Source: Escherichia coli (lineage in GTDB: Bacteria; Pseudomonadota; Gammaproteobacteria; Enterobacterales; Enterobacteriaceae). Taken from it: a stretch of DNA of 64,000 nucleotides. Within the stretch, counting starts at the first letter, position 1. Each line of letters opens with the position of its first letter. The position numbers were made by a program, and so were the translations under genes. The notes beneath the pieces were generated by a model. That model saw only the letters and a list, made by a program, of their open reading frames with translations, was not told the origin of the DNA and made no database searches. Below are positions 1 to 64,000 of the stretch, piece after piece. The DNA is taken from assembly GCF_003334405.1 (NCBI RefSeq), contig NZ_QOWM01000004.1, one strand, 5' to 3'.

Positions 1-1282
1 CCACCTGACGTTCTGGCTCTGTCGCCTGCGCACCCAGCGCCTGCGGCATGGCGTTAGCCATCGAACCGTGGTTAAACGAACCTAACAGGCGACGCTTGCC
101 GTTCATTTTTAGATAACGTGCCGCCCACACCGTTGGCGTACCAACGTCACAGGTGAAAATAGCGTCATCGGCGGCAAAATGACTAATTTGCTGCGCCAGA
201 TATTGCGGGTGAATGGCTTTCTCGCTCGGTTTAGCTAAATCGTCCAGCCCTTTGCGGGCGTCGCGGTAATCTTCCAGCGCTTTATCCAGAAACTTGCGAT
301 CGGCTTTTTCTTCCACCAATGGAAGCAATGCACGCAGAGTCGACTTGATATCGCCGACCAGTGCCATATCCACCTTGCTGTGAGCGCCGATGCTGGCTGG
401 GTTGATATCAATCTGAATGATTTTGGCATCGGTCGGGTAGAAGGCGCGGTAGGGAAATTGCGTGCCGAGTAGCACTAACGTGTCGGCGTTCATCATGGTA
501 TGGAAACCTGACGAGAAGCCGATTAACCCGGTCATTCCAACATCATACGGATTATCGTATTCGACATGTTCTTTACCGCGCAGGGCATGAACAATAGGCG
601 CTTTAATTTTCCCGGCAAACTCAACTAACTCTTTATGCGCCCCCGCGCAGCCGCTGCCACACATCAGGGCGATATTGCTGGAATAACGCAGCAGTTGCGC
701 CAGTTTGCGTAACTCTTCTTCTTCCGGCGTCACGACTGGTTGTGGCGCATGATACCAGTGCATGGTTGCCCCTTCTGGCGCAGGTTTTAACGCCACGTCG
801 CCTGGTAACACGACAACCGAAACGCCACGGTTAAGCACCGCTTTGCGCATGGCAATCGCCAGTACTTGTGGGATCTGCTCCGGGCTGGAAACCAGCTCGC
901 AATAGTGACTACATTCGCGGAATAGCTCTTGTGGGTGGGTTTCCTGGAAATAGCCGCTGCCAATTTCGCTGGAGGGAATATGAGCGGCAATCGCCAGTAC
1001 CGGAACGTGATTGCGGTGGCAATCGAACAGGCCGTTGATTAAGTGCAGGTTGCCGGGGCCGCACGATCCGGCGCAGACCGCCAGTTCTCCGCTAAGTTGT
1101 GCTTCAGCGCCAGCGGCAAAGGCCGCCACTTCTTCGTGGCGGGTGGACATCCACTCGATGGTGCCCATGCGATTAAGACTGTCACTAAGACCGTTCAGAG
1201 AGTCGCCTGTGACTCCCCAGATGCGTTTCACCCCTGCCGATTCGAGTGTTTTGGCGATATAAGCTGCAACCGTTTGTTTCAT
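1..1282 (-). CDS. poxB: Pyruvate oxidase (ubiquinone-dependent), N-terminal ~427 codons; 3' end lies beyond the window start
   Basis: Reverse-complement translation from ATG at 1280-1282 begins [14 protein letters not shown], which I recognise as PoxB; the frame stays open to position 1; position directly downstream of hcr matches K-12 order. Confidence 0.88.
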
Positions 1283-1414
1283 GGTTCTCCATCTCCTGAA
1301 TGTGATAACGGTAACAAGTTTAGTTCATCTGACGGAGGGGGAAGGGATGGGAGAGAAAGGAGGCACTAACGGTTAAATAGCCCGATGAAAGGAATATCAT
1401 CGGGCATAAGGCGA

Positions 1415-2383
1415 TTATGCGAGAACCAAATCCCCCTGCGGATGGCAGGAGCAGGCCAGTACGTAACCTTCAGCGATTTCGGCGTCGGTCAGCGTCATTG
1501 TGCTGCTCACCGTATATTCACCGGAAACCACTTTTGTCTTACAGCAGCCGCAAACACCCGCACGGCAGGCAGCGACAACCGGAACGTTATTGCTTTCCAG
1601 CGCCTCCAGTAGCGTGGTGCCAACCGGGGCGTAAAATTCTCGTGCCGGTTGCAGTTTGGTGAATTTCAGACCGCTGGTCGCCGCTTCTGCTACTGGGGTG
1701 AAGAATTTCTCTTTAAAGAAACGCGTCACGCCGAGCGCTTTCACTTCCTGCTCTACCCAATCCATATACGGAGCCGGGCCGCAGGTCATCACGGTACGTG
1801 AAGCTAAGTCAGGTACACCTGCCAGCAGTTCGCGAGTGAGACGACCAGCGATAAAGCCTTCGGTAACGTTATTTTCTGCCACCAGCGTTACCGGATAGTT
1901 ACGCCACTCATCGGCGAAAATAACATCCTGCGGCGTACGCACGTTGTAGATCACCCGCACATCGGCCTGTGGACGGTTCTTCGCAAGCCAGCGACGCATC
2001 GACATAATCGGCGTGACGCCGCAGCCTGCCGCCAGCAACAGGAATTTATCTTCTGCTTTATCGTCGCAGGTAAATTCCCCCATCGCGTCCGAAAGCCAGA
2101 GATAATCACCGCGTTTTACATCGCGCGTCAGCCACTGGGTGCCGACACCGTCATCAATCCGCCGCACGGTCAGGGTGATATATTCACTCACGCCTGGCGT
2201 GGAGGAAATGGTGTAAGCACGCAGCGTTTCCGCTGAGTTTCGCACGCTGACCAGTGCATATTGCCCGGCGCGATATGGGTAGTAATCGTGGCAAATCAGG
2301 GAAATCGTCCACACATCCGGCGTTTCTTGCGTAATGTGATGAACCTGCATCCGCCACGGGCATTGATTCGTTGGCATCGTCAT
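1415..2383 (-). CDS. hcr: NADH oxidoreductase partner of hybrid-cluster protein (FAD/NAD-binding, C-terminal 2Fe-2S ferredoxin Cys cluster)
   Basis: ORF 1415..2389; trimmed to the conserved MTMPTNQCPW start; C-terminal CRAGVCGCCK motif; 11-bp gap after the hcp stop, consistent with an hcp-hcr operon. Confidence 0.9.
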   Translation of the reverse strand: MTMPTNQCPWRMQVHHITQETPDVWTISLICHDYYPYRAGQYALVSVRNSAETLRAYTISSTPGVSEYITLTVRRIDDGVGTQWLTRDVKRGDYLWLSDAMGEFTCDDKAEDKFLLLAAGCGVTPIMSMRRWLAKNRPQADVRVIYNVRTPQDVIFADEWRNYPVTLVAENNVTEGFIAGRLTRELLAGVPDLASRTVMTCGPAPYMDWVEQEVKALGVTRFFKEKFFTPVAEAATSGLKFTKLQPAREFYAPVGTTLLEALESNNVPVVAACRAGVCGCCKTKVVSGEYTVSSTMTLTDAEIAEGYVLACSCHPQGDLVLA

Positions 2384-2394
2384 CGACAAACTCC

Positions 2395-4047
2395 TTACGC
2401 GCTCAACAGTTGCTTCATGTCTTCTTCAACAGTGGTGATAGAACGCAGGCCGAATTTCTCGTTCAGCACCGCCAGCAGGTCTGGTGTCAGGAAACCAGGT
2501 GCAGTCGGGCCGGTGACGATATTTTTCACGCCCAGAGAAAGCAGCGTCAGCAGAATGACGATCGCTTTCTGTTCAAACCAGGAGAGCACCAGCGACAGCG
2601 GCAGATCGTTGACACCGCAGCCCAGTTTCTCTGCCAGAGTGACAGCCAGAATAATCGCTGAGTAAGCATCGTTACATTGACCTGCATCTACCAGACGCGG
2701 CAGACCTTCGATATCGCCAAACTCAAGTTTGTTAAAGCGATATTTACCACAGGCGAGGGTCAGGATCAGGCAGTCATCCGGCACGCTGGTGGCGAAATCG
2801 GTGAAGTAGTGGCGCTCGCCGCGTGCGCCGTCACAGCCACCAAGCAGGAAGATATGACGCAGTTTTTCACGGCTCACCAGATCAATCAGCGTATCAGCAG
2901 CGCCAAGCAGCGTCTGGCGACCAAAACCCACGGTGATAAGGTGCGGAATTTCGCTGTACGGGAAGCCTGCCATCTGTTGCGCCTGGGTGATAACCGCAGA
3001 GAAATCATCACCGTCCAGATGACGCACGCCAGGCCAGCCAACAATGCTGCGGGTCCAGATACGATCGTCATAAGCGCCTACGGTTGGGTCGATGATGCAG
3101 TTCGAGGTCATCACGATGGGGCCAGGGAAACGAGCGAACTCCACTTGCTGATTCTGCCAGCCGCTGCCGTAGTTACCGACCAGATGCTTGAATTTACGCA
3201 GCTCCGGGTAGCCATGCGCAGGCAGCATTTCGCCGTGGGTGTAGACATTAACGCCCGTGCCTTCGGTCTGTTCCAGCAGGTTGTAGAGATCTTTGAGATC
3301 GTGACCGGAAATCAGAATGCATTTACCCGCCGTCGCTTTGACGTTGACCTGGGTTGGCGTCGGGTGACCGTATTTACCGGTTTCGCCTGCATCCAGAATG
3401 CTCATCACTTTGAAGTTCATCTGGCCGATTTCCATTGAACACTCAAGAAGCGCGTTCATATCGGCAGGCCAGGTCCCCAGCCACGCCATGATTTTATGGT
3501 ACTGGGCATAAATATCGTTGTCGTATTGACCGAGAACATGCGCGTGTTCCATATAGGCCGCCGCACCTTTCAGGCCATACAGGCACAGCAGACGCAGGCC
3601 GAGAATGTTTTCGCCAATCGCCGCTTTATCTTTGTTAGGGGTAAATTCTGCTGCCTGACGTTGCAGCTCGCCGAGATCGTCGCTCACCAGTTGCAGGTCA
3701 GCCATCGGGTTATCGACGCGCGCGTTGGCATCTACAGCCAGGCATTGCGCTTTCAGCGCCTCGCGCAGGGCAATCGCTTCACGAGCGTAGCCGACAATAC
3801 GCGGAGAATCGAAGTTAACGTTGGTCAGGGTTGAGAAAAAGGCACGTGGCGCGAAGCTGTCAACATCGTGGTTGATGATGCCGTATTCACGCGCTTTTAC
3901 CGCCCAGGCAGAAAGCCCTTGCAGCGCCGCGATGAGTAAATCCTGAAGGTCAGAAGTTTCCGCCGTTTTACCACACATCCCCTGCGCGTATGAGCAGCCG
4001 TTTCCTGCCGGAGTACGGATAGTTTGTTCACATTGCACACAAAACAT
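2395..4047 (-). CDS. hcp: Hybrid-cluster protein / hydroxylamine reductase
   Basis: ORF 2395..4053; N-terminus MFCVQCEQT with the Cys-rich cluster motif; ATG at 4045-4047 preceded by an AGGTG Shine-Dalgarno on the minus strand. Confidence 0.9.
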
Positions 4048-4143
4048 GATCACACCTTTTAAAGTTATATTTAATATACATGTTTAAGGTTAAGACGCTT
4101 AACGCGGGGATAAAAGGGATTTTTCATGCAACTTTAAGGGAGA

Positions 4144-4157
4144 TTGATTTAGCGCAA
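4144..4157 (-). promoter_or_regulatory. Candidate FNR half-site-pair upstream of hcp (minus-strand reading TTGCG-CTAA-ATCAA)
   Basis: 8/10 match to the FNR consensus TTGAT-N4-ATCAA about 100 bp upstream of the hcp start; hcp is known to be anaerobically induced. Confidence 0.4.
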
Positions 4158-4190
4158 TTTTGGCGGCAGGGATCTACCGCCAGAGAGGTA

Positions 4191-5090
4191 TTACGCAGAG
4201 AAAAAGGCGATGAGGATCGGCACTAACAGGCTAAGAATAAAACCGTGAACAATTGCCGCCGGGACCATATCCAGCCCGCCAGTACGTTGAAGAACGGGCA
4301 GGGTGAAATCCATTGATGTGGCACCGCATAAGCCCAGTGCAGTAGAGCGGCTGCGGCGAATCAGCCCAGGGATCAACATAATAGCAATCAGTTCACGGGC
4401 CAGATCATTAAAAAACGCCGCGCTCCCGATTACCGGACCAAAAGATTCGGTCAATAAAATACCGGAAAGAGAATACCAGCCGAAACCGGAGGCCATTGCC
4501 AGCGCGGTATTGATGGGGAGATCAAGAATAAAGGCGTTAATTAAACCACCAATTAATGAACTGACAACCACCACCACGGCGACAATCATTCCCCGGCGAT
4601 TAAGGACAATCTGCTTTAAGGTCATGCCATTATTGCGCAACTGAATACCAACGAGGAAAAGTAGCAAAATTAACGTGTATTCACTGGCTTCGGTCGCGTG
4701 TTGTAAGAAAGCCAGTCCACTTAGACCAATGGCAAAACCAATCACTACTACGCCGCACAGTTTTAGCGACTCCAGCGCCATCGCAATACGCGACGGGAGT
4801 TTTTCTTGCTGATGGTGGTTGCGCCACGGCAGGCCTCGCTCCAGCCACATCAGGGCGGCAATATTACACAGTAAAATAACGGTAATACTGACGGCAGAAT
4901 AATGCAGAATCGCCAACAGGTTACTGGCGAGGTTATCGAGAAACGCCAGACTGATACCCATAAAAAAGAGAATAAGGTAAACCATCCAGCTTAATAGCTG
5001 ATTAATAACTTTTAACGCAGCTTGTTGGCGAAGCGGAATGAGGTAACCCACAATCAGGGGAACCAGAATGATTAACAGCCCAGAAAACAT
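4191..5090 (-). CDS. lysO: Lysine exporter, inner-membrane protein
   Basis: ORF 4191..5138; trimmed to the MFSGLLIILVPLIVGYL start (ATG at 5088-5090); highly hydrophobic multi-helix protein; position between hcp and aqpZ. Confidence 0.82.
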   Translation of the reverse strand: MFSGLLIILVPLIVGYLIPLRQQAALKVINQLLSWMVYLILFFMGISLAFLDNLASNLLAILHYSAVSITVILLCNIAALMWLERGLPWRNHHQQEKLPSRIAMALESLKLCGVVVIGFAIGLSGLAFLQHATEASEYTLILLLFLVGIQLRNNGMTLKQIVLNRRGMIVAVVVVVSSLIGGLINAFILDLPINTALAMASGFGWYSLSGILLTESFGPVIGSAAFFNDLARELIAIMLIPGLIRRSRSTALGLCGATSMDFTLPVLQRTGGLDMVPAAIVHGFILSLLVPILIAFFSA

Positions 5091-5302
5091 GAAAACCCAG
5101 TCCTTGCAAAGATGAAGTCGAAATGCGCGATGACACACTACTGAAAGCGGAAGGACGAGTAAAGTTGCAATTAAAAGGAAATGTTATGCATAAGGAGCAG
5201 TAGAGTATTCGTTTTCATTTAAAGATATTCTTGCGCTTTAATTACAAACTGCACCGATGTTGGTGGCGTCAAAATCGCCGAGGCGTTCCCTGAAGGCCGG
5301 GG

Positions 5303-5511
5303 CAGCCCACATGGATGTGGGCTGAGGGCGCGTTTTACAGGGATGTTACCTCGCGCCCGACCCGGTAGCCGTAAGGGATAAGCCGAGGGCACCGCGCAGC
5401 GGCGATTTTGTTCGCCAGAGCCCGGGGGTGCAGGGGGCGGCGGCGATTGGCCGCCCCCTGCGCGCTCCTTGCGCCAGTGGCAATATGTTGCTTAGCTCAT
5501 GAAAGGAGCGC
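5303..5511. repeat. GC-rich cluster of four consecutive palindromes / stem-loops in the lysO-aqpZ intergenic region
   Basis: Perfect inverted repeats read directly: cagcccacat-gg-atgtgggctg (5303-5324); gggcgcg/cgcgccc (5326-5358); gcagggggcggc-ggcgattg-gccgccccctgc (5430-5461, 12-bp stem); gcgctcctt/aaggagcgc (5462-5511). Confidence 0.5.
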
Positions 5512-5545
5512 AACAAGATGATGAATCAACATATAACAACATCTT

Positions 5546-5575
5546 AAAAAAAGGCCTGACATTACGCCAGGCCTT
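5546..5575 (-). terminator. Rho-independent terminator downstream of aqpZ
   Basis: 8-bp stem aaggcctg/caggcctt (5551-5558 / 5568-5575) followed on the minus strand by a U-run (plus-strand A7 at 5546-5552); starts 10 bp after the aqpZ stop. Confidence 0.7.
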
Positions 5576-5584
5576 CTGCGTTAA

Positions 5585-6280
5585 TTAATCACGCTTTTCC
5601 AGCAGGGTCCGGTAAATCAGACCACCGATAATGCCGCCGACAATTGGCACCACCCAGAAGAACCACAGTTGTTCTAATGCCCAGCCGCCCTGGAAGATAG
5701 CAACCGCGGTGCTGCGCGCCGGGTTAACAGAAGTGTTAGTCACCGGAATACTAATTAAGTGAATCAGGGTTAAGGCCAGACCAATAGCGATCGGCGCAAA
5801 ACCTGCCGGCGCGAATTTGTCGGTTGCGCCGTGGATCACCAACAGGAAACCTGCACTCAATACCAGTTCAACTACCAGCGCGGAAAGCATGGAATAACCG
5901 CCTGGTGAATGCTCGCCATAACCGTTAGAAGCAAAACCGCTGGCTGCCGCGTCAAAACCCGTTTTACCACTGGCAATTAAATACAGCAGCGCCGCTGCAA
6001 CAATACCGCCGACAACCTGGGCAATTACGTAGCCAACGACTTCTTTTGCCGGAAAACGTCCGCCAGCCCATAAACCAATAGTGACCGCCGGGTTAAAATG
6101 ACCACCAGAAATATGACCAACAGCAAAGGCCATCGTCAGAACGGTCAGACCGAACGCCAACGCCACGCCGGCAAAACCAATGCCTAATTCCGGGAAGCCT
6201 GCGGCCAGTACAGCACTACCACAGCCACCAAAAACAAGCCAGAAAGTACCAAAACATTCAGCTGCTAATTTTCTGAACAT
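5585..6280 (-). CDS. aqpZ: Aquaporin Z water channel
   Basis: ORF 5585..6286; start [19 protein letters not shown]; two NPA motifs (GGHFNPAVT and NTSVNPAR); GAGGTG Shine-Dalgarno before ATG at 6278-6280. Confidence 0.92.
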
Positions 6281-6705
6281 ATCCACCTCAATTAAAAATT
6301 GACCCTGTGAAAAATATGGTCGTTTTATAGGGTCGTCGTAAAAAAGTGACGACGGAAATAATGCGCGGCTATTTTAAAAACGAAGGCGAGTCATTCACCA
6401 GATAAATAAATCCAGTAAATTTGATTTAGGGCAACAGCGGGTTGCCCCATATAGTCATTTGTCTGATTGACAGTGTAGTGCACGCAAAAGATTTAATCCT
6501 TTAGGCGTAATAAAAAATAATTTATCATGCTAATTATTTGATTTTGTTGTTTTTGCAGACTTATCAGCAAGAGGGAGTATAACGCGATTATTCGCTCATT
6601 TTTCAGACATTTGCCATGCTTAAATGTGATGTCATCACGTATTAGCAAGGCCTTTCCCGTTATACTGCCAGCGTAAAGGATAAGTCACATATTTCTGGAG
6701 GGGAT

Positions 6706-8364
6706 ATGATTCTTGAGCGCGTTGAAATTGTGGGTTTTCGCGGTATCAACCGTTTGTCGTTGATGCTGGAACAAAACAACGTCCTGATTGGGGAGAACGC
6801 GTGGGGTAAATCCAGCTTGCTGGACGCCTTAACTCTGCTGCTATCGCCAGAATCAGATCTCTACCATTTTGAGCGCGACGATTTCTGGTTCCCGCCGGGA
6901 GATATCAACGGGCGAGAACATCATCTGCATATTATTTTGACCTTCCGCGAATCGCTGCCAGGCCGACATCGGGTTCGCCGTTATCGGCCGCTGGAAGCGT
7001 GCTGGACGCCATGCACCGATGGCTATCACCGTATTTTTTATCGTCTGGAAGGGGAGAGTGCGGAAGACGGCAGCGTGATGACACTGCGCAGTTTTCTCGA
7101 TAAAGACGGACATCCGATTGATGTCGAGGATATTAACGATCAGGCACGCCATCTGGTGCGTTTAATGCCGGTGCTGCGCTTGCGTGATGCCCGTTTTATG
7201 CGCCGTATTCGTAACGGCACGGTGCCAAATGTCCCTAATGTGGAAGTCACCGCGCGCCAGCTCGATTTCCTCGCCCGTGAGTTATCCTCACATCCGCAAA
7301 ATCTCTCTGATGGGCAGATTCGTCAGGGACTTTCCGCAATGGTACAGCTGCTTGAGCATTATTTCTCTGAGCAGGGGGCCGGACAGGCGCGATATCGTTT
7401 AATGCGGCGGCGAGCCAGCAATGAGCAACGAAGCTGGCGCTATCTGGATATCATCAACCGGATGATTGACCGACCTGGTGGGCGCTCGTATCGGGTTATT
7501 TTGCTCGGCCTATTTGCTACTTTGTTGCAGGCAAAAGGCACATTGCGACTGGATAAAGACGCCCGTCCATTGTTGCTGATCGAAGATCCAGAAACCCGTT
7601 TACACCCCATTATGCTTTCAGTTGCCTGGCATCTGTTGAATCTTCTGCCATTGCAGCGCATTGCCACCACCAACTCGGGTGAGTTGCTTTCGTTAACGCC
7701 GGTAGAGCATGTTTGCCGACTGGTACGTGAGTCCTCGCGCGTTGCCGCCTGGCGTCTGGGGCCGAGTGGCTTGAGTACCGAAGATAGCCGACGCATATCC
7801 TTTCACATTCGTTTTAACCGTCCGTCATCGCTGTTTGCACGCTGCTGGTTGCTGGTGGAAGGGGAAACGGAAACCTGGGTTATCAATGAACTGGCGCGTC
7901 AGTGCGGACATCATTTTGATGCCGAAGGGATCAAGGTCATTGAGTTTGCCCAGTCCGGGCTAAAGCCACTGGTTAAATTTGCCCGCCGAATGGGGATTGA
8001 ATGGCATGTACTGGTCGATGGCGATGAAGCAGGGAAGAAATATGCCGCTACGGTACGCAGCCTGTTGAATAACGATCGGGAAGCCGAACGAGAACATTTA
8101 ACGGCGTTACCGGCGCTGGATATGGAACATTTTATGTATCGCCAGGGATTTTCCGATGTGTTCCACCGCATGGCGCAAATCCCGGAAAATGTACCGATGA
8201 ATCTACGCAAAATTATCTCGAAAGCGATCCATCGCTCTTCCAAACCCGATCTTGCCATTGAAGTGGCAATGGAGGCAGGACGTCGTGGTGTGGACTCCGT
8301 ACCGACGCTGCTGAAAAAAATGTTCTCACGCGTGCTGTGGCTGGCGCGCGGTCGCGCGGATTAA
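6706..8364 (+). CDS. ybjD: OLD-family ATP-dependent nuclease homologue (N-terminal ABC-type ATPase, C-terminal TOPRIM)
   Basis: 552-aa ORF; P-loop GENAWGKSSLLDA near the N-terminus; TOPRIM-like acidic motifs CWLLVEGETE and HVLVDGDEAG in the C-terminal third. Confidence 0.85.
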   Translation: MILERVEIVGFRGINRLSLMLEQNNVLIGENAWGKSSLLDALTLLLSPESDLYHFERDDFWFPPGDINGREHHLHIILTFRESLPGRHRVRRYRPLEACWTPCTDGYHRIFYRLEGESAEDGSVMTLRSFLDKDGHPIDVEDINDQARHLVRLMPVLRLRDARFMRRIRNGTVPNVPNVEVTARQLDFLARELSSHPQNLSDGQIRQGLSAMVQLLEHYFSEQGAGQARYRLMRRRASNEQRSWRYLDIINRMIDRPGGRSYRVILLGLFATLLQAKGTLRLDKDARPLLLIEDPETRLHPIMLSVAWHLLNLLPLQRIATTNSGELLSLTPVEHVCRLVRESSRVAAWRLGPSGLSTEDSRRISFHIRFNRPSSLFARCWLLVEGETETWVINELARQCGHHFDAEGIKVIEFAQSGLKPLVKFARRMGIEWHVLVDGDEAGKKYAATVRSLLNNDREAEREHLTALPALDMEHFMYRQGFSDVFHRMAQIPENVPMNLRKIISKAIHRSSKPDLAIEVAMEAGRRGVDSVPTLLKKMFSRVLWLARGRAD

Positions 8365-9353
8365 CCGCGAAACATCGTGGCCATTTGTGGCTGAATAGCG
8401 TCGAGCATCTCATAGCGCCGACGGTATTCAGCCCGTTTTTTACTGGCGATTTCGGCAATCTCTTTTCGTGCTATCTGTGCTGGAAGGCGGTAATGGCGTT
8501 CAGCATCACATACGCCGCCAACCGATTCCCAGAAAGCGTTGTAATCAGCGTGGATCTTGCCTTCTTTATCGCGATAACGCAGGCTGCGGTAAATATGCGT
8601 TTCATTGCTGACGGCAATAATCTGCTCTACCTGCAAACGTTGGGCAAACAGACAGGCCGCTTCCATCACGAGGCGTTTGGGAAATAGCCCGTGGCAGGCT
8701 TTCGTCGCATTCTGGATTTCCTGATGTGGAATTTCCCATTTTGCGCCTTGCAGTCCGCCAATAAACATCGTTCTTTTCCCCTGATATTCACACAGGGTAA
8801 ACGTGATCTCTGCCAGAGGAATACCTTCGCTGTTGCGGAACAGGATTGTGCTGTCACCTTCTTTATCCATTGAGATCATCATGGTCAGCTCAAGCGTGAA
8901 CTGCTCGCCGTTTTTGCCTTCCAGCTTCGCCAGTTGCAGCCCGGGGGTATTCAAATATAAGCTGAATTCTTCCGCCGACATACATTCGCGGAGTAACGCA
9001 TAATGGTAACGTAACGCCTCCAGCAATTGCTTACGGCTAAGATTCGCCGCAAGGTAAGGGCGATGCAGACGCACAGGCAGTCGCGGCTGGCGCGTTAACA
9101 ATACATTGAGATTAGGCCAGTGGGAAAGTTCGTTCATCCACTCAACGCTTAAACGCGGCATAATCAACGAGCGCAGCAAAAATTTCTGGCGAAAACTACG
9201 GCGATGCCAGAATTTACCCGGCCGACACTGTCCACGTGCCAGACTAAGAAAAAGTGACAGGCTGCTGAGAGATTCAGATGGCGTAAAGGTCCGTTCAGTT
9301 AGCTGCGACATATTCATGAAATCAATGGTTATACATGGCGTCGATTTCACCAT
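8361..9353 (-). CDS. ybjX: VirK/DUF535-family protein
   Basis: 330-aa ORF convergent with ybjD and overlapping its stop by 4 bp; divergent from macA; identified from position and remembered annotation. Confidence 0.75.
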   Translation of the reverse strand: MVKSTPCITIDFMNMSQLTERTFTPSESLSSLSLFLSLARGQCRPGKFWHRRSFRQKFLLRSLIMPRLSVEWMNELSHWPNLNVLLTRQPRLPVRLHRPYLAANLSRKQLLEALRYHYALLRECMSAEEFSLYLNTPGLQLAKLEGKNGEQFTLELTMMISMDKEGDSTILFRNSEGIPLAEITFTLCEYQGKRTMFIGGLQGAKWEIPHQEIQNATKACHGLFPKRLVMEAACLFAQRLQVEQIIAVSNETHIYRSLRYRDKEGKIHADYNAFWESVGGVCDAERHYRLPAQIARKEIAEIASKKRAEYRRRYEMLDAIQPQMATMFRG

Positions 9354-9467
9354 TGCGTATCTTAACCAAACATCAATAGTGTGATTACTAACGTAAATTT
9401 TAGGGTTTTGTTGATATTTCGTTGAAGTTAATGACCCGGATTGGCATATGGAGTATTCAGAAAATTT

Positions 9468-10583
9468 ATGAAAAAGCGGAAAACCGTGAAGAAGCGTTAC
9501 GTTATTGCGCTGGTGATAGTCATCGCCGGACTGATTACGTTATGGAGAATTCTTAACGCACCCGTGCCGACTTATCAGACGCTGATTGTGCGCCCCGGTG
9601 ATTTACAGCAAAGCGTGCTGGCGACCGGAAAGCTGGACGCGCTGCGTAAGGTTGATGTGGGCGCGCAGGTCAGCGGTCAGTTGAAAACTCTGTCGGTGGC
9701 GATTGGCGATAAAGTAAAAAAAGACCAGCTTTTAGGGGTTATTGATCCTGAACAGGCTGAAAACCAGATTAAGGAGGTCGAAGCAACGCTGATGGAGCTA
9801 CGTGCGCAGCGGCAGCAGGCGGAAGCGGAGCTGAAACTGGCGCGGGTGACGTATTCCCGTCAGCAACGTCTGGCACAAACGAAGGCTGTTTCACAGCAGG
9901 ATCTCGACACCGCCGCGACGGAGATGGCTGTGAAACAGGCGCAAATTGGCACCATTGACGCGCAAATCAAGCGCAATCAGGCTTCTCTCGATACGGCTAA
10001 AACCAATCTCGATTACACTCGCATCGTTGCCCCGATGGCCGGGGAAGTCACGCAAATCACCACTCTGCAAGGCCAGACGGTGATTGCCGCACAACAAGCA
10101 CCGAACATTCTGACGCTGGCAGATATGAGCACCATGCTGGTAAAAGCGCAGGTTTCTGAAGCGGATGTAATCCACCTGAAGCCGGGGCAAAAAGCCTGGT
10201 TTACGGTGCTTGGCGATCCACTGACGCGCTACGAGGGGCAAATCAAGGATGTACTACCGACGCCGGAAAAGGTTAACGACGCTATTTTCTATTACGCCCG
10301 TTTTGAAGTCCCCAACCCCAATGGTTTGCTGCGGCTGGATATGACTGCGCAAGTGCATATTCAGCTCACCGATGTGAAAAATGTGCTGACGATCCCTCTG
10401 TCGGCGTTAGGCGATCCGGTTGGCGATAATCGTTATAAAGTCAAATTGTTGCGTAATGGTGAAACACGCGAGCGTGAAGTGACGATTGGCGCACGTAACG
10501 ATACCGATGTTGAGATTGTCAAAGGGCTTGAAGCGGGCGATGAAGTGGTGATTGGTGAGGCCAAACCAGGAGCTGCACAATGA
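9468..10583 (+). CDS. macA: Macrolide efflux periplasmic adaptor (membrane fusion protein)
   Basis: ORF 9441..10583 starts at an upstream TTG; trimmed to ATG at 9468 ([18 protein letters not shown]); coiled-coil region; stop overlaps the macB start (ATGA at 10580-10583). Confidence 0.9.
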
Positions 10584-12526
10584 CGCCTTTGCTCGAATTA
10601 AAGGATATTCGTCGCAGCTATCCTGCCGGTGATGAGCAGGTTGAGGTGCTGAAGGGCATCAGCCTCGATATTTATGCGGGTGAGATGGTCGCGATTGTTG
10701 GCGCTTCGGGTTCCGGTAAATCGACCCTGATGAATATTCTCGGCTGTCTGGATAAGGCCACCAGCGGCACCTATCGCGTCGCCGGTCAGGATGTTGCCAC
10801 GCTGGACGCCGATGCGCTGGCGCAACTGCGCCGCGAGCATTTCGGCTTTATTTTCCAGCGTTACCATTTGCTTTCGCATTTAACCGCCGAGCAGAACGTT
10901 GAAGTACCCGCCGTCTATGCTGGTCTTGAGCGGAAACAGCGACTGCTTCGTGCCCAGGAGTTGCTGCAACGGCTGGGGCTGGAAGACCGTACAGAGTATT
11001 ATCCGGCACAGCTTTCGGGTGGTCAGCAACAGCGCGTCAGCATCGCGCGGGCATTGATGAACGGTGGTCAGGTAATTCTTGCCGATGAACCAACCGGCGC
11101 ACTGGACAGCCATTCTGGCGAAGAGGTGATGGCGATCCTGCATCAGCTGCGCGATCGTGGGCATACGGTGATTATCGTCACCCACGATCCGCAGGTCGCT
11201 GCTCAGGCCGAGCGGGTGATCGAAATTCGCGACGGCGAAATTGTGCGCAATCCTCCCGCCATTGAAAAAGTGAATGTTACTGGCGGGACGGAACCTGTTG
11301 TCAACACGGTGTCTGGCTGGCGGCAGTTTGTCAGCGGTTTTAACGAGGCGCTGACGATGGCATGGCGGGCGCTGGCAGCGAATAAAATGCGTACTTTACT
11401 GACCATGCTGGGGATTATTATCGGTATTGCGTCGGTGGTTTCCATTGTCGTGGTGGGTGACGCCGCCAAACAAATGGTGCTGGCGGATATTCGTTCTATT
11501 GGTACGAATACTATTGATGTCTATCCCGGGAAAGATTTTGGCGATGACGATCCGCAATATCAGCAGGCGCTGAAGTACGACGACTTAATCGCCATCCAAA
11601 AACAACCGTGGGTCGCCTCAGCCACACCTGCCGTCTCGCAAAACCTGCGCCTGCGTTATAACAATGTTGATGTTGCTGCCAGTGCCAATGGCGTGAGCGG
11701 CGATTATTTTAATGTCTATGGCATGACCTTCAGTGAAGGAAACACCTTTAATCAGGAGCAGCTGAACGGTCGTGCGCAGGTCGTGGTTCTCGACAGTAAT
11801 ACTCGCCGCCAGCTTTTCCCCCATAAAGCAGATGTGGTTGGCGAGGTGATTCTGGTCGGCAATATGCCCGCCAGAGTCATTGGTGTGGCGGAAGAAAAAC
11901 AGTCGATGTTTGGTAGCAGTAAAGTGCTGCGTGTCTGGCTACCTTACAGCACGATGTCCGGGCGAGTTATGGGCCAGTCGTGGCTTAACTCCATTACTGT
12001 CAGGGTGAAAGAAGGATTTGACAGCGCCGAGGCGGAACAGCAACTCACGCGTTTACTTTCACTGCGCCACGGAAAGAAGGATTTCTTTACCTGGAACATG
12101 GACGGCGTCTTGAAAACTGTTGAAAAGACCACACGTACTTTACAACTGTTTCTGACGCTGGTGGCGGTGATTTCGCTGGTGGTGGGCGGTATTGGTGTAA
12201 TGAATATTATGCTGGTGTCAGTGACCGAGCGGACGCGGGAAATTGGCATTCGCATGGCTGTAGGTGCGCGAGCAAGCGATGTTTTGCAACAGTTCCTGAT
12301 CGAAGCCGTACTGGTTTGCCTGGTCGGTGGCGCGTTGGGAATAACACTGTCACTGTTAATTGCTTTCACCTTGCAGCTTTTCTTACCCGGCTGGGAGATT
12401 GGTTTTTCACCGTTGGCGCTGCTGCTGGCGTTTCTCTGCTCGACGGTCACCGGGATTTTATTTGGCTGGTTACCCGCACGAAATGCGGCACGACTGGATC
12501 CAGTAGATGCTCTGGCACGAGAGTAA
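10580..12526 (+). CDS. macB: Macrolide ABC exporter (N-terminal ATPase, C-terminal FtsX-like permease)
   Basis: 648-aa ORF; Walker [13 protein letters not shown] signature LSGGQQQRV; Walker B ILADEPT; hydrophobic C-terminal helices. Confidence 0.92.
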
Positions 12527-12536
12527 TTTTTGAGAT

Positions 12537-12567
12537 AAAAATGCCAGCCGATCGGGCTGGCATTTTG
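12537..12567. terminator. Bidirectional rho-independent terminator shared by macB (+) and cspD (-)
   Basis: Perfect 9-bp stem atgccagcc/ggctggcat (12541-12563) flanked by an A-run upstream and a T-run downstream. Confidence 0.75.
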
Positions 12568-12598
12568 CCTTTAGGATGTACACAATGAGACAGAAGAG

Positions 12599-12823
12599 CT
12601 ATGCGACTGCCGCTTCTACTTCGACGGGCACAATAACACTGGCGTGATTGCCTTTTGGCCCCTGGTGGACATCAAACTGAACGGATTGTCCAGCTTTTAG
12701 CGTTCTGTAACCATCCATCTGAATGGTGGAATAATGAGCGAAAATATCTTCGCCGCCGCCTTCAGGGCAGATGAAACCAAACCCTTTGGCATTGTTGAAC
12801 CACTTAACAGTACCCTTTTCCAT
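12599..12823 (-). CDS. cspD: Cold-shock-domain protein CspD (stationary-phase replication inhibitor)
   Basis: ORF 12599..12853 trimmed to MEKGTVKWFNNAKGFGFI (ATG at 12821-12823); RNP1-like KGFGFI motif. Confidence 0.92.
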   Translation of the reverse strand: MEKGTVKWFNNAKGFGFICPEGGGEDIFAHYSTIQMDGYRTLKAGQSVQFDVHQGPKGNHASVIVPVEVEAAVA

Positions 12824-13145
12824 GCTTCGACATCCTTCGCAAATCTTATACAAGTAAGATGGAATAAACCGGGGTCAGAGAGGGGGCTGTTCAAAACCTC
12901 GCCAACTCTAGAAATACAATTTAGAGAATTAGGGCGAGCCGTCAAGCATTTGACAGGGGACAAGGGGCAGGTATGAATCAAAAATTTGAAGCAGTTAACG
13001 CTATTGACAGGAATGTGACAGATGTCGCTGATGCCAACGATAGATGATAGTTATCTATCATGTGGAGTAGATTGGTCAGGCAAATAAGCTCTTGTCAGCG
13101 GCAGGGCGTTCTGCCGATAACCGTAACCGAAGATGATAACTGACA

Positions 13146-13466
13146 ATGGGTAAAACGAACGACTGGCTGGACTTTGATCAACTGGCGGAAGAAAAAGTTC
13201 GCGACGCGCTAAAACCGCCATCTATGTATAAAGTGATATTAGTCAATGATGATTACACTCCGATGGAGTTTGTTATTGACGTGTTACAAAAATTCTTTTC
13301 TTATGATGTAGAACGTGCAACGCAATTGATGCTCGCTGTTCACTACCAGGGGAAGGCCATTTGCGGAGTCTTTACCGCCGAGGTTGCAGAAACCAAAGTG
13401 GCGATGGTGAACAAGTACGCGAGGGAGAATGAGCATCCATTGCTGTGTACGCTAGAAAAAGCCTGA
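13146..13466 (+). CDS. clpS: ClpAP adaptor for N-end-rule substrates
   Basis: 106-aa [21 protein letters not shown]; immediately upstream of clpA. Confidence 0.93.
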
Positions 13467-13496
13467 ATGCAGGCATAAAAATTGGGGGAGGTGCCT

Positions 13497-15773
13497 ATGC
13501 TCAATCAAGAACTGGAACTCAGTTTAAATATGGCTTTCGCCAGAGCGCGCGAGCACCGTCATGAGTTTATGACCGTCGAGCACTTGTTACTGGCGCTGCT
13601 CAGTAACCCATCTGCCCGGGAGGCGCTGGAAGCGTGTTCTGTGGATTTGGTTGCGCTCCGTCAGGAACTGGAAGCCTTTATTGAACAAACCACACCCGTT
13701 CTGCCTGCCAGTGAAGAGGAGCGCGACACACAGCCGACGCTGAGTTTTCAGCGTGTACTGCAACGTGCGGTCTTCCATGTCCAGTCCTCCGGTCGCAATG
13801 AGGTTACCGGTGCAAACGTTCTGGTCGCTATCTTTAGCGAACAGGAGTCGCAGGCGGCATATCTGTTGCGTAAACATGAAGTCAGCCGTCTCGATGTGGT
13901 GAACTTTATCTCTCATGGCACGCGTAAAGACGAGCCGACACAGTCTTCTGATCCTGGCAGCCAGCCAAACAGCGAAGAACAAGCTGGTGGGGAGGAACGT
14001 ATGGAGAATTTCACGACGAACCTGAATCAGCTTGCGCGCGTGGGCGGAATCGACCCACTGATTGGTCGTGAGAAGGAGCTGGAGCGTGCTATTCAGGTTC
14101 TCTGCCGTCGCCGTAAAAACAACCCGCTGCTGGTGGGGGAATCTGGTGTCGGTAAAACCGCGATTGCGGAAGGTCTTGCCTGGCGAATTGTTCAGGGCGA
14201 TGTGCCGGAAGTGATGGCTGACTGTACGATTTACTCTCTCGATATCGGTTCTCTGTTAGCGGGCACAAAATATCGCGGCGACTTTGAAAAACGTTTTAAA
14301 GCGTTGCTCAAGCAGCTGGAGCAGGACACTAACAGCATCCTGTTTATTGATGAGATCCACACCATTATCGGTGCGGGTGCAGCGTCTGGTGGTCAGGTCG
14401 ATGCGGCTAACCTAATCAAACCGTTGCTCTCCAGCGGTAAAATTCGTGTAATTGGTTCGACAACCTATCAGGAGTTCAGCAACATTTTCGAGAAAGACCG
14501 TGCTCTGGCGCGTCGCTTCCAGAAAATTGATATTACTGAACCGTCGATCGAAGAAACTGTTCAAATCATCAATGGCCTGAAACCGAAGTATGAAGCGCAC
14601 CACGACGTGCGTTATACCGCAAAAGCGGTGCGTGCGGCGGTAGAGCTGGCGGTGAAATACATTAACGATCGTCATCTGCCGGATAAAGCCATTGATGTTA
14701 TCGACGAAGCGGGCGCTCGCGCACGCCTGATGCCGGTAAGCAAACGCAAGAAAACCGTTAATGTGGCGGATATTGAGTCCGTGGTGGCCCGTATTGCACG
14801 CATTCCAGAGAAGAGTGTTTCTCAGAGTGATCGTGATACCCTGAAAAACCTCGGCGATCGCTTGAAAATGCTGGTCTTCGGTCAGGATAAAGCCATTGAG
14901 GCGCTGACTGAAGCCATTAAGATGGCGCGTGCAGGTTTAGGTCACGAACATAAACCGGTTGGTTCGTTCCTGTTTGCCGGCCCTACCGGGGTCGGGAAAA
15001 CAGAGGTGACGGTACAGCTTTCGAAAGCTTTGGGCATTGAGCTTCTGCGCTTTGATATGTCCGAGTATATGGAACGCCATACCGTCAGCCGTCTTATTGG
15101 TGCGCCTCCGGGATACGTTGGTTTTGATCAGGGCGGTTTGCTGACTGATGCGGTCATCAAGCATCCACATGCGGTGCTGCTGCTGGACGAAATCGAGAAA
15201 GCGCACCCGGACGTGTTCAATATTCTGTTGCAGGTGATGGATAACGGTACGCTGACCGATAACAACGGACGCAAAGCAGACTTCCGTAACGTGGTGCTGG
15301 TGATGACCACCAACGCCGGGGTACGGGAAACTGAGCGCAAATCCATTGGTCTTATCCACCAGGATAACAGCACCGATGCGATGGAAGAGATCAAGAAGAT
15401 CTTTACACCGGAATTCCGTAACCGTCTCGACAACATTATCTGGTTTGATCATCTGTCAACCGACGTGATCCATCAGGTGGTGGATAAATTCATCGTCGAG
15501 TTGCAGGTTCAGCTGGATCAGAAAGGTGTTTCTCTGGAAGTGAGCCAGGAAGCGCGTAACTGGCTGGCCGAGAAAGGTTACGACCGGGCAATGGGCGCTC
15601 GTCCGATGGCGCGTGTCATCCAGGACAACCTGAAAAAACCGCTCGCCAACGAACTGCTGTTTGGTTCGCTGGTGGACGGCGGTCAGGTCACCGTCGCGCT
15701 GGATAAAGAGAAAAATGAGCTGACTTACGGATTCCAGAGTGCACAAAAGCACAAGGCGGAAGCAGCGCATTAA
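13497..15773 (+). CDS. clpA: ATP-dependent Clp protease ATPase/unfoldase subunit ClpA
   Basis: ORF 13482..15773 trimmed to ATG at 13497 ([14 protein letters not shown]) with a GGGGGAGGTG Shine-Dalgarno; two AAA+ modules with Walker A GESGVGKT and GPTGVGKT. Confidence 0.93.
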
Positions 15774-15797
15774 TCTGATTGTTAGGTAGGTTGGTCA

Positions 15798-15834
15798 AGT
15801 CCGTAATCTCGAAAGAGGTTACGGACTTTTTGTT
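15798..15834 (+). terminator. Rho-independent terminator downstream of clpA
   Basis: Stem gtccgtaa(tctc)/(gag)ttacggac (15799-15826) followed by TTTTTGTTT. Confidence 0.72.
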
Positions 15835-15985
15835 TATGGGGTGGAGGAGGTTCAGACCCTTTTTTTAATGATGATGGTAAGTTGTTGATAATTAGTGCTG
15901 CGGGAAGGTAAGGATAAAAAAGGGTGCTGCAGGAGAATGGGATGGTTTTGCTTTATTAACAACGGGCTAAACGTGTAGTATTTGA

Positions 15986-16073
15986 GTTCACTGCCGTACA
16001 GGCAGCTTAGAAATTCACAGGTAACATACTCCACCCGCCCACCATGTTCACTGCCGTACAGACAGATAAAATG
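15986..16073 (+). CRISPR. Orphan type I-F CRISPR remnant: two 28-bp repeats (second degenerate) flanking one 32-bp spacer; no cas genes in the window
   Basis: Repeat 1 at 15986-16013 is GTTCACTGCCGTACAGGCAGCTTAGAAA, the type I-F repeat as I recall it; spacer 16014-16045 is ttcacaggtaacatactccacccgcccaccat; repeat 2 at 16046-16073 is gttcactgccgtacagacagataaaatg; location between clpA and serW fits the known CRISPR3/4 site. Confidence 0.8.
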
Positions 16074-16075
16074 CG

Positions 16076-16105
16076 AAAAAAAAGCTCGCACTTTCGTACG
16101 AGCTC
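16076..16105 (-). terminator. Rho-independent terminator downstream of serW
   Basis: Minus-strand hairpin agctcg-(10 nt loop)-cgagct followed by a U8 run (plus-strand A8 at 16076-16083). Confidence 0.6.
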
Positions 16106-16116
16106 TTCTTTAAATA

Positions 16117-16204
16117 TGGCGGTGAGGGGGGGATTCGAACCCCCGATACGTTGCCGTATACACACTTTCCAGGCGTGCTCCTTCAGCCACTCGGACACCT
16201 CACC
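16117..16204 (-). tRNA. serW: tRNA-Ser (anticodon GGA), 88 nt with long variable arm
   Basis: Reverse complement reads GGTGAGGTGTCCGAGTGGCTGAAGGAGCACGCCTGGAAAGTG...GGTTCGAATCCCCCCCTCACCGCCA; encoded CCA end; T-loop GGTTCGAAT. Confidence 0.95.
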
Positions 16205-16457
16205 AAATTGTTTTGCTACCAAACCTCATGGGTGGCAACGGGGCGCTACTATAGGGAGTTGGAGTAAAACGGTCAAGAAGAATTTTAATGATAATTATTG
16301 TTTGCTCATACTGTAAACAAGTTGTGCAGTATATCTACATCGAGACAAGTTACGGACTTATACTTCCAAAGTACTTCATACATATCACAAAATAAAAAGG
16401 CCGGTTAAACCGACCTTTTACTCGTTCTTTCTCTTCGCCCATCAGGCGGTAAAACAA

Positions 16458-16679
<222 letters not shown>

Positions 16680-16960
16680 ATCCTCTGGGGTATCACTACC
16701 GTAATTTGAACCGGCAAGATAATGCCGAAGTTCTGTAAATAAGTAAAGATTTGCGCGCTAAATCGCAACAAACAGGTTCGGCACATTACTCCGAAAACAC
16801 ACGGCTAAGCCGCACCAAAAGCGCAACGTATAAGGGAGCGGTGAGATAAACGATGGGCGTTACCTGACGCGAAAAATTCCTTATCGGCAGCGGGGTAATG
16901 AGCGTAACCAACTCTGCGACCGCAATTATAACACTCTGGGGAGAAATGTGCCGAAAACAT

Positions 16961-17665
16961 TCATTCTTGTGGTGAAAACAAGCATCGTGGTACCCAGAAA
17001 TTATTCGGCAATCGTCCGAGGCGCATTTGATTGAGATAATTAAGGTAATCCCGGCGGGGAATTTCGCAGGCACCAAGCGATGCTGTGTGATCGTTAAGGA
17101 CCTGGCAGTCGATAAGCTTACCGCCATGACCGATAAATTCCTCACAGAATACCAGAAGCGCCGTTTTAGACGCATTTTCCATCCGGCTGAACATGGACTC
17201 GCCACAAAATAGCGTTCCCTGGGCCACGCCGTACATACCGCCGACAAGCTCATCTTCACGCCAGACTTCAATGGAGTGGGCATGGCCGAGTTCGTGAAGG
17301 CGATGGTAGGCTTCGACCACGCCACGCGTGATCCAGGTTCCTTCTTCGCGATCGCTGGCACAGCCTTCAATGACCTGACCAAAAGCGTAATTCATCGTGA
17401 CACGATAGGGCGAGCGTTTATGAAATCGCTTCATACTACGGCTGATATGCAGTGATTCTGGCCATAGCACCGCGCGGGGATCGGGCGACCACCAGAGGAT
17501 GGGGTCGCCTGGAGAAAACCACGGAAAAATACCACGCTGGTAAGCCATTAACAGGCGCGCAGGGCTAAGATCGCCCCCAAGTGCCAGCAGGCCGTTAGGC
17601 TCACGTAATGCGCCTTCCGGGGAAGGGAAGGCTATTGAATGGCGAGAAAGCTGAACCAGGCGCAT
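16961..17665 (-). CDS. aat: Leucyl/phenylalanyl-tRNA--protein transferase
   Basis: 234-aa ORF; position between infA and cydC. Confidence 0.9.
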
Positions 17666-17706
17666 GACCGCAAAACTCCACGCAAGTCGGATCGTTCAAT
17701 AATAGC

Positions 17707-19428
17707 TTACAAACCCTGCTTGAACTGGTAATAACGCCCCTGTCTGGCAAGCAGTTCTGCGTGAGTACCTTGCTCAATAATTTGCCCGTTGTCCATCACT
17801 ATTATTTGTTGGAAACGAGAGAGTCCGCGAAGTCGATGGGTGACCATTAACACCGTTTTCTCACGCATCATTTCTGCAAGCAATTCAAGGATCTGGCTTT
17901 CGGTTGTGGCATCTAAGCCTTCGGTAGGTTCATCCAGCAACACCAGTGGCGCATCATGTAACAGCGCACGGGCGATAGCCAGACGGCGCAGTTCACCACC
18001 GGAGAGCTGGCGTCCGCCTTCACCTAACCAACTGTTGAGACCTGCATCCTCGAGCAGCTTTTCCAGGCCAACGCGACGCAAGATCTCCGACAGAGCCTCA
18101 TCACTACTGCCAGGCGAGGCGAGTAAAAGATTATCACGCAGCGTGGCGCTAAACAGATGCACTCGCTGAGGAACAACGCTGATGGTCTGTCGTAGAGCCG
18201 CTTCATTCAGGCTGGCTATGGGGCTATCGTTAAGCAAAATCTCGCCCTGTTGCGGGTCCCATGCGCGGGTCAGCAGTTGTAACAGTGTTGATTTGCCGCA
18301 TCCGGTTCGCCCGAGAATCGCTATATGTTCCCCGGCGTTTACCTGAAGAGAAATCCCTTTAAGTGCCTGTTGAGATTGCTCCGGATAAGTGAACTGAACA
18401 TCCCGTAACGTCAGCGAAACGCGATCGGCAACACGAGTTTGGGTATCAGGAAAGGTGACCTCCGGTTTTTGATCCGTTAAGTCAGAGATACGTACGGCAG
18501 AGGCAATGACTTGCCCCAGATGCTGAAATGCACCCGTTACTGGTGCCAGTGCTTCAAACGCGGCTAACGCGCAGAAGACAAACAGGGCAATTAACGCGCC
18601 GGGTTGAGCATTGCCGCCAACGCCGCCAGACGCCATCCACAGCATCAGGATCACCGCTAACGCGCCAATGAGCAGCATTATCGCTTGCGACAATGCGGTC
18701 AGTTCAGATTGACGGCGTTGCGCTTCCAGCCATTGAATTTCTGTATTCTCTAGTTGCGTGCGATAACGATCGCTGGCACCAAAAATGGTCAGCTCAGCTT
18801 GCCCTTGCAGCCAGGCCGTCAGTTGTTGGCGATACTGTCCGCGAAGATGAGTCAGATTTTGCCCGGTGCTTTTTCCCGCACGATAAAACAGCGGTGGCAT
18901 CAGGAAAAGCGTCAGTAACATAATGCCGCCCAGCGTAAAGGCGAGGGTGAAATCAAGGAAACTTAACCCGATTGTCACCACCATAATCACCACAAAAGCG
19001 CCCACCAGCGGCGAGATAACGCGCAGGTAAAGATGATCGAGCGTATCAACATCCGCCACCACGCGATTGAGCAATTCGCCCTGACGATAGCGCGCCAGTC
19101 CGGCAGGGGAGAGGGGCAGCAATTTGCTGAAGGTGTAAATGCGCAGATGCTGCAACACGCGGAAAGTCGCGTCGTGACTTACCAGACGTTCAAAATAGCG
19201 CCCGGCAGTACGGGTGATTGCTGCGCCACGCACGCCCGCAGCGGGTAGCATATAGTTGAAGCTGTACAGTCCGGCAACCCCCGCAACCGCTGAGGCCGAG
19301 AGGAACCAGCCGGAAAGTGTCAACAGACCGATACTGGCGAGCAGCGTCACAATTGCCAGCACAATACCAAGACTTAACATCCATTTATGACGTTTATACA
19401 GTGCCAGATAGGGTAGCAAAGCGTGCAT
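17707..19428 (-). CDS. cydC: Cysteine/glutathione ABC exporter subunit (fused permease-ATPase) needed for cytochrome bd assembly
   Basis: 573-aa ORF; N-terminal transmembrane domain; Walker A GRTGCGKST; ABC signature LSGGELRRLAIARAL; directly abuts cydD. Confidence 0.9.
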   Translation of the reverse strand: MHALLPYLALYKRHKWMLSLGIVLAIVTLLASIGLLTLSGWFLSASAVAGVAGLYSFNYMLPAAGVRGAAITRTAGRYFERLVSHDATFRVLQHLRIYTFSKLLPLSPAGLARYRQGELLNRVVADVDTLDHLYLRVISPLVGAFVVIMVVTIGLSFLDFTLAFTLGGIMLLTLFLMPPLFYRAGKSTGQNLTHLRGQYRQQLTAWLQGQAELTIFGASDRYRTQLENTEIQWLEAQRRQSELTALSQAIMLLIGALAVILMLWMASGGVGGNAQPGALIALFVFCALAAFEALAPVTGAFQHLGQVIASAVRISDLTDQKPEVTFPDTQTRVADRVSLTLRDVQFTYPEQSQQALKGISLQVNAGEHIAILGRTGCGKSTLLQLLTRAWDPQQGEILLNDSPIASLNEAALRQTISVVPQRVHLFSATLRDNLLLASPGSSDEALSEILRRVGLEKLLEDAGLNSWLGEGGRQLSGGELRRLAIARALLHDAPLVLLDEPTEGLDATTESQILELLAEMMREKTVLMVTHRLRGLSRFQQIIVMDNGQIIEQGTHAELLARQGRYYQFKQGL

Positions 19429-21195
19429 TTAAATCTCCTCCTGACGATGGGCCAGTAATGTGGCGAATGGGCCACCAGCCACACTTAATTCCGCGTAACG
19501 TCCTTGCTCAATAATCCGGCCATCCTGCATAACCCAAATGACATCCCAGTCAGCAAGATCTTCTAACTGGTGGGTGACCATTAACGTTGTCTGGCGCAGA
19601 GAGGCGGCATTCAGCGCCTCCATTACGCGCTGTTCACTGTGAGCATCAAGGCTGGCAGCGGGTTCATCCAACAGTAATAGCGAACAGGGATTTAGTAACG
19701 CACGGGCCACCGCCACGCGCTGCGCCTGCCCCACGGAAAGGCGGGCAGCCTGGTCGCCAACAGGCGTATCAACGCCTTGTGGGAGGAGCGGTAGAAACTC
19801 GCTGACCCAGGCGTTATCCAGCGCTGCTTGTAATTCTTGTTCGCTGGCATCAGGTCGCGCCAGTAGTACGTTATCCCGCAATGTTGCTGCCGGTAATTGT
19901 GGGTTTTGCCCAACCCAGGAGAGATGTTTACGCCATGATTCTGGTGATAAATCGCGTAATTCTATCCCGTTGATTCGTAGCGATCCCTGATATGAGAGAA
20001 AACCAGAAAGCGCGTTCAGCAGTGAGCTTTTACCTGAACCGCTGCGACCAACCAACACCGCACGTTGGCCTGCTGGCAAAGTAAAGTTCAGCGGTCCGGC
20101 CAGCGTTTTACCTTCCGGCGACGTGATAAACAGCTCCTCGGCCTCAATGGTCACCGGATCGGTCGATGCTAATTCCGCCTCACCACGTTGCGGATGGGCG
20201 AGCGGGGTTTCCATAAACGTTTTCAGACTGTCAGCTGCGCCAACAGCCTGGGCTTTAGCATGATAAAACGTACCGAGATCGCGTAATGGCTGGAAAAACT
20301 CTGGCGCAAGGATCAGGGCCAGAAAACCCGCAGCCAGCGTCACACCGGTATCGTAGTGACCAAAATCCAGCTCGCCGAGATAGGAAAAACCAAAGTAGAC
20401 CGCCACCAGAGCAATTGACAGCGAGGTAAAAAATTCGAGAATGCCGGAGGATAAAAACGCCAGCCGTAGCACTTCCATTGTCCGTTGGCGGAAATCTTCC
20501 GAAGCAGAACGAATACTTTCAATTTCAGCTTCACCACGACCAAAAATACGCAATGTTTCCATGCCGCGCAGGCGATCGAGGAAATGCCCACTTAAGCGAG
20601 CAAGAGCGAGAAAGTTACGTCGGTTAGCATCGGCAGCCCCCATTCCAACCAGCGCCATAAACAACGGAATTAACGGTGCAGTGCCCAGCAGAATGAGCGC
20701 CGCAGCCCAGTTAGAGGGGAAGATTGCCACCACAATCAGCAACGGCACCGACACTGCCAGCGCCATTTGCGGCAGATAGCGTGCATAGTAATCATGCATA
20801 TCGTCAATTTGCTCGAGTACCAGCGTCGCCCAGCTCCCCGCAGGTTTACCCTGAATCCACGCTGGCCCTGCTTGTTGCAGACGGTCGAGAACCTGACGGC
20901 GGATGGCAAAGCGGATATGCTGCCCGGCGTGATAACCCACCCGTTCGCGTAACCAGACCACCCATGCGCGCAGTACAAAGGTCAGAACCAGTAACGTAAA
21001 GGGAAGCAGCAGGGCTTCACGGGGAATATTCTCCATAATCATATGTTGCAGAATTCGCGCCATGAACCAGGCCTGGGCAATGATCAATATGCCGCTCACA
21101 AAGCCCAGCAGACGAGAAATATTCAGCCAACGTTGGGAGATGACGCTTTGCTGTTTTAACCAGCGGGTTAACTCTTTTTGACGAGATTTATTCAT
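19429..21195 (-). CDS. cydD: Cysteine/glutathione ABC exporter subunit, partner of CydC
   Basis: 588-aa ORF; Walker [25 protein letters not shown] signature. Confidence 0.9.
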   Translation of the reverse strand: MNKSRQKELTRWLKQQSVISQRWLNISRLLGFVSGILIIAQAWFMARILQHMIMENIPREALLLPFTLLVLTFVLRAWVVWLRERVGYHAGQHIRFAIRRQVLDRLQQAGPAWIQGKPAGSWATLVLEQIDDMHDYYARYLPQMALAVSVPLLIVVAIFPSNWAAALILLGTAPLIPLFMALVGMGAADANRRNFLALARLSGHFLDRLRGMETLRIFGRGEAEIESIRSASEDFRQRTMEVLRLAFLSSGILEFFTSLSIALVAVYFGFSYLGELDFGHYDTGVTLAAGFLALILAPEFFQPLRDLGTFYHAKAQAVGAADSLKTFMETPLAHPQRGEAELASTDPVTIEAEELFITSPEGKTLAGPLNFTLPAGQRAVLVGRSGSGKSSLLNALSGFLSYQGSLRINGIELRDLSPESWRKHLSWVGQNPQLPAATLRDNVLLARPDASEQELQAALDNAWVSEFLPLLPQGVDTPVGDQAARLSVGQAQRVAVARALLNPCSLLLLDEPAASLDAHSEQRVMEALNAASLRQTTLMVTHQLEDLADWDVIWVMQDGRIIEQGRYAELSVAGGPFATLLAHRQEEI

Positions 21196-21317
21196 TGCAC
21201 GCTTAGCAGGTGAGTTATCAGAATTATTTGCAGAGCAATGTTACAACGGGGAAAAAATAAAGGCGACCCATAGTCGCATGGTGTCGCCTTCTTTACTTTT
21301 GTTACTGATTTGTAAAA

Positions 21318-22400
<1,083 letters not shown>

Positions 22401-22827
22401 TCAAATTCTCCCGTCATTATCACCTCTGCTACTTAAATTTCCCGCTTTATAAGCCGATTAAATGATGAATAAACGCCCCTGTTAATGAATATCTGGCATG
22501 TTGTACTAAAAATCGATGTTTTGCTTTGACAATCCCCTGGTGTTTTGCGAAAACATTCGAGGAAGAAAAAAAACAGTATTCTTATATGCGCATAACCATG
22601 CATGTAAATACCATGTTTACCGTGCTAGTGAAATCTACGTATGGCGTGGACAGACGCCATTCGTGATGTCGATAGCTGCCACAAGGCAACGGTCTTCTCA
22701 CCGTAGACCCAGGCATTGCGCGCCGTGAATCTTCATGATTTCGGTCTATCGTGACGGGTAGCGACTCTGAACAGTGATGTTTCAGGGTCAGACAGGAGTA
22801 GGGAAGGAATACAGAGAGACAATAATA

Positions 22828-23322
22828 ATGGTAGATAGCAAGAAGCGCCCTGGCAAAGATCTCGACCGTATCGATCGTAACATTCTTAATGAGTTGCAAA
22901 AGGATGGGCGTATTTCTAACGTCGAGCTTTCTAAACGTGTGGGACTTTCCCCAACGCCGTGCCTTGAGCGTGTGCGTCGGCTGGAAAGACAAGGGTTTAT
23001 TCAGGGCTATACGGCGCTGCTTAACCCCCATTATCTGGATGCATCACTTCTGGTATTCGTTGAGATTACTCTGAATCGTGGCGCACCGGATGTGTTTGAA
23101 CAATTCAATACCGCTGTACAAAAACTTGAAGAAATTCAGGAGTGTCATTTAGTATCCGGTGATTTCGACTACCTGTTGAAAACACGCGTGCCGGATATGT
23201 CAGCCTACCGTAAGTTGCTGGGGGAAACCCTGCTGCGTCTGCCTGGCGTCAATGACACACGGACATACGTTGTTATGGAAGAAGTCAAGCAGAGTAATCG
23301 TCTGGTTATTAAGACGCGCTAA
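22828..23322 (+). CDS. lrp: Leucine-responsive regulatory protein (global regulator)
   Basis: ORF 22774..23322 trimmed to ATG at 22828 (MVDSKKRPGKDLDRIDRNILNELQKDGRISNVELSKRVGLSPTPC); HTH plus RAM domain; long upstream leader. Confidence 0.95.
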   Translation: MVDSKKRPGKDLDRIDRNILNELQKDGRISNVELSKRVGLSPTPCLERVRRLERQGFIQGYTALLNPHYLDASLLVFVEITLNRGAPDVFEQFNTAVQKLEEIQECHLVSGDFDYLLKTRVPDMSAYRKLLGETLLRLPGVNDTRTYVVMEEVKQSNRLVIKTR

Positions 23323-23456
23323 CACGGAACAGGTGCAAAATCGGCGTATTTTGATTACACTCCTGTTAATCCATACAGCAACAGTACTGGGGTAACCTGG
23401 TACTGTTGTCCGTTTTAGCATCGGGCAGGAAAAGCCTGTAACCTGGAGAGCCTTTC

Positions 23457-26400
23457 TTGAGCCAGGAATACACTGAAGACAAAGAAGTCACATTGACAAA
23501 GTTAAGTAGCGGCCGCCGCCTTCTGGAGGCGTTGCTGATCCTTATTGTCCTGTTTGCCGTCTGGTTGATGGCTGCCTTACTAAGCTTTAACCCTTCGGAC
23601 CCCAGCTGGTCGCAAACGGCCTGGCATGAACCTATCCATAATTTAGGTGGGATGCCCGGTGCGTGGTTGGCAGATACGCTGTTCTTTATTTTTGGCGTGA
23701 TGGCTTACACCATTCCCGTCATTATTGTCGGCGGTTGTTGGTTTGCCTGGCGTCATCAGTCCAGCGACGAATACATTGATTATTTTGCCGTTTCGCTACG
23801 CATCATTGGCGTTTTGGCGCTCATCCTTACCTCCTGTGGTCTGGCGGCAATCAACGCTGACGATATCTGGTATTTTGCCTCCGGTGGCGTCATTGGCAGC
23901 TTACTAAGCACTACGCTACAACCACTGCTACACAGTAGCGGGGGAACTATTGCGCTGCTCTGCGTTTGGGCAGCGGGCCTGACGTTGTTCACCGGTTGGT
24001 CATGGGTGACCATTGCTGAAAAACTCGGCGGCTGGATTTTAAACATTCTCACCTTCGCCAGTAATCGTACCCGTCGCGATGATACCTGGGTCGATGAAGA
24101 TGAGTATGAAGACGACGAAGAGTATGAAGATGAAAATCACGGCAAACAGCATGAATCACGCCGTGCCCGTATTCTTCGCGGCGCGCTAGCGCGTCGTAAA
24201 CGGTTGGCGGAAAAATTCATTAATCCGATGGGGCGGCAAACAGACGCTGCGTTGTTCTCCGGTAAGCGGATGGATGATGACGAAGAGATTACCTACACTG
24301 CACGCGGTGTGGCTGCCGACCCGGACGACGTCCTATTTTCGGGCAATCGTGCAACGCAGCCAGAATATGACGAATACGATCCATTATTAAACGGTGCGCC
24401 AATTACCGAACCTGTCGCTGTAGCAGCTGCTGCTACCACGGCGACACAAAGCTGGGCTGCGCCGGTTGAACCTGTGACTCAGACGCCGCCTGTTGCCTCT
24501 GTTGATGTTCCACCTGCGCAACCTACAGTAGCCTGGCAGCCTGTACCGGGTCCACAAACGGGAGAGCCGGTTATTGCTCCTGCACCGGAAGGTTACCCAC
24601 AGCAGTCACAATATGCGCAGCCTGCAGTGCAATATAATGAGCCGCTGCAACAACCAGTACAGCCGCAGCAGCCGTATTATGCACCTGCAGCTGAACAACC
24701 TGCGCAACAGCCGTATTATGCCCCTGCGCCAGAACAACCGGTGGCAGGTAACGCCTGGCAAGCCGAAGAGCAGCAATCCACTTTTGCTCCACAGTCTACA
24801 TACCAGACTGAGCAAACTTATCAGCAGCCAGCCGCTCAGGAGCCGTTGTACCAACAGCCGCAACCCGTTGAACAGCAGCCTGTTGTGGAGCCTGAACCCG
24901 TTGTAGAAGAGACAAAACCCGCGCGTCCGCCGCTTTACTACTTTGAAGAAGTTGAAGAGAAGCGAGCCCGTGAACGTGAACAACTTGCGGCCTGGTATCA
25001 ACCGATTCCAGAACCGGTTAAAGAACCAGAACCGATCAAATCTTCGCTGAAAGCACCTTCTGTTGCAGCAGTACCTCCAGTAGAAGCCGCTGCCGCTGTT
25101 TCCCCGCTGGCATCTGGCGTGAAAAAAGCGACACTGGCGACGGGGGCTGCCGCAACCGTTGCCGCGCCAGTCTTCAGTCTGGCAAATAGCGGTGGACCGC
25201 GTCCTCAGGTCAAAGAGGGGATTGGTCCGCAGTTGCCACGACCGAAACGTATCCGCGTGCCAACTCGTCGTGAACTGGCGTCTTACGGTATTAAGCTGCC
25301 CTCACAGCGTGCGGCGGAAGAAAAAGCCCGTGAAGCCCAGCGCAATCAGTACGATTCTGGCGATCAGTACAACGATGATGAAATCGATGCGATGCAGCAG
25401 GATGAACTGGCACGTCAGTTCGCCCAGACACAGCAGCAACGCTATGGCGAACAGTATCAACATGATGTGCCCGTAAACGCAGAAGATGCAGATGCTGCGG
25501 CAGAGGCTGAACTGGCTCGTCAGTTTGCGCAAACTCAACAACAACGTTATTCCGGCGAACAACCGGCTGGGGCGAATCCGTTCTCGCTGGATGATTTTGA
25601 ATTTTCGCCAATGAAAGCGTTGCTGGATGATGGTCCACACGAACCGTTGTTTACGCCAATTGTTGAACCTGTACAGCAGCCGCAACAACCGGTTGCACCG
25701 CAGCAGCAATATCAGCAGCCGCAACAACCAGTTCCGCCGCAGCCGCAGTATCAGCAGCCACAACAGCCGGTTGCGCCGCAGCCACAATATCAGCAGCCGC
25801 AACAACCGGTTGCGCCACAGCAGCAATATCAGCAGCCGCAACAACCGGTTGCGCCGCAGCAGCAGTATCAGCAGCCACAACAGCCAGTTGCGCCACAACC
25901 GCAGGATACCCTGCTTCATCCGCTGTTGATGCGTAATGGCGACAGCCGTCCGTTGCATAAACCGACGACGCCGCTGCCTTCTCTGGATTTGCTGACACCG
26001 CCGCCGAGCGAAGTGGAGCCGGTAGATACCTTTGCGCTTGAACAAATGGCTCGCCTGGTGGAAGCGCGTCTGGCTGATTTCCGTATTAAAGCCGATGTCG
26101 TCAATTACTCTCCGGGGCCGGTTATCACTCGCTTTGAATTGAACCTGGCACCGGGCGTAAAAGCGGCGCGCATTTCTAACTTGTCACGGGACCTTGCCCG
26201 TTCACTTTCGACGGTGGCGGTGCGTGTCGTTGAAGTTATTCCTGGCAAACCCTATGTAGGTCTGGAGTTACCGAATAAAAAACGACAAACCGTTTATCTG
26301 CGCGAAGTTTTGGATAACGCCAAATTCCGCGATAATCCGTCGCCATTAACCGTGGTGCTGGGTAAAGATATCGCCGGTGAGCCGGTGGTTGCCGATCTGG

Positions 26401-27446
26401 CGAAAATGCCGCACTTGTTGGTTGCGGGGACTACCGGTTCCGGTAAATCTGTCGGTGTGAACGCGATGATCCTGAGCATGCTTTATAAAGCACAGCCAGA
26501 AGATGTGCGTTTCATCATGATCGACCCGAAAATGCTGGAGCTTTCGGTTTATGAAGGCATTCCGCATCTGTTAACGGAAGTCGTTACTGATATGAAAGAT
26601 GCCGCCAACGCGCTGCGCTGGTGTGTTAACGAGATGGAGCGTCGGTATAAACTGATGTCTGCGCTGGGTGTGCGTAATCTGGCGGGTTATAACGAAAAAA
26701 TTGCTGAAGCCGATCGCATGATGCGTCCGATTCCAGACCCGTACTGGAAGCCGGGTGACAGTATGGATGCCCAGCATCCGGTGCTGAAAAAAGAACCATA
26801 CATTGTGGTGTTGGTTGACGAATTTGCCGACCTGATGATGACGGTAGGTAAAAAAGTGGAAGAGCTGATAGCACGTCTGGCGCAAAAAGCCCGTGCCGCG
26901 GGTATCCACCTCGTACTGGCAACTCAGCGTCCATCGGTTGATGTTATTACTGGTCTGATTAAAGCGAATATTCCGACCCGTATCGCCTTTACCGTATCCA
27001 GTAAGATTGACTCACGTACCATTCTTGATCAGGCTGGCGCGGAATCACTGCTGGGTATGGGGGATATGCTCTACTCTGGGCCGAACTCCACGTTGCCGGT
27101 ACGTGTCCATGGTGCTTTTGTTCGCGATCAGGAAGTTCATGCCGTGGTGCAGGACTGGAAAGCGCGTGGTCGCCCACAGTATGTTGATGGCATCACCTCC
27201 GACAGCGAAAGCGAAGGTGGTGCGGGTGGTTTCGATGGCGCTGAAGAACTGGATCCGTTGTTCGATCAGGCGGTGCAGTTTGTCACTGAAAAACGCAAAG
27301 CGTCAATTTCTGGCGTACAGCGTCAGTTCCGCATTGGTTATAACCGTGCAGCGCGTATTATCGAACAGATGGAAGCGCAGGGGATTGTCAGCGAACAGGG
27401 GCACAACGGTAATCGTGAAGTGCTGGCCCCACCGCCGTTTGACTAA
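23457..27446 (+). CDS. ftsK: DNA translocase FtsK (N-terminal membrane domain, Pro/Gln-rich linker, C-terminal RecA-like motor and gamma domain)
   Basis: 1329-aa ORF; the only in-frame start giving the recognised MSQEY... N-terminus is TTG at 23457-23459; Walker A GTTGSGKS; long PQ-rich linker. Confidence 0.9.
25674..25907 (+). repeat. About six tandem copies of a 39-bp (13-aa [13 protein letters not shown]) in-frame repeat inside the ftsK linker
   Basis: Translation reads [13 protein letters not shown] / [13 protein letters not shown] / [13 protein letters not shown] / ... in direct succession; the DNA units are near-identical. Confidence 0.85.
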
Positions 27447-27604
27447 CTAATGCATCGTATGCCGGATAAGGCGCGGTAGCGTCGCATCCGGCACTCTATC
27501 AACTGAAAATTCAGTATTTTCTTCTTTCCTCAAGCTGATTATTAGCCTGGAATAGAGAGTAGAGGGAACTCCCGATCGGGAGTGACGTAATTTGAGGAAT
27601 AATG

Positions 27605-28216
27605 ATGAAAAAAATTGCCATCACCTGTGCATTACTCTCAAGCTTAGTAGCAAGCAGCGTTTGGGCTGATGCCGCAAGCGATCTGAAAAGCCGCCTGGAT
27701 AAAGTCAGCAGCTTCCACGCCAGCTTCACACAAAAAGTGACTGACGGTAGCGGCGCGGCGGTGCAGGAAGGTCAGGGCGATCTGTGGGTGAAACGTCCAA
27801 ACTTATTCAACTGGCATATGACACAACCTGATGAAAGCATTCTGGTTTCTGACGGTAAAACACTGTGGTTCTATAACCCGTTCGTTGAGCAAGCTACGGC
27901 AACCTGGCTGAAAGATGCCACCGGTAATACGCCGTTTATGCTGATTGCCCGCAACCAGTCCAGCGACTGGCAGCAGTACAATATCAAACAGAATGGCGAT
28001 GACTTTGTCCTGACGCCGAAAGCCAGCAATGGCAATCTGAAGCAGTTCACCATTAACGTGGGACGTGATGGCACAATCCATCAGTTTAGCGCGGTGGAGC
28101 AGGACGATCAGCGCAGCAGTTATCAACTGAAATCCCAGCAAAATGGGGCTGTGGATGCAGCGAAATTTACCTTCACCCCGCCGCAAGGCGTCACGGTAGA
28201 TGATCAACGTAAGTAG
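27605..28216 (+). CDS. lolA: Periplasmic lipoprotein chaperone LolA
   Basis: ORF from 27602 (ATGATG); second ATG chosen to give [21 protein letters not shown] signal peptide. Confidence 0.9.
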
Positions 28217-28226
28217 AGGCACCTGA

Positions 28227-29570
28227 GTGAGCAATCTGTCGCTCGATTTTTCGGATAATACTTTTCAACCTCTGGCCGCGCGTATGCGGCCAGAAAATTT
28301 AGCACAGTATATCGGCCAGCAACATTTGCTGGCTGCGGGGAAGCCGTTGCCGCGCGCTATCGAAGCCGGGCATTTACATTCTATGATCCTCTGGGGGCCG
28401 CCGGGTACCGGCAAAACAACTCTCGCTGAAGTGATTGCCCGCTATGCGAACGCTGATGTGGAACGTATTTCTGCCGTCACCTCTGGCGTGAAAGAGATTC
28501 GCGAGGCGATCGAGCGCGCCCGGCAAAACCGCAATGCAGGTCGCCGCACTATTCTTTTTGTTGACGAAGTTCACCGTTTCAACAAAAGCCAGCAGGATGC
28601 ATTTCTGCCACATATTGAAGACGGCACCATCACTTTTATTGGCGCAACCACTGAAAACCCGTCGTTTGAGCTTAATTCGGCACTGCTTTCCCGTGCCCGT
28701 GTCTATCTGTTGAAATCCCTGAGTACAGAGGATATTGAGCAAGTACTAACTCAGGCGATGGAAGACAAAACCCGTGGCTATGGTGGTCAGGATATTGTTC
28801 TGCCAGATGAAACACGACGCGCCATTGCTGAACTGGTGAATGGCGACGCGCGCCGGGCGTTAAATACGCTGGAAATGATGGCGGATATGGCCGAAGTCGA
28901 TGATAGCGGTAAGCGGGTCCTGAAGCCTGAATTACTGACCGAAATCGCCGGTGAACGTAGCGCCCGCTTTGATAACAAAGGCGATCGCTTTTACGATCTG
29001 ATTTCCGCACTGCATAAGTCGGTACGTGGTAGCGCACCCGATGCGGCGCTGTACTGGTATGCGCGAATTATTACCGCTGGTGGCGATCCGTTATATGTCG
29101 CGCGTCGCTGTCTGGCGATTGCGTCTGAAGACGTCGGTAATGCCGATCCACGGGCGATGCAGGTGGCAATTGCGGCCTGGGATTGCTTTACTCGCGTTGG
29201 CCCGGCGGAAGGTGAACGCGCCATTGCTCAGGCGATTGTTTACCTGGCCTGCGCGCCAAAAAGCAACGCTGTCTACACTGCGTTTAAAGCCGCGCTGGCC
29301 GATGCTCGCGAACGCCCGGATTATGACGTGCCGGTTCATTTGCGTAATGCGCCGACGAAATTAATGAAGGAAATGGGCTACGGGCAGGAATATCGTTACG
29401 CTCATGATGAAGCAAACGCTTATGCTGCCGGTGAGGTTTACTTCCCGCCGGAAATAGCACAAACACGCTATTATTTCCCGACAAACAGGGGCCTTGAAGG
29501 CAAGATTGGCGAAAAGCTCGCCTGGCTGGCTGAACAGGATCAAAATAGCCCCATAAAACGCTACCGTTAA
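28227..29570 (+). CDS. rarA: Replication-associated recombination protein A (AAA+ ATPase)
   Basis: 447-aa ORF with GTG start at 28227; Walker [10 protein letters not shown]; Walker [10 protein letters not shown]. Confidence 0.9.
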
Positions 29571-29639
29571 TGTTATCGTTGCGGTAATGTTGTTACTGTA
29601 TCCCTGTGGTCGCAGGCTGTGGCCACATCTCCCATTTAA

Positions 29640-30953
<1,314 letters not shown>

Positions 30954-30973
30954 TACCCAATTTTTCTGAATCT

Positions 30974-30999
30974 AAAAAGCGCCTGCGGGCGCTTTTTTT
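30974..30999 (+). terminator. Rho-independent terminator downstream of serS
   Basis: agcgcc-tgcg-ggcgct hairpin followed by T7. Confidence 0.75.
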
Positions 31000-31191
31000 G
31001 TCTCCCTTTGATACCGAACAATAATTACTCCTCACTTACACGTAATACTACTTTCGAGTGAAAATCTACCTATCTCTTTGATTTTCAAATTATTCGATGT
31101 ATACAAGCCTATATAGCGAACTGCTATAGAAATAATTACACAATACGGTTTGTTACTGGAATCAATCGTGAGCAAGCTTGAGTGAGCCATT

Positions 31192-33636
31192 ATGAAAACG
31201 AAAATCCCTGATGCGGTATTGGCTGCTGAGGTGAGTCGCCGTGGTTTGGTAAAAACGACAGCGATCGGCGGCCTGGCAATGGCCAGCAGCGCATTAACAT
31301 TACCTTTTAGTCGGATTGCGCACGCTGTCGATAGCGCCATTCCAACAAAATCAGACGAAAAGGTTATCTGGAGCGCCTGTACAGTTAACTGTGGTAGTCG
31401 CTGCCCGCTACGTATGCACGTCGTGGACGGTGAAATCAAATATGTCGAAACGGACAATACCGGCGATGACAATTACGACGGCCTGCACCAGGTTCGCGCC
31501 TGCCTGCGTGGGCGTTCCATGCGTCGCCGTGTCTACAATCCGGACCGCCTGAAATATCCGATGAAACGAGTCGGGGCGCGCGGTGAAGGCAAATTCGAGC
31601 GCATTAGCTGGGAAGAAGCCTACGACATCATCGCGACCAATATGCAGCGCCTGATCAAAGAGTACGGCAACGAGTCTATCTATCTGAACTATGGCACCGG
31701 TACGCTGGGCGGCACCATGACCCGCTCCTGGCCGCCGGGAAATACCCTGGTCGCGCGGCTGATGAACTGCTGCGGCGGCTATCTGAACCATTACGGCGAC
31801 TACTCCTCCGCGCAAATTGCGGAAGGTTTGAACTATACCTACGGCGGCTGGGCAGATGGCAACAGCCCGTCGGATATCGAAAACAGTAAGCTGGTAGTGC
31901 TGTTTGGTAATAACCCTGGCGAAACGCGAATGAGTGGCGGTGGGGTGACTTACTATCTTGAACAGGCACGCCAGAAATCTAATGCCCGCATGATCATCAT
32001 CGATCCGCGCTATACCGACACCGGTGCCGGGCGCGAAGATGAGTGGATCCCTATTCGTCCGGGAACAGATGCCGCACTGGTTAACGGTCTGGCGTACGTC
32101 ATGATCACTGAAAACCTGGTGGATCAGGCATTCCTCGATAAATATTGCGTTGGCTACGATGAGAAAACCCTGCCAGCCAGTGCGCCGAAAAATGGCCACT
32201 ATAAAGCTTATATTCTGGGTGAAGGGCCAGATGGCGTGGCTAAAACGCCGGAATGGGCCTCGCAAATCACTGGTGTTCCGGCAGACAAAATCATCAAATT
32301 GGCTCGTGAAATCGGTAGTACCAAACCGGCGTTTATCAGCCAGGGATGGGGCCCGCAGCGTCACGCTAACGGTGAAATCGCAACCCGTGCTATCTCGATG
32401 CTGGCGATTCTGACCGGTAACGTTGGTATTAACGGAGGCAACAGCGGCGCGCGTGAAGGTTCATACAGCTTACCGTTTGTCCGTATGCCGACCTTGGAAA
32501 ACCCGATCCAGACCAGCATTTCGATGTTTATGTGGACCGATGCCATTGAACGTGGCCCGGAAATGACGGCGCTGCGTGATGGTGTACGCGGGAAAGATAA
32601 GCTGGATGTGCCGATCAAAATGATCTGGAACTATGCCGGTAACTGCCTGATTAACCAGCATTCTGAAATCAACCGTACCCATGAAATCCTTCAGGATGAT
32701 AAGAAGTGCGAGCTGATTGTGGTTATCGACTGCCACATGACCTCATCGGCGAAATATGCTGACATCCTGCTGCCTGACTGCACCGCTTCCGAACAGATGG
32801 ACTTTGCGCTGGATGCATCCTGCGGGAATATGTCTTACGTGATTTTCAACGATCAGGTGATTAAACCGCGCTTTGAATGTAAGACCATCTATGAAATGAC
32901 CAGCGAACTGGCAAAACGTCTTGGCGTTGAGCAACAGTTTACTGAAGGCCGTACCCAGGAAGAGTGGATGCGGCATCTGTATGCCCAGTCGCGGGAAGCG
33001 ATTCCTGAACTGCCAACGTTTGAAGAGTTCCGCAAGCAGGGGATCTTTAAAAAGCGCGACCCACAAGGGCATCACGTTGCTTATAAAGCCTTCCGTGAAG
33101 ATCCGCAGGCAAACCCACTGACTACGCCATCGGGCAAAATTGAGATTTATTCGCAGGCGCTGGCTGACATTGCCGCTACCTGGGAATTGCCTGAAGGCGA
33201 TGTGATCGATCCACTGCCGATCTACACGCCGGGCTTTGAAAGTTATCAGGATCCGCTGAACAAACAGTATCCGCTGCAGCTTACAGGTTTCCACTATAAA
33301 TCTCGCGTTCACTCAACTTACGGCAACGTTGATGTGCTGAAAGCGGCTTGCCGTCAGGAAATGTGGATCAACCCGCTTGATGCCCAAAAACGCGGTATCC
33401 ACAACGGCGATAAAGTCAGGATCTTTAACGATCGTGGTGAGGTTCATATTGAGGCGAAAGTGACGCCACGAATGATGCCGGGTGTGGTCGCACTGGGTGA
33501 AGGTGCCTGGTATGACCCGGATGCAAAACGTGTCGATAAGGGTGGTTGTATTAACGTACTGACCACTCAACGTCCGTCTCCTCTCGCTAAGGGGAATCCG
33601 TCACATACAAACCTTGTTCAGGTTGAAAAGGTGTAA
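31192..33636 (+). CDS. dmsA: DMSO reductase catalytic subunit (molybdopterin, Tat-exported)
   Basis: 814-aa ORF; twin-arginine signal SRRGLVKTTAIGGLAMA; Cys-rich CTVNCGSRCPLRMH cluster motif. Confidence 0.95.
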   Translation: MKTKIPDAVLAAEVSRRGLVKTTAIGGLAMASSALTLPFSRIAHAVDSAIPTKSDEKVIWSACTVNCGSRCPLRMHVVDGEIKYVETDNTGDDNYDGLHQVRACLRGRSMRRRVYNPDRLKYPMKRVGARGEGKFERISWEEAYDIIATNMQRLIKEYGNESIYLNYGTGTLGGTMTRSWPPGNTLVARLMNCCGGYLNHYGDYSSAQIAEGLNYTYGGWADGNSPSDIENSKLVVLFGNNPGETRMSGGGVTYYLEQARQKSNARMIIIDPRYTDTGAGREDEWIPIRPGTDAALVNGLAYVMITENLVDQAFLDKYCVGYDEKTLPASAPKNGHYKAYILGEGPDGVAKTPEWASQITGVPADKIIKLAREIGSTKPAFISQGWGPQRHANGEIATRAISMLAILTGNVGINGGNSGAREGSYSLPFVRMPTLENPIQTSISMFMWTDAIERGPEMTALRDGVRGKDKLDVPIKMIWNYAGNCLINQHSEINRTHEILQDDKKCELIVVIDCHMTSSAKYADILLPDCTASEQMDFALDASCGNMSYVIFNDQVIKPRFECKTIYEMTSELAKRLGVEQQFTEGRTQEEWMRHLYAQSREAIPELPTFEEFRKQGIFKKRDPQGHHVAYKAFREDPQANPLTTPSGKIEIYSQALADIAATWELPEGDVIDPLPIYTPGFESYQDPLNKQYPLQLTGFHYKSRVHSTYGNVDVLKAACRQEMWINPLDAQKRGIHNGDKVRIFNDRGEVHIEAKVTPRMMPGVVALGEGAWYDPDAKRVDKGGCINVLTTQRPSPLAKGNPSHTNLVQVEKV

Positions 33637-33646
33637 GGAGTAACCG

Positions 33647-34264
33647 ATGACAACCCAGTATGGATTTTTTATTGATTCCAGCCGTTGCACCGGTTGCAAA
33701 ACCTGCGAGCTGGCCTGTAAAGACTACAAAGATTTGACGCCAGAAGTCAGCTTCCGCCGCATTTATGAATATGCTGGCGGCGACTGGCAGGAAGATAACG
33801 GTGTCTGGCACCAGAACGTGTTTGCCTACTATCTGTCGATTTCATGTAACCACTGCGAAGATCCGGCTTGTACTAAAGTCTGCCCGAGCGGTGCGATGCA
33901 TAAACGTGAAGATGGTTTTGTTGTGGTCGATGAAGATGTGTGCATTGGCTGCCGCTACTGCCATATGGCTTGCCCGTATGGCGCACCGCAATATAACGAA
34001 ACGAAAGGCCATATGACCAAATGCGATGGTTGTTATGACCGTGTTGCGGAGGGTAAAAAGCCGATCTGTGTTGAATCTTGTCCGCTGCGGGCGCTGGATT
34101 TCGGCCCTATCGACGAGCTGCGTAAAAAACATGGCGATCTGGCGGCCGTTGCGCCGTTGCCGCGAGCTCACTTTACCAAACCGAATATTGTGATCAAACC
34201 CAATGCCAATAGCCGCCCGACCGGGGATACCACTGGCTATCTGGCAAACCCGAAGGAGGTGTGA
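33647..34264 (+). CDS. dmsB: DMSO reductase Fe-S subunit (four 4Fe-4S clusters)
   Basis: 205-aa ORF with four Cys-cluster motifs (CTGCKTCELAC, CNHCEDPACTKVC, CIGCRYCHMAC, CDGC...CVESC). Confidence 0.95.
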   Translation: MTTQYGFFIDSSRCTGCKTCELACKDYKDLTPEVSFRRIYEYAGGDWQEDNGVWHQNVFAYYLSISCNHCEDPACTKVCPSGAMHKREDGFVVVDEDVCIGCRYCHMACPYGAPQYNETKGHMTKCDGCYDRVAEGKKPICVESCPLRALDFGPIDELRKKHGDLAAVAPLPRAHFTKPNIVIKPNANSRPTGDTTGYLANPKEV

Positions 34265-34265
34265 G

Positions 34266-35129
34266 ATGGGAAGTGGATGGCATGAATGGCCGCTGATGAT
34301 CTTCACGGTCTTCGGGCAATGTGTAGCAGGTGGTTTTATCGTTCTGGCTTTGGCGCTGCTCAAAGGCGACCTGCGAGCAGAAGCCCAGCAGCGTGTTATC
34401 GCCTGCATGTTTGGTTTATGGGTGCTGATGGGCATTGGCTTTATCGCCTCTATGCTCCATCTTGGTTCACCAATGCGCGCTTTTAACTCGCTCAACCGGG
34501 TAGGGGCTTCAGCACTCAGTAACGAAATCGCCAGCGGTTCGATCTTTTTTGCCGTAGGCGGCATCGGCTGGTTGCTGGCAATGCTGAAAAAGCTGTCACC
34601 GGCATTGCGTACGCTGTGGCTGATAGTGACGATGGTTCTTGGCGTCATCTTTGTCTGGATGATGGTGCGTGTGTATAACAGCATTGATACCGTTCCGACC
34701 TGGTACAGCATCTGGACGCCGATGGGCTTCTTCCTGACGATGTTTATGGGCGGCCCGTTACTGGGTTACCTGTTGTTGAGTCTGGCTGGCGTCGATGGCT
34801 GGGCGATGCGTCTGCTGCCAGCAATTTCTGTACTGGCACTGGTAGTGAGTGGCGTGGTGTCAGTGATGCAGGGCGCAGAGCTGGCGACTATTCATAGTTC
34901 TGTGCAGCAGGCCGCAGCGCTGGTGCCGGACTATGGTGCGCTGATGTCCTGGCGGATCGTGCTTTTGGCCGTTGCCCTGTGCTTGTGGATTGCACCACAG
35001 CTAAAAGGTTATCAGCCTGCGGTTCCGCTACTTTCTGTATCATTCATTCTGCTTCTGGCAGGGGAATTAATCGGTCGCGGCGTATTCTATGGTTTGCATA
35101 TGACCGTGGGGATGGCCGTCGCAAGCTAA
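34266..35129 (+). CDS. dmsC: DMSO reductase membrane anchor subunit
   Basis: ORF 34203..35129 trimmed to ATG at 34266 (MGSGWHEWPLMIFTVFGQ); polytopic hydrophobic protein. Confidence 0.9.
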   Translation: MGSGWHEWPLMIFTVFGQCVAGGFIVLALALLKGDLRAEAQQRVIACMFGLWVLMGIGFIASMLHLGSPMRAFNSLNRVGASALSNEIASGSIFFAVGGIGWLLAMLKKLSPALRTLWLIVTMVLGVIFVWMMVRVYNSIDTVPTWYSIWTPMGFFLTMFMGGPLLGYLLLSLAGVDGWAMRLLPAISVLALVVSGVVSVMQGAELATIHSSVQQAAALVPDYGALMSWRIVLLAVALCLWIAPQLKGYQPAVPLLSVSFILLLAGELIGRGVFYGLHMTVGMAVAS

Positions 35130-35163
35130 TCATAACAACCGGGGTTTCGGCCCCGGTTCTCTT

Positions 35164-35790
35164 TTATTTCTGCTTCGTTAACGTGTCATAACTGGTCATC
35201 AAATTACGATAATCAGGAATGTGGTTAGAGAACAACGTCGCCAGTCCTTCAATATCATTACGCCAGTCGCGATGCAGCTCGCACGCCACGCCGAACCATG
35301 TCATCAATTGCGCACCAGCTTGCGACAAGCGATCCCATGCCGAATGCCGGGTAATTTCATTAAAGGTCCCTGACGCGTCAGTCACGACAAAGACGTCAAA
35401 CCCTTCTTCAATGGCTGAAAGCGCCGGGAATGCCACGCAAACTTCGGTTACCACACCGGCAATAATTAACTGTTTTTTACCTGTCGCTTTGACAGCTTTT
35501 ACAAAATCTTCGTTATCCCAGGCGTTAATATTTCCCGGGCGAGCAATGTAAGGTGTATCGGGGAATTGTGCTTTCAGTTCTGGAACTAATGGGCCGTTAG
35601 GACCGGTTTCAAAACTGGTGGTAAGAATAGTTGGTAAGTTGAAATACTTAGCCAGGTCACCCAGCGCCAGCACGTTATTTTTAAACTTATCGGGTTCGAT
35701 ATCCCGTACAAGGGAAAGTAAACCAGCCTGGTGATCAACAAGCAAAACGGCAGCATCATTTTTATCAAGACGAACATACGGTTTGGTCAT
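35164..35790 (-). CDS. ycaC: Isochorismatase-family hydrolase
   Basis: 208-aa ORF MTKPYVRLDKNDAAVLLVDHQAG, isochorismatase-like fold signature. Confidence 0.85.
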   Translation of the reverse strand: MTKPYVRLDKNDAAVLLVDHQAGLLSLVRDIEPDKFKNNVLALGDLAKYFNLPTILTTSFETGPNGPLVPELKAQFPDTPYIARPGNINAWDNEDFVKAVKATGKKQLIIAGVVTEVCVAFPALSAIEEGFDVFVVTDASGTFNEITRHSAWDRLSQAGAQLMTWFGVACELHRDWRNDIEGLATLFSNHIPDYRNLMTSYDTLTKQK

Positions 35791-36103
35791 CCTCTTCTCC
35801 TTTCGAGAGTCAGTGGTACGTCTGAAATCGATCAGACGCGATGCATTGCTCTGAAAGCATAGACGGGAAATATGAGTTTGCTGTGACCATGAAATTTTTC
35901 GACTGAACGAAGCGTATGAAATTTGTGTTAGTTCAATAAAAACAATCAGATGAGACTAATCATCTCTTCAGCATTAGCGTTATGAATGAGTAATATAAAT
36001 CGATAATACCGCCGCTGGGATATCGCGTATTTTCACCCATTGACAATGTTTTTGGCGGTGGCATGATGCGCATGAAATTTGAACTTCCTCACGGTTTTAA
36101 TTC

Positions 36104-37252
36104 ATGTCCACGTATACCCAGCCTGTCATGCTTTTGCTGTCTGGCCTGCTTTTGTTGACTCTGGCGATTGCGGTGTTAAATACACTCGTGCCGCTTTGGC
36201 TCGCCCAGGAACACATGTCCACATGGCAGGTAGGCGTTGTCAGCTCATCCTATTTTACCGGCAACCTTGTCGGTACATTGCTGACAGGGTATGTCATTAA
36301 GCGCATTGGCTTTAACCGCAGCTATTATCTGGCCTCCTTCATTTTTGCCGCTGGCTGTGCCGGCCTTGGCCTGATGATTGGATTCTGGAGCTGGTTGGCT
36401 TGGCGTTTTGTCGCGGGCGTCGGCTGTGCCATGATTTGGGTGGTTGTTGAGAGCGCGCTGATGTGCAGTGGGACGTCACGTAACCGTGGGCGTTTGCTTG
36501 CTGCGTATATGATGGTTTATTACGTGGGAACGTTTTTAGGCCAGTTACTGGTCAGCAAAGTTTCAACCGAGCTGATGTCCGTATTGCCGTGGGTTACAGG
36601 TTTGACGTTGGCAGGGATCTTACCGCTGTTGTTTACGCGTGTGCTGAATCAGCAGGCTGAAAACCATGATTCGACGTCAATTACGTCAATGCTAAAACTC
36701 CGTCAGGCGCGGCTTGGCGTGAATGGCTGCATTATCTCAGGAATCGTTCTGGGATCTCTATATGGCCTGATGCCGCTGTACCTCAATCACAAAGGGGTGA
36801 GCAATGCCAGCATTGGTTTCTGGATGGCGGTACTGGTCAGTGCGGGTATCCTTGGACAATGGCCGATTGGACGTCTGGCGGATAAGTTTGGTCGACTGCT
36901 GGTGTTGCGTGTTCAGGTCTTTGTCGTCATTCTCGGCAGTATCGCGATGCTTAGCCAGGCGGCGATGGCCCCAGCGTTATTCATCCTCGGTGCCGCTGGC
37001 TTTACGCTATATCCGGTGGCGATGGCATGGGCTTGCGAGAAAGTTGAACATCATCAACTGGTGGCGATGAACCAGGCCTTACTGTTGAGCTATACTGTGG
37101 GAAGTCTGCTTGGCCCGTCATTTACCGCTATGCTAATGCAGAATTTCTCCGATAATTTATTGTTTATCATGATCGCCAGCGTATCGTTTATCTATTTGCT
37201 GATGCTGCTGCGCAACGCCGGTCATACGCCGAAACCCGTTGCTCACGTGTAA
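36104..37252 (+). CDS. ycaD: MFS transporter, substrate unknown
   Basis: 382-aa hydrophobic ORF with about 12 predicted helices; position. Confidence 0.82.
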
Positions 37253-37461
37253 ATGAATTCAAGCAGAGTGTGAACTTACTGTTTCACACTCTGCTTTTTT
37301 GTTTCTTCTATCTGACTTGCTTTATTCCAAATTTTATTCGTTTAAAAATAAAATGTGCAGCAGGTTATAATTTTGCATTTCGCTATTTCCGCACTTCTTA
37401 TTTGCCGCGCATAATCCCTCGTTTTACAGATGCCCCTTTAATTTTGGCGAAGGATTTGTCT

Positions 37462-38892
37462 ATGGCTGGGAATGTTCAGGAAAAACAGTTGCGATGGTAC
37501 AACATTGCGCTGATGTCTTTTATCACTGTCTGGGGTTTTGGCAACGTTGTTAATAACTATGCCAACCAGGGGCTGGTGGTTGTTTTTTCATGGGTGTTTA
37601 TCTTTGCACTCTATTTCACACCTTATGCGCTAATTGTTGGTCAGTTAGGCTCGACCTTCAAAGATGGGAAGGGCGGGGTCAGTACCTGGATTAAACACAC
37701 GATGGGACCCGGACTGGCTTATCTCGCCGCGTGGACCTACTGGGTGGTGCATATTCCCTATCTGGCACAAAAACCCCAGGCAATTCTGATTGCGCTCGGT
37801 TGGGCGATGAAAGGCGACGGTTCGCTAATCAAAGAATATTCAGTCGTAGCGTTACAGGGGTTAACGCTGGTGCTGTTTATCTTCTTTATGTGGGTTGCTT
37901 CACGCGGTATGAAATCGCTGAAAATCGTCGGTTCTGTGGCAGGGATTGCTATGTTTGTTATGTCGCTCCTGTATGTGGCGATGGCGGTAACCGCGCCTGC
38001 AATTACTGAAGTGCATATTGCGACCACAAACATTACCTGGGAAACGTTCATTCCTCATATCGACTTTACCTACATTACCACTATTTCAATGCTGGTTTTC
38101 GCGGTTGGCGGAGCAGAGAAGATTTCTCCTTACGTTAATCAAACGCGCAACCCAGGAAAAGAATTTCCAAAAGGGATGTTATGCCTGGCGGTGATGGTTG
38201 CGGTTTGTGCCATTCTGGGCTCGCTGGCGATGGGGATGATGTTTGATTCGCGTAATATCCCGGATGACTTAATGACCAACGGTCAGTATTACGCCTTTCA
38301 GAAGCTGGGCGAGTATTACAACATGGGTAATACTTTAATGGTGATTTACGCCATTGCGAATACCCTGGGACAAGTAGCGGCGCTGGTATTCTCGATTGAT
38401 GCCCCGCTTAAAGTGCTATTAGGTGATGCTGACAGCAAATATATTCCAGCCAGTTTATGTCGTACCAACGCTTCTGGTACGCCCGTTAATGGCTATTTTC
38501 TGACCCTGGTACTGGTGGCGATTCTGATTATGCTGCCGACTCTCGGCATTGGTGATATGAACAATCTCTATAAATGGCTGTTGAACCTTAATTCGGTAGT
38601 GATGCCGCTGCGTTATTTATGGGTATTTGTTGCATTTATTGCAGTCGTTCGCTTGGCGCAGAAATATAAACCAGAATATGTCTTTATTCGTAATAAGCCT
38701 CTGGCAATGACCGTCGGGATTTGGTGTTTTGCCTTTACCGCCTTTGCCTGTTTGACGGGGATCTTCCCGAAAATGGAAGCCTTCACTGCAGAGTGGACCT
38801 TCCAGTTGGCGCTGAATGTTGCAACGCCGTTTGTGCTGGTAGGATTAGGACTGATATTCCCGCTGCTGGCGCGTAAAGCGAATAGTAAATAA
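37462..38892 (+). CDS. ycaM: APC-superfamily amino-acid transporter (putative)
   Basis: ORF 37270..38892 trimmed to ATG at 37462 (MAGNVQEKQLRWYNIALMSF); polytopic membrane protein. Confidence 0.8.
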   Translation: MAGNVQEKQLRWYNIALMSFITVWGFGNVVNNYANQGLVVVFSWVFIFALYFTPYALIVGQLGSTFKDGKGGVSTWIKHTMGPGLAYLAAWTYWVVHIPYLAQKPQAILIALGWAMKGDGSLIKEYSVVALQGLTLVLFIFFMWVASRGMKSLKIVGSVAGIAMFVMSLLYVAMAVTAPAITEVHIATTNITWETFIPHIDFTYITTISMLVFAVGGAEKISPYVNQTRNPGKEFPKGMLCLAVMVAVCAILGSLAMGMMFDSRNIPDDLMTNGQYYAFQKLGEYYNMGNTLMVIYAIANTLGQVAALVFSIDAPLKVLLGDADSKYIPASLCRTNASGTPVNGYFLTLVLVAILIMLPTLGIGDMNNLYKWLLNLNSVVMPLRYLWVFVAFIAVVRLAQKYKPEYVFIRNKPLAMTVGIWCFAFTAFACLTGIFPKMEAFTAEWTFQLALNVATPFVLVGLGLIFPLLARKANSK

Positions 38893-39801
38893 TTATTGTG
38901 GTCGGTGACGCTGACTCTGGCAGATCTGACCCGTTTTTACATAATCGAGAAATGCGCGCAAGCCGCAGGACATATACTGGCGGTTTGGATAATAGATCTG
39001 GAAGCCTGGACGCTCTGTGCTCCAGTCTTCCAGTACACATTCTAAACGACCAGTATCAAGGTACTCCTTGATCTGTTCATAGAGCAGATACCCGATACCA
39101 GCACCCATCAAAACGGCCTCCAGTTCAGCATCAACATCATCCAGAATGATATTTCCTGCGACAGCAATTTCCAGCTCCTTTGCAAATTGCCAGTGGAAAG
39201 GTTTGCCGCTGGGATAACGAAAAACAACACATTGATGATTAAGCAGATCATGAGGATGGCGGGGTTTGCCATATCTTGCAAAGTACTCTGGCGTTGCTGC
39301 TACACATAATTTCACTGGCGGGCCGATCGCCACGCTGATCATATCTTTTTCGACGATGCAACTAAGTCGAACGCCAGCGTCAAAGCCCTGTTGGACGATA
39401 TCGACAAGAGAGTCGTCAGTTGTGAGCTCGACTTTAATATCAGGATATTCACGTGTGAAACCAACCAGTAAAGACATTAAAAATATACGTGCAGCTACCC
39501 GGGCGGCATTGATTTTGAGCGTTCCTGTCGGTGTCAGACGAAAATCATTCATCTCATCTAACATGATCTGAATTTCGTCGAAAGCTGGGCGCAATCGTTC
39601 ATAGAGATTAGAACCCGCTTCCGTTAACGATACGCTTCGGGTTGTCCGATTGAATAAGCGAATTTTAAGACGTTGTTCCAGTGTTTTAATACTATGGCTA
39701 ATGGCGGACGAGGATAAGCCTAACTCATCGCCCGCTGCACGAAAGCTTTGATTACGGGCCACGGCAAAGAAAGTGGCAAAGTCAGACATATTCATCCGCA
39801 T
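38893..39801 (-). CDS. ycaN: LysR-type transcriptional regulator
   Basis: 302-aa ORF; N-terminal HTH FRAAGDELGLSSSAISHSIKTLEQRL; divergent from ycaK. Confidence 0.82.
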   Translation of the reverse strand: MRMNMSDFATFFAVARNQSFRAAGDELGLSSSAISHSIKTLEQRLKIRLFNRTTRSVSLTEAGSNLYERLRPAFDEIQIMLDEMNDFRLTPTGTLKINAARVAARIFLMSLLVGFTREYPDIKVELTTDDSLVDIVQQGFDAGVRLSCIVEKDMISVAIGPPVKLCVAATPEYFARYGKPRHPHDLLNHQCVVFRYPSGKPFHWQFAKELEIAVAGNIILDDVDAELEAVLMGAGIGYLLYEQIKEYLDTGRLECVLEDWSTERPGFQIYYPNRQYMSCGLRAFLDYVKTGQICQSQRHRPQ

Positions 39802-39813
39802 TAGTGAAAATCC

Positions 39814-39832
39814 TTCATTAACTCATCCTGAA
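39814..39832. promoter_or_regulatory. Candidate LysR-type (T-N11-A) box in the ycaN-ycaK divergent promoter region
   Basis: ttca-ttaactcatcc-tgaa: 4-bp inverted repeat around an 11-bp spacer, 13 bp upstream of the ycaN start and about 70 bp upstream of ycaK. Confidence 0.35.
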
Positions 39833-39900
39833 TCATCACGTTTACAGGATTATGCCGCCTGCGTAAAGTGCGCTCCAGAACTTAACGTGGAGGTAAAATT

Positions 39901-40491
39901 ATGCAGTCTGAACGTATTTATTTGGTATGGGCCCATCCTCGTCATGATTCATTGACCGCACATATTGCTGATGCGATCCATCAGCGGGCAATGGAGCGGA
40001 AAATACAGGTGACGGAACTCGATTTATATCGGCGTAATTTCAACCCAGTGATGACGCCGGAAGATGAACCAGACTGGAAGAATATGGATAAACGTTATTC
40101 TCCAGAGGTTCATCAGCTTTATTCAGAGCTGCTTGAACATGACACGTTAGTGGTGGTTTTTCCTCTCTGGTGGTACAGCTTCCCGGCAATGCTAAAAGGA
40201 TATATTGACAGAGTATGGAATAATGGGCTGGCTTATGGAGATGGGCACAAATTACCATTCAATAAAGTTCGTTGGGTGGCGCTGGTTGGAGGAGACAAAG
40301 AATCATTTGTCCAGATGGGCTGGGAAAAAAATATAAGCGATTATTTAAAAAATATGTGCAGTTATCTTGGTATTGAAGATGCCGATGTCACTTTCTTGTG
40401 TAATACAGTGGTATTCGATGGGGAAGAACTTCACGCGAGCTATTATCAGTCGTTATTATCTCAGGTACGGGATATGGTAGATGCACTATAA
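39901..40491 (+). CDS. ycaK: Flavodoxin-like NAD(P)H oxidoreductase (quinone reductase family, putative)
   Basis: 196-aa ORF MQSERIYLVWAHPRHDSLTAHI; divergent from the LysR-type ycaN. Confidence 0.8.
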   Translation: MQSERIYLVWAHPRHDSLTAHIADAIHQRAMERKIQVTELDLYRRNFNPVMTPEDEPDWKNMDKRYSPEVHQLYSELLEHDTLVVVFPLWWYSFPAMLKGYIDRVWNNGLAYGDGHKLPFNKVRWVALVGGDKESFVQMGWEKNISDYLKNMCSYLGIEDADVTFLCNTVVFDGEELHASYYQSLLSQVRDMVDAL

Positions 40492-40572
40492 GATGTGTTA
40501 AAAACGCTGTAGCAGAATGAAGCGCGGAATAAAAAAGCGGCAACTCAATAAAGTTGCCGCTTTACGGGGAAA

Positions 40573-41313
40573 TTAGAACATTACCTTATGACCGTACTGC
40601 TCAAGAATGCCTTTCACGCGTTCCATGGTCTCTTTCTTCGGTGGTTTAACACCGTCGAGTTTGTACTCTTCACCCATTGCCACCCATTTGTGTTTGCCCA
40701 GCTCGTGGTAGGGGAGAAGCTCGATTTTCTCAACGTTGCCCATATCACGGGTAAATTCACCGAGGCGATGCGCTGAATCGTCATCGTCAGACCAGCCTGG
40801 GACAACAACGTAGCGGATCCACACCTTCACATTTTTGTTCGCCAGATATTTAGCGAACTCCAGCGTGCGGTGGTTGGAAACTCCAACCAGATTTTGGTGG
40901 ATCTCGTCGTTCATCTGTTTGAGATCGAGCATTACCAGGTCGGTTACTTCCAGCAGTTCATCAATCACCGGATCGTAACGACGAACAAAACCGTTGGTGT
41001 CCAGACAGGTATGAATGCCTTCTTTTTTGCAGGCGCGGAACCAGTCACGAACAAACTCAGCTTGCAGGATTGCTTCACCGCCGGATGCGGTAACGCCGCC
41101 GCCGGAAGCGTTCATAAAGTGGCGATAGGTCACCACTTCCTTCATCAAATCTTCAACGGTAACTTCTTTACCGCCATGCGTGTCCCAGGTGTCGCGGTTA
41201 TGACAATACAGGCAGCGCATCAGGCAGCCCTGGAAAAAGGTGATAAAGCGAATACCTGGGCCGTCTACGGTTCCACAGGATTCAAAGGAGTGAATGCGAC
41301 CAATAACTGACAT
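40573..41313 (-). CDS. pflA: Pyruvate formate-lyase activating enzyme (radical SAM)
   Basis: ORF 40573..41340 trimmed to [23 protein letters not shown] (ATG at 41311-41313); radical-SAM Cys motif. Confidence 0.93.
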
Positions 41314-41435
41314 TGCGGTGTTTCTCCAGATGTGGCCCATCTGAGGCCGTGTTGGTGCGCAGCTCGAAGGCTACGTCGAGTCTGTTTTGGCAGTCACCTT
41401 AAAGTATAGATAGCTGACAAAAAAGGCTCTCGCGC

Positions 41436-41462
41436 TAAAAAAGGCCCCACTTTCGTGGAGCC
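41436..41462 (-). terminator. Rho-independent terminator downstream of pflB
   Basis: Minus-strand hairpin (plus-strand ggccccac-tttc-gtggagcc, one mismatch) followed by a U-run (plus-strand A-run 41436-41442). Confidence 0.6.
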
Positions 41463-41504
41463 TTTATTGTACGCTTTTTACTGTACGATTTCAGTCAAAT
41501 CTAA

Positions 41505-43787
<2,283 letters not shown>

Positions 43788-43841
43788 GTAACACCTACCT
43801 TCTTAAGTGGATTTTTTATTTACTGCGTACTTCGACAACCA

Positions 43842-44699
43842 TTAATGGTGGTCGTTTTCACGCAGGTAAATGACCCAGTATGTCAACCCAACCAACAAAC
43901 CACCACCGATAATGTTGCCGATCGTAACCGGAATCAGGTTATCAGTGATGAAATTCATCACGGTCAGGTGAGAAAAATTTTCCGGTGCAGAACCGACTGC
44001 GGTCCAAAATTCCGGGGATGCGAAGTCGCGGATTACAATACCCATCGGGATCATAAACATGTTTGCGATACTGTGCTCAAAACCGCTGGCAACAAACATC
44101 GCGACCGGCAGCACCATAATGAACGCTTTGTCCATCAGGCTGCGGCCAGAATAACTCATCCATACTGCCAGACATACCATCAGGTTTGCCAGGATACCAA
44201 GACAGACGGCCTCAATAAAAGTATGGTGCACTTTGTGGTCGGCGGTTTGTAGGACGTTTAGTCCCCATTGACCATTTGCGGTCATATACTCGCCGGAAAG
44301 CCACATTAAAAGTACAAACAGCAGTGCGCCGACCAGGTTGCCAAAATAGACATTTAGCCAGTTTTTCGCCAACTGACCCCAGGTGATGCGCCCACTCGCC
44401 TTAGCAACAACAATCAACACGGTGGAAGTAAAGAGATCGGCTCCGCAGACAACACAAAGAATCAGCCCCAGAGAGAAGCAAATGCCGCCAACCAGTTTTG
44501 CCATGCCGAAGGGCATTGTGCCTGTGCCAGTGGTTGCTGTGATATAGAAGACGAATGCGATTGAGATGAAAACACCGGCGGTAATCGCCAGATAGAAAGT
44601 CTTAAGCGGATGTTTCGTTGCTTTATAGACACCCGCCTCTTCGGCCACTTTGGCCATTGCAGCAGGAAGTAAAAGATCAAAAGGGTTGTCAGCTTTCAC
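43842..44699 (-). CDS. focA: Formate channel FocA (formate-nitrite transporter family)
   Basis: ORF 43842..44873; the conserved N-terminus (V/M)KADNPFDLLLPAAMAKVAEEAG begins at a GTG at 44697-44699, so the gene initiates at GTG. Confidence 0.88.
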   Translation of the reverse strand: MKADNPFDLLLPAAMAKVAEEAGVYKATKHPLKTFYLAITAGVFISIAFVFYITATTGTGTMPFGMAKLVGGICFSLGLILCVVCGADLFTSTVLIVVAKASGRITWGQLAKNWLNVYFGNLVGALLFVLLMWLSGEYMTANGQWGLNVLQTADHKVHHTFIEAVCLGILANLMVCLAVWMSYSGRSLMDKAFIMVLPVAMFVASGFEHSIANMFMIPMGIVIRDFASPEFWTAVGSAPENFSHLTVMNFITDNLIPVTIGNIIGGGLLVGLTYWVIYLRENDHH

Positions 44700-44759
44700 A
44701 CTAACTCTCTCTTTATTAAGTCGGCGACGAGATACTAACAAAGCATTATAGATGAGAAA

Positions 44760-44773
44760 TTGATATAGATCAT
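44760..44773 (-). promoter_or_regulatory. FNR-type site (TTGAT-ATAG-ATCAT) in the focA-pflB promoter region
   Basis: 9/10 match to TTGAT-N4-ATCAA, about 65 bp upstream of the focA GTG; focA-pflB is known to be FNR-activated from promoters upstream of focA. Confidence 0.55.
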
Positions 44774-45104
44774 ATCTCGCCTGGCTTATAGGCCCGTAAC
44801 TCGCATGGTTTTTATGCAAATACGGAGTAAATATTTGATTATCCAAATAAAAATAAATTTTAAAAATTAACAAATGAGTTGAATTTTTTCCGCATCCTCC
44901 GCTAAAACAGTTAATTAAAAGGGAGCATCAGGCGAATAAAGTAACAATATCGATCGTATTTATTAAATACAAATTACCGATATTTAACCTTATAATTACA
45001 ATTATTTTATTAATGCAAATATATGTAAAGCGGGGCATTAAAAAAACGCCCCGTAATATAACTCAGACTAATCATTAAGCCTACATTGCGTAGGCTATTT
45101 GATT

Positions 45105-46865
45105 TTATTTTGCCCAGAATGCTGCTTTGGCGCGCTGCAGCTTTTCGTAGGCCTTCAACAACGACTGATGTGCAGCAAACGCGTGCAGATCGCTATCTAC
45201 CGGTTGCAGGCCGTAAAACGCCGCTTCGCCGCTCATTGCCGCACTGGCGGCTTCTACGGCATCTGCGCCGTACATGCGAACAAACGCATTCAGATATTGC
45301 AGCGGCTGGCGATCTTCTTCCTGTGCCAGTAATAACAACGTTTGCAGGCAGCGATAATAGTTGGCGCGTTCCGGACTAAATACTGATGAGTTAAACTCCA
45401 TCGTCCATTCGGTCCAGACCAGAGCCTGTTCCAGATCGCCACCAGCCAGCGCCAGCATGGCTTTTAATTCACCGATACGCAGGGTGTACCAACCGTTATC
45501 CGACCCGGTCGCCAGACCCAACAGCTCACGCACGCGGGTAAAGTCATCAAAACCTTCTTCATCCAGTTGCTCGATGAGGTTCAGGTAATCTTCTTTTTCC
45601 CACTCGCTGCCTGGTAGCGAAAGAATCGTTTCACGTAAATGGCTGCCCATACTGTTATTCGCGAGCCACAGATCTTCAGCCGGATAAATATCGGACATGC
45701 CAGGCACGATAATACGGCAAGCATAAACGCCCAGATGCTCGTAATCGGCAATATAAACTTCTTTATCTTCTTTGTTGAAGATAGCCATCAGTGTGGCGAA
45801 CTCTTCTTCCGTGGTGCCGGAGAAATTCCAGTCCACAAACGGATAATCGGCATCCTGCTTGAACAGGTCCCAGGAGATTAAACCGCTGGAATCGATAAAG
45901 TGCGTTTCGAGGTTGGTATGTTCAGCGACTTCTTCATCATCGAAGGTTGGCGGAGTAAACACATCCAAATCTTTCAGGCCACGACCTTGCAGCAGCTCGG
46001 TCACGGTACGTTCCAGTGCTACGCCAAAATCAGGATGCGCACCGAAAGAGGCAAAGCAGGTACCGTTAGCAGGATTGAACAGTACCACGCAAATCACCGG
46101 ATACTGGCCGCCAAGCGAACCGTCATAAGCGAAGATTGGGAAACCCTCCGCTTCCAGCGTTTCGATGGCTTCAACTACTGCTGGGTAACGCGCCAGCACG
46201 TCTGCCGGGATCTCTGGCAGGCTGATGCTTTCAGCAATAATGCGGTTTTTCACGTAGCGTTCGAAAACTTCAGACAATCCCTGAACGCGTGCTTCGTTGC
46301 GGGTATTACCTGCGGACATACCGTTGGAGACGTACAGGTTACCAATGATATTCATCGGAATATAAACGGTCTGATTGTCGGACTGACGCGTAAACGGCAG
46401 GCCGCAAATACCACGATCTTCGTTACCGGATTGTAGGTCAATCAGCATGCTGCCGGTCAGTTCATTCTCCGGATCATAAAACGCGCGCAGACGGTCATCG
46501 AGCAGCCCTTCTGGCACATCGTCATTTTCGGTCAGTGGGAACCATTTTTCGTTGGGATAATGCACGAACGGACCGTTGGCGATGGTTTCGCCCAGCCAGA
46601 AGTCCGCAAAAAAGTAGTTGGTTGAGAGACGCTCGAAATATTCACCGAGTGCAGAAGCCAGCGCCGCTTTCTTGGTTGCGCCTTTACCGTTGGTAAAACA
46701 CAGTGCGCACTCTTTGTCGCGAATATGTACAGACCAGACGTTAGGCACGGGATTCAGCCAGGAGGCCTCTTCAATCTGAAAGCCGAGGTCTGAAAGTTTT
46801 TGCTGGAAGCGAGCGATGGAATCTTCCAGAGCGGCATCTTTGCCGGGGATAAATGTTTGCGTCAT
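45105..46865 (-). CDS. ycaO: YcaO-domain ATP-dependent protein (linked to RimO-dependent methylthiolation of ribosomal protein S12)
   Basis: ORF 45105..46898 trimmed to MTQTFIPGKDAALEDSIARF (ATG at 46863-46865). Confidence 0.85.
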   Translation of the reverse strand: MTQTFIPGKDAALEDSIARFQQKLSDLGFQIEEASWLNPVPNVWSVHIRDKECALCFTNGKGATKKAALASALGEYFERLSTNYFFADFWLGETIANGPFVHYPNEKWFPLTENDDVPEGLLDDRLRAFYDPENELTGSMLIDLQSGNEDRGICGLPFTRQSDNQTVYIPMNIIGNLYVSNGMSAGNTRNEARVQGLSEVFERYVKNRIIAESISLPEIPADVLARYPAVVEAIETLEAEGFPIFAYDGSLGGQYPVICVVLFNPANGTCFASFGAHPDFGVALERTVTELLQGRGLKDLDVFTPPTFDDEEVAEHTNLETHFIDSSGLISWDLFKQDADYPFVDWNFSGTTEEEFATLMAIFNKEDKEVYIADYEHLGVYACRIIVPGMSDIYPAEDLWLANNSMGSHLRETILSLPGSEWEKEDYLNLIEQLDEEGFDDFTRVRELLGLATGSDNGWYTLRIGELKAMLALAGGDLEQALVWTEWTMEFNSSVFSPERANYYRCLQTLLLLAQEEDRQPLQYLNAFVRMYGADAVEAASAAMSGEAAFYGLQPVDSDLHAFAAHQSLLKAYEKLQRAKAAFWAK

Positions 46866-46994
46866 GAAAATCACTTTAGTCGTACGGAAAGCGCGCAATA
46901 ATACGGGTTTTATCTCAAAGGCGCTATCACCGCCGCCATGCCGATGAACTGTTGACTATGCTTTTAGCGGATAAACCACGTTAAGAGCATAAAA

Positions 46995-47687
46995 ATGAAG
47001 GCGTTCGATCTCCACCGTATGGCATTTGATAAAGTGCCTTTTGATTTCCTTGGCGAAGTTGCACTACGTAGTCTTTATACCTTTGTACTGGTCTTTTTGT
47101 TCCTCAAAATGACCGGAAGACGCGGTGTGCGGCAGATGTCGCTGTTTGAAGTTTTAATCATTCTGACGCTGGGATCAGCGGCGGGAGATGTGGCGTTTTA
47201 TGATGATGTGCCGATGGTCCCGGTACTTATCGTCTTTATTACTCTGGCGTTGTTATACCGCCTGGTAATGTGGTTGATGGCGCACAGTGAAAAACTGGAA
47301 GATCTTCTGGAAGGCAAGCCAGTTGTCATTATTGAAGATGGCGAGCTGGCCTGGTCGAAACTCAATAACTCCAACATGACGGAATTTGAGTTCTTTATGG
47401 AGCTACGATTGCGTGGCGTGGAGCAGCTGGGGCAGGTACGTCTGGCGATTCTCGAAACCAACGGGCAAATCAGTGTCTATTTCTTTGAAGATGACAAGGT
47501 GAAACCGGGTTTACTTATTTTACCCAGTGATTGTACGCAGCGTTACAAAGTGGTGCCGGAGTCGGCGGACTATGCCTGTATTCGTTGTAGTGAAATCATT
47601 CATATGAAAGCGGGGGAAAAACAATTATGTCCGCGCTGTGCAAATCCAGAATGGACGAAGGCAAGTCGGGCAAAACGGGTGACCTGA
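46995..47687 (+). CDS. ycaP: DUF421-family membrane protein
   Basis: 230-aa ORF with N-terminal transmembrane helices; position between ycaO and serC. Confidence 0.78.
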   Translation: MKAFDLHRMAFDKVPFDFLGEVALRSLYTFVLVFLFLKMTGRRGVRQMSLFEVLIILTLGSAAGDVAFYDDVPMVPVLIVFITLALLYRLVMWLMAHSEKLEDLLEGKPVVIIEDGELAWSKLNNSNMTEFEFFMELRLRGVEQLGQVRLAILETNGQISVYFFEDDKVKPGLLILPSDCTQRYKVVPESADYACIRCSEIIHMKAGEKQLCPRCANPEWTKASRAKRVT

Positions 47688-47885
47688 CAGTAAAAACATC
47701 GGCTTTTTGCTAATAATCCGAGAGATTCTTTTGTGTGATGCAAGCCACATTTTTGCCCTCAACGGTTTTACTCATTGCGATGTGTGTCACTGAATGATAA
47801 AACCGATAGCCACAGGAATAATGTATTACCTGTGGTCGCAATCGATTGACCGCGGGTTAATAGCAACGCAACGTGGTGAGGGGAA

Positions 47886-48974
47886 ATGGCTCAAATCTTC
47901 AATTTTAGTTCTGGTCCGGCAATGCTACCGGCAGAGGTGCTTAAACAGGCTCAACAGGAACTGCGCGACTGGAACGGTCTTGGTACGTCGGTGATGGAAG
48001 TGAGTCACCGTGGCAAAGAGTTCATTCAGGTTGCAGAGGAAGCCGAGAAGGATTTTCGCGATCTTCTTAATGTCCCCTCCAACTACAAGGTATTATTCTG
48101 CCATGGCGGTGGTCGCGGTCAGTTTGCTGCGGTACCGCTGAATATTCTCGGTGATAAAACCACCGCAGATTATGTTGATGCCGGTTACTGGGCGGCAAGT
48201 GCCATTAAAGAAGCGAAAAAATACTGCACGCCTAATGTCTTTGACGCCAAAGTGACTGTTGATGGTCTGCGCGCGGTTAAGCCAATGCGTGAATGGCAAC
48301 TCTCTGATAATGCTGCTTATATGCATTATTGCCCGAATGAAACCATCGATGGTATCGCCATCGACGAAACGCCAGACTTCGGCGCAGATGTGGTGGTCGC
48401 CGCTGACTTCTCTTCAACCATTCTTTCCCGTCCGATTGACGTCAGCCGTTATGGTGTAATTTACGCTGGCGCGCAGAAAAATATCGGCCCGGCTGGCCTG
48501 ACAATCGTCATCGTTCGTGAAGATTTGCTGGGCAAAGCGAATATCGCGTGTCCGTCGATTCTGGATTATTCCATCCTCAACGATAACGGCTCCATGTTTA
48601 ACACGCCGCCGACATTTGCCTGGTATCTATCTGGTCTGGTCTTTAAATGGCTGAAAGCGAACGGCGGTGTAGCTGAAATGGATAAAATCAATCAGCAAAA
48701 AGCAGAACTGCTATATGGGGTGATTGATAACAGCGATTTCTACCGCAATGACGTGGCGAAAGCTAACCGTTCGCGGATGAACGTGCCGTTCCAGTTGGCG
48801 GACAGTGCGCTTGACAAATTGTTCCTTGAAGAGTCTTTTGCTGCTGGCCTTCATGCACTGAAAGGTCACCGTGTGGTCGGCGGAATGCGCGCTTCTATTT
48901 ATAACGCCATGCCGCTGGAAGGCGTTAAAGCGCTGACAGACTTCATGGTTGAGTTCGAACGCCGTCACGGTTAA
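47886..48974 (+). CDS. serC: Phosphoserine / phosphohydroxythreonine aminotransferase
   Basis: 362-aa [29 protein letters not shown]. Confidence 0.96.
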
Positions 48975-49044
48975 TGCCGAAATTTTGCTTAATCCCCACA
49001 GCCAGCCTGTGGGGTTTTTATTTCTGTTGTAGAGAGTTGAGTTC

Positions 49045-61979: not shown

Positions 61980-62873
61980 ATGGAACAGCTGCGTGCCGAA
62001 TTAAGCCATTTACTGGGCGAAAAACTCAGTCGTATTGAGTGCGTCAATGAAAAAGCGGATACGGCGTTGTGGGCTTTGTATGACAGCCAGGGAAACCCAA
62101 TGCCGTTAATGGCAAGAAGCTTTAGTACGCCCGGAAAAGCCCGACAACTGGCATGGAAAACCACCATGCTGGCAAGAAGTGGGACTGTCCGTATGCCGAC
62201 TATTTATGGTGTGATGACGCATGAAGAACACCCCGGCCCCGATGTCCTGCTACTGGAGCGGATGCGTGGTGTTTCGGTGGAGGCACCAGCCCGAACACCA
62301 GAACGCTGGGAACAACTCAAAGACCAAATCGTTGAAGCCTTACTGGCCTGGCACCGTCAGGACAGTCGCGGTTGCGTCGGCGCGGTCGACAATACTCAGG
62401 AAAATTTCTGGCCCTCATGGTACCGGCAACATGTTGAAGTGCTATGGACCACGCTCAATCAGTTCAATAACACCGGTCTGACGATGCAGGATAAGCGGAT
62501 CCTGTTTCGCACTCGCGAATGTCTCCCGGCATTATTTGAAGGCTTTAACGACAATTGTGTGCTGATTCACGGTAACTTCTGTTTACGCAGCATGTTGAAA
62601 GATTCGCGCAGCGATCAGTTACTGGCGATGGTCGGGCCGGGACTAATGCTTTGGGCACCGCGAGAATACGAACTGTTCCGACTAATGGATAATTCTCTGG
62701 CGGAAGATTTGCTCTGGAGTTACCTGCAACGCGCGCCAGTGGCGGAGTCGTTCATCTGGCGGCGTTGGTTGTATGTGTTATGGGATGAAGTTGCGCAACT
62801 GGTTAATACCGGACGATTTAGTCGGCGCAACTTCGATCTGGCATCAAAATCACTCTTGCCGTGGCTCGCCTGA
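61980..62873 (+). CDS. ycbJ: Putative kinase-like protein (phosphotransferase fold)
   Basis: 297-aa ORF; position after kdsB; convergent overlap with elyC. Confidence 0.78.
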   Translation: MEQLRAELSHLLGEKLSRIECVNEKADTALWALYDSQGNPMPLMARSFSTPGKARQLAWKTTMLARSGTVRMPTIYGVMTHEEHPGPDVLLLERMRGVSVEAPARTPERWEQLKDQIVEALLAWHRQDSRGCVGAVDNTQENFWPSWYRQHVEVLWTTLNQFNNTGLTMQDKRILFRTRECLPALFEGFNDNCVLIHGNFCLRSMLKDSRSDQLLAMVGPGLMLWAPREYELFRLMDNSLAEDLLWSYLQRAPVAESFIWRRWLYVLWDEVAQLVNTGRFSRRNFDLASKSLLPWLA

Positions 62874-63629
62874 CGAACCTTTTAGCCACTGCCAGATACG
62901 GCCAAGCGTTTCATAGCCAACACGATCGCTATGCATCAACCAGACCGGAGAAGGGATTGCCCGTTCCCACGGGTTAAGCGGCGAGTCGATGGCCAACTGA
63001 TTCGCCGGGGCTGGTAGCGGATTTAACCCTTCCTGCTGAAAAAAGATCATCGCCCGCGGCAGATGTGATGCGGAGGTCACCAGCAGGAAAGGGGCGTCAC
63101 CAATCGCCTGTTTCACTGCTGCAGCTTCTTCTTCGGTATCTTTTGGCAAATCCAGGGTGATAATTTGCTCGCGCGGCACGCCCAGCGATTGCGCAACTCT
63201 GGCACCTACTTCCGCTGTACTCACCGTATTGGTTTTTGCTACGCCTCCCGTGAAGATCAGTTTTGATCCCGGATTTTCGCGCCATAAGCGAATACCTTCA
63301 TTCAGGCGTGGCAGACTGTTATTGATTAAATTAGAGCTCGGTGCCCACTGCGGGTTCCAGGTATAACCACCTCCGAGCACCACGATATAGTCCACTTTTT
63401 GCGAATTATTCCATGTCGGATAGGTGCTTTCGATGGGACGCAGCAGGCGGTCGGCTACCGGTTGCAAACTCAATAACAAGAGCGCCAGCCACCCAATGCT
63501 AATAAAAATCTTCCCGGTTTTTTGAAAACGGCTAAACCACAGCAGCGCCAGGCCAGCGCCAATAATCAACAACATCAGCGGAAGTGGCAGCAACATATTG
63601 CCAATCACTTTTTTCAGTGTAAAAAGCAT
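62850..63629 (-). CDS. elyC: Envelope biogenesis factor ElyC (DUF218)
   Basis: 259-aa ORF with N-terminal transmembrane helix (MLFTLKKVIGNMLLPLPLMLLIIGAGLALLWF). Confidence 0.8.
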   Translation of the reverse strand: MLFTLKKVIGNMLLPLPLMLLIIGAGLALLWFSRFQKTGKIFISIGWLALLLLSLQPVADRLLRPIESTYPTWNNSQKVDYIVVLGGGYTWNPQWAPSSNLINNSLPRLNEGIRLWRENPGSKLIFTGGVAKTNTVSTAEVGARVAQSLGVPREQIITLDLPKDTEEEAAAVKQAIGDAPFLLVTSASHLPRAMIFFQQEGLNPLPAPANQLAIDSPLNPWERAIPSPVWLMHSDRVGYETLGRIWQWLKGSSGEPRQE

Positions 63630-63764
63630 CCTTTCTGGTTCCTTTTTTAACCATATAGCAAGGGATCGCCAGCGATATTACACCAGACGGGTTCATTCTC
63701 GCCGTGGCTGTGACAAAATAGCGTCTTTATCAGAAAACGTCTTAGCCAACCGGTGGAGAAAGCA

Positions 63765-64000
63765 ATGCAGGATCGCAATTTTGATGATATTGCGGAAAAG
63801 TTTTCCCGTAACATTTACGGCACCACCAAAGGGCAGCTTCGACAGGCTATTCTGTGGCAGGATCTCGATCGCGTGCTGGCGGAAATGGGCCCGCAAAAAC
63901 TGCGTGTGCTGGATGCTGGCGGTGGAGAAGGGCAGACCGCAATCAAAATGGCCGAGCGTGGGCATCAGGTCATTTTATGCGATCTTTCTGCGCAGATGAT
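63765..64000 (+). CDS. cmoM: SAM-dependent tRNA methyltransferase, 5' part; continues beyond the window end
   Basis: ATG at 63765 with GGAGAA Shine-Dalgarno; MQDRNFDDIAEKFSRNIYGTTKGQLRQAILWQDL; SAM-binding VLDAGGGEG motif. Confidence 0.85.
   Translation, partial: MQDRNFDDIAEKFSRNIYGTTKGQLRQAILWQDLDRVLAEMGPQKLRVLDAGGGEGQTAIKMAERGHQVILCDLSAQM

Follow-up and report, generated by a model that had tools for sequence, protein, structure and literature searches.

The G+C-rich palindrome cluster between lysO and aqpZ of Escherichia coli is TRIP1a, a copy of an enterobacterial repeat family with a covariation-supported fold and candidate CsrA-site-like hairpin loops

The G+C-rich palindrome cluster located between lysO and aqpZ of Escherichia coli, at positions 5249-5514 of the window (the whole stretch of 64,000 nucleotides that was analysed), is TRIP1a, one copy of the described TRIP1 family. 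As judged from its alignments, this family is a conserved folded element present across Enterobacteriaceae and exhibiting two predicted hairpin loops similar to CsrA sites. TRIP1a was already known as an E. coli intergenic repeat. The relatives in at least 10 genera, the covariation-backed fold, the conserved loop motif and the head-to-head doublets are new here, and the family outside E. coli was not described in the literature searched. We consider TRIP1a as most likely a non-autonomous structured repeat, REP/ERIC-like and located downstream of genes. Taken as a whole and including the identity with TRIP1a, this explanation of the segment has our high confidence; with about even odds, the K-12 copy between aqpZ and lysO would be a passenger without a locus-specific regulatory role. 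Little is at stake for the window itself, which holds a named repeat whose documented effect is to serve as a recombination substrate for large inversions. The family is of broader interest, being among the few long intergenic repeats with both a clear covariation-backed fold and a near-invariant loop motif.

Identification of TRIP1a

The window corresponds to the hcp-lysO-aqpZ-ybjD region of E. coli. Both aqpZ and lysO are encoded on the - strand and the palindrome cluster is comprised inside their 494-bp spacer. Using blastn, the query 5250-5520 was aligned to positions 915017-915287 of NC_000913.3 with 99.6% identity. In Li et al. 2024 (PMC10888264), TRIP1a is assigned to positions 915016-915281 of the same record and has a length of 266 bp; it is separated by 70 bp from the aqpZ stop, which it follows, and by 158 bp from ybjE/lysO, upstream of which it lies. 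Since window position 5250 is equivalent to 915017, TRIP1a spans 5249-5514 and contains the whole cluster initially reported. A mismatch between the segment and the published TRIP1a coordinates is considered excluded. The cluster had appeared unannotated because the RefSeq record carries no annotation at 5249-5514.

The first report of TRIP1 repeats is that of Rudd 1999, and a survey was provided by Li et al. 2024 (PMC10888264). Three copies are described in K-12: TRIP1a, TRIP1b, a partial form without the internal 125 bp, and TRIP1c, found in the inverted orientation; their G+C content is 62-65% and their fold was named 'double-Y' (PMC10888264). The K-12 TRIP1b and TRIP1c loci both align with the window copy, and the family profile run with nhmmer detected TRIP1c with 273.5 bits and TRIP1b as two split matches. 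The coordinates, length, G+C content, position, TRIP1b and TRIP1c forms and fold of the E. coli TRIP1 all agree with the window copy. In our literature search, TRIP1 was treated in the 2024 paper only.

According to the original prediction, the detection of further copies in the genome would assign the segment to a known repeat family, and this is what was observed. A TRIP1 match was obtained by blastn in 5426 out of 5426 complete E. coli genomes; the median number of places per genome is 3 and the maximum 10, so that the segment is a repeat. The proposal of a BIME/boxC-type repeat was right as to an interspersed extragenic repeat and wrong as to the family, which is TRIP1 and neither REP/BIME nor BoxC.

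Palindromes and predicted fold

The four inverted repeats initially predicted (hairpins 1 to 4 in Table 1) are located exactly where they had been placed and each of them is 100% complementary. The segment is unusually GC-rich, as had been noticed, with a G+C content of 0.61-0.72 in 100-nt windows over 5250-5499 vs about 0.32-0.55 in the flanks. The aqpZ terminator was also correctly described as a separate hairpin, its arms at 5551-5558 and 5568-5575 being followed by a T-run on the - strand. Two features had been overlooked, the left end of the element at 5249 and an outer stem which encloses hairpins 1 and 2 and belongs to the MFE of both strands.

Table 1. Features of TRIP1a in the window
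Feature	Position	Strand	Description
TRIP1a, whole unit	5249..5514	+ (strand with GGA loops)	published coordinates; family profile (nhmmer) match 5248-5514
Outer stem, 5' arm	5270..5285	+	pairs with 5395-5410, 16 nt, 88%
Inner 125-bp module	5303..5427	+	absent from TRIP1b-type short forms
Hairpin 1	5303..5324	+	arms 5303-5312/5315-5324, 10 nt, 2 nt between
Hairpin 1 loop motif CAUGGAUG	5310-5317	+	GGA at 5313-5315
Hairpin 2	5326..5358	+	arms 5326-5332/5352-5358, 7 nt
Hairpin 2 loop motif CAGGGAUG	5338-5345	+	GGA at 5341-5343, 28 nt past the first motif
Third GGA motif, unpaired, AAGGGAUAAG	5373..5382	+	conserved in alignments
Outer stem, 3' arm	5395..5410	+	pairs with 5270-5285
Hairpin 3	5430..5461	+	arms 5430-5441/5450-5461, 12-bp G+C stem, 8-nt loop
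Hairpin 4	5462..5511	+	9-bp stem GCGCUCCUU/AAGGAGCGC, 5462-5470/5503-5511, around a 32-nt loop

Imperfect 18-nt direct repeats bound the inner module, one at 5285-5302 and the other at 5410-5427. A variant of the third GGA motif, such as AAGGAATAAG or AGGGATAAG, was recovered with a regular expression in 77 of the 123 copies containing the inner module. The alignments also exhibit a counterpart of the hairpin 4 stem in other genera, ACGUUCAC/GUGAACGU.

Folding of positions 5260-5520 yielded -144.5 kcal/mol for the + strand (z = -5.9) and -130.6 kcal/mol for the - strand (z = -6.25), and for neither strand was any of 200 dinucleotide shuffles as good. The fold energy previously reported for TRIP1a is -143.99 kcal/mol (PMC10888264). 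TRIP1, which is non-coding, folds as a single strand into an outer stem bearing two hairpins, followed by two further hairpins.

Covariation support for the fold

Covariation was analysed on an alignment of 40 diverse TRIP1 copies. RNAalifold predicted 45 pairs, 31 of which exhibit compensatory changes. The fold of the window copy was also projected on the alignment and compared with the same fold after sliding the partners by 1-3 columns. Changes on both sides were counted in 44 of the 75 projected pairs vs 13-21 with slid partners, the covariation score was 0.271 vs 0.037-0.081, and the proportion of paired cells was 84% vs 36-43%. The observed covariation values were reached by 0 out of 500 shuffles.

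The outer stem and all four hairpins are backed by covariation. In the outer stem (helix 2), 94% of the cells are paired and compensatory changes affect 5 of the 11 pairs. Hairpin 1 (helix 7) shows changes on both sides in 7 out of 9 pairs, and compensatory pairs number 5 of 7 in hairpin 2 (helix 8), 8 of 12 in hairpin 3 (helix 11; for example GC 22 and AU 18 at one pair) and 5 of 9 in hairpin 4 (helix 12). Base pairing within the single strand of TRIP1 is under selection, which counts against a simple protein-binding site on the duplex. The strand concerned is not identified by the G-U and A-C counts, which do not favour the + strand: they amount to 117 vs 83 overall and to 30 vs 46 in the best-supported helices, many A-C cells corresponding to subfamily-specific misalignment.

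Distribution in Enterobacteriaceae

One K. pneumoniae chromosome contains the element at 13 places. Copies 84% identical in Klebsiella and 76% identical in Citrobacter were retrieved from a plasmid collection, all of them in a chromosomal context. Carriage by plasmids was rejected, these matches being chromosomal segments filed as plasmids and surrounded by housekeeping genes. A blastn search of a phage collection returned no match, hence no sign of a phage origin.

When one genome per species was scanned with a pattern, 96 loci were detected, belonging to Citrobacter, Enterobacter, Klebsiella, Raoultella, Leclercia, Silvania, Atlantibacter, Pseudocitrobacter, Kluyvera and several species of Escherichia, and the family profile (nhmmer) gave 143 matches in the scanned loci. 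The mean similarity of copies ranges from 0.68 to 0.96 within genomes and is lower, 0.665, between genomes. For 42 of 65 copies, the nearest relative is found in the same genome. This likeness within genomes indicates lineage-specific amplification or concerted evolution. In E. coli each TRIP1 type occupies a fixed locus (PMC10888264), so that recent transposition is not evident in this species.

A few contigs bearing TRIP1 are labelled as unrelated taxa. Their profile scores are as high as those of the Klebsiella and E. coli copies, and for this reason we took them as contamination.

Genomic context, doublets and alleles

Among the 76 copies for which both neighbours were called, convergent genes surround 39 and divergent genes only 5, as is seen with other extragenic repeats. 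Where copies are adjacent, they are arranged in 29 head-to-head doublets and 0 tail-to-tail doublets, around an AT-rich spacer of about 70-90 bp. Such doublets occur in genera other than Escherichia and, within Escherichia, in some cryptic lineages. Their two arms belong to diverged A and B types that are conserved across Citrobacter species, so that each arm keeps its own fold and the doublet is not maintained as a giant palindrome. TRIP1 is also part of repeat mosaics: a REP precedes the Klebsiella copies and BoxC-like repeats follow the Enterobacter-type copies.

At the aqpZ-lysO locus, strain Z1323HEC0475 carries the element inverted and without the inner module, with ...GAAGGCCGGGG joined to GGGGCAGGGGG. 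The full-length copy of Escherichia strain E69 is also inverted and lies 44 nt past the aqpZ stop; this allele lacks the K-12-type terminator and has different private flanks, the homology with K-12 resuming about 110 bp upstream of the lysO start. At yohP-dusC, about 2100 genomes have an allele matching K-12 in the flanks only, and in O25b:H4 the element is found in the other orientation with its own flanks, 88.5% identical to TRIP1c. At alx-sstT, the place taken by TRIP1d in other strains is occupied by BoxC-like repeats in K-12. Judging from these alleles, the published 'direction' polymorphism is a swap of whole spacer cassettes with private flanks and no simple flip.

At these three polymorphic E. 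coli loci, we found no clean empty site, and no target-site duplication was visible at the allele junctions. No terminal inverted repeats were detected in TRIP1, the ends of the singletons not being complementary. The mobility of TRIP1 is therefore deduced from its distribution only. We know of no enzyme mobilising TRIP1. Homologous recombination between copies leads to large inversions, as described for TRIP1a x TRIP1c (PMC10888264).

Comparison with known repeat families

Like REP/BIME and REPIN elements, TRIP1 is palindromic and located outside genes, it favours positions between convergent genes and downstream of genes, and it is inserted in repeat mosaics; the likeness with REPINs further includes inverted doublets of fixed polarity. 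It differs from REP/BIME by a unit of about 265 bp vs imperfect palindromes of about 35-40 bp and by few copies vs hundreds per genome, and from REP and REPIN elements in that it contains no REP sequence and that the arms of its doublets are diverged types. The REPs upstream of Klebsiella copies are a separate sequence. To our knowledge, no RAYT-type partner has been identified for TRIP1.

ERIC elements possess terminal inverted repeats and a TA target. Like ERIC/IRU, TRIP1 is a repeat of at least 100 bp shared by several enterobacterial genera, strongly structured, intergenic and found in either orientation, but its singletons show neither terminal inverted repeats nor a TA target. It also departs from MITEs, as no terminal inverted repeats were seen in singletons and no target-site duplication at the allele junctions; in its doublets the arms are inverted.

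With its distribution as the basis for mobility, it is an evenly balanced matter whether TRIP1 behaves like the REP/BIME/ERIC class, that is, as a non-autonomous element amplified by lineage and settling downstream of genes. The conserved fold and loops would then be features serving its own propagation or an interaction with a single strand (RNA or ssDNA). Near-invariant CA(N)GGANG loops combined with variable stems are not accounted for by a purely selfish repeat alone.

Conserved loop motifs

Among the 123 copies containing the inner module, 119 exhibit CA(N)GGANG at the tip of both hairpin 1 and hairpin 2, the two motifs being 27-29 nt apart. The N positions vary between copies; the C, A, GGA and G positions are constant. 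Our search pattern placed no constraint on loop 2, and the loop 1 motif is also kept in 23 out of 23 copies that were not selected by this pattern. Over the window, CA(N)GGANG has a background frequency of 0.14 per kb and strand.

The site recognised by CsrA and RsmE, as described in SELEX and RsmE-hcnA work, is an ANGGAN hexaloop which presents GGA and has C-G closure. The SELEX consensus for CsrA is reportedly RUACARGGAUGU (Dubey, 2005) and that of RsmE is reportedly A/UCANGGANGU/A (Schubert, 2007). The TRIP1 loop motif CA(N)GGANG equals this CsrA/RsmE recognition motif. The CsrA-type loop CANGGANG, with its GGA exposed in hairpin loops carried by covarying stems, is found in 119 of the 123 copies. 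In the window copy, loop 1 is AUGGAU and loop 2 is AGGGAU.

A search of the whole window against Rfam at gathering thresholds detected nothing at the TRIP1a locus. With relaxed thresholds, TwoAYGGAY (RF01731) alone stood out, on the GGA strand. Three diverged copies matched this family with 30.2 bits (E = 0.016), 32.7 bits (E = 0.0031) and 31.3 bits (E = 0.0063), all three scores being below the gathering score of 43 bits. In one larger search, no TwoAYGGAY match was obtained at E < 0.1 for four Klebsiella and E. coli loci. In Rfam, TwoAYGGAY shares the clan CL00106 with CsrC, and it was proposed as a CsrA-binding sRNA by Gardner and Eldai (PMC4333381).

Alternative explanations

The extragenic, palindromic and G+C-rich character of TRIP1, together with the REP and BoxC-like repeats adjoining its copies in other genera, could evoke a REP/BIME or BoxC element. 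The unit size and the copy number are different, and the BoxC core CCCTCTCCC...GGGAGAGGG was not seen on reading 5249-5514 by eye. A chance cluster of palindromes in G+C-rich DNA is ruled out by the fold z-scores, the conservation across genera and the covariation. We give these explanations next to no credence. Hardly more credible is the control of lysO in cis by a riboswitch or by a structured leader, the latter also put forward in the original prediction. The element is highly structured and lies 158 bp upstream of the lysO start codon, but in E. coli it is also located downstream of putP, dusC, alx and copA (PMC10888264), the same module is found at unrelated loci in other genera, and its GGA-motif strand is antisense to lysO. 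In E69 it is inverted and in Z1323HEC0475 inverted and deprived of its inner 125 bp, while roughly 110 bp proximal to lysO are conserved. Moreover, the aqpZ terminator lies between aqpZ and the element, and no lysine riboswitch or other cis-regulatory Rfam family matched the - strand, which is that of lysO. A lysO-specific role for TRIP1a is not supported. The literature search found no information on a lysO promoter. The small RNA also mentioned in the original prediction, taken as an independent gene equipped with its promoter and terminator, is somewhat more credible but still judged improbable. It would agree with the conserved and covarying fold, with the two units of doublets reading outward from the AT-rich spacer and with the -10-like AT-rich hexamers (GATAAT, AATAAT) found, in the copies of Enterobacter, Leclercia and Silvania, a few bases before the conserved 5' end. 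Upstream alignments show that these hexamers are confined to one subfamily, and the candidate -10/-35 elements are not common to the subfamilies. A promoter and terminator consensus scan of 5050-5650 gave no match, so that nothing promoter-like or terminator-like was detected in the window copy; no subfamily has a hairpin followed by a U-run at the 3' end of the element; and no Rfam family was detected at threshold. An SD-like AAGGAG (5503-5508) preceding a 9-codon ORF at 5518-5547 was examined as a possible gene and rejected, this ORF not being kept in the other copies.

The proposal that TRIP1 is, or carries, a CsrA-binding RNA module is compatible with the reading as a passenger or mobile-like repeat, and the two are not exclusive. 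On the + strand, the inner module (about 5265-5415) would offer two ANGGAN hexaloops with C-G closure, 28 nt apart, a distance that a single CsrA dimer could span, and a third GGA that is unpaired. In this case the copies might act by titrating CsrA or by making neighbouring transcripts subject to its control. Since the loops match the CsrA motif, binding is predicted whenever the + strand is transcribed. This proposal draws on the near-invariant paired CA(N)GGANG loops and the background frequency of this motif in the window, on the three diverged copies matching TwoAYGGAY, clan-mate of CsrC, and on the head-to-head doublets, in which both GGA strands point outward from the AT-rich spacer as divergent transcription would need. 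In addition, published CLIP peaks at other loci hold the same GCAUGGAUGC-type sequences. On the other side, the GGA strand shows no bias in co-directional spacers (15 sense vs 17 antisense) and is antisense to both aqpZ and lysO in the window. The scan of 5050-5650 did not reveal any promoter or terminator, and no promoter common to the subfamilies was seen by eye. The G-U/A-C counts do not favour the + strand and every Rfam score is below the gathering score. The CsrA CLIP-seq table of Potts et al. 2017, unannotated peaks included, has no peak at TRIP1a or TRIP1c with both K-12 coordinate versions; this result refers to one growth condition and low expression, with repeat-derived reads that may be lost or not map uniquely. 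In Supplementary Data 2 of Potts et al. 2017, dusC and ybjE are marked 'No' in four out of four yes/no columns. Our literature search found no paper connecting TRIP1 with CsrA. Because the evidence on expression, orientation and CLIP does not support it, we keep CsrA binding as a tentative proposal, with the odds rather against it; of the specific functions that the conserved loops may suggest, it is the best candidate.

Putative relationship with TwoAYGGAY and the Csr system

Extended to the whole family, the same proposal would make TRIP1 a set of dispersed CsrA-binding modules, enterobacterial relatives of TwoAYGGAY presenting paired ANGGAN hairpins to each CsrA dimer, which we regard as conceivable but doubtful. 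If it were true, the Csr system would be buffered or wired in part by a repeat family instead of one sRNA gene, and a repeat family would be tied to a global post-transcriptional regulator. The Csr contribution would vary with the species, the copies numbering about 3 in E. coli and 13 or more in Klebsiella. The orphan TwoAYGGAY motif would also gain a tractable relative in E. coli.

TRIP1 shares with CsrB, CsrC, Rsm and McaS-type RNAs the presence of GGA in hairpin loops flanked by CA...G. It differs from these RNAs in having only 2-3 motifs per unit, and no UvrY-type promoter, terminator or CLIP-seq signal. With TwoAYGGAY it has in common an outer stem around two adjacent hairpins, CAUGGAUG-like loops and an AG linker; it differs by the second loop of the window copy, which is not of the AYGGAY form, by two further hairpins and by extra 5' sequence. 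Across the family, loop 2 is CATGGATG or CATGGACG in 23 of the 119 copies with both motifs.

Arrangement of TRIP1-like elements

In 29 cases, TRIP1-like elements were found as head-to-head doublets, with no tail-to-tail doublet observed, the two arms being separated by an AT-rich spacer of about 70 to 90 bp. The A and B types of the family correspond to diverged doublet arms, both of which are kept across Citrobacter species. No description of this arrangement was found in the searchable literature.

TRIP copies also have other repeats as neighbours. A REP is regularly located about 50 nt upstream of the Klebsiella copies (loci L004, L005, L006, L010, L077, L078 and L081), and in Enterobacter, Leclercia and Silvania a conserved extension and then a BoxC-like hairpin lie downstream of the copies (L055, L056, L087 and others). 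TRIP elements therefore belong to repeat mosaics. The alx-sstT spacer contains BoxC-like repeats in K-12 at the place where TRIP1d, another copy of the family, stands in other strains. This variable spacer cassette hosts different repeat families.

Features located in the window and in the compared loci
Feature	Location	Strand	Description
TRIP1a direct repeats	window 5285-5302 and 5410-5427		18 nt, imperfect, 72% identical
SD-like AAGGAG, then ORF (5518-5547)	window 5503-5547	+	9 codons, MMNQHITTS
Residual CRISPR array	window 15986-16065	+	adjoins tRNA-Ser(gga)
tRNA-Ser(gga)	window 16117-16204	-
Rfam STnc130 match	window 30967-31101	-	full-length, 140.1 bits (gathering score 55)
TRIP1-like doublets (examples)	L009 2647-3242; also L017, L063, L070, L090, L093 and others
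BoxC-like repeats, K-12 alx-sstT spacer	L107 1546-1945		CCCTCTCCC...GGGAGAGGG...GGGGTGAGGG

Inner module, loop motif and 3' end

In TRIP1a, the copy between aqpZ and lysO, the direct repeats flank the inner 125-bp module. The junctions of the short alleles, namely the K-12 copy TRIP1b and that of strain Z1323HEC0475 (L002 6040-6060), fall exactly at these repeats, which suggests either that the module was lost by slippage deletion in the short alleles or that a module resembling the Rfam family TwoAYGGAY was inserted as a nested unit.

Sequences of the GCAUGGAUGC or AAUGGAUGC type, the same motif as that of loop 1 at the tip of TRIP1 hairpin 1, lie inside CsrA CLIP-seq peaks 2, 36 and 38, all at non-TRIP1 loci (PMC5694010, Supplementary Data 1).

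Just past TRIP1a, AAGATGATGAA is common to the window and to the O25b allele at yohP-dusC. The AAGGAG sits within the 3' arm of TRIP1a hairpin 4; the ORF that follows it is not conserved and was consequently attributed to chance.

Database records with doubtful labels

TRIP1 copies were also detected on four contigs (L018, L020, L098 and L099) whose labels are Desulfacinum, 'Proteobacteria bacterium', Sporobacter and Bacillus. Their family-profile scores are as high as those of Klebsiella or E. coli copies, and the copies on L020 and L099 match E. coli copies at nearly every position of the alignment. One of the four contigs is 583 bp long with a coverage of 0.7x. Assembly contamination is the likely origin of these copies. 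L002 (NZ_CP148327.1) and several PLSDB records are filed as plasmids yet contain ordinary chromosomal segments (macAB, ybjD, aqpZ, lysO, hcp, poxB), and are probably misassembled or mislabelled replicons.

CRISPR remnant

In the residual array, a single complete 28-nt repeat, GTTCACTGCCGTACAGGCAGCTTAGAAA, which matches Rfam CRISPR-DR4 at 50.1 bits, is separated by a 32-nt spacer from a shortened second repeat, GTTCACTGCCGTACAGACAG. It appears to be the known E. coli type I-F array remnant near serW.

Follow-up and report, generated by a model that had tools for sequence, protein, structure and literature searches.

We are fairly confident that YbjD of Escherichia coli is a stand-alone member of the OLD family (Class 1 by context), combining an SMC/Rad50-like ABC ATPase head and its helical insertion with a two-metal Toprim nuclease, and that ybjD belongs to the chromosomal core of Enterobacterales, passed on by vertical inheritance, and is not a mobile gene of defence islands. 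The identity and OLD class of ybjD are already known from published work; YbjD served as an OLD query in Schiltz 2019, and a 2026 micropublication proposed the name oldB (PMC13261556). Family membership, solo context, core status, purifying selection and an invariant nuclease site all emerge from the present analysis. Beyond the publications it adds core status, synteny, a housekeeping-like evolutionary rate, the lack of a phage copy, and the invariance and conservation of the Toprim half. Positions refer to the window, the whole stretch of 64,000 nucleotides that was analysed (Table 1).

OLD family membership and local context

The program-made ORF list of the window contains ybjD as a single, intact, ATG-started ORF, and RefSeq annotates it as 'ybjD: ATP-dependent endonuclease'. 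The original prediction had described an ATPase fused to a TOPRIM-like domain, and both halves were recovered by Pfam with matches far exceeding chance: DUF2813, the N-terminal ABC-type ATPase, covers residues 1–375 (E 3.5e-160) and OLD-like_TOPRIM PF20469 residues 376–440 (E 7.8e-16). The motifs quoted for this architecture are all present, with GENAWGKSSLLDA at residues 29–41, LLVEGETE at 382–389 and LVDGDEAG at 436–443. The profile check proposed for family membership gave the same answer with PADLOC models. The best match is the GajA model (267 bits), aligned through the profile's end; the Old model scores 84 bits with an alignment ending at residue 473, and the AriA model matches the first 51 residues only. 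A profile of the YbjD family matched the OLD protein of Thermus scotoductus (Ts OLD, 6p74) with E 4.1e-21 and GajA with E 1.7e-19, and the catalytic residues align. No NCBIfam model reaches its cutoff, so there is no curated equivalog for YbjD.

YbjD carries the features by which OLD proteins are recognised: an N-terminal ABC-type ATPase with the Walker A lysine, an acidic residue in Walker B with a histidine in the D-loop (hhhhE-x-PE-x-x-LH), and, at the C terminus, a Toprim domain with the metal A triad (E ... DxD) as well as the acidic residues of metal B. The H-loop histidine is missing, Asn323 being found there. Class 1 is defined by ATPase and Toprim fused in a stand-alone gene with no conserved partner, which is the arrangement seen here. 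Neither the reverse transcriptase nor the retron ncRNA that adjoin Class 3 (retron-associated) OLD genes was found, and PARIS (Class 4, AriA+AriB) has separate ATPase and Toprim polypeptides, whereas a single ORF carries both in ybjD.

Table 1. Position of ybjD, its sequence features and its convergent neighbour in the window
Feature	Position	Strand	Basis
ybjD (oldB) coding sequence, 552 aa + stop	6706..8364	+	ORF list; RefSeq annotation; Pfam DUF2813 + OLD-like_TOPRIM
Shine-Dalgarno GGAGG	6697..6701	+	sequence; near-invariant in ten-genus alignment
TATACT, candidate -10 promoter hexamer kept across genera	6661..6666	+	inferred from alignment
4-bp overlap (TTAA) of convergent ybjD/ybjX stop codons	8361..8364	.	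ORF coordinates, sequence, annotation
ybjX (VirK/YbjX family), convergent neighbour	8361..9317	-	annotation
Walker A / P-loop, residues 29–36 (GENAWGKS, K35)	6790..6813	+	motif position
Helical insertion in ATPase domain, residues about 166–285	7201..7560	+	AF2 model, conservation
Walker B + D-loop, residues 289–300 (LLLIEDPETRLH)	7570..7605	+	profile alignment to 6p74
H-loop position, residues 321–324 (TTNS)	7666..7677	+	alignments
Toprim core, residues 378–470	7837..8115	+	PF20469; family conservation; alignment to Ts OLD
C-terminal helical region, residues 471–552	8116..8361	+	family conservation; model helices

As originally predicted, ybjD has no UvrD-like partner. Its neighbours in ORF list and annotation are aqpZ, lysO, ybjX and macAB, none of them matched by a PADLOC model, and the 20-kb annotated stretch around the gene (about 9 kb on each side) contains no helicase; no reverse transcriptase or retron is annotated there either. 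This context supports the solo Class 1 reading, and PMC6755086 and PMC13261556 arrived at the same conclusion. The 4-bp overlap with convergent ybjX, which had also been noted, was found as described; the ybjX ORF extends to 9353 in the ORF list and to 9317 in the annotation. From RNA-seq data the pair has been listed as a convergent excludon (PMC12288877). Because the stop codons overlap, a terminator between the two genes is impossible, and terminator-like matches inside the ybjD ORF were dismissed as consensus noise. Upstream of the gene, CGTTATACT is the sole conserved block besides the Shine-Dalgarno sequence and start codon in an alignment of ten genera, and a consensus promoter scan made no call at the TATACT hexamer. 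No LexA box (CTGT-N8-ACAG, at most one mismatch) is present in 6287–6705 and the total for the window is at chance level; SOS regulation of ybjD was rejected on the absence of the box. An Rfam search of 5000–10000 at permissive thresholds for structured RNAs and riboswitches returned one sub-threshold TwoAYGGAY match only (5269–5408).

Conservation of the ATPase and nuclease sites

We compared the active-site residues across 62 family members. In Walker A, every member has G29 and 56 have K35, the others carrying Arg (five) or Ser (one); as the lysine is not strictly kept, ATP handling may vary within the family. E293 of the Walker B motif (57/62) aligns with Ts E276 and H300 of the D-loop (61/62) with Ts H283. 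In alignments Asn323 falls on Ts His310 and on the 'STHS' motif of GajA, and the position is occupied by N in 37 members, H in 10, Q in nine and Y in five. Exchange of His for Asn at this site is documented and frequent among Class 1 homologues (PMC7049728), and Asn here is a variation within the OLD family, not a reason for exclusion. Asn323 does predict slow or altered hydrolysis. The helical insertion is the least conserved region of the protein (majority-residue fraction 0.29). In the AF2 model its helices span 177–277, with low-confidence loops at 172–176 and 223–242, and by analogy with Ts OLD (PMC7049728) it is likely the dimerisation domain.

In the Toprim half the metal A residues E385, D438 and D440 align with Ts E377, D431 and D433, and the metal B set includes E389, which aligns with Ts D381. 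No member departs from E385, E387, E389 or D440, and 61 of the 62 have D438. In the C-terminal region, modelled as helices 473–490, 500–510, 513–527 and 534–551, D472 is kept in 61/62 and E474, K513 and P514 in 62/62. The D472-x-E474 spacing matches a metal B pair, and these two residues are likely the metal B ligands, judging from spacing, invariance and a whole-domain structural fit. The fit is to the C-terminal region (CTR) of the Class 2 Bp OLD (6NK8), the carrier of K562, which aligns with the YbjD C-terminal region over 164 residues at 2.3 A. On the same three grounds K513 is likely the catalytic lysine; the invariant K513-P514 is the only candidate for the conserved Lys/Arg of the nuclease site, the fit being one of whole domains and not of residues. 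Ts OLD has Arg487 seven residues past its metal B Glu, whereas YbjD has invariant Gly481 at the matching position and K513 within a longer C-terminal helical region.

Of 79 orthologues, 77 show stronger conservation in the C-terminal than in the N-terminal half, and dN of the Toprim half lies below that of the ATPase half in all 16 comparisons, typically at about half to two-thirds of its value. Since the Toprim residues are invariant and their half is the more conserved one, the natural function of YbjD very probably needs the nuclease.

Distribution and evolution of ybjD

Complete E. coli genomes carry the gene in 5425 of 5426 cases, and the order lysO-aqpZ-ybjD-ybjX-macAB is kept across Enterobacterales, from Escherichia to Serratia and Hafnia. 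YbjD identity drops with phylogenetic distance and tracks that of LysO, MacA and MacB (r 0.90–0.94; mean difference at most 1 point). In comparison with E. albertii, dN/dS is 0.015 for ybjD, 0.022 for aqpZ and 0.024 for macB; ratios were used for this pair only, as dS is saturated (>1) beyond Escherichia and those values were discarded. GC content (53.1%) and GC3 (55.2%) resemble those of the neighbours, and a signature of horizontal transfer was rejected on these host-like values.

A tblastn search of 50,697 phage records found no phage-borne ybjD, only one 2-kb fragment with host-like sequence. The family phrog_4747 matches strongly (390 bits), yet the phage records yield nothing but this fragment, and a phage origin was rejected; the most likely source of phrog_4747 is host genes that were included in predicted prophages. 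Plasmid carriage was rejected as well, the 'plasmid' matches being pieces of chromosomes, entire chromosomes deposited as plasmids, or Vibrio chromids. Universal conservation with vertical inheritance is unusual here, whereas anti-phage genes are typically mobile. The marks of such a gene, native-level protection together with an accessory, mobile, island-type distribution, are not seen for ybjD, whose deletion was without effect on 68 phages and whose distribution is core, syntenic and vertical.

We considered the flanks of 80 syntenic orthologue loci, up to 6 kb on each side where the contig allows. They hold lysO/aqpZ and ybjX/macAB and no helicase, and nine look-ups around eight distant DUF2813 members found no helicase neighbour either. 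A hidden GajB was thus rejected, with no helicase at any locus examined. Housekeeping genes surround the distant family members, in some cases with polB, polA, nrdAB or xseB alongside.

Possible function and relation to known OLD systems

Published evidence on YbjD (PMC13261556) consists of genetics only, with phenotypes obtained by plasmid overexpression. The gene is expressed, and its deletion left sensitivity to 68 BASEL phages unchanged. Overexpressed YbjD is a weak inhibitor of a few phages, with the ATPase region sufficing for the effect; it lowers plaquing of Bas18 and Bas20 and shrinks plaques of Bas64-68. Neither the Toprim domain nor the Walker A residue K35 is needed, and the K35A variant is more toxic yet still anti-phage (PMC13261556). 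Because they are independent of Toprim and K35, these phenotypes give no support to a nuclease-based mechanism. With the Toprim domain conserved in nature, it follows that the overexpression phenotype may not report the natural function.

As a mechanism we propose that YbjD would dimerise through its helical insertion, in analogy to Ts OLD and GajA. The two ATPase heads would bind ATP and serve mainly as a nucleotide-gated switch rather than a fast motor, a step suggested by the conserved Walker A, Walker B and D-loop, the H-loop Asn and the published K35A result. The ATP-bound state would be restrained and the nucleotide-free state more active and toxic, as in GajA. The Toprim site, putatively built from E385/D438/D440, E389/D472/E474 and K513, would then nick or cleave a nucleic acid target, which may be DNA or, by analogy with P2 Old, a tRNA. 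We favour the switch because Asn is the H-loop residue in the 37 members counted above and because K35A is more toxic without losing its anti-phage effect.

Among characterised proteins, Ts OLD (Class 1, PDB 6P74) is the closest by profile. It is likewise solo, with an ABC ATPase, helical insertion and C-terminal Toprim, and the Glu of its Walker B, the His of its D-loop, its metal A residues and its first metal B residue align with those of YbjD. It differs in its H-loop His and in being a demonstrated nuclease and ATPase, activities that are only predicted for YbjD. Phage P2 Old, the founding Class 1 member, shares the two-domain architecture and solo context, and its motif set (K37, D299, H306, E398, E402, D453, D455) has counterparts in YbjD, but the two proteins are only about 18% identical (PMC6755086) and the PADLOC Old model aligns only in part. 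P2 Old is a phage protein that kills recBC cells and cleaves tRNA, whereas YbjD is chromosomal, core and not lethal in recBC-ts cells (PMC13261556). The Class 1 Vc OLD of Vibrio cholerae, a DNA nickase, is also solo and is RecBCD-independent (PMC12392090). It is, however, an accessory defence gene with a phage-encoded inhibitor, and its ATPase residues are required for defence, while YbjD is core and does not need K35 for its overexpression phenotype. Cran1 (Class 5, Sulfolobales) resembles YbjD as a lineage-wide conserved OLD protein without an evident defence role (PMC12796447). It is archaeal, essential and under cell-cycle regulation, and its gene shares an operon with that of a membrane protein; ybjD in contrast is non-essential, with no evidence of a cell-cycle link.

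Two readings of YbjD imply the remnant or part of a larger system. It could be an orphaned GajA, left decaying or functionless from a Gabija system (Class 2) without GajB, and the top PADLOC match, the fit to the Bp OLD CTR and a uvrD-'ybjD' pair on SGI1 (PMC9035990) point in this direction. The toxicity of K35A recalls ATP inhibition of GajA. Yet Ts OLD scores as well as GajA in the profile comparison, and decay is refuted by the dN/dS values and the invariant catalytic residues. As no GajB/UvrD-like helicase adjoins ybjD (0/80 syntenic loci and 0/8 distant members have one), it is not a Gabija system, and we regard the orphan reading as very improbable. Even harder to credit is a two-gene system of ybjD with ybjX. 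The overlap and the overlapping transcription seen by RNA-seq could couple expression negatively, but ybjX is missing at 25 of the 80 loci, including complete ones with macAB directly after ybjD (Klebsiella, Raoultella, Superficieibacter). Full-length copies of YbjX reach only about 53% identity, compared with about 85% for YbjD; ybjX is convergent in orientation and has no defence-model match. Given this phyletic uncoupling, ybjX is not a partner of ybjD.

The remaining readings concern what a solo YbjD does in the cell. An abortive-infection effector of the P2 Old or Vc OLD type, active at native level against other phages with the Toprim nuclease as killer, is what the record of the family would suggest, since characterised bacterial OLD members all act in defence (PMC10568477, PMC12392090); nuclease and ATPase sites are intact, and overexpression does act on phages. 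Against it stand the deletion without phenotype, the dispensability of Toprim and K35, survival of recBC-ts cells, and the lack of patchy distribution, mobile context and fast evolution. Moreover, no more than 0.45% of genomes are reported to have a DefenseFinder-type Class 1 OLD (PMC12392090), and ybjD, being ubiquitous in E. coli, cannot be among them. We consider this reading rather unlikely. A housekeeping or stress-response nuclease, with a role in genome maintenance, replication-associated nicking or RNA processing and an anti-phage effect that is a side effect of overexpression, is a possibility we hold tentatively. It would agree with the core status, synteny, housekeeping-like rate and absence of phage and true plasmid copies, with the company of distant relatives, with a deletion that changes nothing for 68 phages, and with an overexpression effect that does not need the best-conserved domain; Cran1 offers a precedent. 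On the other hand ybjD is non-essential, and no phenotype in growth, repair or RNA has been reported for it; its upstream region lacks a LexA box, the cases of replication and repair genes nearby are anecdotal and show no conservation, and core genes may have defence functions too.

At present a role in defence is assumed for OLD proteins nearly by default. The solo Class 1 protein YbjD is the OLD copy of nearly every E. coli strain, K-12 included, and is therefore the most tractable solo OLD to study. Its nuclease half is the best conserved in nature, yet is dispensable for the sole published phenotype, and the real function may lie apart from that phenotype. Assays would be better built on nuclease-dead chromosomal alleles than on overexpression. 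As a speculative extension, the DUF2813 OLD clade, with YbjD in it, might represent a cellular nuclease that gammaproteobacteria have inherited vertically since ancient times, dependent on Toprim and serving not phage defence but nucleotide-gated nicking or RNA cleavage in genome maintenance or stress, with the published anti-phage effect as an artefact of the ATPase domain. If true, the clade would be the bacterial counterpart of archaeal Cran1.

The ybjD gene and its place in the OLD family

The coordinates of ybjD, its three peptide motifs and its overlap with the convergent gene ybjX agreed in every detail with the reading frame, the sequence and the RefSeq annotation (see table). The minus-strand ORF ends at 8361, the tetranucleotide 8361-8364 is common to both stop codons, and this 4-bp overlap leaves no space for a terminator between the genes. 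The 2.2-kb ybjD stretch occurs with 100% identity in RefSeq genomes, whose annotation names the two genes ybjD ('ATP-dependent endonuclease') and ybjX, and the window is chromosomal DNA of E. coli.

Features of ybjD, its product and its convergent neighbour, with the equivalent residues of Thermus scotoductus (Ts) OLD
Feature	Position	Strand	Basis or remark
ybjD ORF	6706-8364	+	single unbroken ATG-started frame, 552 codons
Ribosome-binding site GGAGG	6697-6701	+	sequence
Motif GENAWGKSSLLDA	residues 29-41	+	ORF translation
Motif LLVEGETE	residues 382-389	+	ORF translation
Motif LVDGDEAG	residues 436-443	+	ORF translation
Walker B	E293 (Ts OLD E276)		A1-profile alignment
D-loop	H300 (Ts OLD H283)		A1-profile alignment
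H-loop	N323 (Ts OLD H310)		A1-profile alignment
Metal A	E385, D438, D440 (Ts OLD E377, D431, D433)		A1-profile alignment
Metal B	E389 (Ts OLD D381)		A1-profile alignment
ybjX (VirK family)	8361-9317	-	convergent to ybjD

We ran HMM searches against OLD/TOPRIM and defence profiles. Pfam assigned residues 1-375 to DUF2813 (E 3.5e-160) and residues 376-440 to OLD-like_TOPRIM (E 7.8e-16), with additional weaker P-loop, SMC_N and ABC matches at the N-terminus. The top PADLOC model was GajA, the Class 2 (Gabija) protein (PDLC00094, 267 bits), with Old further down (84 bits); no NCBIfam model scored at or above its own cutoff. Searching 1.84 billion cluster representatives exhaustively, we found 335 relatives at E <= 1e-30. 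The profile of A1, an alignment of 62 full-length relatives that share 28-54% identity with YbjD, matched the structure of the Class 1 protein Ts OLD (6P74, E 4.1e-21) and GajA (E 1.7e-19) nearly equally, and paired YbjD residues with Ts OLD residues of experimentally defined role (PMC7049728). An AlphaFold2 model computed from A1 was confident (mean pLDDT 88.5, pTM 0.87), and its Foldseek matches were GajA (E 2.6e-19), Ts OLD (5.3e-17) and the retron-Eco8 OLD (1.8e-14). Sequence, profile and fold evidence therefore establish YbjD as a member of the OLD family, as the original prediction had it, and we regard its identity and architecture as near certain. The whole of this identification was already in the literature: Schiltz et al. 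2019 defined the OLD classes with YbjD (b0876) as query and listed E. coli under Class 1 (PMC6755086).

Gene context is the main criterion defining the OLD classes. Class 2 is excluded, since the neighbours of ybjD are lysO, aqpZ, ybjX and macAB, with no UvrD-like helicase; a defence-model search of these neighbours gave zero matches. Neither a reverse transcriptase nor a retron RNA is present at the locus, which excludes Class 3, and the fusion of ATPase and Toprim excludes Class 4. Thus YbjD is a Class 1 OLD by context, and its description as a solo gene without partner holds. The PADLOC GajA profile covers YbjD to the extreme C-terminus, while the P2-Old-type profile ends at residue 473, and 6NK8, the structure of a Class 2 C-terminal region, can be superposed on YbjD across 164 residues (2.3 A). 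K513, which lies inside a bundle of C-terminal helices, is the sole basic residue on the C-terminal side of the metal B pair that is invariant in the family; its presumed counterpart in Ts OLD, an Arg, follows the Glu by seven residues, a position at which YbjD has the invariant Gly481. YbjD therefore seems to be a solo OLD whose nuclease half leans towards Class 2, which fits the report that Class 2 nests inside Class 1 diversity (PMC12796447).

Some DUF2813/OLD proteins are giants of 1046-1867 aa (P0150, P0162, P0163, P0165, P0175 and P0196). Their P-loop lies at the extreme N-terminus and a YbjD-like Walker B-Toprim block (40-45% identical) follows 500-700 residues later. This spacing points to a very large insertion within the ATPase head, and a long extension apparently follows at the C-terminus. 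One of the giants has polA and the gene of an unannotated 1020-aa protein close by (loci L091/L092, 392-4360). Another homologue, P0184 (locus L089, 162-4882), has a PhdYeFM/PIN (VapBC-like) toxin-antitoxin pair upstream and a family-B DNA polymerase downstream, all on the same strand.

Inheritance, surroundings and constraint

The ybjD locus is present in one copy in 5425 of 5426 complete E. coli genomes (identity at least 95%). With each species represented by a single genome, a scan gave 80 ybjD loci, in which identity to YbjD declines with phylogenetic distance: 97-99% in Escherichia, ~91% in Citrobacter, ~85% in Enterobacter and Klebsiella, ~80% in Buttiauxella and Cedecea, 75% in Mangrovibacter, 66-68% in Pectobacterium, Brenneria and Serratia, and 64% in Hafnia. 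Plasmid-collection records that are in fact chromosomes or chromids gave 64% for Yersinia, 56% for Proteus, 45.5% for Aeromonas and ~43% for Vibrio. The order lysO-(aqpZ)-ybjD-(ybjX)-macAB is kept across Enterobacteriaceae and in Serratia, and lysO adjoins ybjD even in Pectobacterium and Hafnia. Across loci, YbjD identity follows that of LysO, MacA and MacB (r 0.92, 0.90 and 0.94; mean difference at most 1 percentage point). Compared with E. albertii, at an unsaturated dS of 0.81, dN/dS was 0.015 for ybjD, 0.022 for aqpZ and 0.024 for macB. Base composition is host-like, and no phage-borne copy was found in 50,697 phage records. Eight distant DUF2813 members (30-53% identity; nine look-ups) are all solo as well, several amid housekeeping genes (pgpA/dxs, ushA/cof, cysS/nrdAB); one of them adjoins polB. 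In all these respects ybjD behaves as an ordinary cellular gene passed on by vertical descent and not as part of a defence island. Such a core distribution explains the mismatch with the 0.45% of genomes in which DefenseFinder finds Class 1 OLDs (PMC12392090), a figure that evidently leaves the YbjD clade out.

The 419-bp aqpZ-ybjD spacer is AT-rich (37% GC). Across ten genera the sole conserved elements upstream of ybjD are a TATACT hexamer (6661-6666), the Shine-Dalgarno sequence and the start codon; no LexA box was found there. The only perfect LexA-box-like match in the window, CTGTTAATCCATACAG at 23363-23378 (+), lies by annotation between lrp and ftsK and most likely belongs to ftsK's known SOS promoter (dinH). 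A sub-threshold Rfam TwoAYGGAY match in the lysO-aqpZ spacer (5269-5408 (+), 30.2 bits where the gathering score is 43, E 0.087) is probably due to chance. In one strain, E. coli CFSAN061761, an IS1A copy sits in the aqpZ-ybjD spacer (L094, 586-1283) and ybjD is intact; strain engineering has used this spacer as a neutral site for integration (PMC9203016). A list of convergent excludons drawn from RNA-seq data includes ybjD and ybjX (PMC12288877).

YbjX is by far the fastest-evolving protein of its neighbourhood, with a median identity of 53% compared to ~85% for YbjD, MacA and MacB (loci L002-L081), and is ~57% identical even within Citrobacter, where the neighbours reach ~90%. The gene is absent from 25 of the 80 loci, e.g. 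in Klebsiella, Raoultella and Superficieibacter, a count that includes complete loci and a few that end too early to tell; in the complete ones macAB directly follows ybjD. Two further groups of database entries concern YbjD itself: phrog_4747 (PHROGs, function unknown) matches residues 233-538 with 390 bits and probably derives from host genes within predicted prophage regions, and clusters of shortened fragments in public data (P0124, P0132, P0136 and P0239; ~99% identical, 155-301 aa) could be frameshifted Escherichia/Shigella alleles or assembly breaks.

Within the 62-member family E385, E387, E389, D440, E474, K513 and P514 are invariant, and D438 and D472 are conserved in 61 members. ATPase residues are looser (K35 in 56, E293 in 57), and the H-loop position is N in 37, H in 10, Q in 9 and Y in 5. 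The mean majority-residue fraction is 0.64 in the Toprim core, 0.41 in the ATPase region overall and 0.29 in the helical insertion. The C-terminal half is the better conserved one in 77 of 79 orthologue loci (medians 88% vs 82%), and its dN lies below that of the ATPase in all 16 comparisons, typically at about half to two-thirds of it.

Possible functions of YbjD

A direct study of ybjD by Atahualpa et al. 2026, proposing the name oldB, reported that the gene is transcribed and that the Keio deletion leaves plaquing of 68 BASEL phages unchanged. Overexpression from pBAD lowered plaquing of Bas18 and Bas20 and gave smaller plaques of Bas64-68. These effects persisted upon Toprim deletion (residues 1-377 kept), were lost upon ATPase deletion and were kept by K35A, which was more toxic than wild type. 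P2 Old is lethal in recBC-ts cells, whereas YbjD is not (all PMC13261556). Since the nuclease half is the more constrained one, the natural function very probably needs the nuclease, judging from sequence conservation, and the overexpression phenotype may not report that function.

By analogy with Ts OLD and GajA, YbjD would dimerise via its helical insertion (residues ~166-285), and its ABC heads would bind ATP across the dimer. We favour a nucleotide-gated switch, in which ATP would restrain the protein as for GajA, because YbjD has Asn at the H-loop position, a variation known from Class 1, the corresponding His is essential for hydrolysis in Ts OLD (PMC7049728), and K35A is more toxic. The two-metal Toprim site might then nick or cleave DNA or tRNA; tRNA cleavage was recently shown for P2 Old. 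Such a switch-plus-nuclease mechanism is a plausible proposal.

As to what this activity might serve, purifying selection excludes a decaying Gabija remnant, and the phyletic uncoupling of ybjX, often missing and only ~53% identical where present, excludes a ybjD-ybjX two-gene system. A housekeeping or stress function, for which the archaeal OLD protein Cran1 offers a precedent, can be put forward tentatively. Native-level defence would have to act against invaders outside those assayed so far, and we consider it similarly tentative, if slightly less likely. Overall the original prediction was real and correctly interpreted, though already known; what keeps ybjD of interest is the physiological part that a core OLD nuclease under such strong constraint plays in the cell.

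What the first reader, a model, noticed from the sequence alone, without database searches (positions are those of the whole stretch)
8361..8364. Convergent gene-end overlaps (ybjD/ybjX and ycbJ/elyC)
ybjD and ybjX overlap tail-to-tail by 4 bp, and ycbJ and elyC by 24 bp (62850-62873). There is no room for terminators between them, so there is potential for transcriptional interference or antisense effects at these convergent pairs.
Basis: seen in the sequence. Interest (0 to 1): 0.12.

Follow-up and report, generated by a model that had tools for sequence, protein, structure and literature searches.

The report
Ordinary tail-to-tail gene overlaps
Two pairs of facing E. coli genes really do share their last 4 and 24 bases, but this is a common, old and already catalogued arrangement in which each transcript simply ends inside its neighbour, so it is ordinary.

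Summary
ybjD (6706-8364, +) and ybjX (8361-9317, -) share a 4-bp TTAA made of two interlocked TAA stops. ycbJ (61980-62873, +) and elyC (62850-63629, -) share 24 bp. RefSeq annotation of identical E. coli DNA gives the same ends. Both overlaps are old. All 11 Escherichia, Citrobacter and other enterobacterial loci examined keep the 4-bp overlap (TTAA, once CTAG). The 24-bp overlap is kept in five other species of five genera and is 21 bp in Salmonella. Neither is unusual: E. coli was reported to have 58 convergent overlaps, and 4-nt YTAR overlaps are their modal class. "No room for terminators" is literally true, but termination happens inside the partner gene. ybjD has a stable hairpin plus T6 within the last codons of ybjX. 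Published bicyclomycin data place Rho-dependent termination regions antisense within ybjD and within ycbJ. Both pairs are already listed among 165 convergent "excludons" of MG1655 (NAR 2025), and the ycbJ/elyC overlap is known to confound the ycbJ deletion mutant. Regulatory interference remains untested. The overlapped ElyC tail is a lineage-specific 8-residue extension, and 28 of 5426 E. coli genomes lose it through a TAG. Verdict: real, already known, low interest.

The parts
6706..8364 (+). ybjD CDS (552 aa; class 1 OLD-family ATPase/nuclease), stop TAA at 8362-8364
   Evidence: function from PMC13261556
8361..9317 (-). ybjX CDS (VirK/YbjX family; 318 aa with the PGAP start; MG1655 annotates the start at 9353), stop TAA at 8363..8361
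   Evidence: start-codon issue from PMC12562796
8361..8364 (.). TTAA: two interlocked stop codons, the 4-bp tail-to-tail overlap (phase 123:213)
   Evidence: kept in 11 of 11 related loci, 10 as TTAA and 1 as CTAG
8389..8441 (+). Candidate intrinsic terminator of ybjD embedded in the last ~26 codons of ybjX: hairpin 8389-8433, 2-nt spacer, T6 at 8436-8441
   Evidence: dG -26.7 kcal/mol, z -4.84; consensus fold retained with one covarying pair; T-run interrupted in Citrobacter; no Term-seq 3' end reported
7479..8360 (-). ybjX read-through RNA antisense to the 3' 885 nt of ybjD, ending in a published Rho termination region (MG1655 917246, Rho score 15.9); C>G-rich on this strand
   Evidence: PMC7815308 supp. 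2; coordinate mapping; C/G up to 2.0 at +280..+520
61980..62873 (+). ycbJ CDS (297 aa, putative phosphotransferase), stop TGA at 62871-62873; published Rho termination region inside it at about 62348
   Evidence: PMC7815308 supp. 2
62850..63629 (-). elyC CDS (259 aa, envelope biogenesis factor), stop TGA at 62852..62850
62850..62873 (.). 24-bp tail-to-tail overlap, codons in register (phase 123:321); each TGA stop is read as TCA (Ser) by the other gene. It encodes the last 7 residues (SGEPRQE) of the 8-residue ElyC tail SSGEPRQE, and YcbJ SLLPWLA
   Evidence: kept as 24 bp in 5 other species of 5 genera, 21 bp in Salmonella
62874..62876 (-). elyC codon 252 (TCG); it is TAG in a rare allele, which gives a 251-aa ElyC abutting ycbJ with no overlap
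   Evidence: 28 of 5426 complete E. coli genomes
62787..62834 (.). Perfect 10-bp inverted repeat (GAAGTTGCGC ... GCGCAACTTC) in the ycbJ 3' coding region, 16-63 nt past the elyC stop; no U-tract; not conserved outside Escherichia
   Evidence: z about -4; alignment

Best explanation
Both junctions are ordinary, ancient tail-to-tail overlaps of real genes. They were produced by drift of stop codons and are not a dedicated device. At ybjD/ybjX the two stops interlock in a YTAR tetramer. Transitions at its outer bases keep both stops, and any change in the central TA destroys both at once, so the arrangement is effectively frozen. At ycbJ/elyC, ElyC carries a lineage-specific 8-residue C-terminal extension that runs into the end of ycbJ until the reverse complement of a YcbJ serine codon supplies a TGA. 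With no intergenic DNA, each transcript must end inside the partner gene. ybjD probably ends at an embedded hairpin plus U-tract. ybjX and the ycbJ-strand transcript end by Rho-dependent termination on the untranslated, C-rich antisense RNA; the same is inferred for elyC. The 3' ends of the mRNAs therefore overlap, which is why both pairs appear in the published excludon catalogue. Shown: the overlaps, their conservation, the hairpin, the C>G bias, and (published) the bicyclomycin-sensitive termination regions and RNA-seq overlap. Inferred: the terminator assignment for ybjD, Rho termination for elyC, and the absence of a selected regulatory role.
For: Gene ends and annotation. The 4-bp overlap is kept in 11 of 11 loci from Escherichia, Citrobacter and two unclassified Enterobacteriaceae whose YbjX is only 48% identical, with one TTAA-to-CTAG switch. 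Losing the shared TA would extend YbjX by 150 aa and YbjD by 10 aa. The 24-bp overlap is kept in E. albertii, Citrobacter, Klebsiella, Enterobacter and Kosakonia and is 21 bp in Salmonella. In 116 distant ElyC representatives the projected C-terminus has its median at E. coli residue 253, and 81% end at or before 255. A rare TAG allele removes the tail. Embedded hairpin plus T6. C>G bias downstream of the stops. Rho termination regions at MG1655 917246(-) and 972120(+). Excludon listing. Frequency of convergent overlaps, the YTAR mode and the stop-codon-mutation origin.
Against: Adams et al. called no discrete Term-seq 3' end for any of the four genes, so neither the ybjD terminator nor the exact ends are experimentally fixed. 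The Rho regions are low resolution (800-nt windows), and the one on the ycbJ strand lies inside ycbJ rather than beyond it. Conservation of the overlaps across genera is also what a selected regulatory coupling would predict. The ybjD hairpin lies in conserved coding sequence, so its conservation is not independent evidence, and its T-run is broken in Citrobacter.
Confidence: 0.85

Rival explanations
1. Selected convergent excludons. The overlap is maintained because transcription of one gene represses the other, by RNA polymerase collision or by RNase III cleavage of the duplex. One example would be PhoPQ-induced ybjX transcription in low Mg2+ silencing the potentially toxic OLD nuclease gene ybjD.
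For: Both pairs are in the ExcludonFinder core set, present in at least 50% of 58 transcriptomes. In LB there were 299 reads antisense to ybjD upstream of the Rho region against 18 downstream. The overlaps are conserved across genera. ybjX is PhoPQ-activated. Chromosomal ybjD gives no phage phenotype whereas induced ybjD does, and it is cytotoxic at higher induction.
Against: There are no pair-specific data on reciprocal expression. Any two transcribed genes with overlapping CDSs qualify automatically as an excludon. Conservation is explained by the mutational trap of YTAR and by double coding constraint. A natural allele removes the elyC overlap in 28 genomes without any visible compensating change. 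The authors could not validate convergent excludons with p19 dsRNA capture.
Confidence: 0.1
2. Annotation artefact: one stop or reading frame of each pair is mis-called, and the true genes do not overlap.
For: The ybjX start is annotated inconsistently (9353 against 9317), which shows that annotation in this region is not perfect.
Against: Stop codons are fixed by the frame of long, conserved ORFs. YbjD (552 aa), YcbJ (297 aa) and ElyC (259 or 258 aa) keep their lengths and C-terminal sequences across genera. Independent annotations agree.
Confidence: 0.02
3. A shared bidirectional terminator hairpin centred on the junction (CGCGG-ATTAA-CCGCG at 8355-8369) stops both polymerases at the stop codons.
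For: A 5-bp stem around the TTAA folds on both strands in the window.
Against: There is no U-tract on either strand. The palindrome is absent from other E. coli and Escherichia sequences (for example GGGCAGATTAACCGCG in strain E69). No equivalent exists at ycbJ/elyC. Antisense reads extend about 885 nt beyond the junction.
Confidence: 0.03

Closest known systems
Short convergent (tail-to-tail) overlapping genes of prokaryotes, 4-nt YTAR class (Lillo and Krakauer 2007, PMC2174442)
   Same: Two real genes on opposite strands end in the tetramer TTAA, which holds both stops. It has the phase and length of the reported mode, and its origin is compatible with stop-codon mutation.
   Different: Nothing substantive. 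This pair is one more instance, and here it is shown to be conserved across at least three enterobacterial genera.
Convergent excludons of E. coli MG1655 (ExcludonFinder, NAR 2025, PMC12288877)
   Same: Both ybjD-ybjX and ycbJ-elyC are named in Table 1 of that paper as convergent pairs with overlapping transcripts. ycaM-ycaN from this window is listed too.
   Different: Classical excludons (Listeria) have a demonstrated reciprocal expression switch. For these two pairs only transcript overlap is documented.
Rho-dependent suppression of antisense read-through at gene ends (Adams et al. 2021, PMC7815308; stem-loop-protected 3' ends, Dar and Sorek 2018, PMC6061677)
   Same: Bicyclomycin-sensitive termination regions lie antisense to ybjD and within ycbJ. 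There is C>G bias on the untranslated strand, and hairpins without U-tracts lie near the elyC 3' end.
   Different: Exact termination points and rut sites are not mapped for these genes, and no stable Term-seq 3' ends were reported.
Intrinsic terminators embedded in the coding sequence of a convergent neighbour
   Same: The hairpin (dG -26.7 kcal/mol) plus T6 lies 25-77 nt past the ybjD stop, inside ybjX. Lillo and Krakauer found rho-independent terminators in 21 of 58 E. coli convergent overlaps.
   Different: There is a 2-nt spacer before the U-tract, a long 15-nt internal loop, and no experimental 3' end. The U-tract is formed by two Lys codons of ybjX and is degraded in Citrobacter.

Membership tests
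Convergent overlapping CDS pair, 4-nt YTAR class | Both ORFs are genuine protein-coding genes | tested here: met
   YbjD is 85-99% and YbjX 48-98% identical over full length in 11 loci; RefSeq annotations agree
Convergent overlapping CDS pair, 4-nt YTAR class | The two stop codons interlock in CTAA, TTAA, CTAG or TTAG | tested here: met
   TTAA at 8361-8364; TTAA or CTAG in all relatives
Convergent overlapping CDS pair (>4 nt), origin by stop-codon shift | The overlapped tail lies outside the conserved core of at least one protein | tested here: met
   Distant ElyC homologues end at a median position of E. coli residue 253; the 251-aa natural allele lacks the tail
Convergent excludon | Transcripts of the two genes overlap in vivo | not testable with these tools
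   Published only: Table 1 of PMC12288877 lists both pairs; antisense reads in ybjD in PMC7815308 supp. 2
Convergent excludon | Mutually exclusive or reciprocal expression of the two genes | not tested
   No pair-specific data were found in the papers read
Intrinsic (Rho-independent) terminator, for ybjD at 8389-8441 | Stable stem-loop followed at once by a U-rich tract | tested here: met
   dG -26.7 kcal/mol, z -4.84, then CG and U6. The stem is interrupted and there is a 2-nt spacer, so this is a moderate match
Intrinsic (Rho-independent) terminator, for ybjD at 8389-8441 | An RNA 3' end maps to the U-tract | tested here: inconclusive
   No 3' end for ybjD or ybjX in the Term-seq tables of PMC7815308; low expression could explain this
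Bidirectional intrinsic terminator | U-tract after the hairpin on both strands (A-tract upstream, T-tract downstream) | tested here: not met
   On the - strand the 8389-8433 hairpin is followed by CACAAAUGG; the junction hairpin has no U-tract on either strand
Rho-dependent terminator | Read-through increases when Rho is inhibited | not testable with these tools
   Published: Rho score 15.9 (p 7e-53) at MG1655 917246(-) and 5.5 (p 5e-12) at 972120(+)
Rho-dependent terminator | C-rich, G-poor untranslated RNA upstream of the termination zone | tested here: met
   C/G of 1.3-2.0 in 80-nt windows downstream of the ybjX, elyC and ycbJ stops. Antisense of coding DNA is often C-rich, so this is weakly specific

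The most novel reading that the evidence does not exclude
ybjX read-through is driven by PhoPQ in low Mg2+ and runs at least 885 nt antisense into ybjD. It might act as a condition-dependent silencer of the chromosomal class 1 OLD defence nuclease YbjD. That would explain why the native copy gives no phage phenotype while an induced copy does, and why the interlocked stops have persisted across genera.
Probability: 0.08. Interest if true: 0.35.

Novelty: already known. Interest (0 to 1): 0.08.

Why it matters
The finding matters mainly in practice. Because the coding ends are shared, deleting or tagging one gene can damage its neighbour: the ycbJ deletion mutant is reported to inactivate elyC (PMC12282094). 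C-terminal tags on any of the four genes would alter the partner's 3' end. The two junctions are clean examples of how stop-codon drift creates convergent overlaps and how a YTAR tetramer freezes them. They offer simple test cases for asking whether catalogued excludons have any regulatory effect. Nothing here changes current understanding.

Tried and rejected
1. Hairpin centred on the TTAA (CGCGG-ATTAA-CCGCG). It folds in the window but is absent from other Escherichia sequences and has no U-tract. Rejected as a terminator.
2. Perfect 10-bp inverted repeat in the ycbJ 3' region (z about -4). I considered it as a protective 3' stem-loop for elyC mRNA. It is not conserved in Salmonella or Klebsiella, so it stays a weak, E. 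coli-specific possibility.
3. Rfam scan of the whole window. Nothing at either junction.
4. Consensus promoter scan for an independent antisense promoter inside ybjD. None on the - strand, so read-through from ybjX is the simpler source of the antisense reads.
5. Term-seq tables of Adams et al. No 3' ends for any of the four genes.
6. Supplementary tables of ExcludonFinder and of Dar and Sorek are not held, so overlap lengths and per-gene Rho dependence from those studies could not be read.
7. The genome-contig scan with YbjX returned only 13 loci, because the 8-residue patterns did not match Salmonella, Klebsiella or other genera. Whether the ybjD/ybjX overlap extends beyond Escherichia, Citrobacter and two unnamed genera is untested. 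Two Massilia YbjX-like loci have no ybjD nearby.

Full report
**What is there**

The window is E. coli K-12-like chromosome. It is 99.97% identical to MG1655 positions about 909.77-973.77 kb, with 13 mismatches and one 5-nt indel.

Mechanical ORF calls give:
- ybjD at 6706..8364 (+) and ybjX at 8361..9353 (-)
- ycbJ at 61980..62873 (+) and elyC at 62850..63629 (-)

At the first junction the sequence at 8361-8364 is TTAA. TAA at 8362-8364 ends ybjD (...GRAD*). The reverse complement of 8361-8363 is the TAA that ends ybjX (...MFRG*).

At the second junction the sequence at 62850-62873 is TCACTCTTGCCGTGGCTCGCCTGA. ycbJ reads it as SLLPWLA*. On the other strand elyC ends ...SSGEPRQE*; the first of the two Ser codons (TCG, codon 252) lies just outside the overlap. 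The codons are in exact antiparallel register, so each TGA stop is a TCA serine codon for the other gene.

RefSeq annotation of an identical E. coli genome, and of MG1655, gives exactly these ends.

**Is it unusual?**

No. The MG1655 annotation shows seven convergent junctions in the window:

| Junction | Spacing |
|---|---|
| ybjD/ybjX | 4-bp overlap |
| ycbJ/elyC | 24-bp overlap |
| ycaM/ycaN | 0 bp (abutting, 38892/38893) |
| dmsC/ycaC | 34-bp gap |
| macB/cspD | 72-bp gap |
| ycaK/pflA | 81-bp gap |
| clpA/serW | 343-bp gap |

Lillo and Krakauer (PMC2174442) counted 58 convergent overlaps in E. coli. They showed that 4-nt overlaps built on CTAA, TTAA, CTAG or TTAG are a mode of the length distribution. 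They also found that convergent overlaps fit a stop-codon-mutation origin. Fifty-eight per 4.64 Mb is about 0.8 per 64 kb, so two in one window is unremarkable (my arithmetic gives P of about 0.19).

**Conservation of ybjD/ybjX**

A scan of one genome per species with YbjX returned 13 loci, and 11 of them carry ybjD convergent to ybjX. The 11 are E. coli, E. albertii, E. whittamii, other Escherichia species, three Citrobacter species and two unclassified Enterobacteriaceae. In the last two, YbjX is only 48% identical while YbjD is 85-86% identical.

In all 11 the stops interlock over 4 bp, ten times as TTAA and once as CTAG. Transitions at the outer bases of YTAR keep both stops. Any change in the central TA removes both at once, which in this window would extend YbjX by 150 residues and YbjD by 10. 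Persistence of the overlap is therefore what mutation and purifying selection on the proteins would produce, with no regulatory selection needed. That last step is inference.

**Conservation of ycbJ/elyC**

ElyC is 259 aa in Escherichia, Citrobacter, Klebsiella, Enterobacter, Kosakonia and Lelliottia, and 258 aa in Salmonella. In contigs from six of these species:
- The overlap is 24 bp in E. albertii, C. amalonaticus, K. grimontii, E. roggenkampii and K. cowanii.
- It is 21 bp in Salmonella.
- The flanking TCA and TGA triplets are invariant.

Among 116 distant ElyC representatives (under 60% identity, full-length alignments) the alignment to E. coli ElyC ends at residue 251 (median). The projected C-terminus falls at residue 253 (median). 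81% end at or before 255, and only 13% reach 259. The 8-residue tail SSGEPRQE is therefore a lineage-specific extension beyond the conserved DUF218 core, as the stop-codon-shift model predicts; all but its first serine is encoded by the overlap.

A rare natural allele turns codon 252 (TCG) into TAG. This gives a 251-aa ElyC whose stop abuts ycbJ with no overlap. It is annotated that way in strain 1190 and occurs in 28 of 5426 complete E. coli genomes.

**Where transcription ends**

There is indeed no intergenic DNA, but termination signals can lie inside the partner gene.

*ybjD.* On the + strand, 25 nt past the stop, a hairpin at 8389-8433 is followed by CG and T6 at 8436-8441, all inside the last 26 codons or so of ybjX.
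- It folds at -26.7 kcal/mol, against -13.3 for shuffles (z -4.84).
- The consensus fold of 12 sequences keeps it, with one compensatory pair.
- It lies in conserved coding sequence, and the T-run becomes CTTCTT in Citrobacter.
- On the - strand no U-tract follows, so it is not bidirectional.

*ybjX.* Adams et al. 2021 (PMC7815308, supplementary file 2) report a Rho termination region at MG1655 917246 (-), classified as antisense to ybjD.
- Reads without bicyclomycin: 299 upstream, 18 downstream.
- Reads with bicyclomycin: 568 upstream, 545 downstream.
- Rho score 15.9, p 7e-53.
- With ybjX ending at 918128, this lies 885 nt past the ybjX stop, at about window 7479.
- This strand is C-rich and G-poor (C/G up to 2.0) from about 200 to 560 nt past the stop.
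- No consensus promoter was found on that strand inside ybjD, so read-through from ybjX is the simplest source of these reads.

*ycbJ strand.* The same table gives a Rho region at 972120 (+), inside ycbJ at about window 62348, with Rho score 5.5.

*elyC.* The RNA beyond its stop is C-rich (C/G 1.4-1.9 over the first 160 nt), and no terminator-like site lies downstream. Rho termination is inferred here, not shown.

Adams et al. called no Term-seq 3' end for any of the four genes. Exact ends are therefore unknown. Dar and Sorek (PMC6061677) give the general model: diffuse Rho termination, then trimming back to a stem-loop.

**What is already known**

ExcludonFinder (NAR 2025, PMC12288877) lists both ybjD-ybjX and ycbJ-elyC, and also ycaM-ycaN, among the 165 convergent excludons of MG1655. 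Each is seen in at least half of 58 transcriptomes. That paper could not validate convergent excludons by p19 dsRNA capture and gives no pair-specific functional data.

A 2025 mSystems paper notes that ycbJ overlaps elyC in opposite orientation, so the ycbJ deletion inactivates elyC (PMC12282094). A 2026 micropublication notes the convergent ybjD/ybjX arrangement while characterising YbjD as a class 1 OLD protein (PMC13261556).

**Mechanism and alternatives**

My preferred reading (confidence about 0.85) is a neutral or frozen overlap with termination inside the neighbour. Transcript overlap is then an unavoidable by-product.

The main rival is a selected excludon (about 0.1). The most attractive version rests on three published points:
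- ybjX is PhoPQ-activated at low Mg2+ (PMC12562796).
- Chromosomal ybjD gives no phage phenotype, while an induced copy does.
- The induced copy is cytotoxic at higher levels.

Antisense read-through could therefore gate ybjD. Nothing I could compute discriminates between these readings, and the experiments that would are listed under next steps.

I reject an annotation artefact, because protein lengths and C-termini are conserved. I also reject a junction-centred bidirectional terminator: the 5-bp CGCGG/CCGCG stem is K-12-specific and has no U-tract.

**Verdict**

The overlaps are real, conserved, ordinary and already catalogued. Interest is low. The useful residue is practical, because genetic manipulation of one gene touches the other. 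The two junctions also make a tidy evolutionary illustration.

Noticed in passing
window 38892/38893: ycaM (+, ends 38892) and ycaN (-, ends 38893) abut with a 0-bp gap. The pair is also in the published excludon table.
   Followed up: partly
window 9317-9353 (-): The ybjX start is annotated inconsistently: MG1655 uses the ATG at 9353 (330 aa) and PGAP uses 9317 (318 aa). Primer extension in Shigella places the transcription start 18 bp downstream of the older ATG (PMC12562796), which favours the shorter form.
   Followed up: partly
window 6706-8364 (ybjD), in other strains: In NCM3722, WG1 and several CY strains ybjD is split by an IS1A insertion into two DUF2813 fragments. The OLD-family gene is therefore inactivated in some K-12 lineages.
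   Followed up: no
window 15986-16013 (+): A single Rfam CRISPR-DR4 match (50 bits) lies between clpA and serW. One isolated unit is not a CRISPR array; it is probably a palindromic extragenic element that resembles the repeat model.
   Followed up: no
window 30967-31101 (-): Full-length match to the enterobacterial sRNA family STnc130 (140 bits), in the region corresponding to the serS-dmsA interval of MG1655.
   Followed up: no
window about 25674-25933 (+), inside ftsK: Self-similarity at 87.5% with a 39-nt offset shows up as secondary BLAST hits. This indicates a tandem 13-codon repeat in ftsK.
   Followed up: no
window about 61872 (+) and 61920-61948 (+): A published Term-seq primary 3' end for kdsB (MG1655 971644) falls between kdsB and ycbJ. 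A promoter-like site (GTGACA-17-CATTAT) follows just upstream of ycbJ. Together these suggest that ycbJ is at least partly a separate transcription unit.
   Followed up: no
L007-L017 against the window (ybjD and ybjX): Across the same genomes YbjD stays 85-99% identical while its convergent neighbour YbjX falls to 48%. The two genes evolve at very unequal rates despite their interlocked stops.
   Followed up: no

Follow-up and report, generated by a model that had tools for sequence, protein, structure and literature searches.

Two closely spaced Chi sites in Escherichia coli macB are most probably an incidental by-product of coding

The Chi sites of Escherichia coli, their origin in frequently used codons and their strand bias are textbook biology. 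The octamer GCTGGTGG is the E. coli Chi, a regulatory site for RecBCD (PMC5041463; bioRxiv 10.1101/2021.07.08.451572). The K-12 genome carries 1,008 copies, 997 of them (99%) in open reading frames (ORFs), and the CTG|GTG frame makes up 68% of these in-ORF sites (Subramaniam and Smith, bioRxiv 10.1101/2021.07.08.451572). RecBCD acts on a Chi when its approach is from the 3' side, and the cut falls a few nucleotides 3' of the site (PMC5959072; PMC5041463). The 3' flank also matters, with A/G-rich sequence at nucleotides 4-7 being favourable and AAAA/AAGG representing the high-activity class (Taylor et al., PMC5041463). Tandem Chi sites have been described as engineered arrays. These include the triple-Chi substrate pBR322 chi+3F3H, cited in PMC5959072, and three-Chi cassettes whose capture in vivo, 0.586, corresponds to a recognition of 0.255 per Chi when capture by n sites is written as 1-(1-p)^n (Wiktor et al., PMC5829741). 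The literature that we searched did not treat closely spaced Chi pairs or the Chi sites in macB.

The pair described here lies in a 64-kb stretch of E. coli DNA, referred to as the window. The macB gene occupies positions 10580..12526 on the + strand and encodes a macrolide ABC transporter ATP-binding protein/permease of 648 residues according to the ORF and the RefSeq annotation. Its neighbourhood has the order ybjX-macA-macB-cspD-clpS-clpA, which places the window at ~909.8-973.8 kb on the K-12 map, in the + orientation. The macB ORF shows 100% identity to that of K-12-type chromosomes, and 5,425 of 5,426 complete E. coli genomes have it; the matching K-12-type record has recB and recC. Pfam domains on MacB are ABC_tran (residues 24-172), MacB_PCD (272-491) and FtsX (527-641). 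Translation of positions 12140..12217 (+) gives a hydrophobic segment rich in Leu, Val, Ile and Gly (residues 521-546), whose peptide is conserved across Proteobacteria and whose codons yield both octamers. The segment forms the first FtsX-domain helix, which we infer to be TM2 of MacB.

Within it, exact matches to GCTGGTGG were found on the + strand at 12157-12164 (Chi #1) and 12175-12182 (Chi #2), as a sequence-only reading of this DNA had reported. The two sites are 18 bp apart from start to start, with a 10-bp spacer, CGGTGATTTC, between them, and their + strand context in macB reads ...ctgacGCTGGTGGcggtgatttcGCTGGTGGtgggcggt.... Both are in the frame xxG|CTG|GTG|Gxx. Chi #1 consists of the third base of T526, L527 (CTG), V528 (GTG) and the first base of A529, giving acG CTG GTG Gcg (T-L-V-A). 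Chi #2 consists of the third base of S532, L533 (CTG), V534 (GTG) and the first base of V535, giving tcG CTG GTG Gtg (S-L-V-V), and is followed by G-G. Nucleotides 4-7 of the 3' flank are TGAT for Chi #1 (2/4 purines) and GCGG for Chi #2 (3/4 purines). The top tetramers for activity (AAAA, AAAG, AAGG and AAGA) include neither flank, and both flanks are typical of the 239 Chi sites of the genome sample introduced below, among which the distribution peaks at 2 purines.

The sequence-only reading had also held that both sites are suitably oriented, and three lines of evidence agree with it: the map position, the GC skew, which is positive across the entire 64-kb window, and the strand bias of Chi. 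Among 22 K-12-type pieces of 50 kb, right-replichore pieces carry 90 Chi on the + strand vs 27 on the - strand, and left-replichore pieces carry 31 on + vs 91 on -. Since the window lies in the right replichore, Chi sites on its + strand belong to the replication-co-oriented class. Compared with E. coli Chi sites at large, the two in macB would be ordinary on their sequence, with the exact octamer, the co-oriented strand, a place within an ORF and the CTG|GTG frame, none of these being atypical. In sequence, host and orientation, each octamer qualifies as an E. coli Chi site.

RecBCD reads Chi from the 3' side, so an enzyme coming from a terminus-side break and bound for oriC should read both macB sites productively. 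Loaded at a terminus-side end, for example at a collapsed rightward fork, RecBCD would move towards lower coordinates, reaching Chi #2 (12175) first and Chi #1 (12157) 18 nt further on. Recognition of a Chi would switch the enzyme, with a nick a few nucleotides 3' of the site and loading of RecA onto the 3'-ended strand leftward; the RecA-loaded stretch would comprise the 5' part of macB, macA and sequence beyond. The nick is predicted near 12186-12188 on recognition of Chi #2, the first-met copy, and near 12168-12170 if Chi #2 is missed and Chi #1 is recognised. Because a switched enzyme would ignore the remaining copy, the pair should behave as a single, slightly stronger hotspot. At the recognition per site cited above, its capture probability should be ~0.44 (0.445) vs ~0.26 for a single Chi. 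Like the engineered arrays, then, the macB pair is predicted to act as one higher-capture site. Unlike them, it is natural, has two copies, lies in a coding helix and comes with no evidence of design or selection for the tandem arrangement.

This expected gain in capture is the basis of one alternative, in which the doublet is a selected, 'reinforced' Chi whose tandem sites raise the probability that RecBCD stops and shield origin-proximal genes after fork breakage. We consider this very unlikely, for reasons that come from several of the comparisons below. At the level of the sites themselves, the formula 1-(1-p)^n does mean that several Chi raise capture (PMC5829741), but the flanks TGAT and GCGG are average and fall outside the activity-boosting AAAA/AAGG class. 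The window moreover already holds 14 co-oriented Chi in 64 kb, so one extra site changes little. At most, a close pair would raise the probability of RecBCD capture modestly and locally.

We regard it as highly probable that both octamers are true Chi sites in the correct orientation, that they arose as a by-product of coding, and that their pairing is incidental. The Leu/Val-rich helix of MacB is written with the commonest Leu (CTG) and Val (GTG) codons of E. coli. Where the codon before CTG-GTG ends in G and the codon after it starts with G, GCTGGTGG results, as happens here twice. The earlier interpretation had likewise taken the doublet as probably incidental and had derived it from LVVGG/LAGG codons. 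The incidental origin stands, as does LVVGG at Chi #2, but LAGG is absent in frame: AGG strings occur only in the wrong reading frame in the region of the macB Chi sites.

We compared the abundance of Chi with what sequence composition and codon usage predict. The window contains 20 Chi (14 on +, 6 on -) vs 1.8 ± 1.2 in dinucleotide-preserving shuffles, an excess well known for Chi across the whole E. coli genome. For a genome-wide estimate, the K-12-type record NZ_CP169633.1 was sampled in 22 pieces of 50 kb taken every 210 kb (1.1 Mb, 24%), all of them outside the window and thus independent of the macB pair. The sample holds 239 Chi, or 217 per Mb, which equals the published 1,008 per genome; the density in the 64-kb window is 312 per Mb. 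Synonymous shuffling within ORFs yields 110 ± 8 Chi per 1.1 Mb vs the 239 observed, 4.5 ± 2 vs 20 for the window, and P = 0.057 for each macB Chi. Single-codon usage thus accounts for only about half of the Chi abundance in the 1.1-Mb sample, and over window and sample Chi is ~2-4x commoner than protein sequence and single-codon usage predict. That shuffling under-predicts Chi overall counts against the by-product reading. The remaining genome-wide excess comes from codon-pair bias or from selection; that debate is old and beyond the macB locus to settle.

The spacing of the pair was assessed on two scales. With the window's 20 sites placed at random, a pair at <=18 bp arises with P = 0.10, and a same-strand pair with P = 0.06, which bears out the initial impression that a close doublet is mildly unusual. 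The 1.1-Mb sample contains two neighbour pairs at <=18 bp and three at <=30 bp. The pairs at <=18 bp are in putP (L011:30443-30462, record position 1,080,443; +/+, 12 bp apart) and in yhhJ (L023:42507-42523, record position 3,612,507; -/-, 9 bp apart). The range up to 30 bp adds a pair on opposite strands in ydcR (L013:27436-27468; -/+, 25 bp apart), and a +/+ pair 33 bp apart is found in metH (L026:10705-10745). The putP and yhhJ pairs, the tightest in the sample, are both same-strand, replication-co-oriented and located in membrane-transporter genes, as the Leu/Val codon argument predicts. The macB pair differs from these two only in position and in its spacing, which at 18 bp is wider.

A homogeneous Poisson process leads to an expectation of 0.93 pairs at <=18 bp and 1.55 pairs at <=30 bp per 1.1 Mb, with P = 0.24 for at least two of the former and P = 0.20 for at least three of the latter. 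The observed counts are nominally ~2x this plain expectation, a point in favour of a reinforced Chi that disappears once peptide composition is modelled. Expectations for pairs from the synonymous shuffles (0.29 and 0.39) were dropped, since shuffling predicts 110 Chi where 239 are found and the unscaled values are therefore too low. We used instead an analytic model built on the position-by-position peptide and on global codon frequencies, and scaled it to the Chi density found in the sample. Peptide heterogeneity in this model lifts the pair expectation 1.5-1.7-fold above that of a homogeneous process, to 1.6 pairs at <=18 bp and 2.3 pairs at <=30 bp vs the observed 2 and 3. More close pairs than chance, as a selected cluster would imply, were thus not found; tail probabilities of the observed counts under the Poisson and codon-aware expectations are about 0.20-0.48. 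Counting close Chi pairs had been proposed at the outset as the way to judge the doublet, and in this 24% sample of K-12 their frequency came out chance-like.

Scaled to the genome, the sample suggests ~8 pairs at <=18 bp (Poisson interval 1-30) and ~13 pairs at <=30 bp (3-37), from small numbers (2-3 events) in 24% of the chromosome. Roughly 5-13 close Chi pairs per E. coli genome are implied. The macB pair is mildly unusual for a single window, yet is expected several times per genome. As a calibration, an E. coli genome should carry several close Chi pairs (the sample scales to ~8-13), mostly in Leu/Val-rich membrane-protein genes, and such a pair needs no flag. Peptides compatible with a pair occur at only ~50 places in 1.16 Mb, macB among them. 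For this peptide, with codons chosen independently, the probability of the doublet at the macB place is only ~0.001-0.003, which counts against the by-product reading.

A selected doublet should also have both copies conserved beyond neutral synonymous turnover, which is not what strains and species display. Within E. coli, the intact 26-bp doublet is present in 4,369 of 5,426 genomes, as judged by a doublet-spanning 30-mer with >=28 contiguous matches, a threshold at which the 26-bp doublet is always covered. Chi #1 is invariant in five E. coli alleles, and alleles from divergent strains drop Chi #2 through synonymous third-position changes. The allele GCTGGTAG (V534 GTG>GTA, Chi #2 lost) is carried by 488 genomes, including O157:H7 and Nissle 1917, and the allele GCTAGTGG (L533 CTG>CTA, Chi #2 lost) by 234 genomes; 334 further macB-bearing genomes differ otherwise at the doublet 30-mer. 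Together, these synonymous changes have removed Chi #2 from at least 722 genomes, or at least 13% of the 5,425. Two distinct synonymous alleles in 488 and 234 genomes imply that at least two independent silent losses of Chi #2 have spread widely, which argues against a reinforced Chi. On this sequence evidence, Chi #2 is dispensable. Cheng and Smith, in the 1980s, reportedly observed that GCTAGTGG retains partial Chi activity.

Across species, we scanned one genome per species with the invariant 29-residue peptide downstream of the pair as the key, permitting every synonymous codon, so that the tested region itself was unconstrained. The scan yielded at least 120 loci, an arbitrary sample; the matches listed did not include Salmonella, Klebsiella or Shigella. 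The species set is phylogenetically non-independent, and the statistics given here ignore shared ancestry. Among the Enterobacteriaceae matches listed, Chi #1 is present in 18 of 23 species, an octamer at the Chi #2 place in 10 of 23 and both in 9 of 23. In three of these nine two-octamer species the peptide is SLLVGG and the octamer lies 3 nt downstream in other codons (cTG CTG GTG Ggc). That both octamers recur in 9 of 23 species, the second having been remade in another register in three, would fit a reinforced Chi and counts against the by-product reading. E. albertii, the closest relative among the matches listed, has neither Chi (ACG CTG GTA GCG ... TCT CTG GTA GTA), which argues the other way. 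Among the other Enterobacterales listed, Chi #1 is found in 1 of 9 and an octamer at the Chi #2 place in 2 of 9.

The comparison with Pseudomonas bears most directly on the second octamer. Of the 30 Pseudomonas macB orthologs with the SL(V/L)VGG peptide among the matches listed, 16 have GCTGGTGG where E. coli has Chi #2. The Pseudomonas RecBCD recognises GCTGGCGC and not the E. coli Chi (PMC5959072). The octamer is therefore as frequent at that place in a genus where it is unreadable as Chi, so that the second octamer is explained by GC-leaning codon usage on a conserved peptide. This comparison illustrates how the octamer can arise from coding constraints alone. With the strain losses, the 9 of 23 species and the 16 of 30 Pseudomonas orthologs among the matches listed, there is no sign that the pairing of Chi in macB is selected.

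To place Chi #1 among the synonymous sites of the gene, we aligned the codons of K-12 macB with those of 22 other Enterobacteriaceae among the matches listed. The in-frame octamer from T526 to A529 (Chi #1) is identical in 17 of 22 species (77%) and ranks 6th of 384 macB windows, for which the median identity is 7%. Chi #1 is thus unusually well kept and its codons are among the best-conserved synonymous positions of macB, which counts against the by-product reading and could favour a reinforced Chi. The codons of Chi #2, however, are ordinary, with pairwise codon identities of 0.41, 0.83, 0.47 and 0.26. The octamer that ranks first is not a Chi: it is the adjoining GGTGGCGG (L-V-A-V), identical in 95%. 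The third base of A529, outside Chi #1, is conserved as well. The conservation at Chi #1 thus extends to non-Chi neighbours and is not peculiar to the octamer. We treat it as a side observation and not as evidence for a selected doublet.

A patch at 12101-12136 that extends to ~12166 has the strongest synonymous-site conservation in macB across the 23 Enterobacteriaceae species among the matches listed. Its core, codons 508-519, is the top 12-codon window of the gene, with a pairwise codon identity of 0.82 vs 0.52 gene-wide. The rare codons TTG (L511) and ACA (T518), along with AAA and CGT, are invariant in it, and the blocks cTTGAAAAC and GAAAAGACCACACGTAC are near-invariant.

This pattern raises the possibility that Chi #1 is conserved independently of its being a Chi, through a constraint at the nucleic-acid level on a ~70-nt stretch of macB (~codons 508-530). 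The high identity of codons 508-519 with their rare TTG and ACA, the lead of GGTGGCGG over Chi #1 and the conserved third base of A529 all point that way. The intervening codons 520-525 are nevertheless unconserved (pairwise identity 0.31-0.64), so that the patch and Chi #1 may be separate, and the alignment rests on 22 related species. A search of 11800-12700 also returned no sigma-70-like promoter, terminator, inverted repeat or Rfam family (E <=1). We therefore judge such a constraint unlikely. There is very little chance, in our estimation, that Chi #1, and hence the doublet where both copies are present, is kept by selection within a conserved nucleic-acid element at ~12101-12166 in the 3' third of macB. 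If it were, the element could be a preferred point for RecBCD stopping and RecA loading, or an unrecognised regulatory RNA or DNA site that includes Chi.

The pair also invites a further explanation, that it is the remnant of a local tandem duplication of 18 bp (6 codons), ACGCTGGTGGCGGTGATT / TCGCTGGTGGTGGGCGGT. A repeat search finds an imperfect 12-nt direct repeat, CGCTGGTGG(C/T)GG, at 12156..12185 (+), in two copies exactly 18 bp apart with 11/12 identity. This repeat and the Chi doublet are one and the same feature. Aligned by eye, the two 18-mers agree at 12 of 18 positions, and the peptides that they encode, TLVAVI and SLVVGG, have x-L-V in common. Beyond the octamer, however, similarity is low. 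Orthologs throughout the Proteobacteria have the pattern x-L-(V/I)-x-x-x / S-L-(V/L)-V-G-G but encode it with very different codons; a duplication, if there was one, would thus be ancient and would have lost its DNA identity long ago. Close relatives also differ at the repeat positions, as in E. albertii with GTA twice, and gene length and peptide are uniform across orthologs. An origin of the Chi pair in a recent duplication was rejected, because orthologs display the pattern with other codons at a uniform gene length, and duplication of any age is, in our assessment, an extremely improbable source of the pair. We thus retain the by-product reading, in which common Leu and Val codons on a conserved peptide would have produced both octamers.

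The repeat search also identified a Chi-like octamer with 7/8 matches, GCTGGTGT (M-L-V-S), at 12211..12218 (+), 36 bp past Chi #2. It cannot become Chi without an amino-acid change and is therefore an internal control for how CTG-GTG codons are used; in the Enterobacteriaceae codon alignment it is kept at its macB place in 12 of 22 species among the matches listed. The same octamer is part of a 14-nt near-repeat of the Chi #1 region (GCTGGTGGCGGTGA / GCTGGTGTCAGTGA). Elsewhere in the window, a looser same-strand pair lies in clpA on the + strand at 13983-13990 and 14129-14136, 146 bp apart, and is the sole other Chi pair within 200 bp.

Follow-up and report, generated by a model that had tools for sequence, protein, structure and literature searches.

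The 64,000-nucleotide stretch of Escherichia coli DNA analysed here (the window) carries the clpS-clpA locus on its plus strand, with clpS at positions 13146-13466 (window coordinates, following the MG1655 annotation) and the clpA coding sequence, which comprises 758 codons plus a stop and is annotated in MG1655 records, at 13497-15773. Over 2701 bases, this clpS-clpA stretch is 100% identical to that of the K-12 strain MG1655, and it was found, annotated as clpS and clpA, in 5425 of 5426 complete E. coli genomes. Five clpA matches fall on plasmid-typed records, and a few E. coli genomes carry two copies. In the leader upstream of clpS-clpA, yljB, a small protein gene of 24 codons (12973-13047), is annotated between cspD and clpS.

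Full-length ClpA has a computed mass of 84.2 kDa and includes the Pfam domains Clp_N, AAA, AAA_lid_9, AAA_2, and ClpB_D2-small. The protein begins with MLNQELEL at the annotated ATG (13497), which is led by the Shine-Dalgarno (SD) sequence GGGGGAGG (13484-13491, plus strand) and the 5-nt spacer TGCCT, and with a pairing energy of -12.6 kcal/mol this SD comes top among the 20 annotated starts. An in-frame TTG is also present at 13482, five codons 5' of the annotated ATG, and the open reading frame listing begins there; this TTG overlaps the SD of the real clpA start, the annotated start being elsewhere (ATG 13497).

An in-frame start site at the N-domain boundary

Inside clpA, positions 13987-14003 read GGTGGGGAGGAACGTATG and hold the parts of a second start. 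These are the internal SD GGGGAGGAA (13989-13997, plus strand), with its GGAGG core at 13991-13995, a 5-nt spacer between core and start codon (AACGT, 13996-14000), and the initiation codon ATG at 14001-14003. By frame arithmetic (13497 + 168 × 3 = 14001), as well as by translation, this ATG is Met169 of the clpA frame, just as a sequence-only reading of the same DNA had claimed. That reading had also reported a strong SD-like run at about 13990-13998, and here the strength of the run stands, while its actual position is one base further to the left. In the protein, the internal SD is spelled by the codons for Gly165 (GGG), Glu166 (GAG), and Glu167 (GAA). The layout of GGGG(G)AGG, 5-nt spacer, and ATG is common to the main (13484-13499) and internal (13989-14003) starts of clpA.

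With regard to the domain architecture, residue 169 falls between two Pfam domains, with Clp_N before it and the first AAA module after it. N-domain constructs in the PDB stop at residues 142, 143, or 146, a D1-D2 construct spans residues 169-746, and one ClpA chain in 6uqe/6uqo starts exactly at residue 169. Going by these construct ends, the flexible linker between the N-domain and D1 takes up codons 143-168 (13923-14000, plus strand), with the internal SD in its 3' end. The nested open reading frame for the short form, ClpA65, then runs from 14001 to 15773 on the plus strand and encodes residues 169-758 (590 amino acids, computed mass 65.4 kDa), including the D1 and D2 AAA+ modules. The internal start thus sits at the boundary of the N-domain linker and D1, so that the N-domain and linker are removed cleanly and both AAA+ rings are kept. 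Consistent with the earlier suggestion of a shorter ClpA without the N-domain, residue 169 is the first residue past the linker.

We scored each ATG by the duplex energy of positions -20 to -4 with the anti-SD of the 16S tail, ACCUCCUUA. At -11.4 kcal/mol, the codon-169 ATG ranks fourth among the 1168 plus-strand ATGs in the window, and the three that outrank it are all annotated starts (dmsC at 34266, clpA at 13497, and ycaI at 54553); the main and internal starts of clpA are two of the four strongest plus-strand SD-ATG pairs in these 64 kb. The codon-169 SD also comes first of the 178 internal in-frame ATGs in the 20 annotated genes, and outscores 19 of the 20 true starts. Moreover, among the 3072 synonymous encodings of the peptide QAGGEER, weighted by local codon usage, the actual one belongs to the top 3.5% for SD pairing. 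Across 81 clpA orthologues, an in-frame NTG with an SD at or below -9.5 kcal/mol has a frequency of 5.6e-4 per codon, which amounts by chance to about 0.4 such motifs per gene overall and about 0.02 in the 37-codon linker. With about 0.4 per gene arising by chance, sequence alone is no proof of use, and on that basis the SD motif is a reasonable candidate, its use being proven by the experimental literature.

The window holds a further motif of this kind in macA, where the in-frame ATG of codon 109 (window position 9792) follows a perfect AGGAGG at a distance of 14 nt (-10.5 kcal/mol). At this distance a start would not be efficient, and the macA motif is probably due to chance.

Published initiation at Met169 and its mRNA context

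As cited in later work, internal initiation at Met169, giving a 65-kDa ClpA, is the subject of two papers (Seol 1994; J Biol Chem 269:29468; pmid 7961929; and Seol 1995; FEBS Lett 377:41; pmid 8543014). According to their titles, ClpA65 is an inhibitor of protease Ti (ClpAP) and prevents the autodegradation of ClpA. The start described by Seol and the one in the window share gene, organism, codon (Met169), and mass; we see no difference between them and treat them as the same object. Structural groups, citing Seol 1994, have since made ClpA(M169T) a routine expression construct, in which the substitution 'helps overexpression' of ClpA and is used to suppress the internal start (PMC8666677, PMC11570520), and M169 accordingly matters to anyone expressing ClpA.

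More direct support comes from E. coli N-terminomics (PMC13245402, Table S1), where clpA is listed with an alternative ATG start, an N-terminal peptide covering residues 169-181, a proteoform of 590 amino acids, and an inferred start at NC_000913:923768-923770, and where the Ribo-RET evidence column of the clpA row reads 'Ribo-RET (Stringer extra)'. In our alignment, window position 13972 corresponds to NC_000913 position 923739, and window position 14001 hence to 923768, so that the published peptide starts at the same nucleotides. Initiation mapping at codon 169, which the sequence-only reading had put forward as a check, is therefore positive in this published table, and its proposed match to the reported internal initiation of E. 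coli clpA is upheld by the K-12 identity, Met169, and the published coordinates. The site is almost certainly the already described internal translation start of clpA, in the literature since 1994, and not a new one. Despite the published evidence, NC_000913.3 carries no separate coding sequence for ClpA65. A point against the site is that, in one Salmonella Ribo-RET study, clpA is absent from the supplementary files examined and from the listed conserved proteoform pairs.

Alternatively, a short ClpA could be made from a transcript of its own, begun at a promoter within clpA, and not by ribosomes that enter the full-length mRNA internally. We consider this highly unlikely, as a scan of the plus strand between 12800 and 16000 for sigma-70-like promoters, which leaves weak or non-sigma-70 promoters outside its reach, found none; besides, such a transcript would still use the identical SD and AUG, and the finding would stand.

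It could also be supposed that the chief effect of the SD-like run is on elongation, in that ribosomes pause there once the N-domain and linker are out and so help the domains to fold one by one, and that initiation at AUG169 is incidental. A pausing effect of SD-like sequences within genes has been suggested in general, and the motif does lie exactly at a domain boundary, but the SD-pausing idea has largely been ascribed to profiling artefacts, and 74 of the 81 orthologues lack such a motif at this boundary. Together with the initiator-Met peptide and the Ribo-RET signal, which show initiation at AUG169 (PMC13245402), these points make a pause site a very improbable explanation.

The predicted folding of the mRNA does not single out the internal start. 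Here, the predicted opening cost at the internal site is 16.1 kcal/mol, against a clpA mean of 13.8 kcal/mol (rank 527 of 710) and 8.1 kcal/mol at the main start, and mRNA openness, at first a candidate line of support, was dropped, since a site less open than the gene average counts against. A minimum free energy hairpin at 13980-14034 encloses the internal SD, although its z-score of -1.5 is not significant, and compensatory changes are seen in none of its 18 pairs among seven species (covariation term +0.31); a conserved RNA structure at the internal start was rejected on the z-score and the lack of covariation. Since ribosomes elongating through this translated stretch compete with initiation at the site, its use is probably modest.

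Phylogenetic range and constraint

A full-length ClpA protein search returned only matches of at least 96% identity, and Met169 is found in 120 of 120 of these close homologues, while a 160-residue query gave only fragments without taxonomy. For a wider view, 80 ClpA loci of Gammaproteobacteria and Betaproteobacteria were taken from a genome scan, and 81 orthologues were compared. In the Met169 column, ATG is found in seven of them, namely E. coli, Citrobacter, two Enterobacter, Superficieibacter, Yersinia, and Acerihabitans, the Enterobacterales families beyond these being thinly sampled. Each of the seven ATGs is accompanied by an SD, with energies between -9.8 and -11.4 kcal/mol. The column otherwise holds Leu (67 orthologues), Ile or Thr (six), and TTG-Leu-type codons (one), with Leu (rarely Ile or Thr) in Photorhabdus, Vibrio, Aeromonas, Shewanella, Pseudomonas, Legionella, Xanthomonas, and the Betaproteobacteria. 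Of the six patterns behind the scan, one included GEERMENF; since this could only have favoured sequences with Met, the restriction is no search artefact. Given this distribution, Leu is the ancestral residue at position 169, and the ClpA65 start is a derived trait that belongs to some of the Enterobacterales and not to ClpA generally.

The ClpA linker is highly variable among the 81 orthologues, and an in-frame NTG with an SD at or below -7 kcal/mol occurs in it in seven, all of them Enterobacterales; in the 74 orthologues without Met169, we found no convergent linker start at this threshold. Met169 without an SD is present in three further lineages (-1.0, -4.0, and -1.7 kcal/mol), one of them an Arsenophonus endosymbiont, and Enterovibrio ClpA has Gly-Gly-Glu together with Leu, so the two components of the start do occur separately. 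In Shewanella and Glaciecola ClpA, a Met with only a weak SD occupies column 168, one codon upstream of the Met169 column (SMLSQF/Y). In the Arsenophonus endosymbiont of Bemisia tabaci, clpA is called as fragments of 44, 219, and 140 amino acids and clpS as 46 amino acids, which looks like pseudogenisation.

Such a pattern could arise if initiation is real and yet non-adaptive, with the Gly-Gly-Glu-Glu codons of the linker spelling an SD by chance, a tolerated Leu-to-Met change supplying the AUG, and ClpA65 being noise. We hold this account to be rather unlikely, with evidence on both sides. In its favour are the ancestral state of Leu, with Met plus SD in just seven orthologues, the Met169 lineages that lack an SD, the independence of the pieces as seen in Enterovibrio, the chance rate of about 0.4 such motifs per gene, and the predicted inaccessibility of the internal site. 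Synonymous conservation is likewise ordinary at the window level, where codons 163-168 are unexceptional overall, 30% of windows being equally conserved at the nucleotide level among seven enteric sequences. Against it, Gly165 is encoded by the rare GGG in every one of the seven Enterobacterales, with Escherichia, Yersinia, and Acerihabitans among them, while of 46 invariant Gly positions only three keep a single codon; moreover, the SD reaches -9.8 kcal/mol or below in seven of seven, the choice of codons is near the maximum for SD pairing, and effects of ClpA65 on ClpAP are named in published titles.

Variation within E. coli also speaks against noise. The 47-nt site at 13972-14018 is identical in 5416 of 5425 E. 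coli genomes, in comparison to 51, 1625, 986, and 4214 variant genomes for four clpA control windows of equal size, which makes it the least polymorphic of the five, a suggestive rather than formal comparison given five windows only and a BLAST end-trimming common to all. A divergent E. coli allele, with 10 differences in 104 nt, retains GGTGGGGAGGA...ATG.

Proposed role of ClpA65 and likeness to ClpB80

In the mechanism that we propose, the 30S subunit would bind the SD GGGGAGGAA inside the coding sequence directly on the clpA mRNA through pairing with the 3' tail of 16S rRNA, for which five Watson-Crick and two G-U pairs are possible, and AUG 14001, 5 nt 3' of the SD, would be set in the P site, so that translation in the clpA frame begins with fMet at codon 169. 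The product, ClpA65 (169-758), would contain both AAA+ rings and the C-terminal part without the N-domain (1-142) and the linker. As the N-domain of ClpA is the docking site of ClpS, ClpA65 should be unable to bind ClpS, and mixed hexamers should offer fewer docking sites. Co-assembly of ClpA65 with full-length ClpA might in this way lower the number of N-domains per hexamer and dampen both ClpS-dependent and autodegradative activity. A ClpA form without the ClpS-binding domain could tilt the balance between N-degron and other ClpAP substrates.

The closest known parallel is ClpB80, which starts at an internal GTG (Val149) of E. coli clpB, a paralogous class-I Hsp100/Clp ATPase, and which likewise lacks the N-domain and keeps both AAA+ modules. 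In both ClpB80 and ClpA65, the in-frame start is within the linker past the N-domain. The SD of ClpB80, GGAGGTGA (clpB codons 144-149), is similarly Gly-Gly-Glu-encoded, and the clpB sequence CGT GGA GGT GAA AGC GTG gives an SD of -10.6 kcal/mol. A Gly-Gly-Glu-encoded SD in an acidic, glycine-rich linker is thus a possible convergent way to build an SD. The two starts differ in codon and spacing, being GTG with a 7-nt spacer in ClpB80 and ATG with a 5-nt spacer in ClpA65. In the pairwise alignment, which is uncertain in the linker, ClpB V149 falls opposite ClpA G154, and ClpA M169 opposite ClpB L161; the conserved Leu position occupied by the ClpA Met comes 12 residues after the ClpB start, and the two starts are not positionally homologous. 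While the internal start of ClpB has been reported as widely conserved (PMC6168691), that of ClpA is confined to part of the Enterobacterales (7 of 81 orthologues). In NC_000913.3, ClpB80 is annotated as a coding sequence of its own, unlike ClpA65. The modestly new points of this analysis are this narrow phylogenetic range of the ClpA65 start and the parallel with ClpB.

Turning back to the origin of the start, we put forward, as a tentative reading, that it may have arisen recently in the core Enterobacterales (Enterobacteriaceae, Yersinia, and Acerihabitans) and been retained by selection, put together from two pieces and convergent with the ClpB80 start, and that it may serve to tune the number of ClpS-docking N-domains per hexamer by lineage. 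The two pieces could be the Met-for-Leu change at the first residue of D1 and the Gly-Gly-Glu-encoded SD. A start limited to part of the Enterobacterales, and seemingly built from separate elements, makes a tractable case for telling selected from accidental internal starts.

Other bacterial proteins identified by Ribo-RET and N-terminomics, including infB (IF2-beta), mrcB, speA, and yebG, also have SD-led internal starts, with the truncated proteoform co-expressed with the full-length protein. In ClpA65, unlike in those proteins, the truncation drops the adaptor-docking domain of a hexameric unfoldase.

Follow-up and report, generated by a model that had tools for sequence, protein, structure and literature searches.

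Why does an Escherichia coli genome keep a pair of CRISPR repeats with one spacer between clpA and serW when no cas genes lie around it, and what is that spacer directed against? These questions were addressed in the window, which here means the whole 64-kb stretch of DNA that was analysed. The feature is almost certainly an orphan type I-F array carrying an anti-cas1f spacer in an E. coli without cas-F genes. It is the minimal K-12-type form of this array, consisting of a leader, one intact repeat, one spacer and one degenerate terminal repeat.

Both the array and its anti-cas1f spacer are already known from the literature: the locus was described in 2010 and its function was tested in 2016. 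Touchon & Rocha (2010, PMC2886076) described the array as CRISPR3 and reported that its spacers 1 and 2 match Ypest Cas1 and Cas3, that each E. coli genome without the Ypest cas genes has at least one such spacer, and that the terminal repeat is conserved. An 'anti-CRISPR' role was proposed for CRISPR3 in the same study. The Mojica group uses the name CRISPR4.1-2, at the CRISPR-III locus (PMC3903273, Almendros 2014; Diez-Villasenor 2010). A reading of this DNA from sequence alone (the sequence-only reading) had placed the repeats at the clpA-infA CRISPR3/4 site, which agrees with both CRISPR3 (PMC2886076) and CRISPR4.1-2 (PMC3903273). According to what two reviews (PMC5972030, PMC8616872) relate of Almendros et al. 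2016 (Nat Microbiol 1:16081), native orphan arrays are expressed constitutively, act by interference against plasmids bearing the full I-F cas set and prime the uptake of new spacers. Only two points in the present analysis are mildly new, namely the distribution quantified over 5426 genomes and two lesions of the K-12-type allele. The locus is a CRISPR memory aimed at CRISPR itself, and it has served to argue that many E. coli lineages fare better without I-F immunity.

Structure of the array and its surroundings

The features of the locus are listed below by their positions in the window.

13497-15773, + strand: clpA, the upstream flanking core gene (ORF 13482-15773; NCBIfam ClpA equivalog, 1696 bits)
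15797-15828, + strand: intrinsic terminator of clpA, 14-bp stem and T-run (terminator scan, inverted repeat)
15829-15985, + strand: leader of the array, 60% A+T versus 49% for the window
15986-16013, + strand: repeat 1 (R1), consensus I-F repeat GTTCACTGCCGTACAGGCAGCTTAGAAA (sequence; Rfam CRISPR-DR4)
16014-16045, + strand: the sole spacer, 32 nt, TTCACAGGTAACATACTCCACCCGCCCACCAT (sequence)
16046-16073, + strand: repeat 2 (R2), degenerate terminal repeat GTTCACTGCCGTACAGACAGATAAAATG (sequence)
16006-16065, + strand: predicted 60-nt crRNA, made of an 8-nt 5' handle CUUAGAAA, the spacer and a 20-nt 3' handle (I-F processing rules, PMC5965380, PMC5965381)
16111 to 16076, - strand: serW terminator, hairpin and T8 (terminator scan)
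16117-16204, - strand: serW, tRNA-Ser(GGA) (ARAGORN, Rfam tRNA)
16286-16393, no strand assigned: 108-nt stretch at the site of the second leader and CRISPR4.2 array, which span 638 nt in cas-positive strains (blastn breakpoints against the cas-positive strain BEN2908)

The NCBIfam matches around the array are CspD, ClpS, ClpA, IF-1 and Aat, and the gene order cspD-clpS-clpA-[array]-serW-infA-aat is that of E. coli. The start of clpA was put at 13497 because the ClpA equivalog match covers residues 6-763. The terminator of clpA shields the array from clpA read-through. On the other side, the second repeat had been described as running straight into the serW terminator, and the terminator scan bears this out, since only 2 nt separate the end of R2 from the terminator hairpin. 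From its sequence, this terminator may also stop + strand transcription of the array, the stem then being followed by TCTTCTTT. The terminator segment is conserved beside serW in cas-positive BEN2908. The whole intergenic segment (15774-16116) is present in 5424 of the 5426 complete E. coli genomes, with at least 99% identity in 1108 records, and RefSeq annotation of the array is absent in every cas-less match listed.

The leader is 95% identical to that of BEN2908 (alignment of window 15700-16013) and identical to that of strain M10. This sequence agreement marks it as a homologue of the CRISPR4.1 leader in cas-positive strains. Its last ~43 nt before R1 contain one variable column among 15 loci, and the distal leader is polymorphic. 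At its threshold, the consensus scan detected no sigma-70 site on the leader's + strand, and the candidates picked manually were poor.

Two copies of the first 20 nt of the repeat lie 60 nt apart and differ by 1 mismatch, and no such repeat pair appeared in dinucleotide-preserving shuffles of the window. Two repeats in register around a 32-nt spacer make the smallest array possible, and the spacing of 28 + 32 nt is exactly that of type I-F. R1 matches Rfam CRISPR-DR4 over 28/28 positions with 50.1 bits (E = 1e-10; gathering score 35) and is identical to the repeats in cas-positive E. coli arrays. R2 scores 20 bits, below the gathering score of 35. Within its first 20 nt it has a single change, G17->A, which produces a C.A mismatch in the stem, and its last 8 nt have diverged to ATAAAATG instead of CTTAGAAA. 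The coordinates of both repeats and of the 32-bp spacer, as well as the degenerate 3' end of the second repeat, had been given exactly by the sequence-only reading. Its assignment of the repeat to type I-F also holds, the 28-mer aligning over its full length to the I-F model. No further repeat copy beyond R1 and R2 was found in the 64 kb window. Other strains carry 3-4 repeats at the same spot and in the same register. Weak Rfam matches near the array (sX4, MicC, sraA, Thr_leader) all lay far under their gathering scores and were dismissed.

The two repeats differ strongly in their predicted folding. The R1 hairpin (CUGCC-GUACA-GGCAG) has a predicted fold of -8.6 kcal/mol, and the GGCAG version of the terminal repeat in O157:H7-type arrays reaches the same value, whereas the R2 of the window folds at only -1.4 kcal/mol, no better than shuffled sequence. 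From the known biology of Cas6f (PMC5965381), cleavage of R1 is predicted after G20, between 16005 and 16006. The 60-nt crRNA would be expected from the array only when a I-F Cas6f is supplied.

Some short direct repeats are common to the serW-infA stretch and the leader region on the clpA side, with their order swapped: 15863-15890 versus 16283-16310 (71%) and 15809-15828 versus 16340-16359 (85%). Such similarity could have arisen by chance.

Absence of the cas operon

The sequence-only reading had found no cas genes anywhere in the window, and two approaches lead to the same result. In tblastn with six Cas-F proteins of BEN2908, the spacer was the only match in the window. By alignment, positions 1-30997 are collinear with strain G8 at 99.98% (poxB ... 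clpA ... serS) and positions 30490-64000 with K-12 MG1655 at 99.97% (serS, dmsABC ... cmoM), and the annotation of these collinear stretches in G8 and K-12 MG1655 contains no cas genes. Because the window has no cas-F genes, the array is an orphan, at least within these 64 kb.

In the cas-positive strains BEN2908 and M10, the clpA to infA interval is arranged as array-cas1f-cas3f-csy1-csy2-csy3-cas6f-serW-array, and the full arrays of cas-positive strains begin at the same base as the array of the window. Compared with BEN2908, the window is 95% identical over the clpA end, leader and first repeat, 96% identical from the serW terminator through serW, and 99.7% identical from the infA terminator onward. 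From the breaks in this alignment, window positions 16014-16076 therefore occupy the place of ~9 kb of array and cas operon. Between serW and infA, including 16286-16393, neither repeat copies nor a relic of CRISPR4.2 were found by repeat search and by blastn against BEN2908. The 108-nt stretch at 16286-16393 is unrelated to the second leader and array of the cas-positive strains.

Two further observations were made elsewhere in the window. An Rfam STnc130 sRNA (30967-31101, - strand, 140 bits) adjoins serS, and the collinearity with G8 ends inside this element, at 30997, where G8 has a P2-like prophage. In-frame tandem repeats with a period of 39/117 lie at 25674-25894 and 24664-24739, where the collinear G8 annotation places ftsK, and also show as blastn self-matches. 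We take them to be the Pro/Gln-rich linker of ftsK.

The spacer matches cas1f of the missing system

It had been suggested that the lone spacer could tell of past targets or self-matching, and searches against phage, plasmid and E. coli sequences were proposed for it. The spacer matches cas1f of the missing I-F system in cas-positive E. coli, next to a CC PAM, and no phage or plasmid target was found in the collections searched. In BEN2908 (locus record L001), it matches positions 14930-14961 on the - strand, inside cas1f, with 2 mismatches (30/32 identical), and shuffles lead to an expectation of 0 matches. Apart from spacer positions 4 and 6, the spacer is the antisense strand of cas1f codons 33-43. 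On the strand identical to the spacer, the protospacer is directly preceded by CC on its 5' side, corresponding to GG on the target strand, which is the GG/CC PAM of E. coli I-F (PMC3506596). Against the M10-type cas1f allele, the spacer has 3 mismatches.

Both mismatches to the BEN2908 allele fall in cas1f codon 42. The difference at position 4 is synonymous (AGC versus AGT, Ser), and the change at position 6 would give Cys. Position 4 of the spacer mismatches 241/241 cas1f alleles of the collection. The I-F seed comprises positions 1-5 and 7-8, and position 6 is shielded from pairing by the Cas7 backbone (PMC5965380). O157:H7-type arrays carry an intermediate form of the spacer, TTCACTGG..., with a mismatch at position 4 only. 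Because this form is intermediate, the form in the window is most simply a later derivative. The change separating the K-12 and O157 spacer variants thus concerns only position 6, which is unpaired in the complex.

Other sources of the spacer were considered and rejected. As to a phage origin, the 32-mer had nothing but a chance match of 17 nt when compared by blastn with 50,697 phage records. For a plasmid origin, 72,556 plasmids gave only a weak match, to the cas1f of a Vitreoscilla plasmid. No other match to the spacer with up to 3 mismatches was found in the window, and in genomes it occurs at one place each.

A cas1f allele matching the spacer perfectly was also searched for. There was none among the 241 E. 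coli cas1f genes, none in JGI metagenomes (PAM-anchored patterns, with any base at position 6), none in PLSDB, and none in IMG/VR, which returned only two E. coli chromosomal fragments. Among 100,044 GTDB species representatives, a codon-degenerate scan, whose pattern required a Cys codon and so left a synonymous Ser-AGT allele outside it, gave no such allele, and its one match was a copy of the orphan array in a MAG. This MAG (JADFJT010000085.1, 'Proteobacteria bacterium') is the only GTDB species representative fitting the spacer pattern. With the match at positions 1151-1182 of locus record L003, its contig has this E. coli orphan array in identical sequence. The ORFs downstream of the array in this MAG are unlike infA-aat, and the bin may contain E. 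coli sequence.

Distribution of the array and of cas1f among E. coli genomes

The counts were made in a set of 5426 complete E. coli genomes. The exact 32-mer spacer is found in 1432 of the 5426, including K-12 MG1655, W3110, BL21(DE3), DH5alpha and MC4100. The repeat-spacer-repeat unit in either variant is found in 2331 genomes, of which 535 have the O157-type, about 1509 the K-12-type and 328 more diverged forms. cas1f is present in 241 of the 5426 genomes and is always chromosomal, with the B2-type allele in 202 of them and the M10-type in 39. The spacer and cas1f hardly ever meet in one genome: at most 3 of the 5426 genomes carry both cas1f and the K-12-type spacer, and the O157-type spacer never occurs together with cas1f. 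By simple arithmetic, independence would predict about 64 co-occurrences, an expectation that is confounded by phylogeny.

A comparison of array length across strains had also been suggested. The 13 orphan arrays sampled have 2-4 repeats and contain 8 distinct spacers. When compared with the two cas-F allele groups, each of these spacers matches cas1f or cas3f at 0-3 mismatches, beside a CC PAM, in one group or in both. Where the anti-cas1 spacer is present in the sampled arrays, it is always leader-distal, beside the terminal repeat, and it is therefore the oldest spacer. Some strains have a 4-nt deletion in the anti-cas1 spacer, which looks like drift.

In the collections searched, cas-F genes of the E. 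coli type were confined to chromosomes and to this same locus, and none turned up on plasmids or phages. The 15 plasmids that carry cas1f belong to other genera and have 66-75% identity. The supposed incoming mobile carrier has therefore not been seen. The re-entry of cas-F would presumably occur by recombination of the whole clpA-infA segment.

Two related loci showed peculiarities of their own. In ECCNB20-2 (NZ_CP034787.1; locus record L006, 480-800), tandem units of ~177 nt lie between the same orphan array and serW. Each unit joins the serW 3' end and terminator to an element named 'RtT sRNA' in the RefSeq annotation, and the window is without such units. In E. coli MS1050 (NZ_CP097726.1; locus record L015, 268-666), RefSeq draws a 'hypothetical protein' CDS (WP_012602745.1) over a four-repeat orphan array, and this CDS is very likely a spurious gene call.

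Mode of action and alternative explanations

We are fairly confident that the published 'anti-cas' mechanism is the most likely mode of action of the orphan array. For this array, its transcription, processing, interference and priming are inferred or taken from the literature. The array would be transcribed from its own leader and would stay inert without I-F Cas proteins. If incoming DNA with a I-F cas operon were expressed, Cas6f would cut the array transcript in R1 and would stay bound to the 20-nt 3' hairpin of the crRNA. The Csy complex would load this crRNA and find the CC-flanked protospacer in the incoming cas1f. Cas2-3 would then degrade the incoming DNA, or the seed mismatch would lead to primed acquisition of more spacers. 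By either outcome, the incoming I-F system would destroy its own carrier.

Whether this K-12-type allele is still effective is a separate question, and we consider the chances about even. It is the most worn among the sampled orphan alleles. Since position 4 in the seed mismatches all 241 cas1f alleles, priming would be favoured rather than direct interference. Cas6f must hold the 3' hairpin for RNA protection and complex assembly (PMC5965381, PMC5965380). In the folding model, the G17->A change of R2 nearly abolishes the predicted hairpin, which, like the seed mismatch, argues that the allele is weakened. The stronger proposal, that the K-12-type allele, which roughly one in four sequenced E. 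coli carry, is a disabled anti-cas array, is tentative and seems rather unlikely. If it is true, the 'vaccine against CRISPR' would no longer be under selection in phylogroup A/B1-like lineages, the O157:H7-type arrays and the arrays with perfect anti-cas3 spacers would remain competent, and the locus would offer a natural allelic series for testing whether anti-cas immunity is selected. The two lesions of this commonest allele, the seed mismatch and the broken terminal hairpin, could separate a selected anti-cas device from a drifting fossil.

The alternative that survives best is that the array is an inert fossil. Here an ancestral I-F system would have taken spacers against its own cas1 and cas3, autoimmunity would have selected the deletion of the 9-kb cas block, and the rest would be drifting. 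This is a real possibility, to which we give clearly less than an even chance. It is not mutually exclusive with the published anti-cas mechanism, and can coexist with that mechanism for other alleles. The idea of self-targeting followed by loss is cited in PMC8616872 and PMC2886076, and several observations are consistent with it. The sampled spacers all derive from the two genes closest to the array, cas1f and cas3f, and from both strands, which is the expectation for self-priming. The seed mismatch to 241/241 cas1f alleles, the broken terminal hairpin and the spacer variant with the 4-nt deletion point in the same direction, as do the leader scan, in which no promoter consensus was found, and the failure to see a mobile carrier of E. 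coli-type cas-F genes.

In contrast, divergent lineages show little or no variation in R1 and the ~43 nt of leader next to it while the distal leader is polymorphic, and the exact spacer is kept in 1432 genomes. According to Touchon & Rocha (PMC2886076), unselected spacers should vanish fast through repeat recombination. The sole change between the K-12 and O157 spacers also lies at the unpaired position 6, a weak argument as ~1/6 of random changes would land so. In the accounts of the two reviews (PMC5972030, PMC8616872), moreover, native orphan arrays are reported to interfere and to prime.

The sequence-only reading had called the locus a remnant. That it is a minimal array without cas genes stands, whereas 'remnant' is one of two published evolutionary readings. 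In the second, the array without cas genes came first and is retained as an anti-cas device.

A Cas-independent antisense or regulatory RNA is very improbable. The spacer is antisense to the cas1f coding strand, and so could act by complementarity to cas1f mRNA, partial matches to host mRNAs are conceivable, and orphan arrays have been proposed as regulators in general (PMC8616872). However, this target gene is absent from the cell, the window holds no second match to the spacer within 3 mismatches, the spacer occurs at one place per genome, and supporting evidence for such a role was not found. That the segment is not CRISPR at all, being a duplicate that arose by chance or ordinary conserved intergenic DNA, has a negligible probability: there are only two repeat copies, the second under the Rfam gathering score, and the locus is unannotated in RefSeq, but this explanation is refuted by the full-length 50-bit match of R1 to the I-F model, the 0 shuffled repeat pairs, the exact I-F spacing (28 + 32 nt) and the 3-4 in-register repeats of other strains, and cas-positive full arrays also start at the same base.

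Comparison with known systems

The closest known counterpart is the published CRISPR3 / CRISPR4.1-2 array. The array of the window shares with it the locus, the repeat, the leader, the conserved ...ATAAAATG terminal repeat, the lack of cas-F genes and the single spacer matching Ypest/I-F cas1, and nothing categorical differs. Compared with the K-12-type allele of the window, the O157:H7-type arrays have an intact terminal hairpin and one mismatch fewer.

The active I-F CRISPR-Cas systems of E. coli B2/B1 strains (LF82, BEN2908 and M10, with CRISPR4.1 and CRISPR4.2) have the same 28-nt repeat, 32-nt spacer length, PAM and insertion point after clpA, and their leader is shared, that of M10 being identical. 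In contrast, the window lacks the 9-kb cas1f-cas3f-csy1-3-cas6f block as well as an array between serW and infA, and its single array has 1 spacer versus 5-18 and another terminal repeat. Its spacer type targets cas genes, whereas the spacers of the active arrays target plasmids.

The I-F arrays of Pseudomonas aeruginosa, Yersinia and Pectobacterium belong to the same repeat family (Rfam CRISPR-DR4; Cas6f/Csy4 substrates). R1 resembles their repeats in its 5-bp stem, its 5-nt loop and the G at the cleavage site. The array of the window would also be expected to share their 60-nt crRNA architecture and to obey the same seed rule. Those arrays have their cognate cas genes and are aimed at phages and plasmids, whereas the array of the window stands alone and is aimed at the system's own adaptation gene.

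Follow-up and report, generated by a model that had tools for sequence, protein, structure and literature searches.

A 39-bp coding minisatellite in the Escherichia coli ftsK linker is the strain-typing locus CVN001/ms07

The linker of the Escherichia coli DNA translocase FtsK is encoded in part by six in-frame 39-bp tandem units, and this array is the MLVA locus CVN001, equivalent to ms07, an already-known VNTR and standard strain-typing marker. In the reading we favor, with a probability of roughly 0.88, it is a coding minisatellite that changes copy number by slippage or unequal recombination and encodes a length-tolerant PQ-rich tether. Because the locus is already in use for strain typing, we regard the array as ordinary.

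An in-frame array in the linker of ftsK

The stretch of E. coli DNA analysed here (the window, 64,000 nt) carries the K-12 allele of ftsK at 23457..27446 on the plus strand, given in the ORF list as 1329 aa with a TTG start. In a profile search, residues 1–1329 match positions 1–1355 of the NCBIfam FtsK equivalog NF007615 with 3049 bits (cutoff 1566), and all E. coli matches bear the RefSeq label ‘ftsK: DNA translocase FtsK’. Over the stretches tested, the gene shows 100% identity with MG1655 and with further K-12 records. Within the window, the ORF list places lolA and then rarA 3′ of ftsK, and the order lrp–ftsK–lolA–rarA is annotated alike in ten RefSeq genomes. BLAST found the repeat locus in 5426 of 5426 complete E. 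coli genomes. The records behind matches labelled ‘plasmid’ are 73 kb to 4.9 Mb long and without exception non-mobilizable; they look like mislabelled chromosome, and a plasmid-borne ftsK was set aside.

When cut in the ftsK reading frame, positions 25674..25907 (+) are exactly 6 × 39 bp, each unit encoding 13 aa. The original prediction of about six near-identical units at this place was therefore correct to the base, and its placement in the PQ-rich linker of ftsK is borne out by the ORF and the NF007615 match. Five units encode QQPQQPV(A/P)PQ(Q/P)QY, and the sixth and last closes with D. TRF reports a period of 39 bp at 25674..25894 (5.7 copies, 88% matches, 0 indels, score 344), as well as a higher-order 117-bp period at 94% within the array. 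Of the 39 columns, 11 vary between units, and 8 of these 11 are third codon positions. Identity at a lag of 39 is 0.872, compared with 0.501 ± 0.032 (maximum 0.641) when the codons of this stretch are shuffled 10,000 times; the repetitiveness is far beyond chance. The primer matches and the population variation described below are further evidence for this array. The 3′ end of the array directly abuts the start of the conserved C-terminal part of FtsK. Published work describes the FtsK linker as PQ-rich, unstructured, species-variable in length and needed for normal FtsK activity (PMC5357621; PMC3870252; PMC5391129). Given that Gln and Pro make up ~77% of each unit, as read from the sequence, and that the literature uses the words ‘unstructured’ and ‘low-complexity’ (PMC5357621; PMC5391129), the array segment is probably part of this disordered linker.

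Several additional ORFs in the ORF list run across the array, and we regard them as by-products of its sequence: a 247-aa antisense ORF at 25302..26045 (−), 31% of which is array, a 115-aa antisense ORF at 25651..25998 (−), 67% of which is array, and, on the sense strand, a 100-aa ORF in a frame other than that of ftsK at 25627..25929 (+). Five of the six frames of the array contain no stop codon, which explains the antisense ORFs, just as had been proposed from the sequence. There is next to no chance that the minus-strand ORFs are real overlapping genes. The 247- and 115-aa frames do exist, and in-frame changes in copy number would leave them open; however, the reverse complements of a Q/P repeat built from CAG, CAA and CCG are stop-free, so open antisense frames are expected. 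Moreover, substitutions between units fall on ftsK third positions, which are the first positions of the codon-aligned antisense frame, a pattern of coding for ftsK only, and RefSeq annotates ftsK alone across the array.

CVN001 is reportedly a generic E. coli MLVA locus introduced by Lindstedt et al. in 2007 and included in the GECM-7 and GECM-10 schemes, and ms06 and ms07 are said to be Shigella/E. coli MLVA loci of the panel of Gorge et al. from 2008. We took the primer sequences from later papers that cite these two studies (PMC8143711; PMC8215070). The CVN001 forward primer AACCGGCTGGGGCGAATCC (PMC8143711, Table 1) matches exactly at 25561..25579 (+) and the reverse primer GGCGGCGGTGTCAGCAAATC (PMC8143711) at 25986..26005 (−); the ms07 forward primer GTCAGTTCGCCCAGACACAG (PMC8215070, Table 1) matches exactly at 25414..25433 (+) and the reverse primer CGGTGTCAGCAAATCCAGAG (PMC8215070) at 25981..26000 (−). 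Each site is unique in the window and both pairs bracket the array; because these exact matches flank it, amplification of another locus by the CVN001 and ms07 primers is excluded. The predicted CVN001 amplicon of 445 bp corresponds to allele 5 by the scheme formula, (size − 250)/39, as (445 − 250)/39 = 5.0, and the predicted ms07 amplicon of 587 bp falls on the published ladder of 392–821 bp in 39-bp steps (alleles 1–12; the ms06 ladder covers 301–379 bp, alleles 2–4) (PMC8215070). CVN001 thus shares locus and 39-bp unit with the window array and differs from it in nothing biological; its scheme counts one unit fewer than are physically present, such that the six units of K-12 are allele 5. 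Likewise, ms07 is the window array and ms06 is an array of QQPYYAPA-containing units further upstream, both with exact primers and 39-bp units and without differences from the published loci; ftsK therefore holds two separate typing loci. The array had been put forward from the sequence as something to check, yet it is already routine as CVN001/ms07.

Copy number among Escherichia coli genomes

Array lengths were obtained from 118 complete E. coli genomes, evenly drawn from the 5426 and stratified by BLAST rank, a sample that comes from a clinically biased database and is neither random nor phylogenetically independent. A BLAST search of all 5426 genomes with the array and its flanks yielded alignments that stop at the array end in 3072 of them, and no copy numbers were taken from it; instead, array length is the record span across joined two-piece matches of flank-only queries. 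The array ranges from 117 to 351 bp, or 3 to 9 units, and chiefly holds 6 or 7. Three units occur in 1 genome, 5 in 4, 6 in 40, 7 in 50, 8 in 10 and 9 in 4, and lengths between whole units are 180 bp (1 genome), 219 bp (1), 225 bp (1) and 249 bp (6). Simpson diversity of array length is 0.70 (n = 118). All 118 lengths are divisible by 3, and 109 by 39. The proposed strain-variable linker length is thus confirmed, with every sampled allele in frame and FtsK length varying accordingly; copy numbers compared across genomes differ between strains and are not identical.

This distribution agrees with the published CVN001 allele frequencies (allele 4, 1%; 5, 40%; 6, 40%; 7, 13%; 8, 5%), once the offset of one unit is taken into account, by which published alleles 4–8 correspond to 5–9 physical units here (PMC5217547). 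Alleles that are off register by ±15 bp or −9 bp, as in 9 of our 118 genomes, are invisible to the gel or capillary sizing used for CVN001. In ten fully resolved alleles FtsK spans 1316–1381 aa, and all ten translate without stops; lengths of 1303–1407 aa are implied in a further sample.

Flank-only BLAST also revealed unequal copy numbers on identical 400-bp flanks. The sampled K-12 derivatives, laboratory-evolved ones included, all have 6 units, and the sampled O157:H7 genomes all have 7; published work found ST131 nearly uniform for CVN001 allele 6, with rare variants (PMC3407997). Copy-number change is slow, and the K-12 and O157:H7 lineages are monomorphic. The proposal that these repeats are prone to copy-number change therefore holds in so far as the locus is polymorphic, but within lineages the change is slow.

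Assembly can go wrong in such repeats, and in CRE10, alone among the 5426 genomes, ftsK is frameshifted and some of the sequence adjoining the array is partially duplicated. An assembly artefact, in which collapsed or expanded repeats account for the array or its variability, is nonetheless effectively refuted. PCR-based MLVA independently gives the same allele ladder (PMC5217547; PMC8215070). The locus is present in every complete genome searched with all sampled alleles in frame, and K-12 records agree among themselves, as do O157:H7 records.

The peptide unit and other duplicated segments

The FtsK linker is usually portrayed as lacking conserved features. Ahead of the motor domain, Escherichia, Salmonella and Citrobacter all carry 3.9–8.2 copies of one 13-aa unit, whose peptide is identical in these three genera and whose Val codons differ (GTT versus GTA/GTC). 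Among 68 distinct units, 74% of the variation falls at third codon positions (position counts 21/44/187), although the pattern used to collect units fixes some residues and so slightly overstates conservation outside E. coli. Within-array identity is 0.96–0.97 in three species, a higher-order period of 117 bp (3 units) occurs in K-12 and C. sedlakii, and Escherichia sp. MOD1-EC7003 carries QPP in 6 of its 7 units. Such lineage-wide unit signatures point to homogenisation of the arrays. A degenerate-pattern scan of one genome per species returned 57 stretches, with 39-bp-spaced matches inside ftsK only in Escherichia, Salmonella and Citrobacter; the pattern requires the exact peptide, and species missing from the result, such as the S. 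enterica subsp. enterica representative, may still have the array. Indeed, the literature documents the array in S. enterica, though the scan missed this representative (PMC2430564; PMC8627665). Isolated hits turned up in C. braakii, Erwinia, Pseudomonas, another member of the Enterobacteriaceae and many MAGs; those that were inspected lacked an FtsK match in the surrounding stretch, and all were set aside as presumably unrelated PQ-coding sequence.

The Salmonella enterica locus is SENTR2 (= STTR7), a 39-bp VNTR of ftsK (PMC2430564; PMC8627665). It is orthologous to the E. coli array, with which it shares the gene, the position before the conserved C-terminal part, the 39-bp period and the peptide unit; it differs in belonging to another genus, in its GTA rather than GTT Val codon and in its higher copy number in some serovars. 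The array of Enteritidis holds 9.3 copies (PMC2430564), and Salmonella strains differ by in-frame ftsK indels of 84 bp and 195 bp (PMC6137255; PMC8627665).

In an unlikely alternative, the 13-aa unit would have a function of its own: tyrosines held at regular intervals by P/Q residues would mediate weak, multivalent contacts with itself or with partners at the septum, their valency depending on copy number. Tyr ends each non-terminal unit in all arrays examined, and the upstream ms06 unit also contains YY. The concentration of variation at synonymous sites and the identity of the peptide across genera despite different codons fit a selected unit of this kind, and a passage of PMC5357621 citing Dubarry 2010 reports contacts of parts of the linker with FtsQ, FtsL, FtsI and FtsZ. 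However, homogenisation by unequal exchange could equally keep units alike, several residues were fixed in the pattern that collected them, and the FtsK proteins of Pseudomonas and Vibrio function with far shorter linkers (PMC5357621). With the same low likelihood, the unit might be a selected ‘sticker-and-spacer’ element that binds itself or divisome partners with a valency given by copy number, and the ELARQFAxxxQxRY pair described below could perhaps be a discrete binding motif.

Other duplicated segments had been noted in the linker, and they are present, QQPYYAPA twice and a 14-aa segment twice; they are, however, not of one kind. The two copies of QQPYYAPA, at aa 404 and 417 (nt 24666 and 24705), belong to ms06, a second 39-bp VNTR with two units at 24666..24743 (+) (TRF, 24664..24739, period 39 × 1.9), whose primers match at 24556 and 24837 and predict a 301-bp amplicon. 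Across 59 genomes, ms06 has 2 units in 20, 3 units in 21, 144 bp in 1 and 4 units in 17, and its length variation is also seen in a protein alignment of seven alleles. The 14-aa ELARQFAxxxQxRY motif forms a non-tandem pair that does not vary in length, with copies at 25404..25445 (+; aa 650) and 25509..25550 (+; aa 685), which encode the same amino acids; the 8 nucleotide differences between them lie without exception at third codon positions. The pair occurs in 18 of 19 loci examined, spaced by 105 nt in Escherichia and 102 nt in Salmonella and Citrobacter. Unlike the polymorphic ms06, it is an old, conserved, non-variable duplication.

Copy-number change and tolerance of linker length

In the coding-minisatellite reading, the array lies in the linker that connects the N-terminal domain of FtsK, which is anchored in the membrane, with the C-terminal motor that pumps DNA. 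The 39-bp units may mispair, so that units are gained or lost by replication slippage or unequal homologous recombination; sometimes the misalignment would take place between shorter CAGCAGCC-type sub-repeats within one unit. Because 39 bp are 13 codons, each unit change would stay in frame and merely alter the length of a disordered tether. The cell would tolerate a wide range of lengths, such that alleles of 3–9 units coexist (1–12 by gel sizing in the literature). The alleles themselves keep their first and last units, and it is the interior units whose number and order vary. Alleles that are off register have either an additional 15-bp piece encoding QQPQY (CFT073 and GABEEC10) or a fused unit minus 15 bp (KFu019 and ETEC1738). 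We infer both the slippage or recombination mechanism and near-neutrality within bounds from these patterns. In Salmonella, an 84-bp ftsK repeat indel swapped between strains produced no phenotype in egg white (PMC6137255).

Phase-variable contingency loci likewise change length through strand misalignment at repeats. They differ from the ftsK array, where the 39-bp unit is a multiple of three, lies within coding sequence and never switches expression. No frame shift was found among the 118 sampled alleles, and no high rate of change within clones was found in the K-12 and O157:H7 samples or reported for ST131 (PMC3407997).

Copy number might instead be adaptively tuned, with the array serving as a ruler for the reach of the motor from the septal membrane and lineage-preferred lengths held by stabilising or lineage-specific selection. 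We consider this unlikely. The spread is narrow, with 6–7 units in 90 of 118 genomes (76%) and fewer than 3 in 0 of 118, the array is kept in three genera, and linker deletions lead to filamentation, the linker being required for full FtsK activity (PMC5357621); all of this would be expected of a ruler. However, low mutation rate and clonal structure also predict a narrow distribution, identical flanks carry different copy numbers, and the Salmonella allele swap had no effect in the sole assay tried. Nor is total linker length held constant, the implied span of FtsK being ~104 aa. Length compensation between the two linker VNTRs was not found, as there was no negative covariance and the variance of summed length (3641) exceeded the sum of the separate variances (2202). 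The implied r between ms06 and ms07 lengths has a positive sign and a broad bootstrap interval (0.02–1.5); a direct r of −0.30 is uninformative, as it comes from ten alleles picked for being extreme.

Even as a length-tolerant tether, the array is not freely drifting: 76% of alleles have 6–7 units, the minimum among the 118 is 3, and the unit peptide shows strong conservation. Such constraint speaks for selection on that peptide, and perhaps on length; a ‘neutral spacer’ would at best be neutral within bounds.

For practical purposes, the array and ms06 are two among the fingerprinting markers for isolates of E. coli, Shigella and Salmonella. Annotation and assembly of ftsK should expect length steps of 13 aa, and short-read assemblies are likely to be unreliable here, as the original prediction had cautioned. 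Current understanding of FtsK is unchanged by these results. FtsK, although an essential protein of cell division, accommodates a tether that varies by ~100 aa. Set against this variable length, the conservation of the unit peptide over three genera offers a modest hint of a role for the linker sequence beyond that of bridging a distance.

Structure and identity of the linker array

The 1329-residue ORF at 23457..27446 on the plus strand matches the NCBIfam equivalog NF007615, DNA translocase FtsK, over its full length (3049 bits, cutoff 1566) and is followed in the window by lolA and rarA. The FtsK linker is described as an unstructured, low-complexity, PQ-rich tether joining the membrane domain to the motor, one that is required for normal activity, touches other divisome proteins and differs in length between species (PMC5357621; PMC3870252; PMC5391129). 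Cut in the ftsK frame, this linker contains six in-frame 39-bp units at 25674..25907 (plus strand), exactly the unit and coordinates of the original prediction. Units 1–5 encode QQPQQPV(A/P)PQ(Q/P)QY, and unit 6 closes with D. Tandem Repeats Finder (TRF) reports period 39 at 25674..25894 (5.7 copies, 88% matches, no indels, score 344), and the six units are variable at 11 of their 39 columns, 8 of these being third codon positions. The lag-39 identity of the array (0.872) lies far above that of 10,000 codon shuffles of the same stretch (0.501 ± 0.032, maximum 0.641), so the periodicity is no by-product of Q/P-rich composition. A 117-bp, three-unit period outscores the 39-bp period in TRF both in this K-12 allele (94% versus 88%) and in Citrobacter sedlakii (locus L034, 2369..2586; 95% versus 91%), which hints that expansions at least sometimes move or copy three units together. 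Elsewhere in the gene, a 9-bp repeat of 3.2 copies (GAGTATGAA) at 24102..24130 encodes an acidic 14-residue stretch of FtsK, and other Escherichia and Citrobacter loci carry related 18-bp repeats at the equivalent place.

The array is already known. One locus of the generic E. coli MLVA scheme is CVN001, for which PMC8143711 Table 1 gives the primers and the sizing formula (size − 250)/39. Both primers have exact matches in the window, at 25561 and 25986; the resulting 445-bp amplicon is allele 5 in the scheme's count. The ms07 primers, which PMC8215070 Table 1 lists for a Shigella/E. coli panel, have their matches at 25414 and 25981 (587 bp), and the 39-bp ftsK VNTR of Salmonella is named SENTR2, or STTR7 (PMC2430564). 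These primer matches and the Salmonella counterpart identify the array as a standard typing marker.

The array is stop-free in five of six frames and supplies 234 nt of each overlapping ORF: a 247-residue and a 115-residue ORF on the minus strand (744 and 348 nt, respectively) and a 100-residue ORF in an alternative sense frame (303 nt). Substitutions in the array track the ftsK frame, and ftsK is the sole RefSeq annotation there; the overlapping ORFs are by-products. The earlier attribution of spurious antisense ORFs to the array is borne out by these open frames, with the linker flanks contributing as well.

Copy number across E. coli

A BLAST query of the array with its flanks matched all 5426 complete E. 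coli genomes, unbroken in only 2354; broken matches typically end at the final base of the array. Array length was measured as record span minus query length, using flank-only queries whose two pieces join across the array (200 + 200 nt and 350 + 350 nt; 60 genomes each, in even steps down the ranking). Among the 118 usable genomes from both searches together, lengths of 273 bp (7 units, 50 genomes) and 234 bp (6 units, 40) predominate, followed by 312 bp (8 units, 10), 249 bp (6 genomes), 195 bp (5 units, 4) and 351 bp (9 units, 4), and by single genomes with 117 bp (3 units), 180, 219 and 225 bp. The lengths have a Simpson diversity of 0.70; every one of the 118 is divisible by three, and 109 are divisible by 39. 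Copy number is thus strain-variable, as predicted, spanning 3–9 units in frame. The distribution agrees, after a one-unit offset, with CVN001 frequencies in Swedish ESBL isolates (allele 4, 1%; 5, 40%; 6, 40%; 7, 13%; 8, 5%; PMC5217547 Table 3), and is consistent with the ms07 alleles 1–12 assigned by gel sizing (PMC8215070 Table 2).

All sampled K-12 derivatives, laboratory-evolved ones included, carry 6 units and all sampled O157:H7 carry 7. Published ST131 profiles show CVN001 allele 6 nearly throughout, with 2 and 5 as rare variants (PMC3407997). Copy-number change is slow on the time scale of clones, and the rare ST131 variants are the best available evidence that it is ongoing.

We dissected ten full ftsK alleles. 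The first unit and the terminal D-ending unit are retained, while alleles differ in how many interior units they have, of which types and in which order. Among off-register alleles, those of CFT073 and GABEEC10 contain one or two additional five-residue QQPQY pieces (+15 bp each), and those of KFu019 and ETEC1738 a fused unit lacking five residues. Judged from these end products, allele anatomy would fit misalignment of whole units and occasionally of CAGCAGCC-type sub-repeats within units.

Two oddities emerged. CRE10 (NZ_CP034404.1) is the sole genome of 5426 with an abnormal left-flank alignment; its ftsK (1118..5367 of locus L067, 4250 nt) is a frameshifted pseudogene by annotation and has a partial, local duplication adjoining the array. 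The gene could be genuinely truncated, with loss of its motor domain, or the assembly could be at fault. The ftsK linker also occurs on eleven plasmid-labelled PLSDB records (H241–H251; 73 kb to 4.9 Mb, all non-mobilizable), and 8 'plasmid' places appear among the E. coli genome matches to the flank-only query; the plasmid-labelled records look like misfiled chromosomes or chromosome fragments.

Other duplicates and total linker length

FtsK of the three-unit strain is 1316 residues long versus 1290 expected from the array alone. FtsK lengths do not track the array alone because copies of QQPYYAPA, a TRF period-39 repeat at 24666..24743, also vary (2, 3 or 4 by strain in the protein alignment). 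The ms06 primers flank this repeat exactly, and the 301-bp amplicon is the lowest rung of the published 301–379 bp ladder (PMC8215070); the repeat is ms06, so that ftsK holds a pair of typing loci roughly 1 kb from each other. A flank-only search of 59 genomes gave 2 units in 20, 3 in 21, 4 in 17 and 144 bp in one, so that each copy class makes up about one third of sampled E. coli genomes. The original prediction had grouped QQPYYAPA with a second duplicate, a pair of identical 14-residue peptides at 25404..25445 and 25509..25550. Both duplicates are present, but they are not of one kind: the pair is not length-variable. Between its copies there are 8 nucleotide differences, every one in a third codon position and none changing an amino acid, and the pair recurs in 18 of 19 Escherichia, Salmonella and Citrobacter loci at a spacing of 105 or 102 nt. 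It is an old duplication of constant length under purifying selection. The linker, described in the literature as without conserved features, holds here a conserved motif pair, possibly a binding site.

Summed over both VNTRs with a three-piece flank query, length has a variance of 3641 versus 1221 + 980 for the separate loci, a rough estimate from stratified samples of different genomes. As the sum exceeds the separate variances added, length variances give no sign of compensation between the two, which speaks against a tightly controlled total linker length; the implied FtsK range is 1303–1407 residues. Array length might be adaptively tuned, a reading we consider a weaker rival. When an 84-bp ftsK repeat indel was exchanged among Salmonella strains, the single phenotype tested did not change (PMC6137255).

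Conservation and probable mechanism of change

When each bacterial species was represented by a single genome and scanned for DNA that encodes QQPQQPVxPQ, 39-bp-spaced matches were confined to three genera: Escherichia (E. coli-like, E. whittamii and Escherichia sp. MOD1-EC7003), Salmonella (S. enterica subsp. arizonae) and Citrobacter (several species). TRF finds period-39 arrays of 3.9–8.2 copies at these loci, each ending at the start of the FtsK match (residue 817 onward). At 11361..13796 of the E. whittamii locus L044, roughly 10 kb from ftsK, repeats of 60-bp period share the constant part TTTCTAAGCTGCCTGTACGGCAGTGAAC and have unique spacers between them; they resemble a CRISPR array and have no relation to the 39-bp array.

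The three genera have the peptide unit in common but encode it with different codons: for Val, E. coli uses GTT, Salmonella and Citrobacter use GTA, and MOD1-EC7003 uses GTC. In some arrays one variant recurs across the array, for example QPP in 6 of the 7 MOD1-EC7003 units, and within-array identity is 0.96–0.97, a pattern that indicates homogenisation through unequal exchange. Across 68 distinct units, collected with a pattern that fixes certain residues and misses some non-E. coli units, minor alleles number 21, 44 and 187 by codon position. This concentration at third positions points to purifying selection on the peptide. The conserved, tyrosine-punctuated unit might itself be a functional interaction module, although we consider this, too, a weaker rival reading.

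The original observation is confirmed and its interpretation supported overall. We read the array as a slowly mutating coding minisatellite, tolerated within broad bounds; our confidence in its identity and in the general mechanism is about 0.88. Slippage or unequal recombination would drive the gain and loss of units, and whole 13-residue units added or removed in frame would alter the length of the FtsK tether while leaving the protein intact.

Follow-up and report, generated by a model that had tools for sequence, protein, structure and literature searches.

The TTG start codon of Escherichia coli ftsK and its conservation among Enterobacteriaceae

The ftsK gene of Escherichia coli raises two linked questions: where its translation begins, and what the nature of the start codon means for the amount of protein made. 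In the window analysed here (the whole stretch of 64,000 nucleotides of E. coli DNA) the initial annotation had ftsK start at a TTG codon, and remarked that such starts are uncommon and usually signify low or regulated initiation. The rarity agrees with published figures, which put UUG at about 3-4% of E. coli starts and initiation from canonical non-AUG starts at 10-100% of the AUG level (bioRxiv 10.1101/063800). The elements of the reading frame are the following.

23439..23441 (+): in-frame TAA stop, six codons 5′ of the ftsK TTG (translation of 23331-23660)
23457..23459 (+): ftsK initiation codon TTG, read as fMet (sequence, ORF list, homology, published Ribo-RET)
23457..27446 (+): ftsK coding sequence, 1329 codons plus stop (ORF list, FtsK identity, profile matches)
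23568..23570 (+): earliest ATG in frame (codon 38), not accepted as the main ftsK start (domain, periodicity, orthologue residues)

Reading frame, protein identity and published initiation data

The sequence around the proposed start reads ...CTG TAA CCT GGA GAG CCT TTC TTG AGC CAG GAA TAC ACT.... None of the five codons between the TAA and the TTG (CCT GGA GAG CCT TTC) is ATG, GTG, TTG or a near-cognate codon (0/5), which together with the stop at 23439-23441 leaves no in-frame start upstream; the absence of an upstream in-frame ATG, claimed at the outset, thus follows from translation of the frame. Downstream of 23457 the in-frame start-type codons are TTG at codon 13 (23493), TTG at codon 26 (23532) and ATG at codon 38 (23568). 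The ORF list gives 23457..27446 (+) with 1329 aa, in agreement with the length originally assigned from this TTG.

The resulting protein carries the recognised FtsK N-terminus, as had been stated: FtsK of K-12 MG1655 has the same length and is identical at 1328 of 1329 positions, the sole difference being at residue 6 (I6T). In the curated MG1655 record (b0890, NP_415410.1, NC_000913.3 933224..937213) ftsK starts at the same TTG base, and PGAP annotation of an O157:H7 genome uses that base too. MG1655 shares with the window an identical intergenic region, Shine-Dalgarno sequence and TTG (one difference in the first 258 aligned bases) and the lrp-ftsK-lolA neighbourhood; over the first 100 coding bases the single mismatch falls in codon 6. 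RefSeq annotation of identical DNA gives the order trxB, lrp, ftsK, lolA. Every one of the 5426 complete E. coli genomes has the 500-nt segment around the start at no less than 95% identity, with lrp and ftsK as its annotation. Eight of 5431 matches to the lrp-ftsK junction (23257-23756) lie on plasmid-labelled records of complete E. coli assemblies; these are possibly mis-assigned replicons or duplications. Codon 6 (23472-23474, +) is ACT (Thr) in the window and ATT (Ile) in K-12 MG1655. Since Thr occupies this position in all 80 Enterobacteriaceae sequences compared, Ile6 of K-12 is the derived allele.

Profile matches cover the protein from its first residue. The NCBIfam equivalog NF007615 (PRK10263) scores 3049.3 bits against a cutoff of 1566, with residues 1-1329 matching profile positions 1-1355 of 1355 and profile position 1 aligned at residue 1. 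Pfam FtsK_4TM (PF13491) matches residues 20-191 (model 2-171 of 171, E = 2.4e-43), so this domain is intact only with a start no later than about residue 19. The PDB holds no solved structure of the FtsK N-terminal domain (residues 1-210).

Retapamulin initiation profiling, which the initial annotation had proposed as a check, is available in published form and supports the TTG. In the Ribo-RET data of Meydan 2019, as re-scored by Hör et al., ftsK (b0890) has an in vivo peak of 94.5 CPM for the translation initiation site (TIS) at 933224 (+) and is scored TRUE (PMC9825163 Table S2), a TIS being accepted there when a peak of at least 5 CPM falls 12-18 nt after the annotated start. Within ±3 nt of this TIS, TTG is the only start-type codon, and the table of non-annotated TISs contains no ftsK entry (PMC9825163 Table S3). 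By contrast, in vitro INRI-seq gave no peak at the ftsK TIS in any of five replicates (0/0/0/0/0, scored FALSE; PMC9825163 Table S2), with the ftsK transcript present at 117 CPM (PMC9825163 Table S4), and ftsK belongs to a set of 104 genes that were verified in vivo yet missed in vitro (PMC9825163). The coding part of the INRI-seq transcript runs from codon 1 to about codon 51, which takes in codons 13, 26 and 38 (PMC9825163). We observe that this synthetic transcript (window 23427-23600) has a 5′ UTR of only 30 nt (PMC9825163).

Other published sources were searched as well. A 2024 cdsA paper counts ftsK among the essential genes that have TTG as their initiation codon (PMC11448367). The literature searched contained neither N-terminal peptides nor Edman data for FtsK, no ftsK rows occur in the supplements of TRAINSPOTTER (PMC13245402) or of tetracycline TIS profiling (PMC4909307), and the text of the Meydan preprint does not mention ftsK.

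Initiation at TTG 23457-23459, as first annotated, is thus supported by the sequence, the ORF list, annotation, Ribo-RET and conservation. Four of the lines of evidence are independent of one another: annotation and profile, Ribo-RET, the comparative data given below, and the extent of the 4TM domain. We assign the ftsK translation start to 23457 with high confidence. The assignment is correct but ordinary, as it is already known from reference annotation, the literature and in vivo initiation profiling.

Several features elsewhere in the window were recorded alongside. The ftsK linker contains a 39-nt tandem repeat in 5.7 copies (25674-25894, +) that encodes a 13-residue repeat. FtsK of the O157:H7 genome is annotated with 1342 aa against 1329 in the window, and 13 residues is the length of one repeat unit, which suggests, from the sequences compared, copy-number polymorphism of the linker repeat. 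At 15986-16013 (+) there is one orphan CRISPR repeat (Rfam CRISPR-DR4, 50 bits), beside a tRNA gene at 16120-16204 (-). We take it to be the clpA-infA remnant of a CRISPR locus that is known from E. coli strains without type I-F cas genes. Downstream of the ftsK-lolA-rarA-serS block there is a full-length match to the enterobacterial sRNA family STnc130 (30967-31101, -; 140 bits against a gathering score of 55).

Comparison of orthologues and alternative starts

With FtsK residues 1-210 as the query, a scan limited to a single genome of each species gave 80 Enterobacteriaceae loci, 79 of them usable. The scan included Escherichia, Citrobacter, Klebsiella, Raoultella, Enterobacter, Lelliottia, Leclercia, Kosakonia, Phytobacter, Pluralibacter, Siccibacter, Trabulsiella, Kluyvera and others. 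Together with the window, the 79 loci make up 80 distinct sequences with 77-100% nucleotide identity over codons 1-210. More distant orthologues (45-72% identity) were taken from representatives of 50%-identity clusters; lrp lies upstream of ftsK in these loci, the lrp-ftsK-lolA order recurs by Pfam content, and most have a LexA box.

The comparison bears directly on the possibility of a real or substantial second start downstream, at ATG codon 38 or at TTG codon 13 or 26. ATG38 is invariant in the 80 Enterobacteriaceae sequences, which is compatible with a minor internal product; one database representative protein (P0016) begins at the residue aligned to M38; and the lack of an in vitro INRI-seq peak at the annotated TTG points the same way. 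Against this, the 28 codons from 10 to 37 vary at 17 first, 7 second and 27 third codon positions (80 sequences), a pattern of purifying selection with coding periodicity that marks a translated region, and the N-terminal MSQEYTEDK is kept in orthologues down to about 48-60% identity. TTG stands at codon 13 in only 24 of the 80 sequences and at codon 26 in 40, residue 38 is Ile or Val in the distant orthologues P0021, P0022 and P0028, and no purine-rich Shine-Dalgarno sequence precedes ATG38. A start at codon 26 or 38 would moreover cut off the beginning of FtsK_4TM, and the Ribo-RET peak lies at the annotated TIS with no alternative ftsK site in Table S3 (PMC9825163). We therefore consider a downstream start very improbable.

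Still less credible is a start 5′ of 23457, be it from a non-canonical codon or through an extended frame of the kind that some gene callers annotate in orthologues: two database proteins are extended N-terminally (P0013 starts MSGAVSFIVYRHLEILLSQEY, P0022 starts MLVLGQEY) and the Citrobacter frame has no stop for 30 codons upstream and contains a TTG at -17 and a GTG at -19, but the window itself excludes this reading by its TAA six codons upstream followed by five codons that are not near-cognate, and upstream stop position and frame vary among genera. The in-frame stop lies 6 codons upstream in the window and 7, 9, 14, 22 or 30 in other genera, and indels of 1, 15 and 26 nt occur in this part of the alignment, which makes the region 5′ of the TTG non-coding. 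The ATG of P0013 falls in the loop-to-3′-arm part of a conserved hairpin and the GTG of P0022 inside the Shine-Dalgarno sequence, and both have TTG at the homologous site; judged from the alignment, the two extensions are gene-caller artefacts. The spurious extensions were located at 401-460 in locus L086 and at 401-412 in locus L090. A TTG start thus leads to inconsistent FtsK N-termini in databases, either as spurious extensions or as truncations, some of which begin at M38.

Conservation of the TTG and of its surroundings

The following features surround the start codon.

23363..23378 (no strand assigned): LexA box CTGT-N8-ACAG of the SOS-inducible dinH promoter driving ftsK (sequence CTGTTAATCCATACAG, literature, alignment)
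23378..23409 (+): conserved stem-loop, 3′ of the LexA box and 5′ of the ftsK ribosome-binding site, then UCCGUUUUAGC (structure prediction, covariation)
23445..23448 (+): Shine-Dalgarno core GGAG, in conserved CTGGAGAGCC (23443-23452), with an 8-nt spacer to the TTG (sequence, alignment)
23460..23486 (+): ftsK codons 2-10, translation-initiation region, in which codons 2, 3, 4, 7 and 9 are nucleotide-invariant (80-sequence comparison)

The homologous start codon is TTG in 79 of the 79 usable loci, and in 80 of 80 with the window, and is preceded by CTGGAG(A/T)GC. All 59 fourfold-degenerate sites that belong to conserved codon families in ftsK codons 1-210 vary over the same 80 sequences, which sets an upper 95% bound of about 5% on the invariant fourfold fraction. 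Chance invariance of the first base of the start codon is therefore unlikely if it drifts as these sites do. ATG or GTG in its place would stay functional, yet neither occurs, which argues for selection on TTG itself. Among 5427 E. coli records, 5402 have an identical sequence from -40 to +15 of ftsK, and none of the 5427 matches an exact ATG or GTG version of this segment. TTG also stands at the homologous position in nine of the ten distant orthologues; the tenth is Vibrio-like, with a different N-terminus and an ATG start. As a general trend, a UUG start changes to AUG or GUG more frequently than an identical triplet in non-coding DNA does (PMC5622118), and against this trend the persistence of TTG in ftsK argues for selection.

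Constraint extends into the first codons of the gene. Among 128 degenerate codons with an invariant amino acid in codons 2-210, only five are invariant at the nucleotide level, and all five are codons 2, 3, 4, 7 and 9. They read AGC CAG GAA .. GAA .. AAA, with synonymous sites elsewhere saturated among the 80 species. On this comparison, the weak start codon and the adjacent synonymous sites are under nucleotide-level purifying selection. The strict and deep conservation of the TTG, taken with the apparent nucleotide-level constraint on neighbouring codons, is a modest new addition to what was known of this start.

The GGAG core and its 8-nt spacer have the arrangement of a Shine-Dalgarno-led UUG start, in which the start codon lies 5-10 nt 3′ of a purine-rich motif. 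CTGGAG is invariant in a 72-sequence alignment and is also kept in the distant orthologues L083-L090; its distance from the TTG is conserved as well. A stem enclosing the start codon, formed by CCUGG (23442-46) and CCAGG (23462-66), was predicted and rejected as unsupported: the 60-nt region has a z-score of +0.43 against shuffled sequences, and both arms are invariant. This z-score also means that the stem does not explain the invariant early codons. A scan of 23300-23560 against Rfam returned no family, its sole match being sub-threshold and meaningless.

Further upstream, the LexA box is nearly invariant and is present in all aligned species. The ftsK LexA motif is given in the literature as ACTCCTGTTAATCCATACAGCAACA (PMC3009722), the same motif as in the window, and the dinH promoter has been described as essential for ftsK transcription (PMC4080785). 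Its -35 and -10 elements would be TTGATT (23351-56) and TACAGC (23374-79), respectively; a scan with a promoter consensus made no call on the + strand 5′ of ftsK. The stem-loop at 23378-23409 is predicted with 14 bp in E. coli. Its consensus over 42 distinct sequences has 12 pairs, five of them with compensatory double changes and almost none broken, and it has no match to an Rfam family. As modelled, it could be the lrp terminator, the 5′ stem of the ftsK mRNA, or both. The dinH transcription start deduced from these elements would fall within its 5′ arm. A second small hairpin, GCAGG-AAAAG-CCUGU (23425-23439, +), lies directly 5′ of the Shine-Dalgarno sequence. Escherichia, Citrobacter, Klebsiella and Enterobacter carry this hairpin, which was lost by a 15-nt deletion in Kosakonia, Pluralibacter and others and by a 26-nt deletion in Phytobacter; deletions in several genera indicate that it is dispensable.

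Possible significance of a weak start codon

The view of the initial annotation that TTG means low or regulated initiation of ftsK is plausible, in that it would fit the conservation described above. The sequence of events that we propose runs as follows. Most of the ftsK mRNA would be made from the dinH promoter, which is controlled by LexA and lies about 80-100 nt upstream. The 4-nt GGAG, 8 nt upstream of the start codon, would position the 30S subunit at UUG 23457, and initiator fMet-tRNA would read this codon to begin MSQEYTEDK. The initiator Met is probably removed later, given that residue 2 is Ser and given the specificity of methionine aminopeptidase. The weak UUG, the short Shine-Dalgarno sequence and the invariant early codons may be kept by selection as a fixed throttle, which would hold down the synthesis of FtsK, a large, low-abundance membrane DNA translocase. 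With translation throttled in this manner, regulation would be left mainly to transcription (SOS). We lean towards this explanation, in which the weak codon was selected to keep FtsK synthesis low, and judge it somewhat better than an even bet.

The nearest model for such a throttle is cyaA, which like ftsK has a UUG start and a low-abundance product. Replacing the UUG of cyaA with GUG or AUG increases expression, according to the title of Reddy et al. 1985 (PNAS), as cited in PMC11448367. That effect was measured in cyaA itself; a literature search found no start-codon swap or expression measurement for ftsK. The essential, TTG-annotated E. coli genes cdsA, fabZ and yihA resemble ftsK in that their expression should stay low (PMC11448367). 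Unlike ftsK, cdsA has multiple back-up initiation codons (PMC11448367), whereas codons 13 and 26 of ftsK are not conserved as starts and Table S3 lists no alternative TIS for the gene (PMC9825163).

Another parallel is offered by infC and pcnB, whose AUU starts are, like the TTG of ftsK, non-AUG codons conserved to limit or regulate initiation. The AUU of infC is the sensor of IF3 autoregulation. To our knowledge, no IF3-linked regulation of ftsK has been described. The AUU starts of infC and pcnB, both named as confirmed non-canonical starts (10.1101/063800), are also far weaker (1-2% of AUG), whereas the UUG of ftsK is a canonical start.

The main competitor to a throttle accepts TTG as the true start and treats its weakness as non-adaptive: the initiation region would be constrained for some other purpose, such as a protein or sRNA site or the needs of the mRNA, rather than for limiting FtsK. 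The strength of the start codon does not by itself account for the invariance of the synonymous sites of codons 2, 3, 4, 7 and 9, and the ftsK initiation signals differ between in vivo and in vitro measurements; both points speak for such a constraint. It is weakened by the fact that no Rfam family or known element covers the initiation region, and predicted local structure is no more stable than that of shuffled controls (z = +0.43). In addition, the orthologues L091 (AT-rich) and L093 have lost the CCTGG/CCAGG context but kept the TTG. We know of no translational regulator specific to ftsK, which likewise counts against it. We rate this explanation as possible but unlikely, at perhaps the level of one chance among several.

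A bolder proposal is that the UUG, the short Shine-Dalgarno sequence and the invariant codons 2-9 form a conserved control element for ftsK translation across Enterobacterales, dependent on a factor or on mRNA context. Candidate factors or contexts that are absent from the purified in vitro system could include the IF3 level, a structured 5′ UTR, an sRNA or a protein. If such an element existed, FtsK synthesis would be tuned after transcription, and the codon would be more than a passive weak start. We regard this as a speculative idea, clearly less probable than a constraint of another kind.

The preferred reading remains a weak start selected to limit synthesis. For annotation, the ftsK start in the window is right, and current understanding of FtsK is unchanged. 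FtsK, which acts in the divisome and as a DNA pump, is essential and occurs in low copy number, and the conservation of a weak start across a bacterial order suggests that its over-production is selected against. Work that recodes, tags or over-expresses ftsK should therefore take the native TTG into account.
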